NCBI GenBank assembly: GCA_000934665.2
Contig: KZ538179.1
Coordinates: forward strand, 1 to 64,000
DNA: 64,000 nucleotides
Origin: Catajapyx aquilonaris
Lineage: Eukaryota
Reading direction: 5' to 3'
In this document: positions 1 through 64,000 of the stretch, piece by piece
Numbering within the stretch: position 1 is the first letter of the stretch
Layout of the letters: every line of letters begins with the position of its first letter
Notes under the pieces: generated by a model
Databases searched by the model: none
Told to the model about the DNA's origin: nothing
The model's input: the letters and a program-made list of their open reading frames with translations, nothing else
Program-made: the position numbers and the translations under genes

Positions 1-312
1 GTAGAACAGTACAATAGTACATAGGCCCCTACCAGTTGGCGCATAGGCTCTCCATACTCCCACTACTGCCACTCTCAGCCTGGGGAAAGTAGTGCATGCA
101 CGTTGGTGATGAGTTACACCATGGACAAAGCCCACCAGGGTGCTATGACCACCACATGTCTCGTCTCCATTGATGTGGGTCATACCCCCTCTGACCGCTA
201 AATGCCATCTAATTGTTGAAGGGGGAAAGTAAAAATTCACATATGGGAACTACTACCTGGACGATGAGTGGTGACCGACCTATAAGCCGAAAGGGAGGAT
301 GAGACTTTAAAG

Positions 313-721
313 TATACAGGGTAGTCGGTAAATGGCGCACAAGCTTCAGGTAGCGAGATTCCTTGTGAAAAACCAGCATAAAGGAGTGAAGGTCCTATTG
401 CTCTATGATGCCTGGTTAAGGCTCACAAGGCCTCCAGGTTTGGGCTAAATCACGATGTCACATCTGCCCACGAAATTCAAACACTACCGTATTGCTACTG
501 TATGCGGTGCGTTGCCATACCGTCGTGGGGGATGTCAACATGGCAACGCACCGCATACAGTATCGATACGGTAGTGTTTGAATTTCGTGATTTAGCCCAA
601 ACCTGGAGGCCTTGTGAGCCTTAACCAGGCATCATAGAGCAATAGGACCTTCACTCCCTTATACTGGTTTTTCACAAGGAATCTCGGTACCTAAAGCTTG
701 ATTTACCGACCACCCTGTATA
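313..721. mobile_element. Fold-back MITE, Tc1/mariner-like (TA-CAGGGT termini)
   Basis: TATACAGGGTAGTCGGTAAAT at the left end and ATTTACCGACCACCCTGTATA at the right end. The two arms are near-perfect inverted copies over ~190 bp. No ORF. Confidence 0.8.
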
Positions 722-941
722 GATTTTCTTTCTATTGAATTGGCCACAGAAAGTGCTAGGAACATTCCAGAATGCCAATTTTGTTGGGAAGCTTAGATAA
801 TTCCAAATTTTTAAAGGCTTATCAAGTTCATTGAAACTAATAATTTACGAAAGTAAATTTGTTGTAAGTTACCAAGGGTAAGTCATCTTGTGTGTTCAAA
901 CCAGGGACAGAGGTTAGCATTATAGGGGTATTGCAATATTC

Positions 942-1246
942 TAGGTGGCCCACCCTTACTTCGACCTTACGTCATCGTTTTGTTTACCGACTCCTAGTCA
1001 ACGAAATCTGCCGAGCACGACCTTCAAACCTCCCACTTTTCACGTTTCCATGCAAATGCCCTCGCACAACAAGGGATTACAAAGTGTTCTTTTTGTTGAC
1101 ACTGTTTAAACTTATTGTTGGATGAGGGCATCTCCATGGAAACTTGAAAAGTGGGACGTTCCAGGGGTGTGCTTGGCAGATTTTCATTGACTAGGAGTCA
1201 GTAAACAAAACTATGATGTAAGGTTGAAGTAAGGGCTGGCTGCCTA
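942..1246. mobile_element. Palindromic MITE-like inverted repeat
   Basis: CCCTTACTTCGACCTTACGTCATCGTTTTGTTTACCGACTCCTAGTCAACGAAATCTGCC is mirrored by GGCAGATTTTCATTGACTAGGAGTCAGTAAACAAAACTATGATGTAAGGTTGAAGTAAGGG. Confidence 0.7.
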
Positions 1247-1349
1247 TAAATGAATATGTTGGCTTTAGTAAAGGGCACATTTGAGGATAAGGAGGGAGGG
1301 CCAGGGGATTGCTACCAAATTTTAATACTTCTCATTTGGTTGCAGCAAG

Positions 1350-3285
1350 ATGATTGAGATTACCTGTAATGACCGTCTGGGAAAGAAAGTGAGGGTCAAA
1401 TGCAACCCAGAGGACACCATTGGGGACCTGAAGAAGCTCATTGCTGCCCAGACTGGGACCCAGTGGGACAAGATTGTCCTGAAGAAGTGGTACACCATCT
1501 TCAAGGATCACATTCAACTTGGAGATTGTATCCTTTCTAAAAATCCATGAGATAATTCATTACAACCTGAAACTTCTCGTATGACATATTGGATTATTAT
1601 CAACAACTGGCATGTTCTTGCTGTGGTCTATGCTCCTTACGCCAAGAAATTTTGGCTACTTTCTGGTTTCAGATCAGCCTAAAATAGTTAGGAAAGATCA
1701 TATAGTCCGGGTGCTAAGGGGTTGAACTTTGCATTTTGTGACAAAAGTATGAAACTCGGTACACTTGTCCTTTGGACACTTCTGATCATATCTGGACGTG
1801 GAGCCACGATGACCCACCCGGTGGTGGTCCATTTCGCAGGGTTTCCATAACTACCAGATGCAGCATCCTTTTAGGACCTTGTATTGGGTGACAAAAACAT
1901 TAAACTCGCCACAATTGGTCTTTGGACACTTCTGAACATGTCTGGATGTGGGGCCATGATGACTGACCCTGCTGTGGGTCACTTGCAGGGTTGCCAGATC
2001 TAACGGACCAAATATACATCTCTGCGAGGATCATGTGAATTGGGAGCTTGCATTCGGTGATAAAAACGTGAAACGCGGTACGGTAGTTCTTCGAACACAT
2101 CTCAACATATCTGGACGTGGGGTCACGGTGGGTGACCCCTGGTGGCCTCGCCAGGGGTCACTATCGCGGAGTTGCCAAATCGAACATGCGTTGCACACCT
2201 TTACATGAATAAGGGCCTTGCATTCGGTGATAAAACATGAAACTCGCCCCAATTGGTCTTCGGACACTACTGAACATGTCTGTAAGTGAGGCCACTATGG
2301 ATGACCCCGCTGGGGGTCACTCGCAGGGTTGCCTGATCTAATGGGCTCTCTAAGTAAACGATGTGAATAGGGAGCTTGCATTCGGTGACAAAGACGTGAA
2401 ACTCGGTACAATATAGTTTTTTGCACACTTCCGAACATATCTGGACCTGGGGACATGATGACCCACCCCGGTGGAGGGCACTATCATGGTGTTGCCAAAT
2501 CTAACAGACTGTGCAACATGCGTTTATATTTTGATAGGGAGCTTGCATTTGGTGACAAAGACGTGAAACTTGGTAGAATTGTTCTTTGGACACGTCCGAA
2601 CATATCTGGACGTGGAGCCACGATGACCCACCCCGAGGGAGGGCACTATCGCAGGGTTGCCATATCTAACAGAATGTGCAACATGTGTTTATTTTTGAAT
2701 AATGAACTTGCATTCGGTGACAAAGCCATAAAACTTGGTACGTTAGTTCTTTGCACACTTCCGAACATATCTGGACGTGGAGCCACGATGACCCACCGAA
2801 TGCACGCTCATTATTTAAATATAAACACATGTTGCACATTCTGTTAGATATGGCAACCCTGCGATAGTGCCCTCCCTCGGGGTGGGTCATCGTGGCTCCA
2901 CGTCCAGATATGATCAGAAGTGTCCAAAGGACAAGTGTACCGAGTTTCATACTTTTGTCACAAAATGCAAAGTTTGGGTCAAATTTGTCCCTTAGCACCT
3001 GGACTAATAGTCTGTTTGGTACTCACTACTGCTTGGTAATGGAGGGTTTGTCAAAAGTGCTTCACACTGTGGATATCTCATCAGTTTATCAACTTCATTA
3101 CTCAGGTATATTTTCTGTACAAGATCATAGGTACATTAGCACATTGGGTTGTAGTCAGAATGTGATCCCCATGTCAGATAATCTCATACCTGCATGTTAT
3201 TTTGAAAACGTCTATCCGTGCTTTTCTTAACAGCTTCTCAGATGAAATCCATGATGGAATGAACCTCGAGCTGTACTATCAGTGA
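1350..3285 (+). CDS. UBL5: Ubiquitin-like protein 5 (Hub1), 73 aa; exons 1350-1527, 3242-3285
   Basis: The spliced translation [18 protein letters not shown]...LGD(Y)[13 protein letters not shown] matches UBL5, including the C-terminal YY motif. An acceptor at 1345 implies an upstream non-coding exon. AATAAA at 3374. Confidence 0.97.
1528..3241 (+). other. U12-type (minor spliceosome) GT-AG intron of UBL5
   Basis: 5' splice site GTATCCTTT (1528-1536). Branch point TTCTTAAC (3224-3231) lies ~10 nt before the AG at 3240-3241. Splicing restores the codon T|AT (Tyr). Confidence 0.92.
1703..3006. mobile_element. Non-autonomous TIR element containing seven ~165-bp tandem units plus one inverted unit
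   Basis: TIRs TAGTCCGGGTGCTAAGGG / CCCTTAGCACCTGGACTA, with ATA on both flanks. The unit motif GAAACT...GAACATATCTGGACGTGG recurs at ~1751, 1901, 2070, 2239, 2398, 2565 and 2730; ~2800-2975 is an inverted copy. Confidence 0.85.
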
Positions 3286-3770
3286 AATCCGGTACTTTTT
3301 GTTCATAAATTACAGACATTATGTTGGGGTTACCTGTGTTTATATTTCTCGGCTCATTATCTCATATCTGTGGAATAAAATGAAACATTTGGTGTTGATG
3401 TTACTCTTTTATTTGCTATTTCCTACACAACTTTGCATTTTAAAACTTTCTGTATACGTTAATCTCAGTTTGAACAACTCTTTTCAATGTCAGGTAAACA
3501 ACATTTCTCTTTGATACAACTCTTTGGTTCTGGATGTCAAGGAATGAACACCACAGTGATGACATCAAGTCAGCTCTCTTGAAAGACCAACTTGATCACT
3601 GGCATACTTCATAACTAAACTGTATAAATATTAAACTTAAAATATGGCACAACTGAGAGCTCATAAGTAGAGAGCTTAGGGAAAAAAGAACTACTCAAAA
3701 TGTTAAATGACCAAGGAAATATTAGATGTGCAAATTGGTCATTTCTCCAAATAGCATTGCATTGGTTCTT

Positions 3771-6700
3771 TTAATGTGGTCTTGACAGTGCTTGATTATC
3801 TGAATGGTGCCTTCGGCGAGAGCCAGATGGAGTTCCAGGAGACTGTGGTGGTGCTGGAGTTGCTTGCTGCGGGTGAGCCTCTTCCCCATTGGCCTTGGCT
3901 CTGTTGTTCGAAACATCCCCAATGTGACGTACAATCAGGTCTATGGCCACTGTAACAAGAGAGACAATCTTGGGACATACTCATAGTGTGTAGACAACTT
4001 GACAAAATTTTTCGCAAAAAATTAACCTCCATTTAGGTTGCAATGCAAAAGTCACAGAGTAAGGGCTCAGAATTTAGCTCCCATCCATGCTGGTGAAAAT
4101 CTCATGAATGCTCATTTCCACTCACTTCTGCTGGTTCACCTTCAAGTGTCAGTCAATTACACACGTTGTTTTAACATCGAATGGACTTCCAGCAGTATGC
4201 ATGATTCCGCACCAATTGTGACTTAATAGGAAGTGAGGATCTGTCAATTTCCACCAATACAGACGAGAGCTCTATTTAGAAACACATAGTGAATGTTTTT
4301 TCTCTCGGTCCCTCCCTTTCCCCTTCAATCAAAATATCTCAATTTCTCTCCATTCTCCTTTTTTATGACATGTTCAGGGTATGAATTGATCTGGAAGTAA
4401 AAATAGTACAGCATAGGGTGATATAAATATGTTCAAATTACATGCACACCTCTACATAGCATGTGTGGGTACCCATTGTCATTATTACAATCCCACAGGC
4501 TAATATATTCACCTACTGTTCTTCCTATTTAACTTACGATAGCAATTACAATAAATCACTCATCCTGTTGTTTAGCAAAAGGTGATGGAAATTTACAACA
4601 ATATTGTTGCTCTGAAAAAATTTCTTTTTCTTTATTTCAATATCCAGTCATCAAGTTATAAATTCTCAGTACAAAATCAGTGCAGACACAAAACATGCTT
4701 CTTTCAGTGTCAAGTAACCAAGTCCCAGGAATGATAACTGTTGCAATCCACACTCTTCATGCCATTCAAGTGTAGATGTTCATCAAATGTCAACATAAAC
4801 TTTGTTGGAAAACATTCTTAGGTCCTAAGCATTATTATGCATTCAAATTGTGCAAGTCAGTAACAAATGGAAGAGTAAATAAGAGTCTCATCATGAAATG
4901 CACACATATTATGACTTGTACAGTTATCCAACTCACAACTATCACAATTAAATACATTATGCTCTTCAGGTTACATTCAGTGACTACAATCACATCCATC
5001 AATGGCCCACATAAGTTGACTGACACTCAAGTTGAAGACACTTGTTTCTCTCCTGCCCATTAGTTACTGGCGCAGCTTTTAGTATACAATCTTTGAGCGT
5101 CAAATGTTATAAACTTGAGCTTGTCCTCACACCATACACTTTGCCTTGAGAAAATCCACAGACAACACCCAGTGATGTCAGGAATGCCTACACTTATTAT
5201 GCTTGCCCAGTAAGGCACATCATAAGAATAATGGAACAGGCACCAAAACCTCTCCAGAAACAACTATTCATTTAGTAACATCAAAATCAAAAAAAGGATG
5301 CCATGAGTGACTATAACTTTCAGAGAAAAAAAACAATATCTTGTATATATACTGTAGGTATCACATTCTATGGTGCCATTGCAAGCTAGTGATTTTATTG
5401 CATGGAATCATCAGTTCAAAATGGAAGCCTTTTGATTGAGAGTAGAAAAAGAAATATTCGAGTATCAAGATTCAAGATACTGCATCAAGAAGGTACAAAA
5501 TGGTTTCAAAACTGCCTAAGTACAATTTCATAGTATAGGACTACGAACTTTTAACTTTCCTTTCAATACTGTCATATAAACCAAAATCAGAATTACTACA
5601 AGTCAACGTAATACTCCAAAATACCTATCCAGCACCTGTCATAAAGCAATCTGTAATTAAGTGTTTATATGTAACATACCTATCAGTTTGCACATTATTA
5701 AAATGCTTCCCTGAGCCAATTTACGTACATTATTGGCAGCAAAAGAGATGTATGGAATGAAAGGCATGAATATTTAGAATCATATGCAAGTGAAAAAAAA
5801 GGGGGAAAAAATATTGTTACTGCTACTCAACATATACGGAGTGATTATGTTGCTACTAGGCACCAAGGCTCATTTTTTTTCAATCGATACTTTTCTGATT
5901 CCACCATGTCATCAAGGGTGCCAGTTCCTTTAGTACATTCCCAGCTTTTCACCGCAGCACTGGATCTGAGTTGCACCTATTCAGCTGCTGCTGCAAAATG
6001 CTGGGGCAGAGGACTCGGGGAAAGATATTTCCATCATCACCACTTCCATTACTCTTCACCATTTTGTCCCAGATGTGCTGAACAATCAGGTCGATGGCCA
6101 CTGGAAAAATGGTGGGTTGCTGTCCCGGGCTCAGAGAATTTTGGAGGCAGGAAGGTTGTTACCCATTTTTTATTAAACTTGCTTTAGTTTTGATAAGAAG
6201 TAGAGCTGCTGCAAGGATTACAATAATTGCACAATGCTGCAAAAACCCTGCCTCCAAATTTCTCCAGTTCCTTGTCAGCTCTAGTTGCCTACCGTTCTTC
6301 CTCGGCCTCTATGTCTGGATATTTTATCCTTGCAGTGGCTCTGCTTCCTTTGCATCACTCATATTTTCTAACAAGCACAGTTATCCCTCAACTACGAAAA
6401 ATTCAAAATAGACACTTACCAAGGTTGTCTGCCCCTCTTGGAATTATCACATCTGCAAACTTCTTGGTCTGTAATAATTTGAACAATTCAATGTGAATCA
6501 GTTCATATTTTAGGCAATAAATATACATACTGGAAGGCAGAAATCCTCAAATGCCGGTTTGACAAATGTCATGTATTGGTTCAAAACTTGATCCAAGTTC
6601 CTAGACCTTTCTTTGGTATCACGTAGTACTAATAAAAAGAAAATAGAGCTATAGTATCTTGTACTCTCATAAACTGAAAATTAGATAACAGTTGTTCAAC

Positions 6701-9700
6701 TCACCCCTGCGAGCCAAACGAATGTCAGCATCAGTGTCAACAAATAGTTTCATGTGAAACAATTCACGTATCTCGGGGAAGTAGAAGGCAAGAATCCCTT
6801 CAAAAAGAACCACATCTGCTGGATATAGTGTTACATAAGTGTCTTCTTTCCTGGAAAACATTGCATGGTCATGGTGACTCCCTGATGTTGCATATTTCTG
6901 GTTATCAGAACATACCTTGAATTTGTGATGTAATCATAAACTGGCACTTCACACTTTTTTCCAGACAGAATATCCATAAGCGTCTTGCAAATGAGGACGT
7001 TGTCAAATGCATCTAAAATGAAAGGCAGCAGGCTCAAGGTTAGGTCATGCATTATTTATCAAGGTTATCTGAAGCTCAAGTGCAGCTTTGCATATATTGT
7101 GAAGGAAATGAGCACTCTTCGCCCAGTGAACAGTGAACGCTGCTTCACTGGCAGCATATCTGTGATGGGAAAGAGTATATTATGGAATGTGATATAAGCT
7201 ACAGTTAGATTCAAAGCACCTCTGTGGAGATCAAGTTCAGTGAGAGCTCATTAAATGTTAAGAACCAATTGTACTAAAACTTGCGAAGTTGTTACAGCTT
7301 ACTTTTCATTGCTATTGTTCAGCTAGAAGCCATATATTGAAATGTAATGCCAAGAGACCTACTCCAATATGATTTCACAGAACTTATTAAAATTCTGATA
7401 TGAATTCAACATTATAGGCCTATCCCTACCCCCATTACACAAAAACACACTTACACCCATGCATGCAATAATGGAAGTATCAGACATGCCGGCTCTACCA
7501 ACTTAGCAGTTATTGCATATGTGCAATCGACATGTGTTGGTATTTCATAAAATGCAGCATGCACACAGGTATACTGACAGTATAACTCTGCTGAAGATAG
7601 ACTCGACCAGACTGCATAACAACAGGCTAACAACTGTGTCCCTGAATGTGGTAATTTAGGTGGTCTCTCGTCACTATTACTCTGACAATCAGGTAGCAAA
7701 TGAATCTGTATAAACTTTGAACACAGACAGGAAGTGGCAAAACAATCTGTTATGTTATGCCCCTTAAAATCCCCACAACCAGGCAGCAAAGGTTTTAAGT
7801 ATAGAATGGGGAACTGTTACGAATTTTTGTCACTGAAATGTATTATTGCCATAACAAGGTCACATCAAATACATAAAGTAGAACCAGTATGCAAAGTATT
7901 ATATTTCTCATATAACACCCTTATGTTGCAGTACATGTAAGTATACATCAAGCCTGACCTTGAACTCATAAATAAGACTAATGGTTTCACAAGCAAAGTA
8001 GCCTTCTAATCTGAGTCATAATCAGTAGATAAACAAAGCTACAGACATGAATGTATATGCTACACATCAAACACCCTACACAAAATACCTGGATGGTCAA
8101 AGTTGTAGTGTCCCTTGGCAGCCTTCAAGCTATCTTCTGGACTCAGCTGCCGATAGAAACTGTCCTGACTTATGCACACAACCTGTCGCTGGGCATGATC
8201 CACCTTCTCTTGTCCAAGCTTCTCAATGATCCTCTTGCACACAGTTGACTAACAAAATATAAAAGCCAGTTCAATAATGAGTCATGGCAAATGACTGCAA
8301 TACAGTAGCCAACAGCTTTTCAGACATTTAAAAAAAGAGGCCAACCTGACACTAGAATCACCATTCAGCTGACCAGTTTATATGGATGTCCTAAGTACAT
8401 TATAATTTCATGTGCTAGTTCAGTACTGTACCAGTTTTGGATTGTGCCTTACCCAGCATGTGCACCTGACTTTTAGGCATATAATTAGTCTCCAGTTTTC
8501 CATCAGTTATCCCTAGGATTAATTTAGCACACTGATAGAACTATGACATGCCACACAACAACAGGCAGTATTAAATTCACTAAGGAAATTACTTTCATAT
8601 CAATACATAGTTAAATACTGGCAATGAATTGGAAGAAACAGATTACAAAAGGTAACAAGTTGAAATGGAATATTAACCCTTAGCTACGTAGGTGGCGCCT
8701 GAGAGGCTCCAAGCACTATTTAAACCCATGTAACTTTTTCGTCGAATTTTATTTTCCCCTGTCCTTCCGTGACTTTGTCAGACAAACCTTCCTAAGCTTG
8801 AAAAGGAAAGAATTTTTTTTTTAGTCCCTATTGTTTGGTTTTAAAAAATTCGTAACGAGGAACAGGTCCCTCCTGGACTCTATACTGGCTCTACCTATGC
8901 AGATGAAGACTGAGCGGCTCAAGCATGATGTAACCTTTTATTTAAGAATTTTTCCCTGTCGGAATATGCTGGCTCAGCATGTGATTTTTACGTTTTCGGA
9001 AGCCTAATGATCTGAACTGCACTTTCTGTAGGTGAAAAGTCCAATATAACAATTTAGTTGATAAGCAGAAATTTAAATATACCGTTGGAGCCTCTCAGGC
9101 TCCACCTACGTAGTTAAAGGTGTTTCACCCACCTACGAGGGTTAAATACTGTGTAGGCCTACTGTCTGATGCAAAGTGAAGTTAAATTGAAGCAGAATGT
9201 AACTCTGGAGAGGCTAGTTAATGGGAAATGGTGCCATTTATTGCACAGAAAATGGCTTTTTTTTAAAAAAGAAAGGCTTGTTGTGAGGCTTACATCTTCC
9301 TTAGGATTAGATTAACCCCTGCGCTACCAGATAGGCCTGAACAATGTAGATTTCGGCTTACGCCTACTCCGAAGATATGGACAACAGCTATACTAAGCAG
9401 ATCTGGGAAAACACTATGAATGTGTCTGGAACTATTTTACTCATCTAGAAGTCCCTACATTTGTATCCAAAAAGGGCTATTAAAACTCTAAATTAGAGTA
9501 CGGTACTCCCAACCAACTGAAGGGCTCCATGGAAGAAGGGGGTAAGTAACATTCTGGCCTATTTTGAGTTGGCACGTTGAAGAAGGGGGTAGCTGCAGCG
9601 CTACCAATACGTAGCATTTGCAGTCTTCCATCTCCCACCATTCTCGAGTTGGGAAGTGCATGAAGGGGGCAAGTCTCGACATAAAGCCACATGTGTGCAT

Positions 9701-10966
9701 GGAAGGAGGAGGTAGATGCCCTCATATGTTGTCTGGTGCATTTTTTGTCTCTTGTCTTGGTATCATTGTTATGTGTAGGTGCTAACTGTTATGTATTCAT
9801 TTTTGGTACAATAATAAAATATTGCTTTCATGACTTCTAGACGAGTAAAATTGTTCCAGACATATTCATATGCCTGGTTGCACCAACAAAATTACCGGTC
9901 CGATAGCTCCTAATGGACAGATAGGTAGACCTTTCAACATGTGCTATTGGTCCGTTAGGAGCTATCGGACCGGTAATTTTGTTGGTGCAACCAGGCAATA
10001 GTGTTTTCCCAGATCTGGTAAGTATGGGTGTTATCAGGAGTGGTGTTATTATTGGCAAAATATCTTGTCTGTATCATCGGAGTAGGTGTAAGCCGAATCA
10101 GTGGCGGATCTATGGGGGGGGGGGGGGNNNNNNNNNNNNNNNNNNNNNNNNNNNNNNNNNNNNNNNNNNNNNNNNNNNNNNNNNNNNNNNNNNNNNNNNN
10201 NNNNNNNNNNNNNNNNNNNNNNNNNNNNNNNNNNNNNNNNNNNNNNNNNNNNNNNNNNNNNNNNNNNNNNNNNNNNNNNNNNNNNNNNNNNNNNNNNNNN
10301 NNNNNNNNNNNNNNNNNNNNNNNNNNNNNNNNCCCCCCCCCCCCCCCCCAACAACGATGTCTAGATCCGCCCCTGAGCCGAATTCTACGTGGTTCAGGCC
10401 TATCTGGTAGTGAAGGGGTTAAGCTCAATTGTGATACCCCCAAGACACTGTACCATAGCCTGCTTTCAATTCCTAGCATAAAGACATGTCAAAAAATCCC
10501 ACTGTATCTTTACACCGTACAAAACGCTCCATATGTTTCTTCACATCTGTTGGCATTCCACTGTGGCTTGTGCATTTAAGTAGTTAATGTATGACAACAT
10601 TATGACATACCAAAAGATATGTGCGCTTGTCACTTGATAGCTGGACTCCTGAATTGCATCACAAAATTCTGCAAGCAAAAAATTTGCCAGCTTGTATATG
10701 CTCCGAGAATTTAAGCACTTTACTAGTTATTGCCAGAGAATGAACATGTGGCAGATTCAGCTGCAGCCTTATTGTGTTCCACATCGGCACTGATTTGCCA
10801 TTTGGCAAATGTCAAACCCATGCAGTGGCCAACAAGTGACATTCACCTTTCCAGATGCGGTACCGCCAGAGACCCCGATGAGGAAGGGTGTCTTGGTCTC
10901 GTACCCGTTGTACACCTTAGTCCCATTGGCCATGCCGCCACCGGTGGTGCTGCCCGTCTCGCTCAT
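3771..10966 (-). CDS. UCK: Uridine-cytidine kinase; exons 10847-10966, 8089-8248, 6916-7012, 6705-6850, 6531-6628, 6420-6468, 3771-3949
   Basis: Motifs [92 protein letters not shown] and [10 protein letters not shown]...SRPH*. All junctions are GT-AG with consistent phase. An alternative in-frame ATG lies at 10993. Confidence 0.95.
5949..6100 (-). CDS. UCK: Alternative (proximal) terminal coding exon of UCK
   Basis: Acceptor TTTTTCCAG with the same phase as the distal last exon. Translates (V)[49 protein letters not shown]. Confidence 0.8.
8673..9145. mobile_element. piggyBac-like MITE (TTAA-CCC...GGG-TTAA)
   Basis: TTAA on both sides. Subterminal inverted repeat CTACGTAGGTGGCGCCTGAGAGGCTCCAA / TTGGAGCCTCTCAGGCTCCACCTACGTAG. 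Confidence 0.75.
9871..9997. mobile_element. Palindromic MITE with 3-bp ATA target duplication (possibly PIF/Harbinger-like)
   Basis: TGCCTGGTTGCACCAACAAAATTACCGGTCCGATAGCTCCTAA and its inverse. ATA at 9868-9870 and 9998-10000. Confidence 0.75.
10099..10375. mobile_element. hAT-type MITE spanning the assembly gap
   Basis: TIRs CAGTGGCGGATCTA / TAGATCCGCCCCTG. Perfect 8-bp TSD AGCCGAAT (10091-10098, 10376-10383). G and C homopolymers flank the Ns. Confidence 0.85.
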
Positions 10967-11797
10967 CTTCCTCCCGCCTCCACACGACGACATAATATTA
11001 TTATACGGTCTGTCCGCAGCTCCCCCCCAACCCAGGGGCACTCCGCTACTGACTGACGGCCGAGTGTCGACTGGACCCTGCGCAACTTGCCCTTCGATCG
11101 AGCGATGCGTATCAGTCCGTGAGCCTAGTGGTGTCCAGCAGCGTGCGCGTTCGAGCCTCTTCTGCTTCTGTGTGCATCCGGCTCATTCTACAATCCCTTG
11201 CCCGCAGTTTCAAACACTTCTGCACTCGCGGCACCTGGTGGCACCACGTGCCTCCCCTCCTCTTTCACCCATCAAAGTCACTGTCACTCGCCTGGCACTT
11301 TTGGGATGCTGCCAGCGTTTTAATCAAAAGGTACCGTGCCCTCCGTGGTATGCCAGTACATCAAACGTGCTGTTAATTACACCGCGACAATTATTGTTCG
11401 GAAATTGGCGCCATCTGGTCCGGAGTAAGGGTAAAGTATAACGTGGTTTCTGCGCATATTGCTGTCTTGTTGGTTCGTTGGCCCCGGCTTGTTTACTCAC
11501 GTCACCCGGACAGTGACATGTATGCAATGTATGCCATAAAATTAAGAGTAAATCGAGTGTCACCGCGATTCATCTCCGCTGAAACCTGACGTTGTAACAC
11601 TGGTGTGTGCCTGGTTAGTACCGAATTTCACCGCTCATGAAACCAGGGTATCCAACAGTCATACCGTATCTAAAAATAGCACCCGCGGATCTTCCCGAAC
11701 AAATCCATGTTTTATTTTTAACGCGCCGCGGGCAGCCGCTTAAAATGAGCTTCCCGTGTCAGTCCGTCCACAGTTCGTCTCGAGCCACCGCGGAGAG

Positions 11798-14700
11798 ATG
11801 AGATACTTGCAGCAATGGTGCACGACCAGCAGTATATGGGGTCCGACCCCTTCTCCCGCCGAATACGGTATGCTTCTTTGCAGCAGCAGCAGCAGCAGCT
11901 CAGTGGGTGGAATCGGAAGGAGCAGCAGCATCAGCAGAGCCTTCTCCTCCCAGCTGATCTCCACCAGGGAACCCCGCGTACACCACCACAGGCAGGGGCT
12001 CTGGTCCACTGCTGTTGAGGCCAGCAAGGGAAGCAGTGGAAAGGGTGAGGAGTGGGCCTGCACGGCCAATGGCCTGAGGAGGCATGCCAAGGCAGCCGCA
12101 AAGCTGCACATGCGGCTCAAGCAACAGCAGAAGCAACAGCAACTGAGGCTGGAGCAACAGCGGAAGGAGCAGCAGGAGGAGGAGGAGGAAGGGCAGGAGA
12201 CGGGAAGGACGGGTCAGATAGTGGTGGAGATGGCTGTCAAGCAGGGAACCACCGTCATGACTGCAAAGCCATTTGTGTATGTCCTCAAGAGCGGCCTGCA
12301 GGGACAACGATGCGACATGTGCTTCAGCAGGTAGTTTTGCAAAATTTGACAAGGTAGAATTATGCACAAGGATGGCACTGGTGTAATAGCTGCATCATTA
12401 TGCAAGCAGCTAAGGAAACTATCATGTCAATGCTAGTGACATCAGTATCCTTGTGCCGCTGTTTTACCTTATTTGGCATTTATTTGATGAAAGTTGCTTG
12501 AACAAAACTATACATGATGAGAATCTTATCATAGATTGTTGTATTATGGTTATAAACTTGGTCATGTTGTCAGCATTGGTTTACTTGCCTCATTTCAGAT
12601 CATGGGAAAACATTTTAGTCCTTTTTATTACGTGTGTATGTTGAAAGTCCTACATGGAGAAGTGTCTGCTGCATCCAGGGGTTGTCATAATAGACATATT
12701 TTACAGACAAGCGTAGTACAGTGAAACCTGTCCATTTAGGATCTCGGATGCTGTGGAAACTTTTCCTGGAATAGGATATTCAATGCATTTTTTCCATGTG
12801 TAACAGACACCTGCACAACAGAGTCATTTGACTATTGATAGGTTTCACTATATCTCAAAAGAGCTTTATGCAGCTAACTTTCCATTCCAGATGAACCCAT
12901 GAAACTGAAAAGATTGGAACAGTTTTTCAGACGAAGTGTAAAACTCGAGTGTTATTTAACCCTTTGACGGTGGGGTTTTTTGGGCTGTTTTTTAATTATC
13001 TTGACCAAAATTCGTAGTAGGAATGATATGCTCTTGATGATATTAATGAAAAACAATATGATCTAATATTTATCAATTTAACCCGTGGTGGTCCTTTTGA
13101 ATGTAAAATGCCGAAAAAATTCATCTACAGGGTGTTCCAGAAAAAATTTTAAAGTGCAATTGACTTTAAATGTAATTAAATTAATGTAAATTTTTAAAGA
13201 CACTATGAAATTGTTACTACATGGTTACATAATACTAAAACAATGTACTATGATAAATTCCTAAGAGTCCCGACTTATGGCACACCCTGTTCTGATTGAG
13301 GAGGGGGTATTTTTAGCTCGCGCTGGGAGGCAGAAAAACTTATTACTGATTAGCATACGCCATGGTAGTTGAGCCCCCTTCCATGAGGTGGTAGGAGCAG
13401 TTTGAGCCTCAAACTGCACCATATCCGTCTAAGCTCTAGTGCGCCCAGTTCAAAAACCAGCAAGACATCATAATATGATGTCCGTAGGCCTCAAAGGGTT
13501 AACCACCCAGTATCTGCATATATTCCGTCACTAAATTTTGCACACAAAAAATTCTTTTCCTTTGGAAGTAGAAAACTGCTAATTAATTTTTGCAGTGAAG
13601 CGTCTTTTATACAGGGTGACTCTAAACTCTAAAGTCTGGATCCTCAGGATACATAGGTAATTGGTTTGAATTGTTGGTTGCCTGTTGTGCCAACTCCAAG
13701 TGCCAACATACTGTGCCAAATCAACCTTTACTGACTGTCAACCAACAATCTGCCAGTTGGCACAACTGGAAACCAACAATTCAATCCAATTCTATGTATC
13801 TAGACTATTGATTTCTAGAGAAATGTTGCTGAGAGGCCAAAGAAAAGAAGTAATGCACTGCCCAAAACTATGATGCACAGCAACAGCACAGAAATGAGAT
13901 GATTTAATCAGTGGCAATTTGCCACCAGTTCAAGGACATCAAAGGTCAGACTTCTGGTCCAAAGGGCTTCTTGCTAATTAAATATTCTAACAGGTGTAGT
14001 GTCATAACACTGCCGCCCCACGGAGAAACTCCCTATTTACAAACCTGGATAGGACAGAGGTCGTCTGCATGCCTCTTTTGTACTATACTTACTGGTTTTG
14101 TAGATAGGGCGTTTCTACTTGGGATGGTAGAATTGCACCTTTAAATTTTTCTAACCAAGTGGTTAGAAAAATTTAAACAGGTTTGAACAGGCCTGAATTA
14201 TGATGATAATATTCACCTGAGCAGTCAAGTGGTTGTAAATGAGACTTGCATATAACATATTCCGTAACAAGTTGGAATTATTTAATCCAAGCAGCAGGTG
14301 GTAATTCCATCAGAGTGTGTAAAAGCATACCGTACTGAAATAGTTCACCAGTTGCTATGGAAATGTGGCGAATCGTACATTATACTTGTCATGAGAATGC
14401 TTCTACAAGACAGTAATTGACTGCAGGTACACTTGGCAAAGAATTATTATTATCATTACTAACTAAACATTTAAATATGATGAGTTAATTTTTTCTGTTT
14501 CATCCTTCTGGATGCTAAAAAACAAACGTGAAATGGGTGTTATTGTCTGTTATTGGCCATCAGAGACTGATTGTTCATAAGTGTTGCTATACAGTTAGGA
14601 TATTGCAGCATGAACATCTTTGGTGGCACAAATCAAATGAGAGATTCGCAAGTCATCACAACATTGTGTCATTGAATACCCCTGGGTAAAGAATTTTGTA

Positions 14701-17700
14701 ATAATTATCTTCATTCATATCACTTTTAAATCCCTTGCTGCCTAATTACTGCACTATGCTTTTGAGAGTTGAAAAGATTCATAACAATTTCTCAAACGTT
14801 CATATATACCTGAACAACCAACATGGAAATCTGAAACTAGAGCTAGCAAATGCCATGCAAAGTAGTTAATATTTATAATTTTTGAGCAATTGTTTAAAAT
14901 TAGGTTTCAGTCGAGAGATTAAACCCCTCAGCAATCGATGAATGACAGCTCTAGATCAGTGGTTTTCAAACTGGGGTACGCAAACACAATTTTGGAGGTA
15001 CGCGAAGGCTTTTGGGCAATGGCGTCTGCTTTTTGTATTTTGTGAGAACCATTATCATTATTCGCGATAGAATACTTGGGACCAGGATGATAAGGATTAA
15101 TGGAACATAATCAAGTGGAAATATCGGTGGTCTGACTAGATATGAAGAAATTACTTCTAATTCCATGTAGGGTCAAGTACATGAAGCACCATGGAACTTC
15201 AAAGTAGATACATCTCCCACCAGGTGCAGAACAACTTATTCCCATTCTAGTGTATCAGTCATCAGTGTATGGAACCTTGCTCAGTTGTGGCCTGAATGTT
15301 GTTTGCAGTGGTAGTAGTGGAAGTTTCTCGATAAATTGTCCTACTCATTCCCATTTTTTAAAACTATTATTATTTTAGTGAAGATTTATCATAATGCAGC
15401 AGAGGAATATGACTGATGCTGTTTTCATTCAGCACACACATTGAAACTCAAGAAGCAACATGACAGTGTTAACTCAAAAATTTCAAATTTTGAAGCAACT
15501 GCAGAGGGGCCAGTGTAGGACAGTGTTCAGTGCCAACATTGGAGCACATGAATCAATTGTCACAACCGTGTAGATAAAATTTTCCCAAGATGGACAATTG
15601 GACATGTCAGTCAATTGGATCAGAAATTCATTGGAGATATCTTGACCACTTTTGCACATGCCAGTGCAGGATCGGAAATGATCATCGAAATTTCCACGAA
15701 TGGAAGTTTGTTTGAATTTGTACCAAAAACACGTGTGATTTTTTGGGCTGAAAAAATTGAAGACCATCCAGCCTACTAGCAACCTGTGCCATGAAGTATT
15801 TAATACCATGTGTACTACTACCTATTTATTTGAAGCAAGTTTTTTGGTGTTAACTTCCATGAAAACAAAATTAGATCATCCACTGTGTGGTGAGAAAGAT
15901 CTCTGGCTTAAATTGATGCCACTTGTCCCTAATATTGTGTGAAGGAAAGAAAACTTCCCCATCTCACTAACTGGTAAGTGCCTGCAATTACTATTGTTAG
16001 GTAACAGGATCGGAGTGAGGGTACAAACTGCCTTGACATATTTGAAAAGAGGTATGTGACAAAAGAAGTTTGGGAAGCACTGCTCTAAATAACTCTTCCA
16101 ACTTTCACTTACACATGGGTAATATTTTTCAGTGGTTGATTTGTGCATAGAGTACACCACCCTTTAAGGTGGATGAGACTTCATAGTTGTAGTGTCAAAT
16201 GCTCATAATACCTGGCTGCAGCCGAATGGTACTCTTGCACAAAACTCATTTTATGCTCCACATGGTAAATATTTTGCCTGAATTTAAAAATTAATGGATA
16301 CCCTGTGATATGCCTCCTTGGGCCTTTTAGGCCTTTTAAATACCCGAATTTAATTATTTGCCTGGCCTCTGATGGGTTTTTATAGTGGGAGGAAATTGGA
16401 GAGCCCCGAGAAACCCACACGAACACGGAGAGAACCCAACCAAACTCTTTCCGTGTAAGTATCCTCTGTCCGACCCGGGGATTGAACTCGGGACCTCAGA
16501 GGTGGAAGGCTGCGGCGCTAACCACTACACCACTGTGCTGTCCTGCATTTAAAAATTATTGCTTCTTATGGTAGTTACAAGGCATTTATGGATAGTCCAC
16601 AAACAAGCTCTTGCTGTACTTGAGCTTGAACCTAATGTTGACTATCGTAAACACTGTCCCATTTGCACCACATGTAAAAATACTTCTTGACGCACGAGAT
16701 AGACTGGCAACAAACCAAAGAAGTTTCAGTCTGGCAACCACCATGATATGTAATTGAAGAATTTTTTTTGTTCTCTAGGAAAGAAAACCTCCGTCGCTGC
16801 AGCAGCTGCAAATTCACCTTTTATTGCAATCAAGACTGTCAACGACAAGCGTGGGCTGACCACAAAGAAGAATGTGTCAATCTCAGGAAGGTGTCCCCTA
16901 AGACACCACCAGACACTTTACGTCTCATGGCCAGGATTATTTTGAAGCTCAGGGTGAGCTACCTTGAGAGTATTTATGGATGTTGTTATGTAACTTTAAG
17001 CACACACGTGCACCAGGGTACTGTAATAATACACTAATAGAATTGTTGTTGCATGTTATATTTTTATAGCGAGGAGGTGACCAGGAAGAAGGGAAAATAA
17101 CCGAAACAAAATCCAGGAGATTTAAGGACTTAATGTCACGTAAGTAAATATGAGTTCTGATAATAATTTAATGCTATGATATTATATTTCAGCTACAGTA
17201 CTACACCTGTGCACATGTCATAAAACAAGGCAATGAATCGAGCACTACATATTTATAAATTCAGTGTTCTGGTCAATTTGTTAAATGGTCAAATGGTAAT
17301 GAAAGTTGCGATTTTCCAAACATTATTTTCTGAATTATCTGACTGTGCTAATACTGTGTAATATCATCACATTTCACGAGAAACTTTCCAATGCAATAAT
17401 TTTTTAGTCATTTCTGTTAACTTTTTAGGTATGAAGAACAAAACGTGAGGCACGCCCAAAGCTGTGAATTTGCATTCAGATATTGTTTAATGATAATTGG
17501 CTACCCTGTGCTAGTCCTGTATTCTTGTAGGAGACCCTCTGTAGAAATATTGACATTGCCTGTGCTATTGATGGATTTTGATTGTAGAAGGGAAAAACAT
17601 AACCCAGAGAAAACTGGCAGAACACCAAGAGACTCTTTGCACATGAGAAATTCTTCTACTTGGCATGTTAATCCTGTAATGCCACTAATCTAAGTAATGC

Positions 17701-20431
17701 CCACTGGGTCATATCTGGCACACCATTTAGTGCAATTTTTGCAACTTTTGCAATTTTTATATTTTCTGTAAGTGTGCCAAAATGCACTAAATGGTGTGCC
17801 AGATATGACCCAAGGGGCATTACAGGGTTAATGTGTAACATTGGCAGTTTTAATGTCTTATTCTAAATGTACTGTTATGGTTACATGATATTTTGTCCTT
17901 GTATTCTTGCCATTACTACAGACTACTCAGACATAAAAAAGGATGCAAACCGGATGGAACACTTTGCCACCCTCTGTCATGTCCTCAATGAGTATGTTGG
18001 AGAAGACAAGCTGCCCAATCCAGCTGAACTAATTGGAATATTTGGAAGGGTAAGACAGTACATATCATCAGATGTTACTGTAAAGCTGTAAAGCTAAGTT
18101 AAATTGTCCGAACATTAATTGCAAAATCTCAATAATTAGTACACTTATCCTTGCAGGTGTAAGCATCCTTAGAATATAACCATTGCACTTCTGAAGTCAA
18201 ATTAATCATATGTGCAAGTCAAAAAGTGCACCTTTGAGTTCTGTTCAAAGTGAAAAATGTGGCAAGAGAGTTATTTTGATCTATGAGCAGACCCAAATAG
18301 GCATTTTCCTTCACTGCTTCGAGAGAGGGATAATTTCATTAAAACATGATATGCATAGGGCAGGATTTTTTTCTCACTAATGTATTTGGTAGAATTATTT
18401 TGGATCTTTAGTTCAACGTCATTTCAGTGATCAGATTTTCCCTCCTGTAATTTTGCATTAGTGTACTTTGAGACCTGATCCATACTTTTGTGGTACCATT
18501 CACTCTGAAAATCTGACTCATTGCATGATGAAACTAAACTATTGTATCTGGTGTATAAAGCATGTATGACAAACATTACCTTTTCTGCTGATGTACAGGT
18601 GTTAGCATCATTGCCCGTAATTGCTGATTGATCCAATTGGATATGTTTTATACATTCCTGAGATACCCCACATGACTGTATCCTCACTGCCTGTATATAC
18701 CACTTATAGATATGTGTGAACAGCTTCAACATCCTGGACTCGGAGATGCAGCCCATTGGTACAGGAATCTACCTTGCCCCATCCATCATTGACCATTCAT
18801 GCACACCAAATGCATTAGCTGTGTTTGAGGGTACTACTATTCACATTCGGGCCCTGGAGGATATGCCAGTACTTGACTGGTCTAAGATACGGATCAGTTA
18901 TATTGACCTGATGAATGTGACTTCAGAGAGGAAGAAAGAGCTAAAGGAGCGGTACTACTTTGACTGTGATTGTCCCAGGTGCAAGGATGGCGATATGGAT
19001 TCCACCATGAACTCTGTCATTTGTGGGAATGAAGAATGTCAGGCCATGATTCAAGTGCAAGAGGTATGTCTTGTAATATTCCGTGCTGCAATTTTGTTGT
19101 CAATTAAATTATTGTTACTGGAAAGTGTTGTGCCAGAAGCAATACAGTTTTCATCACTAGGACACATTTTTACAATGCCTATAAATTATGTACAGGACAT
19201 TTCCCTTGAAGGGAATAGATAAAAAGCATTTATGTTTTTTGGCTAGACAAATCTAAGTATAGGGATAATTTGACCTTGATAGGAAGAGTAGGAGGCTCCA
19301 TTTTGCTGGTGATGAACTTGAGCATGAGTTACACTCGGGCCACTCAAAAAGAGCAAAGGCTTGAAATGCAGTTTAGTTAGGTAAGGAAGAAGATATTATG
19401 AATTTTTAAATACACACTGTAGGTTTTTTAAAGTGACATAAATTCTTTCAATTGGTGATATTAATGAATGGTGATTGGTTCCAAAAACTGAGTTTCCACA
19501 AAACTGATGCACTGTCACATGTGACATCCTTACCTCCCAAGAAAGTGTAGCTGTGGCATAGCCAGGGAAGCATTTAATGTAGCATTTTTATCCCAGACAC
19601 CCGAAGTACAAATTGGCCCCTGTCCATCTTGTGGCCACAATTTTGAAGCTGAGGTATTTCAAGAGTATGCAGATGCAACACAATTCACCAGTGACCAACT
19701 GTGCAACATGAGGGATGTTGCATGTATCCTTTTGCATTTGCCTAAATCATTAGCACCATATTGTGATAATGCTGCCTTAACCCATCATGTAGATCTTGAT
19801 GTCTGCAAAGTCTGTCTCCAGCGTCAAGGCAACTTATTCCACCCACTTAACATTCTTCGTGCAAAAGTCTTAGACAGCGCCTTTGACTCCAGCATTGGCC
19901 TGCAACTGTGGGAAGAAGCAGTTGAATATGGCCTCCTCACCCTGCCTGCATATCGCAAATACTATGGGACTCGGCACCCGTTACTGGGTATTCAGCTGCT
20001 CAAGATTGGAAAGATACAGTTATACCTTGGTGACATGTAATTCCTTTTCTGAATTTAAGACCTGTGCACTTTTCTTGACGCATTTTCTCGATTTTAGGAA
20101 AGAGAGTTACTCATAATGCACACAACTTCTTTCTGCATAAAAGCATGTCAACAGAGATATCACTTTCGTGCCTTGTGACACTGACAGCTCTTTCCAAAAT
20201 GTTATGTTGCCAAGTAAAGGGCACAGGATGCTGCAGTTATGTTTCTAGAGTGTCCATAATATAAATTATTTTCTTCAAAGGGAATCTGCATACAATCACC
20301 TGAGCCAAGCTGCAGAGATACTACGTGTGACTCATGGAACCAATCACTCCCTCTACGAATCAGAGCTGGTGGTGCTTCTACAGCAGACACAAGCTGAAAT
20401 AGTTGGGAGGCAGAATGCTGTAAATGGTTAA
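11798..20431 (+). CDS. SMYD3: SET and MYND domain lysine methyltransferase, SMYD3-like; exons 11798-12330, 16779-16953, 17070-17139, 17922-18049, 18710-19063, 19597-19723, 19793-20036, 20281-20431
   Basis: MYND finger RCDMCF...RCSSCKFTFYCNQDCQRQAWADHKEEC; SET motifs GTGIYLAPSIIDHSCTPN, ISYIDL and YYFDCDCPRC; C-terminal YYGTRHP and ILRVTHGTNH. Junction phases are consistent. The start codon is uncertain. Confidence 0.92.
12717..12852. mobile_element. Short Tc1/pogo-like MITE
   Basis: TACAGTGAAACCTGTCCAT ... ATTGATAGGTTTCACTATA. Confidence 0.55.
12956..13502. mobile_element. piggyBac-like MITE
   Basis: TTAACCCTTTGA ... TCAAAGGGTTAA. Confidence 0.6.
14957..16082 (+). mobile_element. Decayed hAT (Charlie-like) transposon with transposase relic
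   Basis: TIRs CAGTGGTTTTCAAAC / GTTTGGGAAGCACTG; 8-bp TSD CTCTAGAT/CTCTAAAT. The peptide TTYLFEASFLVLTSMKTK...EKDLWLKL (15757-15942) resembles the hAT C-terminal dimerisation motif. Confidence 0.8.
16345..16542 (-). mobile_element. tRNA-derived SINE with V-domain-like core
   Basis: Minus strand: A box GTGGTGTAGTGG, B box GAGTTCAATCC, then GTTCTCTCCGTGTTCGTGTGGGTTTCTCGGGGCTCTCCAATTTCCTCCCAC, which resembles the V-SINE core. The 3' end is approximate. Confidence 0.75.
17668..17831. mobile_element. piggyBac-like palindromic MITE
   Basis: TTAATCCTGTAATGCC...GGGTCATATCTGGCACACCATTTAGTGCA and its inverse, ending GGCATTACAGGGTTAA. Confidence 0.7.
19724..19792 (+). other. U12-type GT-AG intron of SMYD3 (69 nt)
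   Basis: 5' splice site GTATCCTTT, branch point CCTTAAC at 19775-19781, AG at 19791-19792. Splicing gives ...RDVA(Y)LDVCKVCL. Confidence 0.9.
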
Positions 20432-22779
20432 TGTCCATCTCTATTTTTTCTGGGAAACATTGAAAAGCTTTACTTGTGCCAACGATTTAAATCCGCTTCC
20501 ATCCCTCGCCAACGATTGTAAATGTTTTATTTCCTCGCCTCATCACTGATTAAATATGCATCGATTTTGCCTTAATTGTTGCACGCCCACTAAACAAATG
20601 AGCACCCGCCATCTCTCAAATGTTTTAAAGTAATGTTACTTCTACAAAATCACTAATAGTGAAGATTTATTCCTTTCATGCATCAGCATATTGTTACATT
20701 TGATCCAGTGAATGTACCTTTGATATGCTGTAGTGTGTTAGGATAGATGCGATTCTCAGAAATTTGCTAGTTACATTTGCAAATACCCACTGCAGGAATA
20801 ATGTGAATTGTACCATTTGTTTCTGACATTTGTTGTAATATTTCAGTATTTAAATATATGAAGTTGGTCCAATCTAAGAATCTCAAATCTTTAAATTCAA
20901 ATGAAAACAATCAATATTCATATCCTTGCTATTATGGCATGTTCTGTTCCAGATGACTACTGTAAGGGGTATATAACTGAATCGAGTTACTCACTGCATT
21001 TTTTTCACTTTCTAATGCATACAGTGTACAGTACATATGAAATTCCCAGTAGCCCTGGGCCAAAAAAAATTGTGCGTAAGTAACAAAATGGCACCAGTTG
21101 ACTGAGAATCAGCTGATGTTTGCATTGCATATCCATCATATGAGCAAGGAAAGCACTGCAAATAATATATGTTAATGTAATTGAAAGCACCCCTTTAGCA
21201 ATGCATCATAAAGTGATGTGTGCCTGTAGTGTGCTTTGTGGCTGGAAAAGAATAAGCTCATAGATGGGAGAAACCTGTCTCCAGTAGAATCCCTCCACGC
21301 AGCTGAACAGGTTTCTGCTGTGAGGCAGAAATGCATGACAGGGCGAGTGGATGAATCAAAAGTTACATATAGACATTTCCACCATATTCGAGGTCTGTTA
21401 TGTCAACCTAATTGCAAAGCAGTTTATTTTTAGGAATCCCGTCAGACATGTAAGTTTGAAAGTAGTACAAGTACATTTTAAAGGAGCACTAGCAGAATTA
21501 TTATAAAAACTTAAAGCATATAAAAACTAGTGGTTACCTCCTGATCCTTTACCCAAAAGTTGTGGGACCAGTGACCAGACAATTTTCAGAATTCAGGATG
21601 GTACTATTGGCACAGAATTAGTCAGGACACTTGGGGGTAGGCTGAGGGTTATGCCGGCCACCAATTGAGTGCCTAGGTGAGGCTTATGGGCGTCTGACAT
21701 TTATTACTGCTAAAGAGAGATAAAAGCGAGAACATCGACAACGGGAGTCTGAGAACTGCCCAGAACTAGTTCGGAAGAGCGAAACAGACAGGGCTAATGC
21801 TGTCATTATCCTGGCAGCCAGTCTTCAGGTTGGGACATGTATGGCACCAAATGGGAGCTTTGGTGTACAGGATCTAATGAAAAAAAACTAGGTTTTCAGA
21901 ATTTCCTACAAGAGATTGTCAAATGTATAGTACATGTACTGTACAGTGCCATAATTGAGAGCATCTACAGTGTACCTCAACCCAAACGCTAATGGCATTC
22001 TCATGCCATTGAAAAGTGACTTGCCTGACGGCCAGTGAGCCTATTATGTATTTTGTGACTGGGAACCATTTTTGAACATCCATCCCTCTTCCACACCATC
22101 CCATGTGTACGTCCAGTACTACACTACTGGCAACCAAAAAATAGATGCAGGTCCATGTTGCATCTAACACAGGAAGCAGGCATCATTTATGACCAATGTA
22201 GAAGTGAGGGAGTCATAATCATTGGTATCAGCACACAAGGGCAAATTGCATTTATTGACATGGCTGCAAATAGCATTCCTTAGCATTTGGCACCTACATT
22301 CATGTAAGTTCTTAAATTCCTCACCATTTGTGCATGTGCCAGCTCCCATTATGCAATTATTTCCAATAATACAGAATCCTACAACCCCTAGTTAACTACT
22401 CTTTGATTGCCACAATTCTGCAATGATTTTGAGTCACATGGATTTGACCTTAAACAGCACCACGTAATGGCAGGCGTTCCACTCCCAAGAACCCAAAATA
22501 AATTCTGAAGAAAATAATGAGGGATGTAAATAACCACACCAGGCTTCTATTGAAATAACTTTGTTTCAAATCTGAAAACACAGCAAATTAACTTATCTAC
22601 AACATTCACTCGGAAAAAATGAGGTTGACTTCAAGTGAGAAGGTAGGCTTGGGAACATAGAAAAAAAAAATCAACCACACTTTTTGTCAGGCCCAATCAC
22701 CCGCAATTAAATTACATGTCTCTCCAAACTTGAGGGGGGCAAGAAACGGCAAAATTGTCCACACACTCGCCACGTGTGT

Positions 22780-26479
<3,700 letters not shown>

Positions 26480-26649
26480 AATCCTGGCCATCACAACCAC
26501 TGCAACCACAAGACCACCCATTAGTGAGATTCGAATGCGGCACACGGGCTAGGCCCCACACACACCCAGGGGCAAGGGAGAGGGGCCGAGAGGGGCACTC
26601 ACCTCAGCAGATCATCCAACCCCCTTTTCTGCCAAGCCGAGATCTTGTT

Positions 26650-26820
26650 CCACGTCAAGACCAGAAATGGAATGAAGGAAACCGGTGGAGGCCACGCTTC
26701 TTTTAACAGGCCGAGCCGAAGGGGCGATCGTGTCGCTACCCCATTGGTCCACATCACCGCACGTGATTGCGTCAGACCCTGTCATTGGCTCCAACCTTCC
26801 AGCTGGCCCGAGATGATTGG
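26650..26820 (-). promoter_or_regulatory. BiP promoter: four CCAAT-N9 ERSE-like units, a TATA-like box and a UPRE
   Basis: Minus strand: CCAAT-N9-CCAGC (26802-26820), CCAAT-N9-TGACG, GCAAT-N9-TGATG, CCAAT-N9-ACACG (26729-26747), TTAAAAG (~26700-26706) and TGACGTGG (26650-26657). Confidence 0.8.
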
Positions 26821-27276
26821 GCCGCATCCTCCCCCCCCCCTTTGGAAAAAAATTGATTCCGCTCTCTGTGTCTCAGCAGCCGGAGGACATCCCCCCCCCG
26901 TGCACCGCATGAATGGCAACGGGATACAGCCTGTAATTATTATGACGAAATTGGAGAGGGTCATTTCGTATGCCCTTGACATTGCAAGCATAATGGTAGA
27001 GGGGCGGGCCGCGGTCATTAAATGCGGATGTGGGTCGCGAGCAGAGGACATTTTTGATCGTTTCCAGATCATTCCATGCCGGGCGTCGTCTGCTGCCCGT
27101 CTGACCTACATTTTAAAACGCCAAGTGTGCCACAATTTTTGAGCATCAATGTTGCCTAAATATGCAGGTTCTCACTAGTAGACGTGCTGTTTTCATAATT
27201 AGGTTCGTGTCCGCTTGTCCATCTGTCAACTCGTTTGCATGCAGGAATGCCAGGAAAAGGCACTTCCGGTTTGGCA

Positions 27277-27285
27277 ATGGCGACG
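27277..27285 (+). CDS. METTL6: Putative 9-nt first coding segment (Met-Ala-Thr) of the METTL6/snoRNA host transcript
   Basis: CACTTCCGGT (ETS-like) precedes ATGGCGACG|GTGAGT. Phase 0, in frame with the acceptor at 31481. Confidence 0.55.
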
Positions 27286-27671
27286 GTGAGTTGATGGCGG
27301 GTGGTGGTGAGTCTCTTTGCTGGTCGTTCCATGGCCCCTTTTGCTGCATGGAATGTCCGGCGGTTGGGTCAGTGGATAGGCCCAAATGTTGTGCAGACAT
27401 GGAGTGTGTCAGGTTGGGTTAATTGCAGCAGATTGTGCCCCGATGTGGTTAGATTTCGATGGCCATGGGCCGGTGTGGGCCTTTCCCTTTGTCTAAAGTC
27501 ACGGCAGGCCATGCCGATCACATAATCAGTGCAGCTTGTGGTTGCTCATGTGAAGCGCAATGAGTGTTGCATGCGAGGGGATGGGCGTTGCAGCACACAC
27601 TTTCCTCTAGTAATGTGTGCATTGTTGAAGTTGTAACTTACAGTTAGAGCCTGACCTATACGTTCAGGGAG

Positions 27672-27813
27672 AGTCGTGTTGTAGACCAAGTGCTGGCAAG
27701 CATGTAAAGGGCCAGCCCAATTACAAGGATTTACAGAGAACTTTGTGGTGCCTGGGTGCGTACCAAGCTATGTTTGGGGATTTATGTGGGATGAATTTCA
27801 TTGAGACACATTT
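27672..27813 (+). ncRNA. Candidate box H/ACA snoRNA
   Basis: Hairpin (TTGTA/TACAA, GCTGGC/GCCAGC), H box AGAGAA at 27735-27740, second hairpin, then ACA-TTT at 27808-27813. About 142 nt. Confidence 0.5.
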
Positions 27814-27962
27814 CCAGCTGTTCTCTTGCATTCACTCACATTTTAGCCAGAGTGTTGCATGCTCATAGGATATTCATTGAGAATTTGCATTTCTAATGGG
27901 CTGTAAAAGTTTGATTACAATCCCTATTAATAAAGGAGAAAGTTTGTACATATAATTGTATG

Positions 27963-28181
27963 TAAGGTGAAGTGGGGTAAGTGCATACACGGGGTAAGTG
28001 CATACACGAGCCAAGTGCATACACGAGCCGCCATATTGGAATGAAAATGGCTGACAACACCAAAACGCATCAGGGACTCTTCGTGTAGATGCACATAACA
28101 TCCCCGGACGCGTTTTGGTGTCGTCAGCCATTTTCATTCCAATATGGCGGCCCATTTATGCACTTACCCCACTTCACCTTA
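27963..28181. mobile_element. Palindromic MITE
   Basis: TAAGGTGAAGTGGGGTAAGTGCATA / TATGCACTTACCCCACTTCACCTTA, with inner inverted arms GCCGCCATATTGGAATGAAAATGGCTGAC. Confidence 0.8.
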
Positions 28182-29493
28182 TAATATTTTTATGTATGTC
28201 ACGCCTAATTAAGCCACTTCCCGGGCACGGAGAGCGCTCAAATTTTGCACAGCCATGTCTTACATATCGGTGACTCCGGGAAAAGTCCCAAAACCGCACT
28301 TTTTTGAGTCTAAGGGGGGGTTTTTAGCAGATTAAGCAATTGCCTAGCAACCCTCGCTGTCAACAAGCCCAAAAGAAGGATCTGCCTCTCTCACTCATGT
28401 TCTAAAATGAAATCAACATTGCATATTCAACAATGAAAACAATAGAACAACGGGCAGGTTGACAAGAATAATATAATTGCAGTACACGTAGGGTATTGTA
28501 ACAATGAACGGTTGGAGTACTTCGGGGAGTGCCGAGATCAACAATACCGAACAATACAGTACTGTACAGTACATATCCATAGAACCTGCCACAAGGCACC
28601 AGGAAACACAGAGGAAAGAGTAGCAGGTATACGTTCGTGTGTTTGGTCTCGAGAAGTGTTGAAGTGATGCCGTCATGTTCAGATTGTGTCATCATCTAAT
28701 ATTTCAAGAAATTCCAATAGGCCTACAAAATTTTCAAATGTAATTTTAAAACCGGGGATAATGTGAAATGGCGTAAAATGGAGCGGCGTAAAACGGTTTC
28801 TTCCCATATGGGAAATCTTTCTTGGCCGTTTCACAACCAGTACGCTATCATAATTTTCAATTGATCATTGTGATTTTGTTTATGGATCATGATTTCCGTG
28901 TTCTGGATATGTGATAGGAGACATGGCAAAGCATACAATGAACATGGTAATAATATTATTTCTCCCTGGGTCGTAAATAAAAAGCGTAAAATCAGACATT
29001 CGCATTTCCTGGTGTTCTGAAATAGGTCCCCTGGTTTTGATAATGGCCTACTGGACTTATTGCAGTATGATTTACTGTGATCTGTACTTACGAATGGGCT
29101 CCCAAGGCTAAGGATACAGGTAGTACCCGTTGTGTTATCATCATATTTTTCACAATTTTTCAATTTAAAATTTTTATTACATCATTTTCACACCGGTGTT
29201 AACGTAAAACGGCGTAAAATGGAGGGTGTAAAACGGGTACCTTACTGTATTTGATAATTGGACGGTGTTATGCAATAATGCATCAACCCACATGAGAACA
29301 GTTTTGAGAAAAGGGGCTTTGAAGGTCATACCTGTGAAATTATCTACGTATATGTAAGGCAAAAAATTGCCCATGGCAACAGAATTTTGTTGGTGATTAC
29401 CGTAGAATCAGGCCTATAAATGGTTTCATCTTTGGCACTTCCCCCAATTTTTTTATCCAATTTTTTTTATTCCCCCTCCCCTCAATGTATCTC

Positions 29494-29633
29494 CACCTTG
29501 CCGTGGTGGTGGGCTTTCGTTTTCCCATGATCCTGAAGAGCTATGCCGGCGGTAGTTTCATCTACTGACTACTGGTAGGGCCGCCCAAGTCGGACAGGTC
29601 TTTGGGACAGGAGACAGGCTAAGAGAGATACCA
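29494..29633 (+). mobile_element. Fragment resembling the 5' UTR of an RTE-clade LINE
   Basis: CACCTTGCCGTGGTGGTGGGCTT...ATGATCCTGAAGAGCTATGCCG...GGTAGGGCCGCCCAAGTCGGACAGGTC...AGACAGGCTAA follows the conserved RTE 5' motif as I recall it. Confidence 0.55.
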
Positions 29634-30318
29634 GTCTTTCCTCTCTTCTTTTTCCTCTTCGTTTCTCTCTCCATCTGTCCCACCTTTTTGTATTCTGATA
29701 ACCACATAGCCATAGTTGTGTGGCTCTTTATTACGCAAACAAACCAGAATTTTTACACCCTTCCAGTGCCTACATATGCAAGGGAATGAGCAGTTTTGCA
29801 TTTAATATTGCTTGAGATCGAAGAAGATTTCGGTGTAATTATCCACGCTCTTTTTTTCCCTGCGCGAAGAACGGGTGCCTCTGCTAGTTTAATATAAATT
29901 GTGCATAAAAATTAGTGAAATTATAATTATGAATTCTCTGTTGTATAAAGGTGTGTTGCCAAGTTTGTGAGAGTCCGTCGTATTAAAAGCAAGAGTGAGA
30001 AACCAATTTTCAAACCCTACATGTCTGTTGACTTGTACGCTTAAAAGCCTCGGATACGCTTTTAAAAAAAAACTGAACAACTTGGGTGCACACCTTAATG
30101 ACAAGTTATTAGCGGCTATGTTGGATGAACACGTTTTTGCAGTAGGACTTGTGGCCTACATGGGCATTGCAGCAAGTAGGGAAATTGAATTTATATTGCA
30201 TCCTGTGTTGCATATTGTGGGCATGCAAGATTAACGTAAAGTCCAAAAAACTATGATTTGAGATAATACTATGCAGGGATGTGACCTTACACTTTTTCTG
30301 TGCTAGTGAATTCATAAA

Positions 30319-30451
30319 ATCCTGGCTGCTGGCTGGTTGATTATTAAATGAATGAGTAGGGCCAAATAGAGGATAGAGCAGAACGAATGGGACATAGTGG
30401 AATTGTCAAAATTCTAAACTGACAAAACGGGATTTTGTGTCTTTCACTTGT
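30319..30451 (+). ncRNA. Candidate box H/ACA snoRNA (non-canonical ACT tail)
   Basis: ATCCT/AGGAT stem, H box AGAGCA at 30375-30380, second hairpin GACATAG..TTGTCA/TGACAA..TTGTGTC. GGCTGCTGGC is antisense to the conserved 18S GCCAGCAGCC. Confidence 0.4.
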
Positions 30452-31481
30452 ATGCTCAAGATATTTGAGAGAACAGGGTAAATTGACCAATTAGAACATT
30501 CATAGCCATGTCTGTATGTGTTTGCCTGACTCAGTTTCTTCTGGTTGAAGCACTTGACAAAATTTCAATAATTGAGGTGAGTGAGAAATGACCACAGCCA
30601 ATCTTGCTTCTATGCAGCCGGATCAGTTCACAGGACAATAATAATAAACCTGATGGCCTCCTTTCTAAGCTCAGTAAAACTGGTACAAATCAACCATTTT
30701 GTGCCAAGTTGGCATCCAGCTGTTGCAGTGGCCAATAGATACCCATTGAGGACTTTCTCAAGAAGTAGGAAGGGGGAGAGAATAGTAGAGCAGTGGATTG
30801 ACCATTGCCACCACTAAGATTTTATTTGTTGAATGCGGAAATTCCCTTCTATCACTAAGCAGGATAATTTTTGTCATAATGTAACCCTGGCATTCCTTCT
30901 TTGAAAGAAACCTAAGTCTGTGTGTGACACACTCACATGTAGTGTGGTTTCTCCCCGTCCCCCACACTGTTATTCTATTTCTATTTCTAAGGTGTGGCTT
31001 TTGCATGGTTGTTTTGTGTATGCCATTGCTGCTGTGCAGTGTTTTAAAAAAATTAATTTGGTGTGAAACTTCCCATGTAGTAATTAATTGGTAACAGGGA
31101 ATGTGCCAATGACAGCTGAAATGAGGTGGTCTTGAGGGAAAAGAGTTTGACAAGCATTGACATTGACTGTGGACAACAAATTGGTCTAGTATGGTTCTCA
31201 TGCACGTTTGTAACTGTTAGGCATGAAAACAGGATTAATCTACGTCCTTGTTTGTTAAGAAATCATGTTTGTCATATGAATGGTAATAATGCTGAACTGA
31301 TGCAAGAATTTTAATGCAAAATGCAGTGTTGTGGAGTATTTAAATATAAAAATAGCCAAATGTGTCTGATGATGTGACATTTTGATATTACCCTACAGAA
31401 CAGAAGCTTATACAACTGTACATGATATTTATTGTTAGATCTAAGTTTAATTCTGTATTATATTCATTAATCTTGTTGCAG

Positions 31482-32324
31482 ATGAAGGACTGTGCAGTAA
31501 CTGGCAAGATGAAACCTGAAGACAGTAGGGGTGAAGAGTCAAGGGGAGGCTGTGCAGCCGAACTCACCACTGAGCAGCAGGCTCACCTACTGCATCAAGA
31601 CTCCCGCTTGGTTCCCGCATTCAAGGCTCAAAAGTTGGAGGCAGAGGCTCAACGTAACTGGGACCTCTTTTATAAGCGCAATGAGACCCGCTTCTTTAAG
31701 GACCGCCATTGGACTACAAGAGAGTTCCAGGAGCTTGTGGAAAGTGACCCAGGAAGAAAGATATTGTTGGAGATTGGATGTGGGGTTGGAAACTTTGTAT
31801 TCCCATTATTGGAAGAAGGGCTGAACCTACGAGTCTATGCATGTGACTTTTCACCTAGAGCAGTTGAGTTCGTGCGCAGCCATCCTTTATATAATGAGAC
31901 TATGATCAAAGCTTTCCAGTGTGACTTGACCAAAGATGAGTTACAGCTGGAAGGGAACCTGGCTTGTATTGCGAGTCTAATATTTGTATTGTCGTCCATT
32001 CATCCGACTAAGTTCAGTGATTGCTTGAAAAAGATATGGGACTCTGTTAAACCGGGTGGGATGGTCATCTTTAGAGATTATGGCCGCTATGACATGGCTC
32101 AGTTGAGATTTGGACCAGGGAGCAAAATAAGTGACAATTTCTATGCTCGCCAAGATGGAACGAGAGTGTACTACTTGACCACGGAAGAGGTTGATAGATT
32201 GTTCACTGATGCAGGATTTGTCACCCATGCTTTGAGTTACGTGCATAGAAGGACTCTGAACTTGAAGGAAGGGGTTGATGTCCCTAGAATTTTTGTGCAA
32301 GGAAAGTTTCTCAAGCCATCCTAA
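31482..32324 (+). CDS. METTL6: tRNA N3-methylcytidine methyltransferase METTL6 (single large coding exon)
   Basis: NWDLFYKRNETRFFKDRHWTTREF, LLEIGCGVGN, YACDFSPRAV, FRDYGRYDMAQLRF, FYARQDGTR, VPRIFVQGKF. The acceptor TTGTTGCAG lies immediately before ATG 31482. Confidence 0.96.
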   Translation: MKDCAVTGKMKPEDSRGEESRGGCAAELTTEQQAHLLHQDSRLVPAFKAQKLEAEAQRNWDLFYKRNETRFFKDRHWTTREFQELVESDPGRKILLEIGCGVGNFVFPLLEEGLNLRVYACDFSPRAVEFVRSHPLYNETMIKAFQCDLTKDELQLEGNLACIASLIFVLSSIHPTKFSDCLKKIWDSVKPGGMVIFRDYGRYDMAQLRFGPGSKISDNFYARQDGTRVYYLTTEEVDRLFTDAGFVTHALSYVHRRTLNLKEGVDVPRIFVQGKFLKPS

Positions 32325-32343
32325 TTCATGTAAGTAACTTAAG

Positions 32344-32514
32344 TGTTGACTTTCAAGAGTCAGATTGTTGTCCTTTATGCCCTCGTTATGTCCTTTTCGG
32401 TTTGTCTCCAATATTAAGAATAATTATTTTAAATTTAATCAGTATCTAAATCAGCAAATGTGTGTGGGCTTACAAAGTAATTGAATTTATGAGTGCTAAC
32501 ATGATTATACAGCA
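32344..32514 (+). ncRNA. Candidate box H/ACA snoRNA
   Basis: Hairpin, H box AGAATA at 32417-32422, hairpin, ACA at 32509-32511. Begins just inside the donor at 32330. Confidence 0.35.
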
Positions 32515-32558
32515 CAGCAAGGCAGCATACTCAAGAATATAGTAATTAAGGTTGGACC

Positions 32559-32707
32559 TACAGTGTGGAAAACCAAACCGCGATCTGACGTCATCAAGGT
32601 TGCCATGGAAATACCCTCTCACAACAGTATGAGTAAACAATGTCAACAAAAAAGGAACAATGTAAGAAACAATGATGTCAGATCGCCATTTCGTTTTCCA
32701 CACTGTA
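32559..32707. mobile_element. Tc1-like MITE
   Basis: TACAGTGTGGAAAAC...GCGATCTGACGTCAT / ATGATGTCAGATCGC...GTTTTCCACACTGTA. Confidence 0.75.
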
Positions 32708-32780
32708 AGTGTCCGTAACTATTTTATAATGGCTTTCTTAAGCTGAGTGACTCTGCTCATGTTTCTGCACTGAATCAGCA

Positions 32781-32858
32781 TTCAATGATGACTTTCTTTG
32801 CTACTCTTGACAGTTTGGGTGACGACACTCCTACCACCAATATAATAAAACTGAGAAT
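32781..32858 (+). ncRNA. SNORD76: Box C/D snoRNA, U76/SNORD76-like, copy 1
   Basis: C ATGATGA 32785, guide TTTGCTACT-C, D' TTGA 32807, C' GTGACGA, TACCACCAA, D CTGA 32851; terminal stem ATCAGCA/TGCTGAT. Antisense to 28S UUGGUGGUAGUAGCAAA. Confidence 0.88.
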
Positions 32859-33590
32859 TGCTGATTTCAGACAAAAAGGATTGTGTGCATATTAGTCCCA
32901 GCACAGAGGAAACTGGATCTGTCCTGATACTGGCTCACTATTTTGTTGTTAAGGACAGCCTTGCCAATCTAGATAGTTGAATGACTTCAGGTCAGCATGG
33001 ATGAATTCTGTCGGTGTGAAACAATGTAAAATGACAGCACCAACAGCATTCTTCAATGCTGACCTGAAGTCAATCAGCATTCGACTGATATCTGTAATGG
33101 GCAAAGAGTGGGGGCCAGTTCTGGAATGGTTCCATACTCTAAATAGTGCTTTGTAATTGAACCCAATGAGGCATAATTTCTGTTTTCATGTCTGTATTTA
33201 TTTTTCTAGGTAAGTGCAAGTTAGCCTGCAAGGGTTGTGGTCAAATACAAAGGTTAGTTTACTGGTTTCTACTTAAATTTGCATAGAGCCTGTCACACAT
33301 GCAAACACTTGTAATGGCAACAAGAAAAAAAGGAATAGTGATCCATCATCTTTGAATGAAAAGGAGAAATAACAATATTGTGAAAAAGGGCAAACCTAGT
33401 AGGAAGAGTGGAACGTGCTTTTTAGCCATGAGTTGCAGTAACCCTGAAATTAGTAGGTTTGTTGTCCTTACCCATACCCTTATAAATTAAAAGAATATCC
33501 CTTAAAAGGCAACAGGTTCATTATGAGGTTTATTGTTGTCCTTGCAATGTGTTTCTTGTGAAATAATCTTTGCCTAGGGTGCAATATCAG

Positions 33591-33667
33591 CTGACATGAT
33601 GTCTGAATTTTTATTATACCAAAAGTGGCACTGAATTTAGTGATTGAAATGTATTATACCTGATCAT
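33591..33667 (+). ncRNA. Box C/D snoRNA with 28S guide TACCAAAAGTGGC, copy 1
   Basis: C ATGATGT 33596, guide 33617-33629, D' CTGA 33631, C' GTGATTG, D CTGA 33660; flanking stem ATCAGC/GCTGAT. Confidence 0.8.
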
Positions 33668-33848
33668 GGCTGATGTGCACCCAGTGATCTGATGTTTCAC
33701 ATGGGGAAGTGACAAGTAATACAATAACCATTTTTCAAATTTGCAGATGGAGCAAACTGAAACGATGCAACTAAGGAAACTTCTGTAAGCCATGTAGGTT
33801 CCTTCATTTTAATTTGAAAGATATACTGTAAATCCATTGTGCAGGAAA

Positions 33849-33928
33849 TATCCGTGATGTCATTCTTTGCTATTCTTGACTGCTTGGTTGATGAGTTCTC
33901 AATTACCACCAATATTTAGACTGAGAAT
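33849..33928 (+). ncRNA. SNORD76: Box C/D snoRNA, U76/SNORD76-like, copy 2
   Basis: C GTGATGT 33854, guide TTTGCTATT (would form a G-U pair), D' TTGA 33876, C' TTGATGA, D CTGA 33921; stem CAGGAAAT/ATTTCCTG. Confidence 0.82.
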
Positions 33929-34110
33929 TTCCTGAAAGTGATCAATTTTGGGTGTAAAACTTCAATATTACATTGTGTGTTGTATGCTTCAGGGTTCATC
34001 GTGTGCAATCTCTGCTGACGGCTTTCATTAGGTGAGTCTAGTGGACTTTCAAATGTTATGAAATGCTAAAATCATATGGTGATATGATGTTCAGACATAA
34101 CAAATATCAG

Positions 34111-34189
34111 CTGACATGATGTCTAAATTTTTATTATACCAAAAGTGGCACTGAATTTACAGTGATTGAAAAGTATTATATCTGACCAT
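34111..34189 (+). ncRNA. Box C/D snoRNA with 28S guide TACCAAAAGTGGC, copy 2
   Basis: C ATGATGT 34116, guide 34137-34149, D' CTGA 34151, C' GTGATTG, D CTGA 34182. Confidence 0.8.
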
Positions 34190-34372
34190 GGCTGATTTGC
34201 ATCCAGTAACCTGATACTTCACATGGGGGAAGTGACAAATAGTACAATAACAGTTTTTCATATTTGCAGATGGAGCAGAACTGAAATGATGCAACTAAGG
34301 AAACTTCTGTAAGCCATGTAGGTTCCTTCATTTTAATTTGAAAGAAATACTGTAAATCCATTGTACAGGAAA

Positions 34373-34450
34373 TATCCGTGATGACATTCTTTGCTACTCT
34401 TGACTGCTTGGTTGATGAGAATAATTACCACCAATATTTAGACTGAGAAT
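34373..34450 (+). ncRNA. SNORD76: Box C/D snoRNA, U76/SNORD76-like, copy 3
   Basis: C GTGATGA 34378, guide TTTGCTACT-C, D' TTGA 34400, C' TTGATGA, D CTGA 34443; stem CAGGAAAT/ATTTCCTG. Confidence 0.88.
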
Positions 34451-34629
34451 TTCCTGAAAATTTTAGTGATCAATTGTGGGCTTAAAACTTAAATATTACA
34501 TTGTGTGTTTTATGCTTCAGGGTTCATCGCAATCTCTGGGTGCAATCACCCGGTGTGCAATCTCTGCTGACAGCTTTCATTAGGTGAGTCTAGTGCACTT
34601 TCAAATGTTATTAAATGCTAAAATCATAC

Positions 34630-34701
34630 GGTGACATGATGTTCAGACATTACCAAAAGTGGCACTGAATTACAGTGAGGATCTTATAAAACCTGATCAC
34701 C
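34630..34701 (+). ncRNA. Box C/D snoRNA with 28S guide TTACCAAAAGTGGC, copy 3
   Basis: Perfect stem GGTGA/TCACC, C ATGATGT 34636, 14-nt guide 34650-34663, D' CTGA 34665, C' GTGAGGA, D CTGA 34693. Confidence 0.85.
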
Positions 34702-35457
34702 AAATTAAATTAGTCATTTGTTGAGGTAGTGGTTAAATACTGGGTATTAAACTGTTTTTACGTACACAGGAAATGAAGTGAGGTACGATGCAAATGGCAG
34801 GAACTTCACATTTGAATACTTGATGTCGTTACCATTTGCTGACACGCTATGAATGAGTGCTGAAGCAGTTTGAAGAGTGAAATACATATTCCTGCTGTGA
34901 ACTTCTTGGCTGGATGCAAACTATGCAATGCCCCTTCTACTTGGGGCCAAAAAGGAGAAGGAACTCAATTTCAAGCAATACTGGAACTTGACTGTGTAAC
35001 AGCTATGAATGGCTACACCTACATCCTGTCCCCACAACATTTTGACCTGATGTTGCTGGATTCCTTAATTGTCACAAGTTCAACTGCACAAACGAATGGT
35101 ATGAGATCGTTTACTGGAGTGATATCAATTTGAAGGTGCAATACTAGTGATTGACTGGATGACAGAACATTCAGAATATAACTATGAATAGTTTGAAGAT
35201 TTTCTGTCATTCTTTTCAGTCGTGTGTGTTAATTTGTACCTAAAATGTAAATTGTCAAGCTTGCAATCAGACTTGTGCTATCTGTAACACCAAAGCCTTC
35301 TTGTAAGTTGCATTTTGCAGAAATTTGGGTGATGACAAATCCCTGTCCCCTGCCTTTGTCAATGAAAATCTAGGTATGAGGTGGATGAAGACTACTTTTG
35401 CCATCTCATGCCAGGAAAACTACACCTGCAATGTGCAGTAAGCTCTAGTGTTTCTTG

Positions 35458-35627
35458 TACAGTGTTGGACATTAATCGAGGCATACTGCTAGCGACATCT
35501 TCCGAAGCGGCAGAAGAAGGAATCTTGCTCGCCTGGCTTGCTTGCACTATCCTTATCTTCGATTCCTTCTTCTGTCGCTTCGGAAAATGTCGCTAGCAGT
35601 ATGCCTCGATTAATGTCCAACACTGTA
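35458..35627. mobile_element. Palindromic Tc1-like MITE (TA-CAGTG...CACTG-TA)
   Basis: Arms are nearly identical to those of the copy at 25416-25574. Confidence 0.88.
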
Positions 35628-35857
35628 CACCTCAGACTATTACTAGAGGCCACCAGAGTGTGAAGCAAGAAGAATAAAACCTTAGCCTTACTGCACAATG
35701 TTGATGCAGTTTTTGTGTAGGACACTGTACTTATGTGATGTCAATTTTTCTATGTTGCTACATTTCAAGAACTTGGAGAGCAAAGTAGGAGACAATGATC
35801 AGGGTAAAAGCTCGTTTAATATTGCTTATGATGCAGTTTTTATACAATATTGTGTAC

Positions 35858-35936
35858 GGAGCAATGTGATGAACTTCTAGTTGGTTTGATTAACCATGAT
35901 TTTGCATGTAATGCATTAGCTCTGGCTGATTGCTCC
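35858..35936 (+). ncRNA. SNORD44: Box C/D snoRNA, U44/SNORD44-like (18S Am166-equivalent guide)
   Basis: Stem GGAGCAA/TTGCTCC, C GTGATGA 35866, D' TTGA, C' ATGATT, guide ATTAGCTCT-GG before D CTGA 35926. Antisense to 18S UAGAGCUAAU; GCATGTA upstream also matches 18S UACAUGC. Confidence 0.82.
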
Positions 35937-36077
35937 AAAATTTTAACAAAACTGCAACAGTTACTTGCTACAAAACTTCTACTGACATTTTGTTCCCCGT
36001 CTTTCACAGACTGATTGTGTTCACATGTGTGTGGAGATGGGCATCCAGTCTCAGGCCCAAGTTGGAGGTATGCCATC

Positions 36078-36151
36078 ACATTGATGCCGGAGAAAATGTT
36101 ATGACAGATTAATACTGAAAATTTGTGATTCAGCATGTATTAGCTGATTTC
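36078..36151 (+). ncRNA. Box C/D snoRNA with U45-like guide (18S Um172-equivalent); boundaries uncertain
   Basis: GCATGTATTAG (36133-36143) lies immediately before CTGA 36144 and is antisense to 18S CUAAUACAUGC. Weak C TTGATGC 36081, CTGA 36115, GTGATT 36125. Confidence 0.55.
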
Positions 36152-36606
36152 CTCCACATTTTCGTTCGTTGACAGTCACAGTTCCTTACTATAACTAAGT
36201 GACTAGCGAATTTTATCTTTACTGTCCTGCCATTGCTCCTGTGCATTGACAAATCACTGGAAGAGCAAGTGACACTCAAACTGTAGTCTGAAGTTAAATC
36301 ATTAAACTTGTACAAAAATTTGGCTGTTGATTAATGACATGGTTTCGCATGGTTTGGTGCAATGTTAACTGTTTGAATTTTGTCTACAATTTGTGCTAAA
36401 GTAATCTTTGTAGAAAATAAACCAGATCTGAAAATGAAATCTGCCAAACTGGCATCATTGAAGTTCTATTCATTCACATCAAATGCATAATTTTTTCTGA
36501 ATCACAAAATAATGACCTTGACTTATCCACATCCACCAAGGTTTACACAGGTACAAAAACAATGAGATTCTCAACAAATCGAACTTGGTCAATTTTGCGT
36601 GTGACC

Positions 36607-37870
36607 TTACCTGGGCTTGGTCCATTTGCGGCATTGCATAACACTCACAAACGTACTTCGTATTTCAGCACTGCACAAGCAATACACATAGAAGTTAGCT
36701 GCAAAGCTGAGAAGCTCCAAGTCATTAGAGGTGGCCCGGAATATCTGGAATCCCAAGTCGTCCTCCATGTTTTCAGTGTATAAGATTGACAGAAATGCGG
36801 CTGGGGTTGTGCATGATATGAAAAGTGCTATGATCCCCAGCATTATCCTCAAGAGTCGTCTCTCTTCTGGACTCTGCTTCCAACGTGATGGCCTTCTCGA
36901 TGACGTTGACGAGTGTGTTGAACTAGCACGTGAGGCAAGTCCTGCCAAGGACGTCATTGGTATTGAAGCACTGACTGTGTGGACTGGGGATTTTTGGGGC
37001 TGAGGCAGTCCAGGCACAGAGCAATCAGAGGAGGAGGCAGAATCCTGTGGGGCTGAGGGTGGGGTGGCGCAACCTTCCCTTAGGCGCCGTCGTCGCTCAG
37101 TGACACTTCGGAAGTGGGAGAGGATGAGTGCATTGAGAACAATGAGACTGACTAAAGGCAAAAATCGCATGAGGGACTCGCTGACCCACAGGTACGCCTT
37201 CCACCACTGCTGTTCAGTCACCTGCTCGTTGTCCATCACACCCCACATTTGCCACGTATCTGTGCCATTGCTATAAGAGAAGGGATTTGTATTAGCTTAG
37301 TGAGTATCTCTGCTCAGCAATATCCACTGAGTTACCCACAATTCAAGCTTGGTAATGTCTCCTTTCAATTTATTGTTTTACTTACCTGATGCTTACAACT
37401 TTCCTGTACCAGCAGAGGGGTGTGTTGAGGACCACCCCTGCTAAAAATGCAGCTGCTATGTATCTGTGTGCACTGGCTAAGTTGTGCCTGTGTGGAAACC
37501 GTGTAGGCCTGGCCACAGAGAGGTATCTCTCAACAGTCATCTCAATAATCAGGAAGACAGACGTGGCAGAGAAGCAGTTGATAAGTGGCAGCTCCAAATG
37601 GGCTCGAAAAAAGGCTCCAGCGTAGCTTCTCTCCGAATAGATATCAAGAACGTCCATGAGCAAGGCAATGGAGTGGAGCAGGGCCAGGAGGTTTGCAACA
37701 GCAAGGGCCAAAAGATACCGATACATGACTCCACCACGCAGGTGGGGCCTTGTCAGCACCACCAGGTTCAGCGTGTTTCCCACCAAACCACTGCCCATAA
37801 TTACTGGAGCAACCACCCCATAAGCTATCCATTTCACATGCTTTATGGCCTCATCATGTGGTGTTGACAT
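36607..37870 (-). CDS. Class A (rhodopsin-like) GPCR, FMRFamide/sex-peptide-receptor-like orphan; exons 37386-37870, 36607-37270
   Basis: Seven hydrophobic segments: GLVGNTLNLVVLTR, YLLALAVANL, MTVERYLSV, RFLPLVSLIVLN, FISCTTP, ANFYVYCL. The stop overlaps an AG|GTAAGG, so a further exon cannot be excluded. Confidence 0.88.
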
Positions 37871-38088
37871 GGTAGACTGGAGGCACTTGGTGGTCAGACT
37901 ACATCCTGTAAATAGTGAAGAAAATGGTCATTGTTTTTTACTCTCGTTGTCAATGGCACTGTTGCACAAAAATCAGTACCGGCTGGGTACTGACAGGAAC
38001 AATGTTCTGCAATATATAATGGGAGTTCCTTTGTAGCGAATTTTGCAATATAAAAAAATAAGCATTGTGGGATTAAAAAACAAAAATC

Positions 38089-38160
38089 CTCCCCGGCGGG
38101 GAATCGAACCCCGGTCTCCCGCGTGACAGGCGGGGATACTAACCACTATACTACCGAGGA
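38089..38160 (-). tRNA. trnD-GTC: tRNA-Asp (GTC)
   Basis: TCCTCGGTAGTATAGTGGTTAGTATCCCCGCCTGTCACGCGGGAGACCGGGGTTCGATTCCCCGCCGGGGAG forms a full cloverleaf and is followed by a TTTTT Pol III terminator. Confidence 0.97.
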
Positions 38161-41100
38161 CTTCGGTGAAGATTCCTCTCAGGTTACGCCCTAAAGAGTA
38201 AATCCGGCAATGCGCCTGCGCACCAGCCCCAGCACTGGCGCGCTCAATTCATAAGGATGCATCCTCCATGACCCTTGCACGTCATGCAATTTGCAGGGTA
38301 TCATAATTATAAGGGACATCTGGAGGAAGGATCGGAATATTTGGCGATGTCTATCACTGAGACAGGTGGGGGTCAGATTAAAAGGATGCAACAAGGCGGC
38401 TGACGTCACACAACACGTGCAATATATTTGTTATGGTAATACCTTGATAATAAAAAAAATCGGGAGTATTGATTGGCACTTGGATGCAGTAGGACGTGCT
38501 GCTTTTGAGGGGGGAAGGTCGCTCGTTATCTCCCGAATAATTGCGACAAGAAAGGAGCGGTTTGCAGCCCATTTTGTACGAGATGAAGGCAATCAAGCGC
38601 GGCCATTTTAATCAAGCGACCACAAGCTGCGCTGCTGAAGATAAAAGGTCGTACCGGGCTTGCACGCTGTTTGTGCTAATGTATCGACGCTAAAATGCTC
38701 CCAGGATTATTAAGAAAATTGTTCATTCTGCTACTGATTATATGCAAGGGCACAAAAATATTTTGCAAAGTGTTTGCTCTCAACTGATAATACCGGTTGG
38801 TAATCAGTCACAAGGGCAGGGATGCATGGTGGGGAAAACTTAATAAGACCCATCCCATTTTTTTTTTGTATGACGCCAAGGTTGGTAATCTCGGATAATC
38901 CACCAACTGTCCATGTCTCATATAGATAAGTCGCGCTCTACATTTTGCTCCGAAAATTTTCTGTTGCATCTTTTGTCTGGATGAAAGGGGTATATAGGGT
39001 CATCCAACCCAATACGTAAATAGCCAAAAAGACTCGGTGTTTCATTCGAATGTGTTGACTGCCGGAATGTTTATTTTAGGGAAGCGATATCGAGCGAGTA
39101 TATAGCGGAATTCACAAGTGTTTGCCCTCATGTCACACGTGGACAGGCTCGTACATTTTCAACATCCAGGATACATTAGCGGAAATGGTGAAAATGAAGG
39201 GCGGATGTATCCGCCTTTCAACGGCGTCGCTAATTATTTGAAGAGCAGACAAAATGACAGTATACTACATGCTCGTTGAAATTAATGAGTGTACTACAGC
39301 TGTTAATTGCCTAATGGCGTACTTGAAATTCCGAGGGTGTTGTAAATTATGTGACTCATATTCATCCACCATTTGCATGAAAGCAAAACACGGAAAGGTT
39401 CCAAAATTCTAAAGTAAAAACAGAGGGCAAAATAATGTCACGTGTTACATAAACATTGACGGTGCAGGTCACAACTACACCCAGACTATTATTAACCTAC
39501 CTACTGACTTGATGGCAGTGGGCAAAAAGTGGCCTCATTTTACTGTATAAAAGGACCGGGGCTTCGAGAGGCTTTCAGCGATGCTTCCCGTGTTGAAGAT
39601 GGATTTTTTCGTGGTTTAATACGTAACAACACCTTTCCTCCAGTATAGCAGTGGATATATTGCAACATAAATTCAGAGTTCTGGGCGAGATTCGCAAATA
39701 ATGTGTGCCTTGGGCCCTTTGCCCATTACCATCTCCTATACGGTGGTGTTCAAGGTTACAATAATTCACAACCTTCCTAGTCTTTAGCATGGTAGGCTAA
39801 TGACTTGCGCCACAGCAAGGGAGCCTTCATAGCCACTTTTTAAGAACGATTATTACATAGCACTATGCAAGTATATTAGTAAAATGTAGCATTATTGGCA
39901 AAATCGAGTTTTCATCAAGGGTGTCAGACTCTGCCAGGTCGTGTGATTAAATGAATATCAACAGGATTCGGTTCCCGCTGGGAATTCCAGAAATGTTGGC
40001 TCCCAAAATTGCGGTTCTGTTGGCCAAGTCATCGATTTCACCCCCGCAAATATTGGCAGCGACTAGAGTAATTAAGGGACGATGGTGTAGGATCGGAATC
40101 CCCAAATTCCTCCGGGGGCGATGCGAATGTCCCCGTTCATGTGATGCCATTAACCGGGGCATACATTCATTTGCACTAAATATACACCTCAGCAAGCTGG
40201 GTATGCAAAATCGTCACATATCTCCTTGGCTATATATCCCGCCCACTATAATCACGCGCCTAATCTACTAAGGGAAAGAAAGATTTACAATCCGAAACCC
40301 AGATTAGCTCTTCTCAAGCCAAATGGCTCGTGGGCTCAATATTAGTGCTTCCGAAATTTACGACACTTTCTAGGGAAGTACTTGCCCTATATGAAAGAAT
40401 CCTAAATTTGTAATGTGCTATCCAGATAGCTATGTACAGTACCACACAGGTATTCAGTATCGGATTATAATATTATTGGAATCATAAAGTACTTACCGAG
40501 TGTTGATAATCCCTGTTCCGAGCTGCGTATCGCACGTGTTGAACCCCGGCATGGGATGGCAGCAACAAGCGCCGGCGCCTGTTTCTCACTTGGCAAAACC
40601 TTCCAAAGGCAGGAGGCCCACCTGCGCAGTGACGTCACTGTACGCAAGTCCATATGCAACATGTTCTTTACTTCCAGAAACGATGAAGATGCAGCACTCC
40701 TTTGGGATCCATATACGCAGACCCATTACCACGGCTTGGAAGTGATTTACAACTGCTTTGGAGTTAAATTTGGGTTCAGATAGGAGCAAGCCAAAAATTC
40801 CAGGAGGGCACTAAAAAAAACGCGATATATGAAATTTTGTGGGTTTATTCGCGGGTTATTAGGTGGATTTCATGACGTCCAGGGTCAAGCAGTCTGGGGA
40901 GTTGAGAGACCTGCACCGACCTATACTGCCTATAATTATATACACACCCTTATACGTGCTCAAAACTCAAATCCGCAAATCATTTGGACTTATTATTAAC
41001 ACGGGAATAATTTAAAACCACTAGAAGAATCTTTGCTAAATAATAGTTTTACTGGAAGAATACATAATTATATGACGCAGTTTCACAATATTGATTTTTA

Positions 41101-41877
41101 AGAGTTGTCACACAATATTATCGTTTTTAGACTGAACATTCTGAGTTGCAGCCTCATGCAGCCTAATTTTGACAATGTAGACCACATTTTGCATTGTGTA
41201 ATGCGCTCCAGGTGATCCGCGCGTGCAGTTATTATGCTGTAGATGTATTTTATACGCAGTATGCCTGTCTGATGTGCACTGTAGAATATTGCAAATTCTA
41301 ATGATTGATTATGTAACTTTTTTTCAACACCTTTTGAATCAGGAGCGAGTTGGCATATGTCTGTTTTTATTTAACACTACAAAAATATTAAATTCAGGAC
41401 AGTTCACGCAGTCATATCCTTAACGTGAATTTTTAGTTGGTAATTTTTGGTATAATTTGCATTGTTGGCTATTTATTGTGATAGGGAGAATATAATGATT
41501 GCAATTGTACATCAGTAGTTATATAGGATTCGACATTGTTTTCGAAGCCTCATATATCATTCTCATTATTTTACTACAACAGACATTAAAGAGCGCTAAA
41601 GTGTTATGAAAATCATGTTGAGGTTGCAACGCTTTCATTCGCTACGTTAAGCATACCAGTGTGATAGTGCTAAATTTTTTGCTGTTGAGATTCTCGCCAA
41701 ATATATTGCGGTCATTCAAACCAGTGAAACCACAATATTGCATTAGAGTTTGCATTTTATAATCTAAGCGCAAACTATACTTAAGTTTCAGAAAAGCAAT
41801 AAATACGAGTAGCCTATTATGGTGAAGATTGGACACATCAAGAACCTTTTGCAAAACACAGCGGAATCGGAACCTAG

Positions 41878-41925
41878 TATTACGTCGGCAACGGCATACT
41901 GCAGTATGCCGTTGCCGACGTAATA
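41878..41925. repeat. Perfect 48-bp palindrome without spacer
   Basis: TATTACGTCGGCAACGGCATACTG|CAGTATGCCGTTGCCGACGTAATA. Confidence 0.95.
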
Positions 41926-43415
41926 GGCCTACTATGTTAATACTATGCACATATTTAATTATTAATTATTATTATTATTTACACCCCGGTGGGTTTAAAA
42001 AACCTTTGGGGGGAGACGACCGGTTACATTGTAAATATAATTGTTAACAATTATTTCAAGGTTGGTTTTTTTTTACAGCTTTACACCTAAAGGGTAAACA
42101 TCTTAACATATTTGATAATTTGGGAAGTATGTATGAGGTTGACAAAAATAAATATATCGTTTTTTTTTTCTTTACATCGCTGAAGACGTTATGCTGAAAC
42201 TATGCGTTTGAATACTATGCACATATTTACAGTGTACATGTAGCCTACTGTAAATGTGTGCAGATGAGACGAAATACACCAATAATAATTTACTTGTTTC
42301 AATAATCTTACCGAAAATGTTACCTTTTAACAAAACTCTGGCGCTAATACATGTAGACTAATCAAGAGAACCCAACAAAGTTCGTTACAAAGATCACCCA
42401 TAATGCAACCACGGTTACAGTTTTTATTTTTATTTAAAAGAACTATGACACCATATTACATTATGTGGTATATTTACAGTACACACACACACACCATTGC
42501 GCATTTTAGAATGAGAGAGACTTATTCTTGCTACCAGGAATTATTTTTACAAAATAAGGATAGGAGGTTTACTATTAGGCATAATCAGTTTTTTTAAATG
42601 TGTTTGAAAACGATGCGTAAGAGAAAAAGATTGCATGTTGATGACTCACTCATCCGCAACCATACCATTTCGCGGATTTCTGTGTTACATCATTGATATG
42701 CCCGTGCCTTCCCGCAATATCGTCGGCATACAAAGTGAAACACACCCAAGTCCCAAAAAAACAAGCTGCGAGGTAATTCAAAGCAAACATTTGACCTTGC
42801 ACTTGATTATATGTTAGTGAAAATAGTAATTAAATTCTGGCTTACTGACCCCTTACGACTGTTTAGGATTAAATTGACTTCACCATGCGATAGAGATGCT
42901 AATTAGTGGCGTCAATATAACAATAACTCAAAACCGCAAATTGGACGGTATATTTCTCCTGAATGCTCAAGATATATCATACGTACGCATCATAGACATG
43001 GTACACTCCCTCCTGAAGTTCATGTATGATATGTAGTACTTTACATGAGATAGGTATGCAGAATATTAATCCTATTCTGAGGATACGGTACCGTATCTAT
43101 TTATACCGACGAGACAGTTCTATTTATTCCCATAAGTGGCGCTGCCACCGCTCGCTGCCCTTGTGTGGTGCTTCCCTCTGGCCCCGAGAGTGGCAAAGTA
43201 CGACCAGACCACCGGCTATGAAGCAAAATCCATGACCGCTGACAATAGTGAGTAGCCTGTTTTTCGCAGTGTGTCGTGACACCGACGAGTTCATCGAACG
43301 CCGCAGATCTTCGAGAGTCCCCCCTCTGCCTGTGCCGCTGATTGAACGGAAAAAAAGGGAACACTTTGGACAGGGAGGAGGCCCACATTCGTCGAGAGAG
43401 AAAGAAGCAGAGGCC

Positions 43416-46400
43416 ATGGCAGACTCCGCTGGGAACTGGTGCCTGATCGAGAGCGATCCGGGAGTGTTCACCGAACTCATACGGGAATTCGGTGAGCATC
43501 GCAATTATTTAGAACCTGTGCAATGGCAATTATGGGTAGTCGCAGGGACCATGGTCTGGTTCAAAATGGGCTGAATGGCGTTCTTTATTTACCCAGGTGT
43601 CAAGGGAGTTCAAGTTGAGGAGATGTGGACCCTTGATGACGACCAGTTTGAGAGTATCAAGTAAGTTGTCTGATTTTGGAATGACTGAATTATTGTTCCT
43701 AATGATTGACTTCCTTTGTCAGGCCAGCCCATGGACTCATCTTCCTGTTCAAGTGGGTCCAAGAAGATGAACCTTCTGGGTCTGTTGTCCAGGACAGCCG
43801 ACTGGAAAAAATATTTTTTGCTAAGCAGGTACCACAGTTTTAAAGAAAAGTTATCAACACATGAATCCTTCTTCTAAGTGGAAGGAATTCTACTTTCTCA
43901 GCTTAATTTCAGCAAGCACCTTCAATATGTCATTTTCTGACCATATTTCTGACCATATTCTTGGTTACTTTCTGTAATTTGAGCTTAATGTGATGAACCG
44001 GCTACATGTGACTTGATGAGAAAGATTTTAAAATTTAACTTGGATAGTTGGATATGACCCTGACTCATCAATTTCTAGACTTATTTGATTTCAGGGAATT
44101 AAAATATCATATATATGTAACATATTATTGCTTAAAAGTTGTAAGTAACAACTATTGAAAATTGAGGCACAAATTAACACACTATGAGTGCCTGTATGGG
44201 GATATGTTATTTTTAGGTGTGTGTACTGTATATCAAAAATGTTATGGTACAGGGTGATTCTCTCGAATGGAAACCCAAACATTCCTCAATAACTTTTTAA
44301 CTATGGTATGGTTCCCAATGAAAATTGACATGTACTTACCTTGTATCATGCCAAACAAGGTCTGACTAAAGAATATACCAAAAGTGGTCCCCTCCAGCAT
44401 CCAAAGTGTTTTAAATGCGAGTCTGCATATTGCCGAAGACTCCTGCTGATTCCTACCGGGGATTGCACTCATCCCCGCCGGCCAGCCTACTTGGCGGGCG
44501 GGCATCTCAAGGCAACGGGTGCCACCCCCATTGTGCATGCTCGGAACGGGGGCCAATCGGAGGCGTCATGGTAACAATACGTCTTGAATACGTCGCAGTA
44601 ACAATGGACGGGGGCCAATAGGAAGAGGTGGTGGCAACAATATGGGGGCGAACCAATCAGAGGGCTTATACACACAACGCAAGCATTTTAATATTATAGA
44701 TTGGGCTTAACTTGTGTCCTTAACCATCACCCCTTTATATAGGGAATAATTGTCATGATGTATGTATGTGTATGATTGCAGGTGATCAACAATGCATGCG
44801 CAACCCAAGCCATCTTGAGCATCCTTTTGAATTGTCAGCACCCGGATATAGAGTTGGGAACCACCTTGGGGCAATTCAGGGAGTTCTGTCAAACCTTTGA
44901 TGCTCACATGAAAGGACTTGCCCTCTCCAATTCAGAAGTTATCAGATCTGTCCACAACTCATTTGCCAGGTTTGTTGCTATTGTAGTGTATAGAATAAAA
45001 TATACTGCAGCAGACAATAAATTAAGAGTGAATTGTTATGATTTTGGATGTTGGGGATTGGAGAAATGAAATTCTGACATGTTTCACCTCTTGTAATTTA
45101 GATATTATTCTGAGAGAAAATTTAGAAAGTCACTTGNAGAGAGAGGGAGAGGGGGAGAGAGAGAGGGAGAGGGGGAGGGAGAGGGGGAGAGAGAGAGAGT
45201 GTGTGTGTGTGCACGTAATATTGTTGATCATTAATTGAATGGTAGTAAATCATTTCTTAACCCTCGGGTGGTGATGTGGGCACTTTTTGTGACCAACGAC
45301 ACTTTTTTTGCTATAACTTGGAAAATTTAGCACATTCAAGATTCATCTCTGAGAACATTTGTGTTTGACTATTTCTGTGATGAATGACGTTTAGTTTAAA
45401 TTTTATGAGCAAATAGCACGACCAGGAAAAAATTAATTAGGCGGCAATGCGTAGTTGGGACCAAGATCTGGTCTGGCGGCTCCTGGTGGCATCCCAGGCC
45501 ACCTAGGGATGGAATCCCCCTACCCCCGGGAGTTGGGCCAGACTGATTTTCTTTAAGATTTTTTTTCTGATCGTACTATTTGCTCAAAAAATGTCAACTA
45601 AACGCTATTTGTCATAGAAGGAATCACACTATGATTGTCTCAAAGGTGAAGCCCAAATGTGCTATATTTCGCCAAATATAACAAAAAATATAGCTTGATC
45701 ACAAAAAGTGCCCACGTCACCGGAGAGCGAACATTTCGCACATCACCGTCCGAGGGTTAACGCCCAGATGGGAGTGGAGTTGAAGTGTACTTAGAATTTG
45801 AAAGAATTATCTGGAGCATCAAGGATTTGTCACAGTTGTCTGCTACGCTGCATTACTGACTGCATGCATCATTCAATGAGAGGCACAGGATTACAGTATA
45901 AGTTACTTGACTCTTTCAGGCAGACCCTTTTTGAATTTGATTCGAAATTGGCAGCAAAGGATGAGGATGTGTTCCACTTTGTGGGCTACATTCCAATAGA
46001 TGGCCGCCTGTATGAGCTGGATGGCCTGAAGGAGGGCCCCCTAGACCTTGGCGCCATTTCTCCTGATGTAGACTGGCTGGACATGGTTCGGCCTATCATT
46101 GATAAGAGAATTAAAAAATACAATGATGGAGAAATTCACTTTAATCTCATGGCCCTTGTGCCAGACCGAAAGGCTACATACCTCAAGAGACTGGCAGAGA
46201 TTCAAAAGGAAGTTGAGGTGTGTATGATACTGTGATAAAAGGGGATTCACATGGATATCACACAACCAGTGCTAAATTTATTATATTTGACTGTTTATCA
46301 AGGCTTTCATATCATGTGGTATGACCACACGTTTCATGATACCTCCTTAGATGGATGAAAGCAATATGGTGTTGTGTGTTTGTGCTATAATTATTGTTCT

Positions 46401-46701
46401 TAGGTTACTCTTTTTATTTTGGAAGGAGGCTGGCATGGAGACTGATGCCCACCAGACAGAATCAGCTCGCCTGCGTGTGATGCTGGAGGAGGAAGAGACA
46501 AAGATGAAGCGGTATCAGGTGGAGAATGTCCGCCGCAAGCATAATTATTTGCCATTCATCATAGAGATGCTGAAGCTGCTGGCTAAGGAGAAGAAGCTGT
46601 ATCCATTGTATGAGAAGGCCAGGGACAAGGCACTGGAGTGGGAGACCAAGAAGAAGGAGAAAGAGACATCTGGAAAGCCGGCTCCTAAGGCTGCTTCCTG
46701 A
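43416..46701 (+). CDS. UCHL5: Ubiquitin C-terminal hydrolase L5 (UCH37); exons 43416-43491, 43597-43660, 43723-43828, 44782-44969, 45920-46217, 46426-46701
   Basis: WCLIESDPGVFTELI, HGLIFLFKW, FFAKQVINNACATQA (catalytic Cys), FHFVGYIP...YELDGL, ENVRRKHNYLPFI. Confidence 0.97.
45138..45212. repeat. Compound (GA)n/(GT)n microsatellite
   Basis: Read directly from the sequence; adjacent to a single N. Confidence 0.9.
45257..45760. mobile_element. piggyBac-like MITE
   Basis: TTAACCCTCGGGTGGTGATGTG ... CACATCACCGTCCGAGGGTTAA, with inner inverted repeat GTGGGCACTTTTTGTGA/TCACAAAAAGTGCCCAC. Confidence 0.8.
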
Positions 46702-47050
46702 TTTACATCCTGCTGATGCACACTTGGTTATCTAAATTAAAATGGCTTGTCAGTGTGGATAAAATGTTTGGGAGGGGGCTGAGCAAAGAGAACCTTGTGC
46801 ACTTGAGTTACTGCATCCTATTTGAGTGATGGTGGTTACATTGTATTCTGGAGGCATGCATTTACAATGTGTCATACTTTCCTGTGCAAGTTTGTACTTC
46901 TCTCTCTCCTCCCCATCAAGGAAATAATAAAAATTATACTAAACCACATAGTGTTATTTTAATGTGATCCATGGGGAAGCAAAGAATGATTCGATAAATT
47001 TTAAAAAGCAATCACCCTATCCCCCAGCACTTAAAACGTCAGCAGCCTAA

Positions 47051-47132
47051 AGGCGGCTACACACAGGCAGGTTGCATCCGCAGTTGGAGTCCGACTCCAC
47101 TGCAGATGCAACCTGCCCGTGTGTAGCCGCCT
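47051..47132. mobile_element. 82-bp PIF/Harbinger-like hairpin MITE with TAA TSD
   Basis: TAA-AGGCGGCTACACACAGGCAGGTTGCATC ... GATGCAACCTGCCCGTGTGTAGCCGCCT-TAA. Confidence 0.85.
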
Positions 47133-48608
47133 TAATTCCCTTGTTTCCGTTACGCATGCAGATGTGCTCATTTATTAGGGAAAGGGATAAGAATATATTA
47201 CAAACATACCACTTTAAAAAATACGCACATCACATTTATTAATAGTAAAATAAAAACTCTCCCAAGGACAGTTGACAATTTTACAAAATGCATGTGTTTC
47301 TTCATTTCCCTCCATGCGGTGTAGCCATGCAGCACCTTTGCAGGCACCTCATATGTGTGGTCTGTTATCTTACCGGCAGTGAAGTACCTTACTTGTTAGA
47401 ATTATGACACAAAATTAGCAATGTAAAAAAATTAACGAGGAAATGCTATGTATATTGCTATGCTGATAAACATTTGAGCGGCAAGGTAAGGGTTGGCCCA
47501 GGGGTATGTTTAACAAAATAATGCTATTGAGCTGACTTGCAAGCGACATTGTCTCTATGCCACTCATGACACTGGAAAAAAAAATTACACTGCATGCTTT
47601 CACGTGAATTGGGTGCCATACTAGAGAGTGCAGTAAAGGTCTAAATGTTTCATACCAAAGTTTTAAAGCCCTGCAGGTACAGAGATACCATTTTTATGCA
47701 ATCACCAGGATTAAAATGCTTCTGAATACCGCCTACTTTAGGCGCCACAGTGTTATTGGAAAACCGAACATTTAAAAATATCCATACCATACTTTTCAAG
47801 TTTGGAATGCTAACATAAAAGCTCCACATTACAATAGTAACCAGGGTTGGGTTAATAAAAGTGGAAAGATTTATCTACAAAATATACTTTCCCCATGACT
47901 GTTGGAAGATTATTTTTTATAGTCCTTCCATATAACTATCATAAAATGCACTCTGTGGAAAAAAGCACACAAAAATCTCATTCTGAGAAGATCATTCTAC
48001 AGATAAAACTGTCATAATCTGATTAATAAAATCTTGAATGTCTGTGCTCAGAATGCTTGCTGATTTTGCTAAATTATGCTGCAAGCAGTCATAGAAAATA
48101 AAACCTCTGAATTTCATAACTGTCATGAAAGCGTAACCGGTGCACAAATTTAAACTATCTTTGTCCTTAAACTATCTAAACTGTCTTCCTGTCAACAGGA
48201 GTCACAATTGAGTTCATGTCTAAATAAAAATAAACCCACAATTTGTTGCAGCAGTAACGGGGGAAGAGAATAAAACACAGAATCTAAGAAAAATACTGCA
48301 ACTGTCACAACCATGGAAGTCATATATTGCCACTTTTGCTATGGAACCTAGTGTGATGAAAATAATAATACTGAAAAACTATGGGATTTCTTTAAAAAAC
48401 TGAAGGAACTGGAGCTTCTATTGGAAGCACATATATGCTTATTTTTCCACATAACTTAAACCCGTGTTGAGTTGCGAAGGCGTTAGAAAAGAGCTAGAAA
48501 AATGCTTCGATTGTCTAGATATGTAGCATAGGACTCGCAATAAAAATCATTTTCTTCCTCCACCCTTTCCATGATTGTGCTCTTGCATGGTTATCACTAT
48601 CAGTGGCC

Positions 48609-50744
48609 TCACTTTGGACGCACTTTCTCATAATGAAACTGTTGTCCTTTGTCCTGCACTTGTCCTCCAACAACTGTGAGCGTCCTTTTCCGCATGTACT
48701 GAAACTGCTCCAATGCAAACTCATAAAAGTCATTCTCCATTCGCCACACTTTGGAGCGCTGGATACGAGCCACGGTTTCTGGGGAAGGGGCAATTTTCTG
48801 AGTTGTGCGTCTCAGGTGTGACTTCTTGCCTGCATAAATAAATAAGTTCAACATACAGGAAAGGGAGCATAAATAAAGTGACCAACTCAACCCCAACCCA
48901 ACTTAATATAAATGAGCCACAAGCCCTACGAAGACTTTACCACTCTGAAACAAGGTAGTGGCTCCATTGAAGAATCTTGGAAGCACAGCCTCCAGCAAGG
49001 TGATGAAATCCCCCAGCTCTTCAGTTACACCCACGACAAAATAGTGCTGCACCAAGTTGTGCTTGGCTTGCTCCAATGCCCACTCATTCCCTGGCACCCT
49101 GCAATGAACAAAAATATGAGAAAACTGGCAAGAGAAATGTGTAAGCAGCTCAATCATATATAGTACTAGTAAATATTTACCAGCAGTTGGCAGAATGCCC
49201 ACAGAAGAATGGTATCTGCAGCCACATATTATCCGGGTCACAATCTGACTGGCCTTGCCTGACGCACTCATCAAATGTCATCTTGTCACCCTGCTTTCTG
49301 CGCACTATGTGAGGCCGGAAATCATCCCCGTATCGAAGGAAGTAGTAGTATGACACCAGCCTGTCCAATGGCTTGCGCAGAATGTTGATAAATAAAGGCT
49401 TCTGTGTCACACCAAATCTGATTGGAAAGAAATGGGTTAGAGTAAAGAGTGTAAAATGTGAATATCTGCATACTCCACAGAATAAGTTACATTGTTTCAG
49501 CAATTATTAGCAGCAGTTACAATCGAGCCAGACATTTTCAAGGAGCAACCATAGTGATGCAGGTGCAATTGGGTTCTAGGATGTCTAGGATTGCTATTTT
49601 ATTTTATTTTTACTCTAAAGTGTGAATTTGTACCATGAATGAATCATGATGTATCTGCAAAAATTCGCAACATAAAAATCCATTAAATAATTCATTTGCT
49701 TGTTTGTTGAGTCAAGCTGACGTTCCGACTCACCATCAGTGAGTCCCAAGGATTACTCAAGAATTACAGTCATCACTGCAACATTAGCTGTTACTTTACA
49801 AAGTACTCTTGTGAGTTCTAGTCAATAAATTAAACTCCTGAGACCTCTGGTTTTCCCTTGATACACTTCTGGGCACTGCACCAACAATACTTTAGCTCAC
49901 TTGCTACTGCATGCTAAGTAATGGCTGCACATCATTATGACCATGCATTCCATGAATAAAGCCCTCTAATGTAATAGCCGCTATTGTGAGTTTGACTGTC
50001 ACTTTTACACTAGAAATGCTTCACTTCTAAGAGACACTTATTACCAATGCAGAATTATTTACCTCCCAAAGTCTAAAAATGCTAGATGTCCGTGGTACAG
50101 AGCTGGTTTCTTTGCATCCCAGTTGGTTACGTTGGAAACAAACCTTGCCTGCAAAGACATAATATCGCAGTACAATTAATCGTAAAATTATGTAAGCGAA
50201 ATATTACCTGATCTGCTAGAGATAAGACATGCATATTTCGACTGATATTTATATGCAGCACGTGGAAGTGGTTCTGAGCACACAAGTCATACGCAACACC
50301 CATGAAGCTGGTGGATCCAGTTTTAGGGACTCTGTTATATATGAGGACCTGTGGACCTGAGTATTCCTCCTCAGAGTCACCATCCTGCACTTTGTGACTC
50401 CCCAGTGAGTCAGCTTCAGCCAAGTTGACGCTGCGATGGTGATGATTAACCTGACTGGGCTGTACTTTTGCCACAGCCTCTTCTGCAAAGTAATAAGAAT
50501 AATGAGAATACTTGAACCACACCTACCCAACCTGATTGTACGCCATATGACCGAAAATGTACGCACTTCTGGCAGTAAAATACGGCGACATGCCAACCCA
50601 AATATTACCCAGGTTATCGTTGCTATCCTGGAGGTGGTGTATTTGCCTGTGCAGGTTGAGTATGAGCAGGAGTAGCAGGCAGAAGACCAGACCCTCCAGC
50701 AAAGCGCAGGGCTTGAGCAGAGCCATGGGGATGCGAGGAAACAT
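48609..50744 (-). CDS. HS2ST1: Heparan sulfate 2-O-sulfotransferase; exons 50609-50744, 50208-50482, 50063-50148, 49181-49417, 48941-49098, 48609-48829
   Basis: N-terminal TM anchor, [68 protein letters not shown]. Start is ATG 50744 or 50726. Confidence 0.96.
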
Positions 50745-51387
50745 TGGCTTCGTTGTCAGCACCTATGCCCGGATACACCCTGCACTACGGGGCTGGTTCA
50801 TCCGGTGCGGACACCATGGTCTTCCAGTGGGCCATGCTGCCGCCTCTGACAGTGTGCCCATGGCCAGTGCTGGGCAGGGGACAAGGGCGGACACTTACGC
50901 AGCACCTTGATCTACATACAGCTCAGGGTCAGCTCCCTCGGTCACAACCACGTCACAATCCCCTTCCTTCTTCTTCTTCCTAGCCCGTCCACCACACAAG
51001 GCCCCCTCTTGTGCTGTGGTCAGCTGCAGAGAAGAGTGGTGGGGCCTTATTCCCAGCCGCCAGCAGAGGCCATTATGGCGCCCTGAACCCGATCATCACA
51101 CCCGATTGGATCAACTCCAAGCAGACAAGTGAGGCTCGCTCTTGTTGCGCCCCATACCCGCCACGTTCGAAAAATATTCTCTCAGAAATTGTGTCGAATC
51201 CTCACATGTTTGTACCGTCCATAATGAGCAATTATTTAACTGAACCGCTTGACTCTTTGTAGTGTGGGAGTAGCATAACATGAGCAGTTGTGTCAGCCTC
51301 GAGTTTTTATTATAAAAAAAAAGGTTGATAAAGGATGTCATTTAACATGATATTTACGTCCATTTGCATAATCCAAATATACAAATA

Positions 51388-52803
51388 TTACTGCTGTGGC
51401 TTTTTCCTTTGCCGAGCCTGACGCGAATCTAACAATTTGTTCAGTTCTCTGCAGACATCTGCAAATATTTCTTCTTCACTTCTCTCAGCTGATATCTGCA
51501 TAGTGTATACAAGCAAAGAATGGTTAGAATCACTTGATCGCAAGCCAGTTAGACCGAATAATACCTTTTTACATTTCTGTTTATATTTATCCACTATAAA
51601 CTCGATGGTTTTGTTAAAAGTGGCTATCCTATTCTTAATGGAATCCTTGTTATCATCTGATCGCCCTCTTTCCATTAATCGCTGTTGCATTGTAGCATCA
51701 CTTGCCTCAAAGAAGATAAGCAAATGAACAGGATATATCTGGGTAGGAAAATCACGCAGTAAATTACACTAATAATTGAACGGCATTTTAACTCAGATTT
51801 GTCACTCCCAGTCTTGATTACAAGTTACTGGAGTATGTATAAGCAATGAATCTTCTATGGTGAATATAATATTTCATCCATTGTTTTCTTATTTTATTGT
51901 GTACCGGTAACAAAAATAATACGTACCTCACTTTCAAAAGATTCAGCCTGAGACACTTCACGCGGCCATCCGTCAATTAAAAATCCTTTACTTTTCTCAA
52001 TATGAGCCAACATGGCATTTTTCAGCATATTTAGGACAATATTCTGGGAACATTTCAAGTATAGAGATGCTTAAGCTGATATAATTAGGTGTAGGCTATA
52101 TCATTATTGTTGTTTTTTTGTATTGCAGAACTTACGCATGGGACCAGCTCTCCCCTGTCCATTATTTGTTGAATGTCGACAGCCTGGTCTGATCCAGAAA
52201 CAACTTCATGTCTTAGCATGGCTCCTGTGGAAAAGTGCGTGAAGCCAAAGTATTCCACAACCTTAGTGCACTGAGTTCCTTTTCCAGTCCCTGGGCCACC
52301 TGTACGGAATGATTAACTTTTGTTTTCTGGTATGACTATTTCATTTGCTGCTATAGGCAAAATTGTCCAAATCGGACTAAGTTACACAAACTGTATTAGG
52401 TTATATTCCTATGCACAAAAAATTAACCATCTATTGTACACTGCGTATAGGCTATTTCCTTGAGGCCGGTAAGTTAAAAAAGTTCTAATATTCTAACTCA
52501 CCTAATACCCAAATGACAGGAATTTCCGAGCGCTTGATGTAATCCTGTAACATAAAAGTGGGTACAAGTTCGAATTTTAAATAACTCGTATAAACTGTAA
52601 ATATGGGCCCTAATCCTTTGACAGTAGCAACTTTTGGATTATGCATTGCATAATAATAGTTTCCTCTTCATATGATGAGTGTGTGAAGCTATACCCACCG
52701 TCAGCATTTCTTGTGAAATTGTCCGAGGTTGCAAGAATGGTGGAAGTAATTTGGGGCAAAACGTCTGCACAGCTTTCCGTAATAGTGAGAGAAGGCTTTG
52801 CAT
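51388..52803 (-). CDS. Divergent adenylate kinase 1-like paralog; exons 52699-52803 (tentative), 52502-52544, 52136-52299, 51927-52043, 51565-51738, 51388-51495
   Basis: [56 protein letters not shown]. Intron positions are the same as in the adjacent AK1. Confidence 0.88.
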
Positions 52804-54222
52804 CACTTTTTTTTTCAAGTGGACCTTCACTACTCAAAACAAGAAAGAAAAAGTCGTGGAGCACTATCTTGGTAACCAGGCGATAGTATATTGTATATAC
52901 AAGTTGTTGTTTTTCCTAGAGCCTCTCTACCCCCCCCCCCCCGAATAATGGAGACCGTGCAATATTATGAGTAACATTGACATTGGCTGAGTAAAGTAAA
53001 AAAAGCGTTGGGGGAAGAAATATTGTGGTAAACTTTTCCGTTTCTAGCTGACACCCCGCACTATGAATATTTTCTGGAACAGGACTACCCTTTATTGTTA
53101 CTTCATGGATTGCAGTCATTGTTGACACTGTTTACTTCTTTTGCTATGTGACGGCATCTCCATGAAAATTTGAAGGTGAAACGACAATTTTGAAAATAGA
53201 TGAAATTATTTGAGCTAATACTGTTCTGTACGAATATCTTGGCCAGAGTGACATTTTAAAGGCCTATAATGATGGCCTAATACGAATTAGTAAGGCAATT
53301 CCTAGAGGCTTCTGTTCACACTTGAAAGTTTCCCTTAAATTGAAACATAGGGCGTAAAGCGACTTCTACAAAGTGAAATTGGGCCTGGTTTGACTCCATA
53401 ATTTTTCATGCTAAAATACTATATGGTATACATTGTAGAACTTCCATGCTGTGGGTGTAGCTTATTTTCCAAGACTGTATATAAGAACACAAAGAGCACC
53501 ATCATAGTTTTACAATTGCCCGGATAGTAAGGCTCTAATCTAAACTGATGAGTGGTGGGAAAGATGCTCACATCTCTCTGGCCATTGCATTGGTTCGACG
53601 TCATTTTCTATGCGACGAAAATATACTATATTACCCACCCTATATGTGACTTTGGTGATTCCATTACGGGAATTGGGCGATACAGCACCAAACGTACAGT
53701 ATATCAGTGAGACAGGGAATGCATTTTTCTGCATCAGTTATCCAGCGGATCATGATATTTATCGTGTCTAGAGTGAACTAACAATATGACTCGTTGAAAA
53801 TCAGAATTCCTCCCGCTGAAATAATACACGGAGCTGCTGATAGTCTTACATTACAAGATGACCTCTGATGGGGAAGAGTAGGCCTACTGCATTATCATAC
53901 AGTTCGTAGTATTTTAGGAGACTGTATGCAGCAGATAACCTTTCCCAGAATAATAAGTTACAGTATACTCCCGATATAACAGACTTCAGGGGAATGTGGA
54001 AATCAGTCTAATATAACCAAGAATCTGTTACAGCCGAGGATGTTATATTTGGAGTCAACTGTATACATACCGGTATTGTATCTTTTCCTGCAGTTGTCAC
54101 ATATAATTTTTATGGCCAAGGATATGTACAGAGTTGGGTCACAAAGTGATGTAATAGTTTAGTGTTAATTTTAAAGTCTGGCTATCCCAGATAATGAATT
54201 TCTATAACACCCATTTCGCACG

Positions 54223-56355
54223 TTATTTTTTGCACTGCAGTGCTTCTAAGCACTTGCAGACTTCTGCGAATATTGCTTCCGTTTCTCCCTCCGCAGAAAT
54301 CTGAAATAACAGACATGATTACAGAAATAATATAGTAAAATAAGCTGCAGTACATGCAATTTCGTTCCTTACAGTCTTGCATTTGTCCGAGTACTTCTTG
54401 ATGACAGGTTCGGTATGTTGGTGGAACGTGTCCAGCCTTTTCTTGATGGTCTCCACGTTGTCGTCGACCCTTCCAGACGTCTTTCCCCTGTTCAGCAGCC
54501 TATCCGTCATTGTCTTGTCGCTCACATCAAAGTAGAGAATTACCGCGCAAGGACATACCTGTGTGAAACAACCGTGTAACCCTTTTCTGAAGGATAATAT
54601 TACACTAACTGTATAACTCGCCTGCTTTTCAAACTCTTCTCCTTGTGCAACTTCTCTCGGGTATCCGTCAATCAGGAAGCCCTTGGATGTGGGCAGCTTC
54701 TTCACCATTTCTTCTCTCAGGAGGTCAAGCACCACACTCTGTAGAGAAGTTAGTGGATATGGAGTTCAACTTGAAATCCGCAGATTGCATCAATATTATC
54801 CGGGGTACTCACGAGAGGCACAAGCTCTCCTTTTTCCATCGTGGCGTTGAGTTGCTGACCTCTTGGTGACCCGGAGGCGACCTCATCTCGGAGAAGGTCG
54901 CCCGACGACAGATGGGTGTAGCCATACTTTTCCACGACTTTAGCACACTGGGTGCCTTTCCCAGAACCAGGGCCGCCTGGATGGGAAGAGGGCAAAAATT
55001 AGCTATCTTATAACTACTACAGTAATAACTAATAAGTGACCAAGCGTCCAACACATGTGGATTTTATTCAATAGCTAATATATAATATCAGAAGCATTTT
55101 CTGCTGGTAATGTATTTAACCACAAGCTGCAGAACAGGAATTTTGGTACTTTACACATTCAGTGACGGAAGAATTACAAATCATCAGATAAAATGTTACC
55201 TAAGACCCAGATGACTGGAATGCCTGCAGTCTTGAGGTCAGCCTGTAAAAATCATTTTTGTGAGTGGTAGATATGAATGGGAACATGCTGGCTTCAATAC
55301 CTTCAAAGACATTTTGCTGCCGAAATATTAGAACGAGTGCTACAGGAATTTTGAAGATGTCAACAAAATCTCGCGATGCTCGTTTGTCATCTTGTTTACC
55401 ATTGTTTTATTCCTGCGAGATATTGCTTGCAGGGAAACACGTGAGTGTGAATCTTCTCTTTGCATAAAATAATTTATTGGTTTACTCTCGTCATTATGGG
55501 GTGCAGGAATTTGAGCAACAAGTACCGAGCTTACAAGAGTGAGTATTGAGAAACGGTTATGTGATCTATGGGACGAGTTGGAAAGGACATTTTTTTTTGT
55601 CTGCTAGTAAAGTTTCTTCGGTACTTTCATTCTGGTGAACATTTTGCAACAATATAGGTTTATTGAGAGTTTTAAATAGCTTACACTCTTACAGTACAGT
55701 ATTCCCTGTTTTTCTCTTAAATTGTAATGGCTCATGTGGAACACTTTGACCTTTTGATTGGAATATAATGTACACTGTACAATATAACAGAGTGAGAGAA
55801 TAGAAAAAATTGGCAAGAAAGCGATGACGTCATTTATGGCAGGCTTCATTACAACATCGTGTTTATTTAAAGGTATAGGTGGCTTTTGTGGCCTACAAAA
55901 GTGTCGTCCGGGCAAATTGCTGAGAAGTGAAATGCTATGAGGAATTTAAATATGCTCTTCAGGCAAATTCCAAAAGCTGCATTATTTTATATTCACTTTC
56001 AAGTTACCAACCAGATTAGAACCCAAAATTTATACCGGAGAACTCAGAATAAGACATTTCCAGCTTGTTCATAACGTTTGAAAAGCGCCAAATATTACAA
56101 GTTACTCAAAGTTCCTCTAGCGCCCGAGAACAATCGCATGTAATTCAACAATGTATTCAGTCACACGATGTAGTTAAAATACTTCTTAGTGGCAGTTCAC
56201 ATTACCACAATAGTGGTACTGACTCGAAAATAGCTTTTCGCAAAATCGTAAAGAATCTAATGTTCCACCAATTTCGTTCGCTAACTGGCTATTAAATAAG
56301 TAGTTACCAGCTGCCGTTACTTGACGGTACAGTACCACTGGGTATGACTCACCAT
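54223..56355 (-). CDS. AK1: Adenylate kinase 1; exons 56353-56355 (ATG), 55200-55242, 54813-54976, 54622-54738, 54373-54558, 54223-54300
   Basis: [62 protein letters not shown]. One GC-AG intron (GCGAGT at 54621). Confidence 0.93.
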
Positions 56356-59300
56356 TGTGAAACTGATACGTCCCTTCTTCCGCTACGACGACTGCTCCAG
56401 CCCAACCGCCACTGTCGTTCTCGACGATTACGACACTGGGTGACCTTGAGAAGGGCGGGTTTATGTTGGGATTCCAAGAGTGGCGCTAGTGATGTGGGAA
56501 TTCGCGACTCTACAACCCCTTCCTACCCACCCATCCCCTGTTCGCACATGTCCCGCCACGCCTTCTGATCTATTTCTGGTAACCCTTTCCCTTCTCATAT
56601 GTAAATGACACTCAGGTCATCCCTAACATAAGAGGATTTTACTCACCCAATCCCAAGTATTGAGCGTATTTTGGGAAAAGGCAAACTACCTGAAATATTA
56701 TCTGCACGACCCCGTACCAACTATTTACTCGGGCTACTTTTCAAAAGCTCAACGATAAAGCTGAAAATATCACGGTGTCTCTTACGTTGAAGGGCGTGGG
56801 TTCGACGACCGAGCGGATATAAAAAAATATTAACTACCTTTCCCATACCATACTGGCAATTAGGTACACATGCAAGCTGCACGTGTCCAGATGATATTTT
56901 CCTACTGAATAATTAAGTGCATACTCGACACCTGCACCGAGTTCACTACACTACTCACTAATGAGAGTATGCAAATTTTTTTTACAGCAAGCCGCCAGAA
57001 ACATTTAGAAAGCTGCAATGATGTCAAGCATGTCCTTGTGCTGCTTAGTAATATTTCCTGTTAGCTCATCGCAAGGTTCATGCTTTCAGTATAGCCTACT
57101 ACGTAGATATGATGATTTAATGCAAGCTAGTCACGTATTCAAGTGATACAAAATTGTCAAAAATATTTTTTTAAATGTGTCGTGTATATGTGAAAAAAAT
57201 GAGGGACCGAAGGGGATGTAGCACCTCCTGAATAGCACCAGCAGGGTGGCGCCTCCGTCGTCGTCGTCGTCAGGGGCGTCGGTTGAGGGCGTCACTGAAT
57301 CGATGCAGCCGAGCGTCGAAGGCGGGAAAGCAGCACTCCTGGCGGTGAAATGGGGCGATTGAGGTCTATCGGAAGACTGCAGTGACGTCGGAGACTATTG
57401 ATGTCACACCTCATTGCCGGGGCCTATCCTAATTGGACACATGGCGCGCCAGGTTTAATGCGAATCGACGTAGCTGTGTGTACAACTATTATATACAGTA
57501 GTCTACATGGTCACGCTTAGCGGTGGGTTTGAAAAGGTCACTTGCTGCGTATGCAAGAGGTTTCGAAAACTGTCGCTTAAATGAGATGTTTCATTTGACA
57601 ATAGTAGAATTTATTATACACTTTTTTTTAGAGAAATCAGTAGTTATCTCAGATACAAAGGTGATGAGTCGGCAACAAATAATGGCCAGTGTTTGAATCT
57701 GACTCAAATGGCACTTTCATGCAGGGTTCAGCCAGTTTTATAAGCAAAAGGTTTCAGCATTATACTTGTTAGTAGCCAGTATACGCATTAAGGTTACTGT
57801 ACATAAACTTTATACATGTCATTTTAAAAGTATTCCTTAAGGCTATAGTTGTTGTCTTATATGACACTATATACATTTGTATAGGTTACAACAATTATTT
57901 ACATGCTACTAAGTAAGACGAGCCATAAATAACTAACATGGGCCTTTGTACATTTTCATGGACCTTATTGGAATTCTTGCTATATGTTCTTGCTTGTACA
58001 GTTTCATCTTCTGGTGGCCTTGCATCAGAATTTCTACTGAACTGTTAATGCTGACTCTAATAACAATAGCTTCCATATGCTTACTTCACGTATAAAAGGC
58101 CTACTCTACTGAACCTGATTAATTTTTCATCAATTGAGTTCGAAGTCTTACTCGCTTCATGAGAACATTGCACATTTGCACTTGTCACTAACCATTTTGC
58201 TTTCATTTCACAATATCGATGTTTAGTTTCTTCCAGTTTTCGTCAGATGAAGCATAGACAAAAAAATTATCCGGCACTTTTTACGTCGTGAATTCTGACA
58301 CCATCATAATAATGAGTTTTGAAGCAATTATTGTAAGTGCTTTCTTGTCGCAAGACTACTCACCATCACAAAGTGACAAGAGTGCAGAATGTCTTTCACA
58401 GAATGGCCATGTATATTTTAGAGCGTTATTATTGCTAGGAATCGTTGCCGGATGACAGTAATGAAGGAACCGAACTCAGACGTGACGATCGATGTGAGTT
58501 AAGTATTCATCAAGTGCCACATCCAGTATACTCACTATGAGGAAAAGAACCTTGTTTTAAATATATTATTTCGTAGAAGCTGCGGGAATGTACACACGTA
58601 CTTTGCAACATTTATGCAACGCCGTTGATACACAATTTATGCCAGAAACATCAATTATATCATGCAAAATATAAGTTGTAGTCCTGCGCAATGTAATATT
58701 AAAGAGTTTGCGCCGACTTTATGAAGATTTGTAAGGGTTTTCATTTCATTATTTTATGGACGAATTAATTTCATGGAGCGTCTCAATTATCAGTAATATT
58801 TCGGGAAGCGTAGTTTTGATTCATGTTTCACAAGCTTTAATACTCTGCAAATTATTTAATACAATCATGTTGATGAAACATCACCATAACTCAAATTAGC
58901 GTGTGGAATAGGAGATATAGGTAGGAGATTCTCAATAAGTTGTTATGCAAGACCGTTTACTTTGGAGGTTATCACGGCTTACGTGGGGTTTGACCTTTAA
59001 GGGAGGGAGACATCTGATGCTGACGCAATACTAATATTGAACCCACCAAGTCATTTTCAGACTATAGGTGCACGTGTCAGCTTCGGAGGAACAACTGCTG
59101 GACAGTCATGCAAAATAAAACGTTGATTCGTTTCGCTCGTAAAGTATAACAATCAAAAATAGAAAGTACGAAACCTGCAATAATAAAATTCTTGTGTCAC
59201 TTTGGGATAGTGAGGTTTATGACGAGTGAGTCGAACAATACCAGTATCGCGGATGCATTGTAGGTACACTGTAAAAAGTCACTTCCTCTTCAACGGTTAA

Positions 59301-59412
59301 CGTTTATCTCGTGCCAATAGGAATTCAGCACCCCATTCCTCACCAACGCAACGAGATCAGCCGTAGGAACAGTATCATTATAAAAACAACATTCAACAAC
59401 AACCATGTCCGT

Positions 59413-61893
59413 CTAATTGGGGTACTGCTCGACGTCATTGTACATCTGCGCGAGAGTGTCCGCACTAGGGTTTCCTGCCCGCATGTTGGAGGCGTTGTGG
59501 CTCTGGTTGAGGACGGGCATCCTTGGTCCAAAGTCCTCCTCAGGGACAGGCCCCGGGGCGCCCTTCCTCGGGGGACCCACCCCGTTGGCCAGGTTTGCAA
59601 CACTTCCGTTGGCCAGTCCAGCCAGCTGCCCGAAAGGGTTGTCCTTGTTGTTTCTGGTCGCCCGGAGAAGACCCGTCACTGTCCCAACCGCACGTTTGAA
59701 CTCAGAGGCCACCTGGTTGTTCTCCATGTCTCCATCAACCTGAAGAGAAGGAGGGGGGTTTTACAGTGGCACAAATCAAGCTTGCAATAGACACTCATTC
59801 CTTATCTTCCTCACAACTTCTCATAATACTTTTACGTTAGATATAGCGCCAGAATCAATTAGGTAGACTTTATCTTGAACATTCAAAGGTTGTTCAAAGG
59901 AACCTACAAGGCCTTGAGGAAATTATACAACACCAAAATAATGTACAATTTGTGTGAGTCACTGTGCGAGATCGGATCAGTAAGCTCATCGTGAACGAGT
60001 ACAGTAGCAGGTACTACTGTACTACATGCGTAAGCAGGCTGACATGCAACATATGAATAATTCGGACTGCTTGTAATTTCGACACTGCAAGTAGTGGTTC
60101 AAATAGCTTCCAGATCCGTGGTGCAAGTAAAATTGTAATTGAGTCGATACACTGCTATGATAGTATTGATTGCGAACACCCGGTCTTTATGCCCGAATAT
60201 GCAGCCTATAGCTTGCGTGCTTGTACACATTACCAGAATGTTGAAGTTTTGAAGAGGCACATATCTGTTTGATAGCCGTGTGGCATTGAAAGATGAAACT
60301 TTAAATTATACATGCCAACGTTTGTTAGCACTGTCTCCGTTATTTTATGATTCACAAACAGTAGTATGCTACCATAAATGCGCAAAGAGAACTTTCCCTT
60401 GTAAGCCTATTGAAATATTTGGACATTCCAGAGTACTCTGTAGTGCTGCACGTAGAAGCATTATACAGTACTTGGTCATGAAGAAATAGTGAACAAACAG
60501 AAATGCATTCAGAATTTACGAAATCAAGTTGTTTCATTAACAGTATAATTACACTGTATAAACCAGTACTTACGATGATGAGCCTGCTCTTTTCATCGAG
60601 TGACTTCAACATAGGTAGGGTAACTTCTCTGTAAAGTTGTAACCGTCTTCTGACAGCTGCTGGGTTCCTGTCGTCAATTCTCTGCTCAGAAGCAACTCTT
60701 TGGCCTAGATTCCTCCCCAATTCCAGCTCGGAGCAGTCTACCAAGACCAAAGGCGGTTCTTGCTGAAACTAGAGGGTAGGAGGTAGAGGCGAATTATACG
60801 GGAGGGAAAATGCTAAAGGTCTTATTAATGAGATTATAAAATTATTGGTACCAGTGTCTCGAAGGTCTGCATTTGATTGAAGTCACGCGGAAATCCATCG
60901 ATAATGAAGCCCTCCGCTTTGTTGTTGGCTGCCATTTGAGCGCCTAATATTTTAAGTACCATATCCTGCCGGAAAATTATTGATCTTGTAATAATGCAAT
61001 GACAGTCATAGAACATTTTTATGGTAATGTAGGACTATACCGTCATTCACAGTGTTTTTACTAGTCTCTTTAGAATGCGAGCTGCTTTTACAGGCTAATG
61101 TCAGGATAATGATATGCGCCTAATGTTACCTATTAGCTGATGAATATAATTTCCATGGCATAAAACGGGAAGGTGGCTTATACGTACACTTGGAAACAGT
61201 AGTTTCAAAGTGTAAAACGAGTATAAGTCACCTTGTACAAGTATAATCAGAAAGCATAAAAATAACTTTTTCGAAGAGATATAGAGAGTCATTTTACAGC
61301 TGTACAATATAAGTGAATTTAACATAACATTAACTTATAGCATTTTGACACTGCCAACAAACTTATTACTATGGGACTGACCTGTGGAACCAGCTCTCCT
61401 TGAAGAACAAACCCGCGTATTCTTTGGCCTTGGTCGTTCCTAATGGCGGCAATCGCTGCCAGTGACGAGGGCGCGGATTGATCCACGATCTTCCTAAGAA
61501 GTTCTCCTACGCTCAGATGCACCCAACCAGGATGCAACGCAGCCACTCTTTTACAAAGAAGTCCTTTATTGCTGCCGGGACCACCTGAAACGGGAAATTG
61601 TGAGGTCATAATCTACCCCCTTATACACCAGCAAACGATCAAGAACGGCTGCTAGGGAACAACTTACCCATGACCCAAAGAACTGGAGGAGTGGTAGATT
61701 CACTGCCAATGTCAGACTTTGAAGGCATAGGGATGGACTTGATAATGTCAGTTTTGGTTATGGGTTTGGGCGGCGGTTCCTTCTTGATGGGCATCATGTC
61801 CTCTGGAGGTCTGTTTTTGGCATTTTGAAGTATGTCGTCTATGGAACGGAGTAGGTCGCTGTAAACGTCGTCCGGATGCCTCTCCCCATTCAC
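59413..61893 (-). CDS. Multi-domain adenylate kinase (AK5-like), 3' portion; exons 61668-61893, 61382-61584, 60852-60965, 60574-60768, 59413-59739
   Basis: The end of a preceding AK domain (VNGERHPDDVYSD) is followed by a linker, then PPVLWVMGGPGSNKG, WVHLSVGELLR, GFIIDGFPRD, RIDD, IVDGD and a long tail. Upstream exons were not located in the window. Confidence 0.85.
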
Positions 61894-64000
61894 CTACAAC
61901 ATACCAAGAAGATACTGTCAAGTATGCGTTCGAGACACTAGTCATCAAGTATGGGAATTATACGACAGAGGATCAAAAAGTTGTCGGACTCCTGATGTGG
62001 AAGACACACAAGAATGGGCTGCCTTGAAGTAGTGGGCCCCATTCAATTGTGTAGAATTCTCGTTCCATAGTTTACACTCAGCGTGAGTTTTCTGAAGAGC
62101 GAGAGGCAAGTTTGTGATCCCTGACAAAAGCATAGAAACCATTCAAGATTCACTCTACTAACATGTCACACATCCCAATTGCACTGGTACACAACAATTT
62201 GGAAAGATTATTTTTATCCGTCTTTATGGCATTATGCAGTTTCTGCGAAGGATCACGTCACTTTAAAGCAAGGTGCACAAAATACTCTCCACAACCAATA
62301 AATATAGAGACATGCAGTCACAAAATGGAAAGAAATATCCACAATGTTTCAATCATTATTTTGTTCTTCCCACATATGTTCAATAAATAATTTTTGGGGC
62401 TGGTCAGTCCTGAGTTCGCCCCGTTTCATCCAACACAATACTAGGAAATTAATGTTGACACACCCACGGACTAGTAACGATTGGGTACTACGAACAGTAT
62501 ACAGAAATGCCCGGAAAATGTGTGCAATAACATCACACGGCAAAGTGCTGGTCAATACACTTGAGTCGCACTTGTTGTGTATCATTGACGGGAATAGAGA
62601 TCGATTACAGATGTATTCGATTATGCACAAGTAATTCAGGGTAAATAACGAGATTCCTCTCACAAGCCTGGGCTCCCCAAATATGTAGTGTGCGTAGCAT
62701 GGAAAATAAAAAATGCGTACGTAGCTCGCCCACACAACAGCATATTAATTATTGTCATGGAGATGCACAGCATGGACTGTACGAAGGGAGATCATGATGG
62801 CTCAAAATACGCCACTGCACTAATTCAAAAGTCACGAACGGAAAGCACCGTAAGTAGATCTGTCTGCTGCACATGGCATGCTGTGCCAAAAGAGTTCGCC
62901 CGTCATATTATGCATATTGACTATACTTTTTGGTGTAATGTGGAGTGATGGGAGTGAGAAGCATTGTTTTTGTCTAATCTATAGGATTAGTTATAGGACC
63001 TGATACTGCCAAAAATGTTCCTTTTTTAGATTTATAACGTTTTCGTCTCGTTGCCGAATATTGGCGAGCAGTACATTGTCGCTCTTAAATGGTGGGGTAG
63101 GCGTACGTGCAACGAATGAGATCCATTACACTTTATTGTTCACATGCTTATGGTAACCTTTATGGCGGTGACGGATTGGGGGAGGGGGCGGAACAGTTCA
63201 TCTCTTTTGTTTTCAGGCCAGTCGCGTTATATACGCAAGGGATCTGTCTGCACGGAATACTAATTATAGGATACTGCCATAAATACAAAAACGCAGAAGG
63301 TTTTTTATTGTGCGAGTTTAAGGCCATTCATTGCCTTCTGAAACTCGTGTGTACTACTTTGACATCTTTGGCGTATTTTGGGTGATCGCTTTAGCTTTTG
63401 GGTTTCGTGTCCAAGTGGCATTTTCAATGTTTTTGTAGTTCAAGATCATGCTATGTGTACACTTCCATGACAAAAAAATGCTGTTGCATGGGTGTGGTCT
63501 ATATATCTGCATATAGCCTATATACAATCTTTTATACGGTTGGCGAAGGCTTTTGCTTTTTGGCCACCAATAGTCACATTTTATAGTGAAAAAACCATTC
63601 ACCTTCTTATCTTCTTATTTATCTTAAGGGCCTTCTATAAAAAATTTATTGCAAACTTTCTTAAGCTTGTTGCGAATAGGTGCTGACCTACTAAAACCCT
63701 TGTGCAAACGCTATTAAAATCTACCTTATTCCGCTTTTCCGTACAGATTCAGTGCTAATATTTATTGGGCAACCGTGTCAAGATTGTCTTCGTCGAATAA
63801 ATATTTACAGGATCTGAAGTCCAGGCAAAGAGGTGCTAGCTGTGAGTAAGTGATCAACAACAAAGGGTCTGTCGACAAAGATCATCCTCACACTGTGCTG
63901 GTATACACGGTCACAACTTTTTGATCTTCCTTCGTACATTCAGAAGCATATATACCTCCCCTGTGTGGCCAGTCACCTATTACGATGCGTGGACATCAAA

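Follow-up and report, generated by a model that had tools for sequence, protein, structure and literature searches.

Box C/D snoRNA candidates in predicted introns downstream of METTL6 in Catajapyx aquilonaris, with METTL6 as their possible host

The region downstream of the METTL6 coding exon looks like a box C/D snoRNA gene cluster, and seven of its eight elements look sound. METTL6 itself may be the host: we put at about 0.5 the probability that it hosts a C/D cluster of the Uhg/GAS5 type, with a series of predicted mini-exons forming a multi-intron 3'UTR, and a transcript shared by METTL6 and the cluster is plausible. What was observed, in a window of 64 kb (the whole stretch of DNA analysed), is the anatomy of the sequence and its complementarity to rRNA; we infer splicing, snoRNA accumulation, methylation and a physical link to METTL6.

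All eight elements lie on the plus strand. SnoRNAs A (32780..32859; C box AUGAUGA at 32785, D box at 32851), C (33849..33929; C box GUGAUGU at 33854, D box at 33921) and E (34373..34451; C box GUGAUGA at 34378, D box at 34443) are U76/U24-like, E being a recent duplicate of C. SnoRNA B (33590..33672; C box AUGAUGU at 33596, D' at 33631, D at 33660) has a recent duplicate in snoRNA D (34106..34196; C box at 34116, D' at 34151, D at 34182) and, like D, a diverged paralogue in snoRNA F (34631..34701; C box at 34636, D' at 34665, D at 34693). SnoRNA G (35859..35936; C box GUGAUGA at 35866, D box at 35926) is U44-like, and snoRNA H (36089..36156; D' at 36115, D at 36144) is doubtful. The first-pass annotation had named eight candidates, most with clear stems, and eight were recovered here. 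In a box C/D snoRNA, a RUGAUGA C box is expected close to the 5' end and a CUGA D box close to the 3' end, at a distance of 60-100 nt. The C box is of the canonical RUGAUGA type in seven of them and degenerate in H (GUUAUGA at 36098), where the single change falls at a critical position. Each of the eight has a D box reading CUGA and also a terminal stem: stems of 5-17 bp were seen in seven folds, including 8 bp in C and a flanking stem of 17 pairs in A (span 32770-32870), and the stem of snoRNA D (ATCAGC/GCTGAT) was read directly from the sequence. The fold z-scores, from -1.8 to +1.0, are unremarkable by themselves. One 4-kb plus-strand bin holds 7 of the 14 C/D-pattern matches found on both strands of the whole window.

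A guide is expected to have at least 10 nt antisense to rRNA and to end beside a D or D' box; the candidate guides were tested against Rfam-verified rRNAs of eukaryotes other than this organism. The 13-nt guide of B pairs with the LSU segment GCCACUUUUGGUA, as does that of snoRNA D over 13 bp, and F pairs with the same segment, GCCACUUUUGGUA, through a 14-nt guide. The guides at the D boxes of C and E pair with LSU over 13 bp. In the small subunit, the G guide AUUAGCUCUGG pairs with CUAGAGCUAAU (11 bp, one G-U) and the H guide GCAUGUAUUAG with CUAAUACAUGC (11 bp). All of these duplexes end 0-1 nt from CUGA. A, C and E have a D' guide that forms a duplex of 9 bp only, below the expected 10 nt; in A it reads UUUGCUACU, followed by C and then UUGA. 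Overall, 6/38 CTGA sites in the cluster have an 11-mer antisense to a conserved rRNA word, versus 5/537 elsewhere (Fisher p = 2e-5). Since the SSU and LSU panels were gathered using motifs built from the guides of G/H and A/C/E, the matches of those guides are partly circular, and the panel-independent matches are only those of B/D/F and of the C/E D guide. Of the two reference LSUs, one contains the latter match, and 4 of 103 LSU loci contain its 11-mer.

By the rule given in PMC4696412, a guide selects for methylation the nucleotide of the rRNA that lies opposite its fifth position, counted upstream from the D or D' box. With UUGA read as the D' box, which is our own reading, the 9-bp duplex formed by A, C and E brings the adenosine in LSU GGUAGUA*GC to this position; this adenosine is the SNORD76 site as listed in PMC11014333 (human A2350, Drosophila Am1691), and it is the predicted target of the three elements. 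In the small subunit, the predicted target of G is the adenosine in CUAGA*GC (human A166), the SNORD44 site, a partly circular match, and that of H is the SNORD45 site. The predicted target of B, D and F is the LSU site GCCA*CUUUUGG, and the D guide of C and E possibly addresses a site in LSU domain I. Sites were mapped by the spacings listed in supplement 1 of PMC11014333 (18S 159/166/172/174; 28S 2338/2350/2351/2352), which agree with the retrieved rRNA context. The earlier claims that guides beside D/D' boxes are antisense to rRNA, that A, C and E form a U76-like family and that G is U44-like are supported in silico: the guides pair with real eukaryotic rRNA at the sites of SNORD76, SNORD44 and SNORD45 and at two further LSU segments. 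In Drosophila, the U76-type guides Me28S-A1666a and U76:54Eb of Uhg1 hit the same LSU adenosine as A, C and E are predicted to; at the 18S equivalents of the SNORD44 and SNORD45 sites, the targets of G and H, the Drosophila table in the same source lists no methylation (PMC11014333).

The elements fall into eight different predicted introns, separated by plus-strand mini-exons of 13-83 nt, all of which are predictions from splice motifs. The first, 33210..33252 (43 nt; acceptor tttttctag, donor AAG/GTTAGT), draws no support from snoRNA spacing. It is followed by predicted exons at 33747..33784 (38 nt), 33993..34031 (39 nt), 34270..34308 (39 nt) and 34521..34583 (63 nt), by one at 34770..34782 (13 nt) with a weak donor, GTACGA, and a tentative 3' end, and by those at 35220..35302 (83 nt; alternative donor at 35438), 35770..35803 (34 nt; acceptor caag, donor GTAAAA) and 36010..36067 (58 nt). 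The predicted terminal exon, 36176..36440, has a tentative 5' boundary and contains AATAAA at 36416-36421. The proposed polycistronic layout of tiny exons, one snoRNA per intron and a final AATAAA is supported in silico. It resembles Drosophila Uhg1 and Uhg4, where multi-copy C/D snoRNAs also occupy introns between short exons, but those hosts, as described in PMC11014333, have no coding exon.

In intron-encoded clusters of the UHG/GAS5/Uhg type, D boxes are expected some 70-80 nt ahead of the 3' splice site, and six had been reported here to precede the next acceptor by 68-84 nt. We reproduced these distances exactly (B 83, C 68, D 84, E 74, F 73 and G 80 nt), but a mechanical acceptor rule gives five of eight, because snoRNA E is followed by an extra AG at +20 and its 74 nt are measured to the homologous acceptor at 34521; using that acceptor, the count is 6/8. 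SnoRNAs H (28 nt) and A (118 or 355 nt) are off the pattern, and the first strong acceptor 3' of A is the one 355 nt away, which counts against the shared-transcript model.

METTL6 is a tRNA m3C methyltransferase. Its coding exon (31482..32329, plus strand, 848 nt) carries the whole coding sequence, 31482-32321, with the stop codon TAA at 32322-32324. The reading frame is complete (residues 14-279 align with residues 3-273 of the human METTL6 chain 8owx_A, E 1e-89), and its nearest relatives are arthropod METTL6 proteins at 56-64% identity. As read from the sequence, the exon is bordered by the acceptor ttgttgcag/ATG at 31482 and by the donor CAT/GTAAGT from 32330, 5 nt past the stop; the uninterrupted exon and its donor are both as first described. 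This donor is indirect evidence in favor of a transcript shared with the cluster, as GTAAGT is found at just 26 plus-strand positions in the 64 kb. So is the lack of a poly(A) signal: after the stop, neither AATAAA nor ATTAAA occurs for 520 nt, and the first such signal, at 32844, lies inside snoRNA A. The end of the candidate first exon proposed earlier, head-to-head with BiP, is likewise present as a motif: ATGGCGACG at 27277..27285 (plus strand), followed by GTGAGT from 27286. BiP (22780-26548, minus strand; HSP70 family, 744 bits) ends in a C-terminal KDEL, and the candidate exon lies within a CpG-rich island common to both genes, with CpG o/e of 0.65-0.96 across 25.5-27.6 kb.

If METTL6 is the host, transcription would start in this common island, near 27.0-27.3 kb, and RNA polymerase II would read through the entire string. 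The METTL6 coding exon would be spliced via the GTAAGT donor 5 nt past its stop, and the mini-exons would form a long multi-intron 3'UTR that ends near 36.44 kb. Each intron would be freed by splicing, debranched and trimmed by exonucleases to the C/D core closed by its terminal stem, giving snoRNPs of 70-90 nt, which would guide rRNA 2'-O-methylation at the nucleotide opposite the fifth guide position upstream of D/D'. Release by splicing, trimming and methylation are established snoRNA biology, in which box C/D snoRNAs persist as stable RNAs of 60-100 nt bound by fibrillarin, NOP56, NOP58 and SNU13.

The arrangement predicted for METTL6 has a direct precedent: Drosophila minifly/Nop60B (mfl) is a coding gene already known to carry a C/D cluster within introns of its 3'UTR. 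According to the account of mfl in PMC1821038, this cluster was first mis-assigned to a non-coding host, each intron holds one tandemly duplicated C/D snoRNA copy about 70 nt 5' of the 3' splice site, and Northern blots and cDNAs established the shared transcript, which uses a downstream poly(A) site. The METTL6 locus shares with mfl a coding gene whose extended 3'UTR would contain several introns with a snoRNA in each, a downstream poly(A) site (predicted here), and a cluster that is easily taken for a separate non-coding host. The two differ in their snoRNA families and in the function of the host, which is a pseudouridine synthase in mfl and a tRNA m3C methyltransferase here; moreover, the METTL6 coding sequence lies entirely in one exon, and the transcript shown to be shared in mfl is one that we infer for METTL6.

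The strongest competitor to METTL6 as host, a serious one with roughly a one-in-three claim, is a separate non-coding host of the Uhg/GAS5 type; such a gene would have a promoter of its own, which would lie with the first exon past the METTL6 stop and before about 33.2 kb, and METTL6 would end independently. SnoRNA A comes after the METTL6 exon and precedes every mini-exon; to be intronic it needs an exon upstream, a point in favor of METTL6 as the host. A second strong donor, GTAAGT at 32705, could close the first exon of such a gene and leave A intronic, which counts against METTL6 as the host, but this donor sits in an arm of a MITE-like inverted repeat, and the consensus donor right after the METTL6 stop would be left without explanation. 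The AATAAA at 32844 could terminate an unspliced METTL6 mRNA. As for a promoter, hosts of this type are spliced, polyadenylated RNAs with a TOP/TCT-type start, and a YYCTTTYY word, which resembles the TCT promoter motif, occurs about 60 nt past the METTL6 stop, but no CpG-rich or GC-rich patch was found within 30.3-36.6 kb, where CpG o/e stays at 0.12-0.52. The only CpG-rich interval upstream is that at 25.5-27.6 kb, and the lack of a second CpG island favors one transcript for METTL6 and the cluster. CpG depletion runs about 1 kb beyond the predicted poly(A) site and is therefore no guide to where the unit begins or ends. Also in favor of the shared transcript, GC skew is positive over most of the interval between 27.0 and about 36.4 kb, apart from a small dip at 32.4-33.0 kb. 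Drosophila U76-type snoRNAs occupy the non-coding RNA Uhg1 (PMC11014333), in favor of a separate host; against this, the DmSnR60 cluster was likewise given to a non-coding host, dUhg6, and later shown to be part of the coding gene mfl (PMC1821038).

We regard as unlikely a further reading, in which the METTL6 exon is a cassette in an ancient GAS5-like host. SNORD76 and SNORD44 are both intronic in the vertebrate non-coding host GAS5, so that two snoRNA families are common to GAS5 and the cluster downstream of METTL6; SNORD45 is absent from the GAS5 intronic snoRNAs listed in the same source (PMC4159348). The sharing of two families could be due to chance, for which our rough estimate is several per cent. 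If the cassette reading held, the U76-U44 linkage would be older than the arthropod/vertebrate split, a captured intronless METTL6 copy would use the strong housekeeping promoter of the host, and skipping of the exon would leave a non-coding transcript that only carries snoRNAs while its inclusion would give an mRNA for the tRNA methyltransferase, thereby coupling tRNA and rRNA methylation capacity. Inspection of the exon flanks revealed neither a poly(A) remnant nor any other retrocopy hallmark, and the retrocopy origin suggested in the first-pass annotation found nothing in its support.

It is somewhat less probable again that some or all elements are decaying pseudogene copies or functionless chance look-alikes. 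The Rfam search that had been recommended returned sub-threshold matches for six elements, all but B and D (SNORD24 three times, snoZ102_R77, SNORD36 and SNORD82), but none of the eight reached a family gathering score, the best being 34.3 bits against 40. SNORD24 (RF00069, gathering score 41) is the best-scoring covariance model for A (29.9 bits), C (26.3 bits) and E (32.1 bits), and snoZ102_R77 (RF00359, gathering score 40) for G (34.3 bits), the conserved guide stretch aligning in each case; at 26-34 bits these four are not family members by the Rfam criterion. These scores and the degenerate C box of H would fit decay, and B/D and C/E are such recent duplicates that conservation within the pairs is uninformative. 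The diverged paralogues argue the other way: A compared with C/E, and F compared with B/D, keep only the boxes and one guide, their flanks having changed, and their terminal stems differ in sequence while retaining pairing. Perfect guides of 13-14 nt adjoining the boxes likewise speak against look-alikes.

Least probable of all is that real snoRNAs are each made from their own promoter or by splicing-independent processing, the mini-exons being chance motifs: long external stems support splicing-independent snoRNA assembly, and that of snoRNA A is unusually long at 17 bp, but 5/8 D boxes lie 68-84 nt from strong acceptors with a consensus donor 13-83 nt further on, compared with 30/536 control CTGA sites within that distance of an acceptor elsewhere in the window, and acceptor-donor mini-exon patterns are about fivefold denser at 33.2-36.1 kb than in the whole window (6 of 26 plus-strand patterns).

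On the plus strand downstream of METTL6 lie eight box C/D snoRNA-like elements, and their reading as a snoRNA cluster is well supported in silico. The elements, here A to H, occupy 32780-32859 (A), 33590-33672 (B), 33849-33929 (C), 34106-34196 (D), 34373-34451 (E), 34631-34701 (F), 35859-35936 (G) and 36089-36156 (H). When both strands of the whole window were searched for a simple combination of C box, D box and stem, 7 of the 14 matches fell in the plus-strand bin at 32-36 kb. None of the eight candidates put forward by the first-pass annotation reached the Rfam gathering score, but six were matched below threshold under a lax setting (three by SNORD24 at 26-32 bits and one each by snoZ102_R77 at 34.3, SNORD36 at 22 and SNORD82 at 19). 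We judged the SNORD36 (F) and SNORD82 (H) matches spurious, as their E-values are 8.5 and their guides point to other sites. All eight elements have terminal stems; their fold z-scores are unremarkable, which is usual for C/D snoRNAs. H, with the C box GUUAUGA, is the weak member.

A very recent tandem duplication gave the units at 33560-34075 and 34076-34615, which are similar over the full length and thus uninformative on constraint. More informative are the older paralogues, F versus B/D and A versus C/E, which have nothing in common beyond one guide and the boxes C, D', C' and D; the flanks cannot be aligned, and the terminal stems, though different in sequence, still form pairs. A remnant like the 5' half of F (34078-34100, plus strand), just upstream of D, suggests that unequal crossing-over has taken place in the cluster.

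Guide matches were scored against rRNA references taken from public contigs, as distinct from the organism's own rRNA. A pattern of two A/C/E guide words recovered more than 103 metagenome loci with the common context GATCTTGGTGGTAGTAGCAAATATTC, and an 18S scan of viral contigs gave 33 matches, of which 31 were chance-like and two 18S-like but cut short. Four of the 182 loci were checked with Rfam: L017 and L056 each contain a complete eukaryotic LSU, L152 contains SSU rRNA (model positions 70-1831), and L004 contains 5.8S and a partial LSU. A 19-mer from an 18S-like locus recovered at least 46 contigs in "bacterial" assemblies; these loci (L137-L182) are filed as bacterial genomes or MAGs, with titles including Streptomyces, Nocardia and Rhodococcus, and carry a eukaryotic 18S motif. 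L152 scored 1508.8 bits as a eukaryotic SSU rRNA, and eukaryotic contamination of bacterial assemblies probably lies behind this set.

The claim that the guides are antisense to rRNA beside the boxes holds, with duplexes of 11-14 bp in B-H ending 0-1 nt from a D or D' box. The guides of B and D (13 bp) and F (14 bp) pair with LSU GCCACTTTTGGTA(A), the duplex stopping 1 nt short of the CUGA D' box. C and E form 13 bp with LSU CTAAATATTGGTG, found in L056 only among the four references, and end 1 nt before the D box. Immediately 5' of their D boxes, G forms 11 bp (one G-U) with SSU CTAGAGCTAAT and H forms 11 bp with SSU CTAATACATGC. In A, C and E, UUUGCUACU pairs over 9 bp with AGTAGCAAA and precedes UUGA, read here as D'; the same three elements also have UACCACCAA, whose pairing partner is the adjacent TTGGTGGTA.

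We then scored, at every CTGA site in the window, box-adjacent k-mers antisense to words common to at least three rRNA loci. Antisense 11-mers were found at 6 of 38 cluster sites versus 5 of 537 elsewhere (Fisher p = 2e-5) and 12-mers at 4 of 38 versus 0 of 537; because the rRNA panels had been fished with G/H- and A/C/E-derived motifs, the independent matches are those of B/D/F and of the C/E D guide only. Plain antisense k-mer counts, which ignore box adjacency, were of no use because their background was too high.

Sites were assigned using supplement 1 of PMC11014333, which lists equivalent methylated positions across fly, human, yeast, Arabidopsis, Xenopus and Dictyostelium. Its 18S spacing 159/166/172/174 fits GGTAATTCTAGAGCTAATACATGC only if G points to the SNORD44 site and H to the SNORD45A/B site, and its 28S spacing 2338/2350/2351/2352 fits GATCTTGGTGGTAGTAGC only if the A/C/E D' guide points to the SNORD76 site. 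The labels "U76" and "U44" of the first-pass annotation are therefore correct at the level of the target. The SNORD76 site corresponds to fly Am1691, guided, according to the same source, by Me28S-A1666a and U76:54Eb in Uhg1. For B/D/F, the SNORD32/51 site (human A1511) is rejected by the listed spacings together with the LSU motif distances; the nearest listed site would be that of SNORD38 (yeast A1133), about 13 nt downstream, so the B/D/F site is without an established counterpart. The same is true of the C/E D-guide site.

G and H (35859-36156, plus strand) predict 18S methylation at the equivalents of human A166 and U172. In supplement 1 of PMC11014333, Drosophila methylation is listed at neither equivalent, and this lineage may therefore keep guides lost in flies. 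Whichever gene is the host, the predicted SNORD44/SNORD45 guides bear on the change of rRNA methylation within arthropods.

Acceptor-donor pairs between consecutive snoRNAs predict nine mini-exons of 43, 38, 39, 39, 63, 13, 83, 34 and 58 nt; the terminal exon predicted after them carries AATAAA at 36416. Under this model, the eight snoRNAs would occupy eight different introns. The distances from D box to acceptor proposed for B to G (83, 68, 84, 74, 73 and 80 nt) were all reproduced, but a mechanical acceptor rule placed only 5 of 8 D boxes in the range of 68-84 nt (30 of 536 controls); for E there is a further AG at +20, and the values for A and H are 118 and 28. The chance of at least four of six independent elements falling in range is 1.3e-4. 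The 70-nt rule is that of Hirose and Steitz 2001, as cited in PMC1821038. Between 33.2 and 36.1 kb, mini-exon patterns (6 of the 26 on the plus strand) reach about five times their density in the whole window, in itself a modest enrichment. The original observation is real and non-random.

METTL6 is an uninterrupted coding exon (31482-32329), as had been described. Its complete ORF (31482-32321, plus strand) contains methyltransferase domains (Pfam), and its residues 14-279 match human METTL6 (chain 8owx_A, residues 3-273) at E 1e-89; the best of 4166 database relatives are METTL6 proteins of insects, decapods, Daphnia and ticks at 56-64% identity, with none closer. The window is thus animal DNA of an arthropod-like organism that lacks a close relative in that database. 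The acceptor ttgttgcag/ATG and the donor CAT/GTAAGT, the latter 5 nt past the TAA stop, lie exactly at its edges. The minus strand upstream encodes BiP, an HSP70 with KDEL at its end, and the putative first-exon junction ATGGCGACG/GTGAGT is indeed present at 27277-27291, within the GC- and CpG-rich stretch that separates the two genes. Downstream, a two-exon rhodopsin-type receptor gene runs in convergent orientation and ends, at about 36.6 kb, some 170 nt from the AATAAA; a tRNA-Asp(GTC) gene is found just beyond the receptor gene (36610-37927 and 38089-38160, both minus strand).

The METTL6 link is plausible, and we put the probability that METTL6 and the cluster share one spliced transcript at about one half. 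The donor past the stop is a consensus one, GTAAGT occurring 26 times per 64 kb on the plus strand, and no AATAAA or ATTAAA lies within 520 nt of the stop, the first being inside A. Moreover, A lies upstream of every predicted mini-exon and thus would be intronic only if some exon lies upstream of it. The 30.3-36.6 kb block (CpG o/e 0.12-0.52) spans METTL6 and the cluster with no island, and between 27.0 and about 36.4 kb the GC skew is positive for the most part, with a small dip at 32.4-33.0 kb. Against a shared transcript, CpG depletion extends about 1 kb past the predicted 3' end. The chief alternative, a host gene other than METTL6 with its own promoter, is possible at rather less than even odds: a second GTAAGT at 32705 may end the first exon of such a gene, and U76-type guides of Drosophila sit in a non-coding host (PMC11014333). 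Nothing was found for the proposed retrocopy origin of METTL6, a search of the exon flanks revealing no poly(A) remnant.

The snoRNAs themselves are ordinary, and the arrangement is already known in kind. Exon junctions matter little for nonsense-mediated decay in flies, so an arthropod mRNA need not be lost through introns in its 3'UTR. In human cells, by contrast, such introns are the best predictor of this decay (PMC5238794). The closest precedent is Drosophila mfl/Nop60B, where four DmSnR60 and two snm60 copies lie one per intron in alternative 3'UTRs, about 70 nt upstream of 3' splice sites, in a cluster earlier ascribed to the non-coding host dUhg6 (PMC1821038). GAS5 hosts both SNORD76 and SNORD44 (PMC4159348). 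Titles and abstract openings yielded no report of METTL6 as a snoRNA host and nothing related on CG34195, and PMC11014333 supplement 1 names neither CG34195 nor Mettl6. If the shared transcript is real, animals would have a second clear example of a whole snoRNA cluster carried in the 3'UTR introns of a coding gene, with an RNA-modification enzyme as host, matching the known bias of snoRNA hosts toward translation-related genes (PMC11014333). It would also be a warning for annotation, as such clusters may be wrongly split off as separate non-coding RNAs or missed.

CpG depletion is mosaic over the whole window, blocks at o/e 0.12-0.5 alternating with blocks near 1.0, a pattern suggestive of DNA methylation of gene bodies in the germline; GC- and CpG-rich islands lie at about 2, 11 and 25.5-27.6 kb. 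The predicted introns also contain MITE-like near-perfect inverted repeats (28016-28162, 32560-32712, 32983-33071 and 35455-35635), which Rfam matched to sub-threshold plant and animal miRNA look-alikes (e.g. 54.8 bits for MIR831, whose gathering score is 100). Within a predicted intron, a 130-nt element at 35308-35440 (plus strand) is strongly structured (MFE -44.4 kcal/mol, z -3.46). Its 13-bp outer stem is combined with a perfect 12-bp inner hairpin, and it contains the word GUGAUGA and, close to the 3' end, ACA; we rejected it as a C/D or H/ACA snoRNA, as it has no D box, pseudouridylation pocket or Rfam match. At 33201-33215 (plus strand), an acceptor and a donor are juxtaposed (tttttctag/GTAAGT) where the predicted 43-nt mini-exon opens; such a juxtaposition is the motif of recursive splice sites in flies.

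Follow-up and report, generated by a model that had tools for sequence, protein, structure and literature searches.

Among the closest described neighbours of the guide RNA reported here are those of the U38 type, whose target adenosine in the large subunit (LSU) rRNA is tabulated as fly Am1347, human 1858, yeast 1133, Arabidopsis 1143, Xenopus 1515 and Dictyostelium 1370 in a comparison of six species (Sklias et al. 2024, PMC11014333). In the rows of that table that cover this part of the molecule, the entry preceding the U38-type site corresponds to fly 1269 and yeast 1056, and with no row between yeast 1056 and 1133 it follows that no 2′-O-methylated nucleotide (Nm) is tabulated at the equivalent of yeast A1120 in any of the six species. 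The same work left 31 of 75 literature-predicted fly sites unconfirmed, which indicates that predictions based on pairing alone often fail. The region has also been followed during ribosome assembly, and the sections of a yeast study that deal with helix 39 (H39) name the 25S residues A1120, A1129, A1130 and C1141 around this helix, a contact of Rpl10 (uL16) that is made accessible by Mak5 (PMC6300602). In yeast pre-60S particles, this helicase remodels the H39 region before uL16 joins, and A1120 is accessible to DMS (PMC6300602).

The locus described in this work lies within a 64-kb stretch of DNA from Catajapyx aquilonaris (hereafter the window), whose + strand contains three exact occurrences of a 21-nt string, TACCAAAAGTGGCACTGAATT, at positions 33617, 34137 and 34651. 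The shorter element TACCAAAAGTGGC has its exact matches at the same three places, the identical block extending to 21 nt, and when up to two mismatches are allowed the window holds eight matches against a shuffle mean of 1.95, a number reached by none of 100 shuffles. Five of these are additional near-matches, and the two that were inspected, at 44376 and 48329, are devoid of snoRNA boxes. Each of the three exact occurrences sits in a candidate box C/D gene, which we call snoRNA X. Copy 1 (33586..33674, + strand), delimited from its sequence, the coordinates of its parts and its fold, has a C box at 33596-33602, a D′ guide at 33617-33630, a D′ box at 33631-33634, a C′-like TGATTGA and a D box at 33660-33663. 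It is closed by an inner stem (ATCAGC/GCTGAT) and, just outside, by an outer one formed by GGGTGCA (33577-33583) and TGCACCC (33676-33682), and it folds with a long external stem and a minimum free energy (MFE) of -32.5 kcal/mol (z -2.47) that 1 of 200 shuffles equalled. Copy 2 (34106..34196, +), which its sequence and the repeat analysis mark as a recent duplicate of copy 1, carries the same set of elements (C box 34116-34122, guide 34137-34150, D′ 34151-34154, C′-like TGATTGA, D box 34182-34185) and retains the inner ATCAGC/GCTGAT stem of 6-7 bp, but its outer stem is gone at the duplication junction, and its fold is indistinguishable from those of shuffled sequences (z -0.28, with 73 of 200 equally good). 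Copy 3 (34630..34701, +) is, from its sequence, stem and fold, an older paralogue and the most compact of the three, with its C box at 34636-34642, guide at 34651-34664, D′ at 34665-34668, a C′-like TGAGGA, the D box at 34693-34696 and a terminal stem of 5 bp, GGUGA/UCACC.

A common frame emerges from the three copies. All of them have the C box AUGAUGU, with a final U where the consensus RUGAUGA has an A, and the D box CUGA at a C-to-D distance of 61-70 nt; the D′ box is likewise CUGA in every copy, with a C′-like box 6-8 nt downstream, and the D′ guide is 14 nt long. No copy has lost either of its two k-turn box pairs, and each still has a terminal stem. C and D boxes, terminal stem, D′ and C′ boxes and a complementarity of at least 10 bp, the sequence features that define box C/D snoRNAs, are therefore recognizable in every copy, and by this anatomy snoRNA X qualifies as a real family of box C/D guide genes. 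The preliminary description of the region had proposed three C/D snoRNA copies, and the full box frame is indeed found in 3/3 of them.

Other snoRNA genes surround this family. Three SNORD24-like box C/D snoRNAs were found on the + strand: copy a (32780..32858; 29.9 bits, E 0.012), in which a long external stem forms, copy b1 in tandem unit 1 (33849..33928; 26.3 bits, supported by alignment) and copy b2 in tandem unit 2 (34373..34450; 32.1 bits, E 0.0072). Rfam sets its threshold for SNORD24 (RF00069) at 41 bits, which none of these scores reaches; the two guide elements of the family align in all three genes. Further downstream, a Z102/R77-like box C/D snoRNA (35859..35935, +) scores 34.3 bits with the Rfam model snoZ102_R77 (threshold 40, E 0.0026), has a 7-bp terminal stem (GGAGCAA/TTGCTCC) and aligns with both guide elements of RF00359. 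The snoRNA genes alternate with short segments bordered by acceptor-like and donor-like motifs. One of these putative exons (33747..33784, +), flanked by TTTGCAG and GTAAGC and duplicated at 34270-34308, separates X copy 1 from SNORD24-like b1, and another (33993..34031, +), flanked by GCTTCAG and GTGAGT and with a longer duplicate at 34521-34583, separates b1 from X copy 2. By subtraction of coordinates, every X copy has a candidate acceptor AG 73-84 nt downstream of its D box, a spacing that is typical, and optimal, for intronic C/D snoRNAs whose processing depends on splicing. Apparently, the X, SNORD24-like and Z102/R77-like genes are distributed one per intron in a multi-snoRNA host gene, the splice motifs pointing to a host transcript. 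As for the protein-coding content of the window, a METTL6-like ORF at 31482-32321 has named matches from arthropods only (56-64% identity), and the named matches of a BiP exon at 22780-24393 of the - strand with at least 85% identity over near-full length are also from arthropods; the window is thus arthropod DNA.

The comparison of the three copies reveals a history of duplication around a fixed guide. The C box (7/7) and the guide plus D′ box (18/18) are identical in all of them. Between copies 1 and 3, only 5/15 positions are identical in the spacer from C box to guide, and 17/26 in the segment from D′ to D, in agreement with the previous notion that copy 3 diverges around an unchanged guide; taken against copies 1 and 2 together, copy 3 keeps 4-5/14-15 of the spacer versus 25/25 of boxes plus guide. 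The guides adjacent to the D box are not alike among the copies. Constant boxes and D′ guide in an otherwise drifting sequence are the pattern predicted for a functional D′ guide under selection. Copies 1 and 2 sit in a tandem repeat of ~520 bp, whose segments are 87-100% identical at a spacing of 520-528 nt (57 nt at 98% and spacing 520 for the two snoRNAs), and the sequence upstream of copy 3 (34553-34656) matches at 93% the one upstream of copy 2 (34001-34104). At the end of the latter stretch, directly upstream of copy 2, repeat comparison and alignment uncovered a truncated snoRNA of the copy-3 type, of which the 5′ part is left (34078..34101, +; GGTGAT, C box and TCAGACATAAC); this is where the tandem duplication has its junction. 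The simplest reading of this arrangement is an ancestral order in which a copy-1-type X gene was followed by an exon, a SNORD24-like gene, another exon and a copy-3-type X gene. On this reading, an older duplication gave rise to the copy-1 and copy-3 types, and a recent tandem duplication of ~520 bp, with its right breakpoint within the copy-3-type gene, then doubled a unit made up of a single X gene, a single SNORD24-like gene and two exons. This order makes copy 3 the old paralogue, and the amplification by duplication that had been suggested for the guide is directly visible in the repeat structure of copies 1 and 2. The locus offers in this way a clean example of how a snoRNA family grows, with an old paralogue pair, a recent tandem duplication and a leftover half-gene.

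Regarding the target, the preliminary description had presented the guide as a 13-14 nt antisense to 28S rRNA, aimed by the D′+5 rule at the A of GCCA. The 28S motif on which that proposal was built was searched for in prokaryote assemblies, where eukaryotic rDNA occurs as a contaminant, and it appeared at at least 41 loci (one of them from viral contigs) with at least 27 distinct flanks; six fragments were tested and all six corresponded to the Rfam family LSU_rRNA_eukarya. The motif has one variable base; of the loci listed, three (L060, L071 and L077) carry C there and the remaining 38 carry T. The guide of snoRNA X pairs with GCCACTTTTGGTA(A) in these eukaryotic LSU rDNA fragments from other organisms, through an uninterrupted run of 13 (copies 1 and 2) or 14 (copy 3) Watson-Crick pairs in the C-type fragments L060, L071 and L077, and equally but for one G-U in the T-type fragments L054, L075 and L086. 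Ten other guide-like strings, analysed with the same script, gave at most 12 pairs including 1-6 G-U. The pairing of X starts at guide position 2, which leaves position 5 facing the A of GCCA, just as had been anticipated. For the 28S of C. aquilonaris itself, we infer the same pairing from the conservation of the site across eukaryotic LSU rRNAs. The D-box guides were compared with partial LSU fragments of other organisms and one SSU 3′ end, and no convincing rRNA partner was found among these.

The numbering of this adenosine can be anchored in published work. The target stretch coincides with a published 28S probe site for mouse and human (PMC10374870), and the base identities of the four yeast residues A1120, A1129, A1130 and C1141, as named in the H39 sections of the yeast study, fit the LSU sequence if the X target is A1120 (PMC6300602). 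In this register, the adenosine that X is predicted to select corresponds to A1120 of yeast 25S, close to helix 39 in LSU domain II, and A1133 is A1120 plus 13, so that the earlier placement of the target 13 nt upstream of the U38/snR61 site holds for the yeast positions cited. The earlier remark that the adenosine is not a familiar human or yeast site also agrees with the six-species table, whose rows for this region lack it for fly, frog, Arabidopsis and Dictyostelium as well (PMC11014333).

Searches for a known family gave a consistent picture. With Rfam 15 at gathering thresholds, the whole window yielded tRNA only and no family for snoRNA X, in line with the first impression that the guide fits none. 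When E values up to 10 were admitted, the matches to X were SNORD36 (22.3 bits), snR78 (19.9), SNORD79 (16.4), SNORD98 (16.3) and sno_ZL8 (14.6), all of them at the level of the boxes. The best of these, SNORD36 (RF00049), was rejected as the identity of X, given that the 22.3 bits of copy 3 stay below the threshold of 30, copies 1 and 2 have no SNORD36 match in the Rfam output, and the consensus guides of the family do not align with those of X. SNORD38/snR61 was discarded too, as the X guide would select an adenosine 13 nt upstream of A1133/human A1858 and no SNORD38 match appeared at E up to 10. A search of the full-text literature with the guide letters found, judging by title among the 20 papers listed of 67 with a match, no snoRNA paper carrying the X guide, which is also absent from the supplement of an Ostreococcus snoRNA catalogue; a Plasmodium catalogue includes the equivalent of A1133 only, with no ‘1120’, and the main text of a preprint on fly S2 cells contains neither ‘1334’ nor ‘1347’. 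Compared with Rfam 15, the six-species table and this full text, the target of X is apparently undescribed.

The same guide was sought in metagenomic contigs with a pattern composed of the C-box core, followed by the guide and by CTGA. The scan returned 46 loci, a count that we do not use as statistical evidence, since a chance expectation would require the size of the collection; in 25 of the 46 the match sits within an open frame of at least 150 aa, and most of the loci look like chance matches in coding DNA. Only two of them, L026 and L020, show the full anatomy of a C/D snoRNA. L026 has a C box, guide, D′ box, internal hairpin, C′ box, D box and a 9-bp terminal stem, and its snoRNA is intronic, lying just past a GT that follows an open coding exon. 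This exon may resemble the start of a lysyl-tRNA synthetase. L020 contains four tandem snoRNA copies ~190 nt apart. The two contigs are environmental, eukaryotic, non-arthropod and unrelated, with GC contents of 0.69 (L026) and 0.61 (L020), and in both the guide is the A variant, as would suit a target with U. Four other loci (L001, L003, L031 and L037) have some box motifs and were set aside, as no terminal stem of at least 4 bp was found for them in the scan. No convincing rRNA partner was found for the second guides of the metagenome candidates, the scan of viral contigs for the X guide gave 0 matches, and Rfam at threshold reported nothing on the 14 of 46 loci tested. Judging from L026 and L020, dedicated guides for the A1120-equivalent adenosine occur outside arthropods, either by common descent or by convergence, and the restriction to one lineage that was originally envisaged for the guide becomes doubtful.

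Altogether, we consider it probable that the X genes encode intronic box C/D guides that direct fibrillarin, through the D′ guide, to 2′-O-methylate the A1120-equivalent adenosine. In the mechanism that we infer, the host transcript would be expressed and spliced, after which the snoRNAs would be trimmed from the introns and bind the box C/D proteins Snu13, Nop56, Nop58 and fibrillarin. The 13-14 nt element upstream of D′ would then pair with the 28S rRNA of the species, presumed identical at the site, at GCCA(C/U)UUUUGGUA(A), and the adenosine opposite guide position 5 would enter the active site of fibrillarin for 2′-O-methylation. That residue would match A1120 of yeast 25S, in the part of domain II around helix 39 to which uL16/Rpl10 binds. 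Against this reading we count the absence of the site from the maps of the six species, the 31 of 75 predicted fly sites left unconfirmed, the U of the C box, the loss of the outer stem in copy 2 together with its poor fold, and the D-box guides, which vary from copy to copy and had no convincing partner among the rRNA fragments compared.

Some of these points would equally suit snoRNAs that are expressed and pair with helix 39 of pre-28S yet methylate nothing, acting as transient folding chaperones or as a silent guide. The equivalent of A1120 does not appear as methylated in the rows for the six mapped species, 31 of 75 predicted fly sites went unconfirmed (PMC11014333), and a factor that pairs with a helix remodelled by Mak5, at a residue open to DMS, is conceivable from the yeast sections on H39 (PMC6300602). 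This alternative, whose chaperone form the preliminary description had also envisaged, seems to us the less likely one, considering that X pairs in exactly the register expected of a methylation guide, from position 2, with a canonical CUGA as D′ box and a C′ box nearby; L026 and L020 retain the register as well, although the search pattern had imposed it. Less probable still is that some or all X copies are unexpressed relics of duplication, whose guides are identical through recent copying. Copies 1 and 2 are much alike throughout the ~520-bp unit (87-100% identity across the repeat segments), which makes their guide identity uninformative about selection, copy 2 has no outer stem, and a copy-3-type 5′ end survives at 34078-34101 as a plain remnant. 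Such a fate is possible for copy 2 and unlikely for copies 1 and 3: the old divergence of copy 3 (4-5/14-15 in the spacer) left its boxes and guide untouched (25/25), the k-turn box pairs and terminal stem persist in every copy, and all three precede a candidate intron acceptor by 73-84 nt.

A different objection leaves the guide mechanism unaffected and touches its novelty, namely that snoRNA X could already be described under another name in an arthropod or algal catalogue, or in snoDB, snOPY or FlyBase. There is some chance of this, since a guide also present in L026 and L020 may have been catalogued, and yet it remains the less favoured outcome: Rfam 15 found nothing at threshold in the window or in 14 of 46 metagenome loci, and only similarity in the boxes once E values up to 10 were allowed; the guide letters combined with snoRNA led in full text to unrelated papers; the Ostreococcus supplement lacks the guide; and the relevant rows of the six-species table contain no Nm at the A1120 equivalent (PMC11014333). 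Finally, that the complementarity to 28S arose by accident in an AT-rich repeat has in its favour the short length of the element only, and is hardly credible for 13-14 contiguous Watson-Crick pairs placed in register beside CUGA and found three times within a complete set of boxes, in a window whose number of near-matches was reached by 0/100 shuffles.

Beyond the assignment of X as a guide, a wider claim can be advanced more tentatively: the A1120-position adenosine may be a genuine 2′-O-methylation site so far unseen, lacking in the six mapped species and served by dedicated guides that exist in several copies in an arthropod as well as in unrelated eukaryotes of high GC content. If true, its methylation would be either an ancient modification repeatedly lost or a position repeatedly gained. 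The pairing regions of SNORD38 and X presumably have a few bases in common, and in such a case the X guide and one of the U38 type would have to occupy overlapping pre-rRNA one after the other. As C/D snoRNAs specific to a lineage are common, the gain from X by itself is incremental. If the adenosine is methylated, the maps of model organisms miss sites of the conserved core that are used in other lineages, and the helix 39 region, which in yeast is remodelled by Mak5 and later receives uL16 (PMC6300602), acquires a new modification; beyond this, X is an ordinary intronic guide RNA.

Compared with known systems, the organization of the X locus resembles that of the non-coding multi-snoRNA host genes of animals (UHG, GAS5 or SNHG type), with apparently one snoRNA per intron, very short exons that hold no long ORF, and guides of several families, the difference being that the host transcript is here a putative one, read from splice motifs. 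Copy 3 resembles SNORD36 (yeast snR47) in its C box, D′-C′ spacing and D box, and the vertebrate SNORD36 copies presumably share the host gene RPL7A with SNORD24, as X here neighbours SNORD24-like genes. L026 and L020 have in common with X the core of the D′ guide, its register beside CUGA, which follows by construction from the fixed search pattern, and complete C, D′, C′ and D boxes, but they show no similarity beyond boxes and guide and differ in context, one occupying a single intron and the other forming a polycistronic-looking array. A further counterpart is SNORD38/U38 (snR61, fly snoRNA:CD16), which is likewise a box C/D methylation guide and addresses this very stretch of LSU domain II. 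The adenosine that it selects (yeast A1133, human A1858, fly Am1347) lies 13 nt downstream of the X target, whereas the guide of X pairs upstream and would pick the equivalent of yeast A1120.

The three copies of X, a box C/D snoRNA with a predicted 28S D' guide (33586-33674, 34106-34196 and 34630-34701, + strand), are interleaved along the window with three SNORD24-like box C/D snoRNA genes on the + strand, at 32780-32858, 33849-33928 and 34373-34450. All three of the latter score below the Rfam threshold of 41 bits (29.9, 26.3 and 32.1 bits, respectively), but in each of them both guide elements nonetheless align. A further box C/D snoRNA, Z102/R77-like (35859-35935, +; 34.3 bits against 40) and closed by a terminal stem of 7 bp, is probably part of the host gene common to the X copies, the multi-snoRNA transcription unit inferred around them. 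The promoter and first exon of this host gene may lie at 32560-32705 (+), a region with an inverted repeat of ~30 bp that contains TGACGTCA at 32586 and is directly followed on its 3' side by a GTAAGT donor at 32705.

Two other inverted structures occur in the neighbourhood. Between the first SNORD24-like gene and X copy 1 there is a near-perfect hairpin of ~89 nt (32983-33071), whose end arms form 16 perfect base pairs and whose sole Rfam match, plant-miRNA-like, is weak (24.1 bits; threshold 80). At 35460-35640, a near-perfect long inverted repeat with arms of ~70 nt has a weak mir-5890-like match on each strand (26.4 and 22.4 bits; threshold 54); it could be the remnant of a transposon, or encode a hairpin RNA.

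Among the remaining genes of the window, a METTL6-like methyltransferase is encoded in a single exon at 31482-32321 (+), BiP, the ER chaperone, is represented by a large exon with a KDEL end at 22780-24393 (-), and a tRNA-Asp (GTC) gene, detected by both Rfam (60.6 bits) and ARAGORN, lies at 38089-38160 (-). On visual inspection, two ORFs on the - strand (36607-37248 and 37382-37870) resemble a membrane receptor. In total, 206 N occur in the window, and ORF translations across ~10100-10300 show runs of 68 residues written as X (the letter, not the snoRNA), therefore a gap of ~200 N is placed there, with a G-rich flank and, on the opposite side, a C-rich one.

A scan of prokaryote assemblies for the predicted 28S target motif of X returned, among the matches listed (L047-L086), short eukaryotic LSU rDNA contigs in many prokaryote assemblies and MAGs, which are contamination; the six loci tested by Rfam were all eukaryotic LSU rDNA. 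In L020, an environmental eukaryotic contig with four tandem C/D snoRNAs carrying an X-like guide, the four copies are preceded by another C/D-like unit (ATGATGT ... CTGA) at 1335-1390 (+), an arrangement that points to a polycistronic cluster of snoRNAs in this environmental eukaryote.
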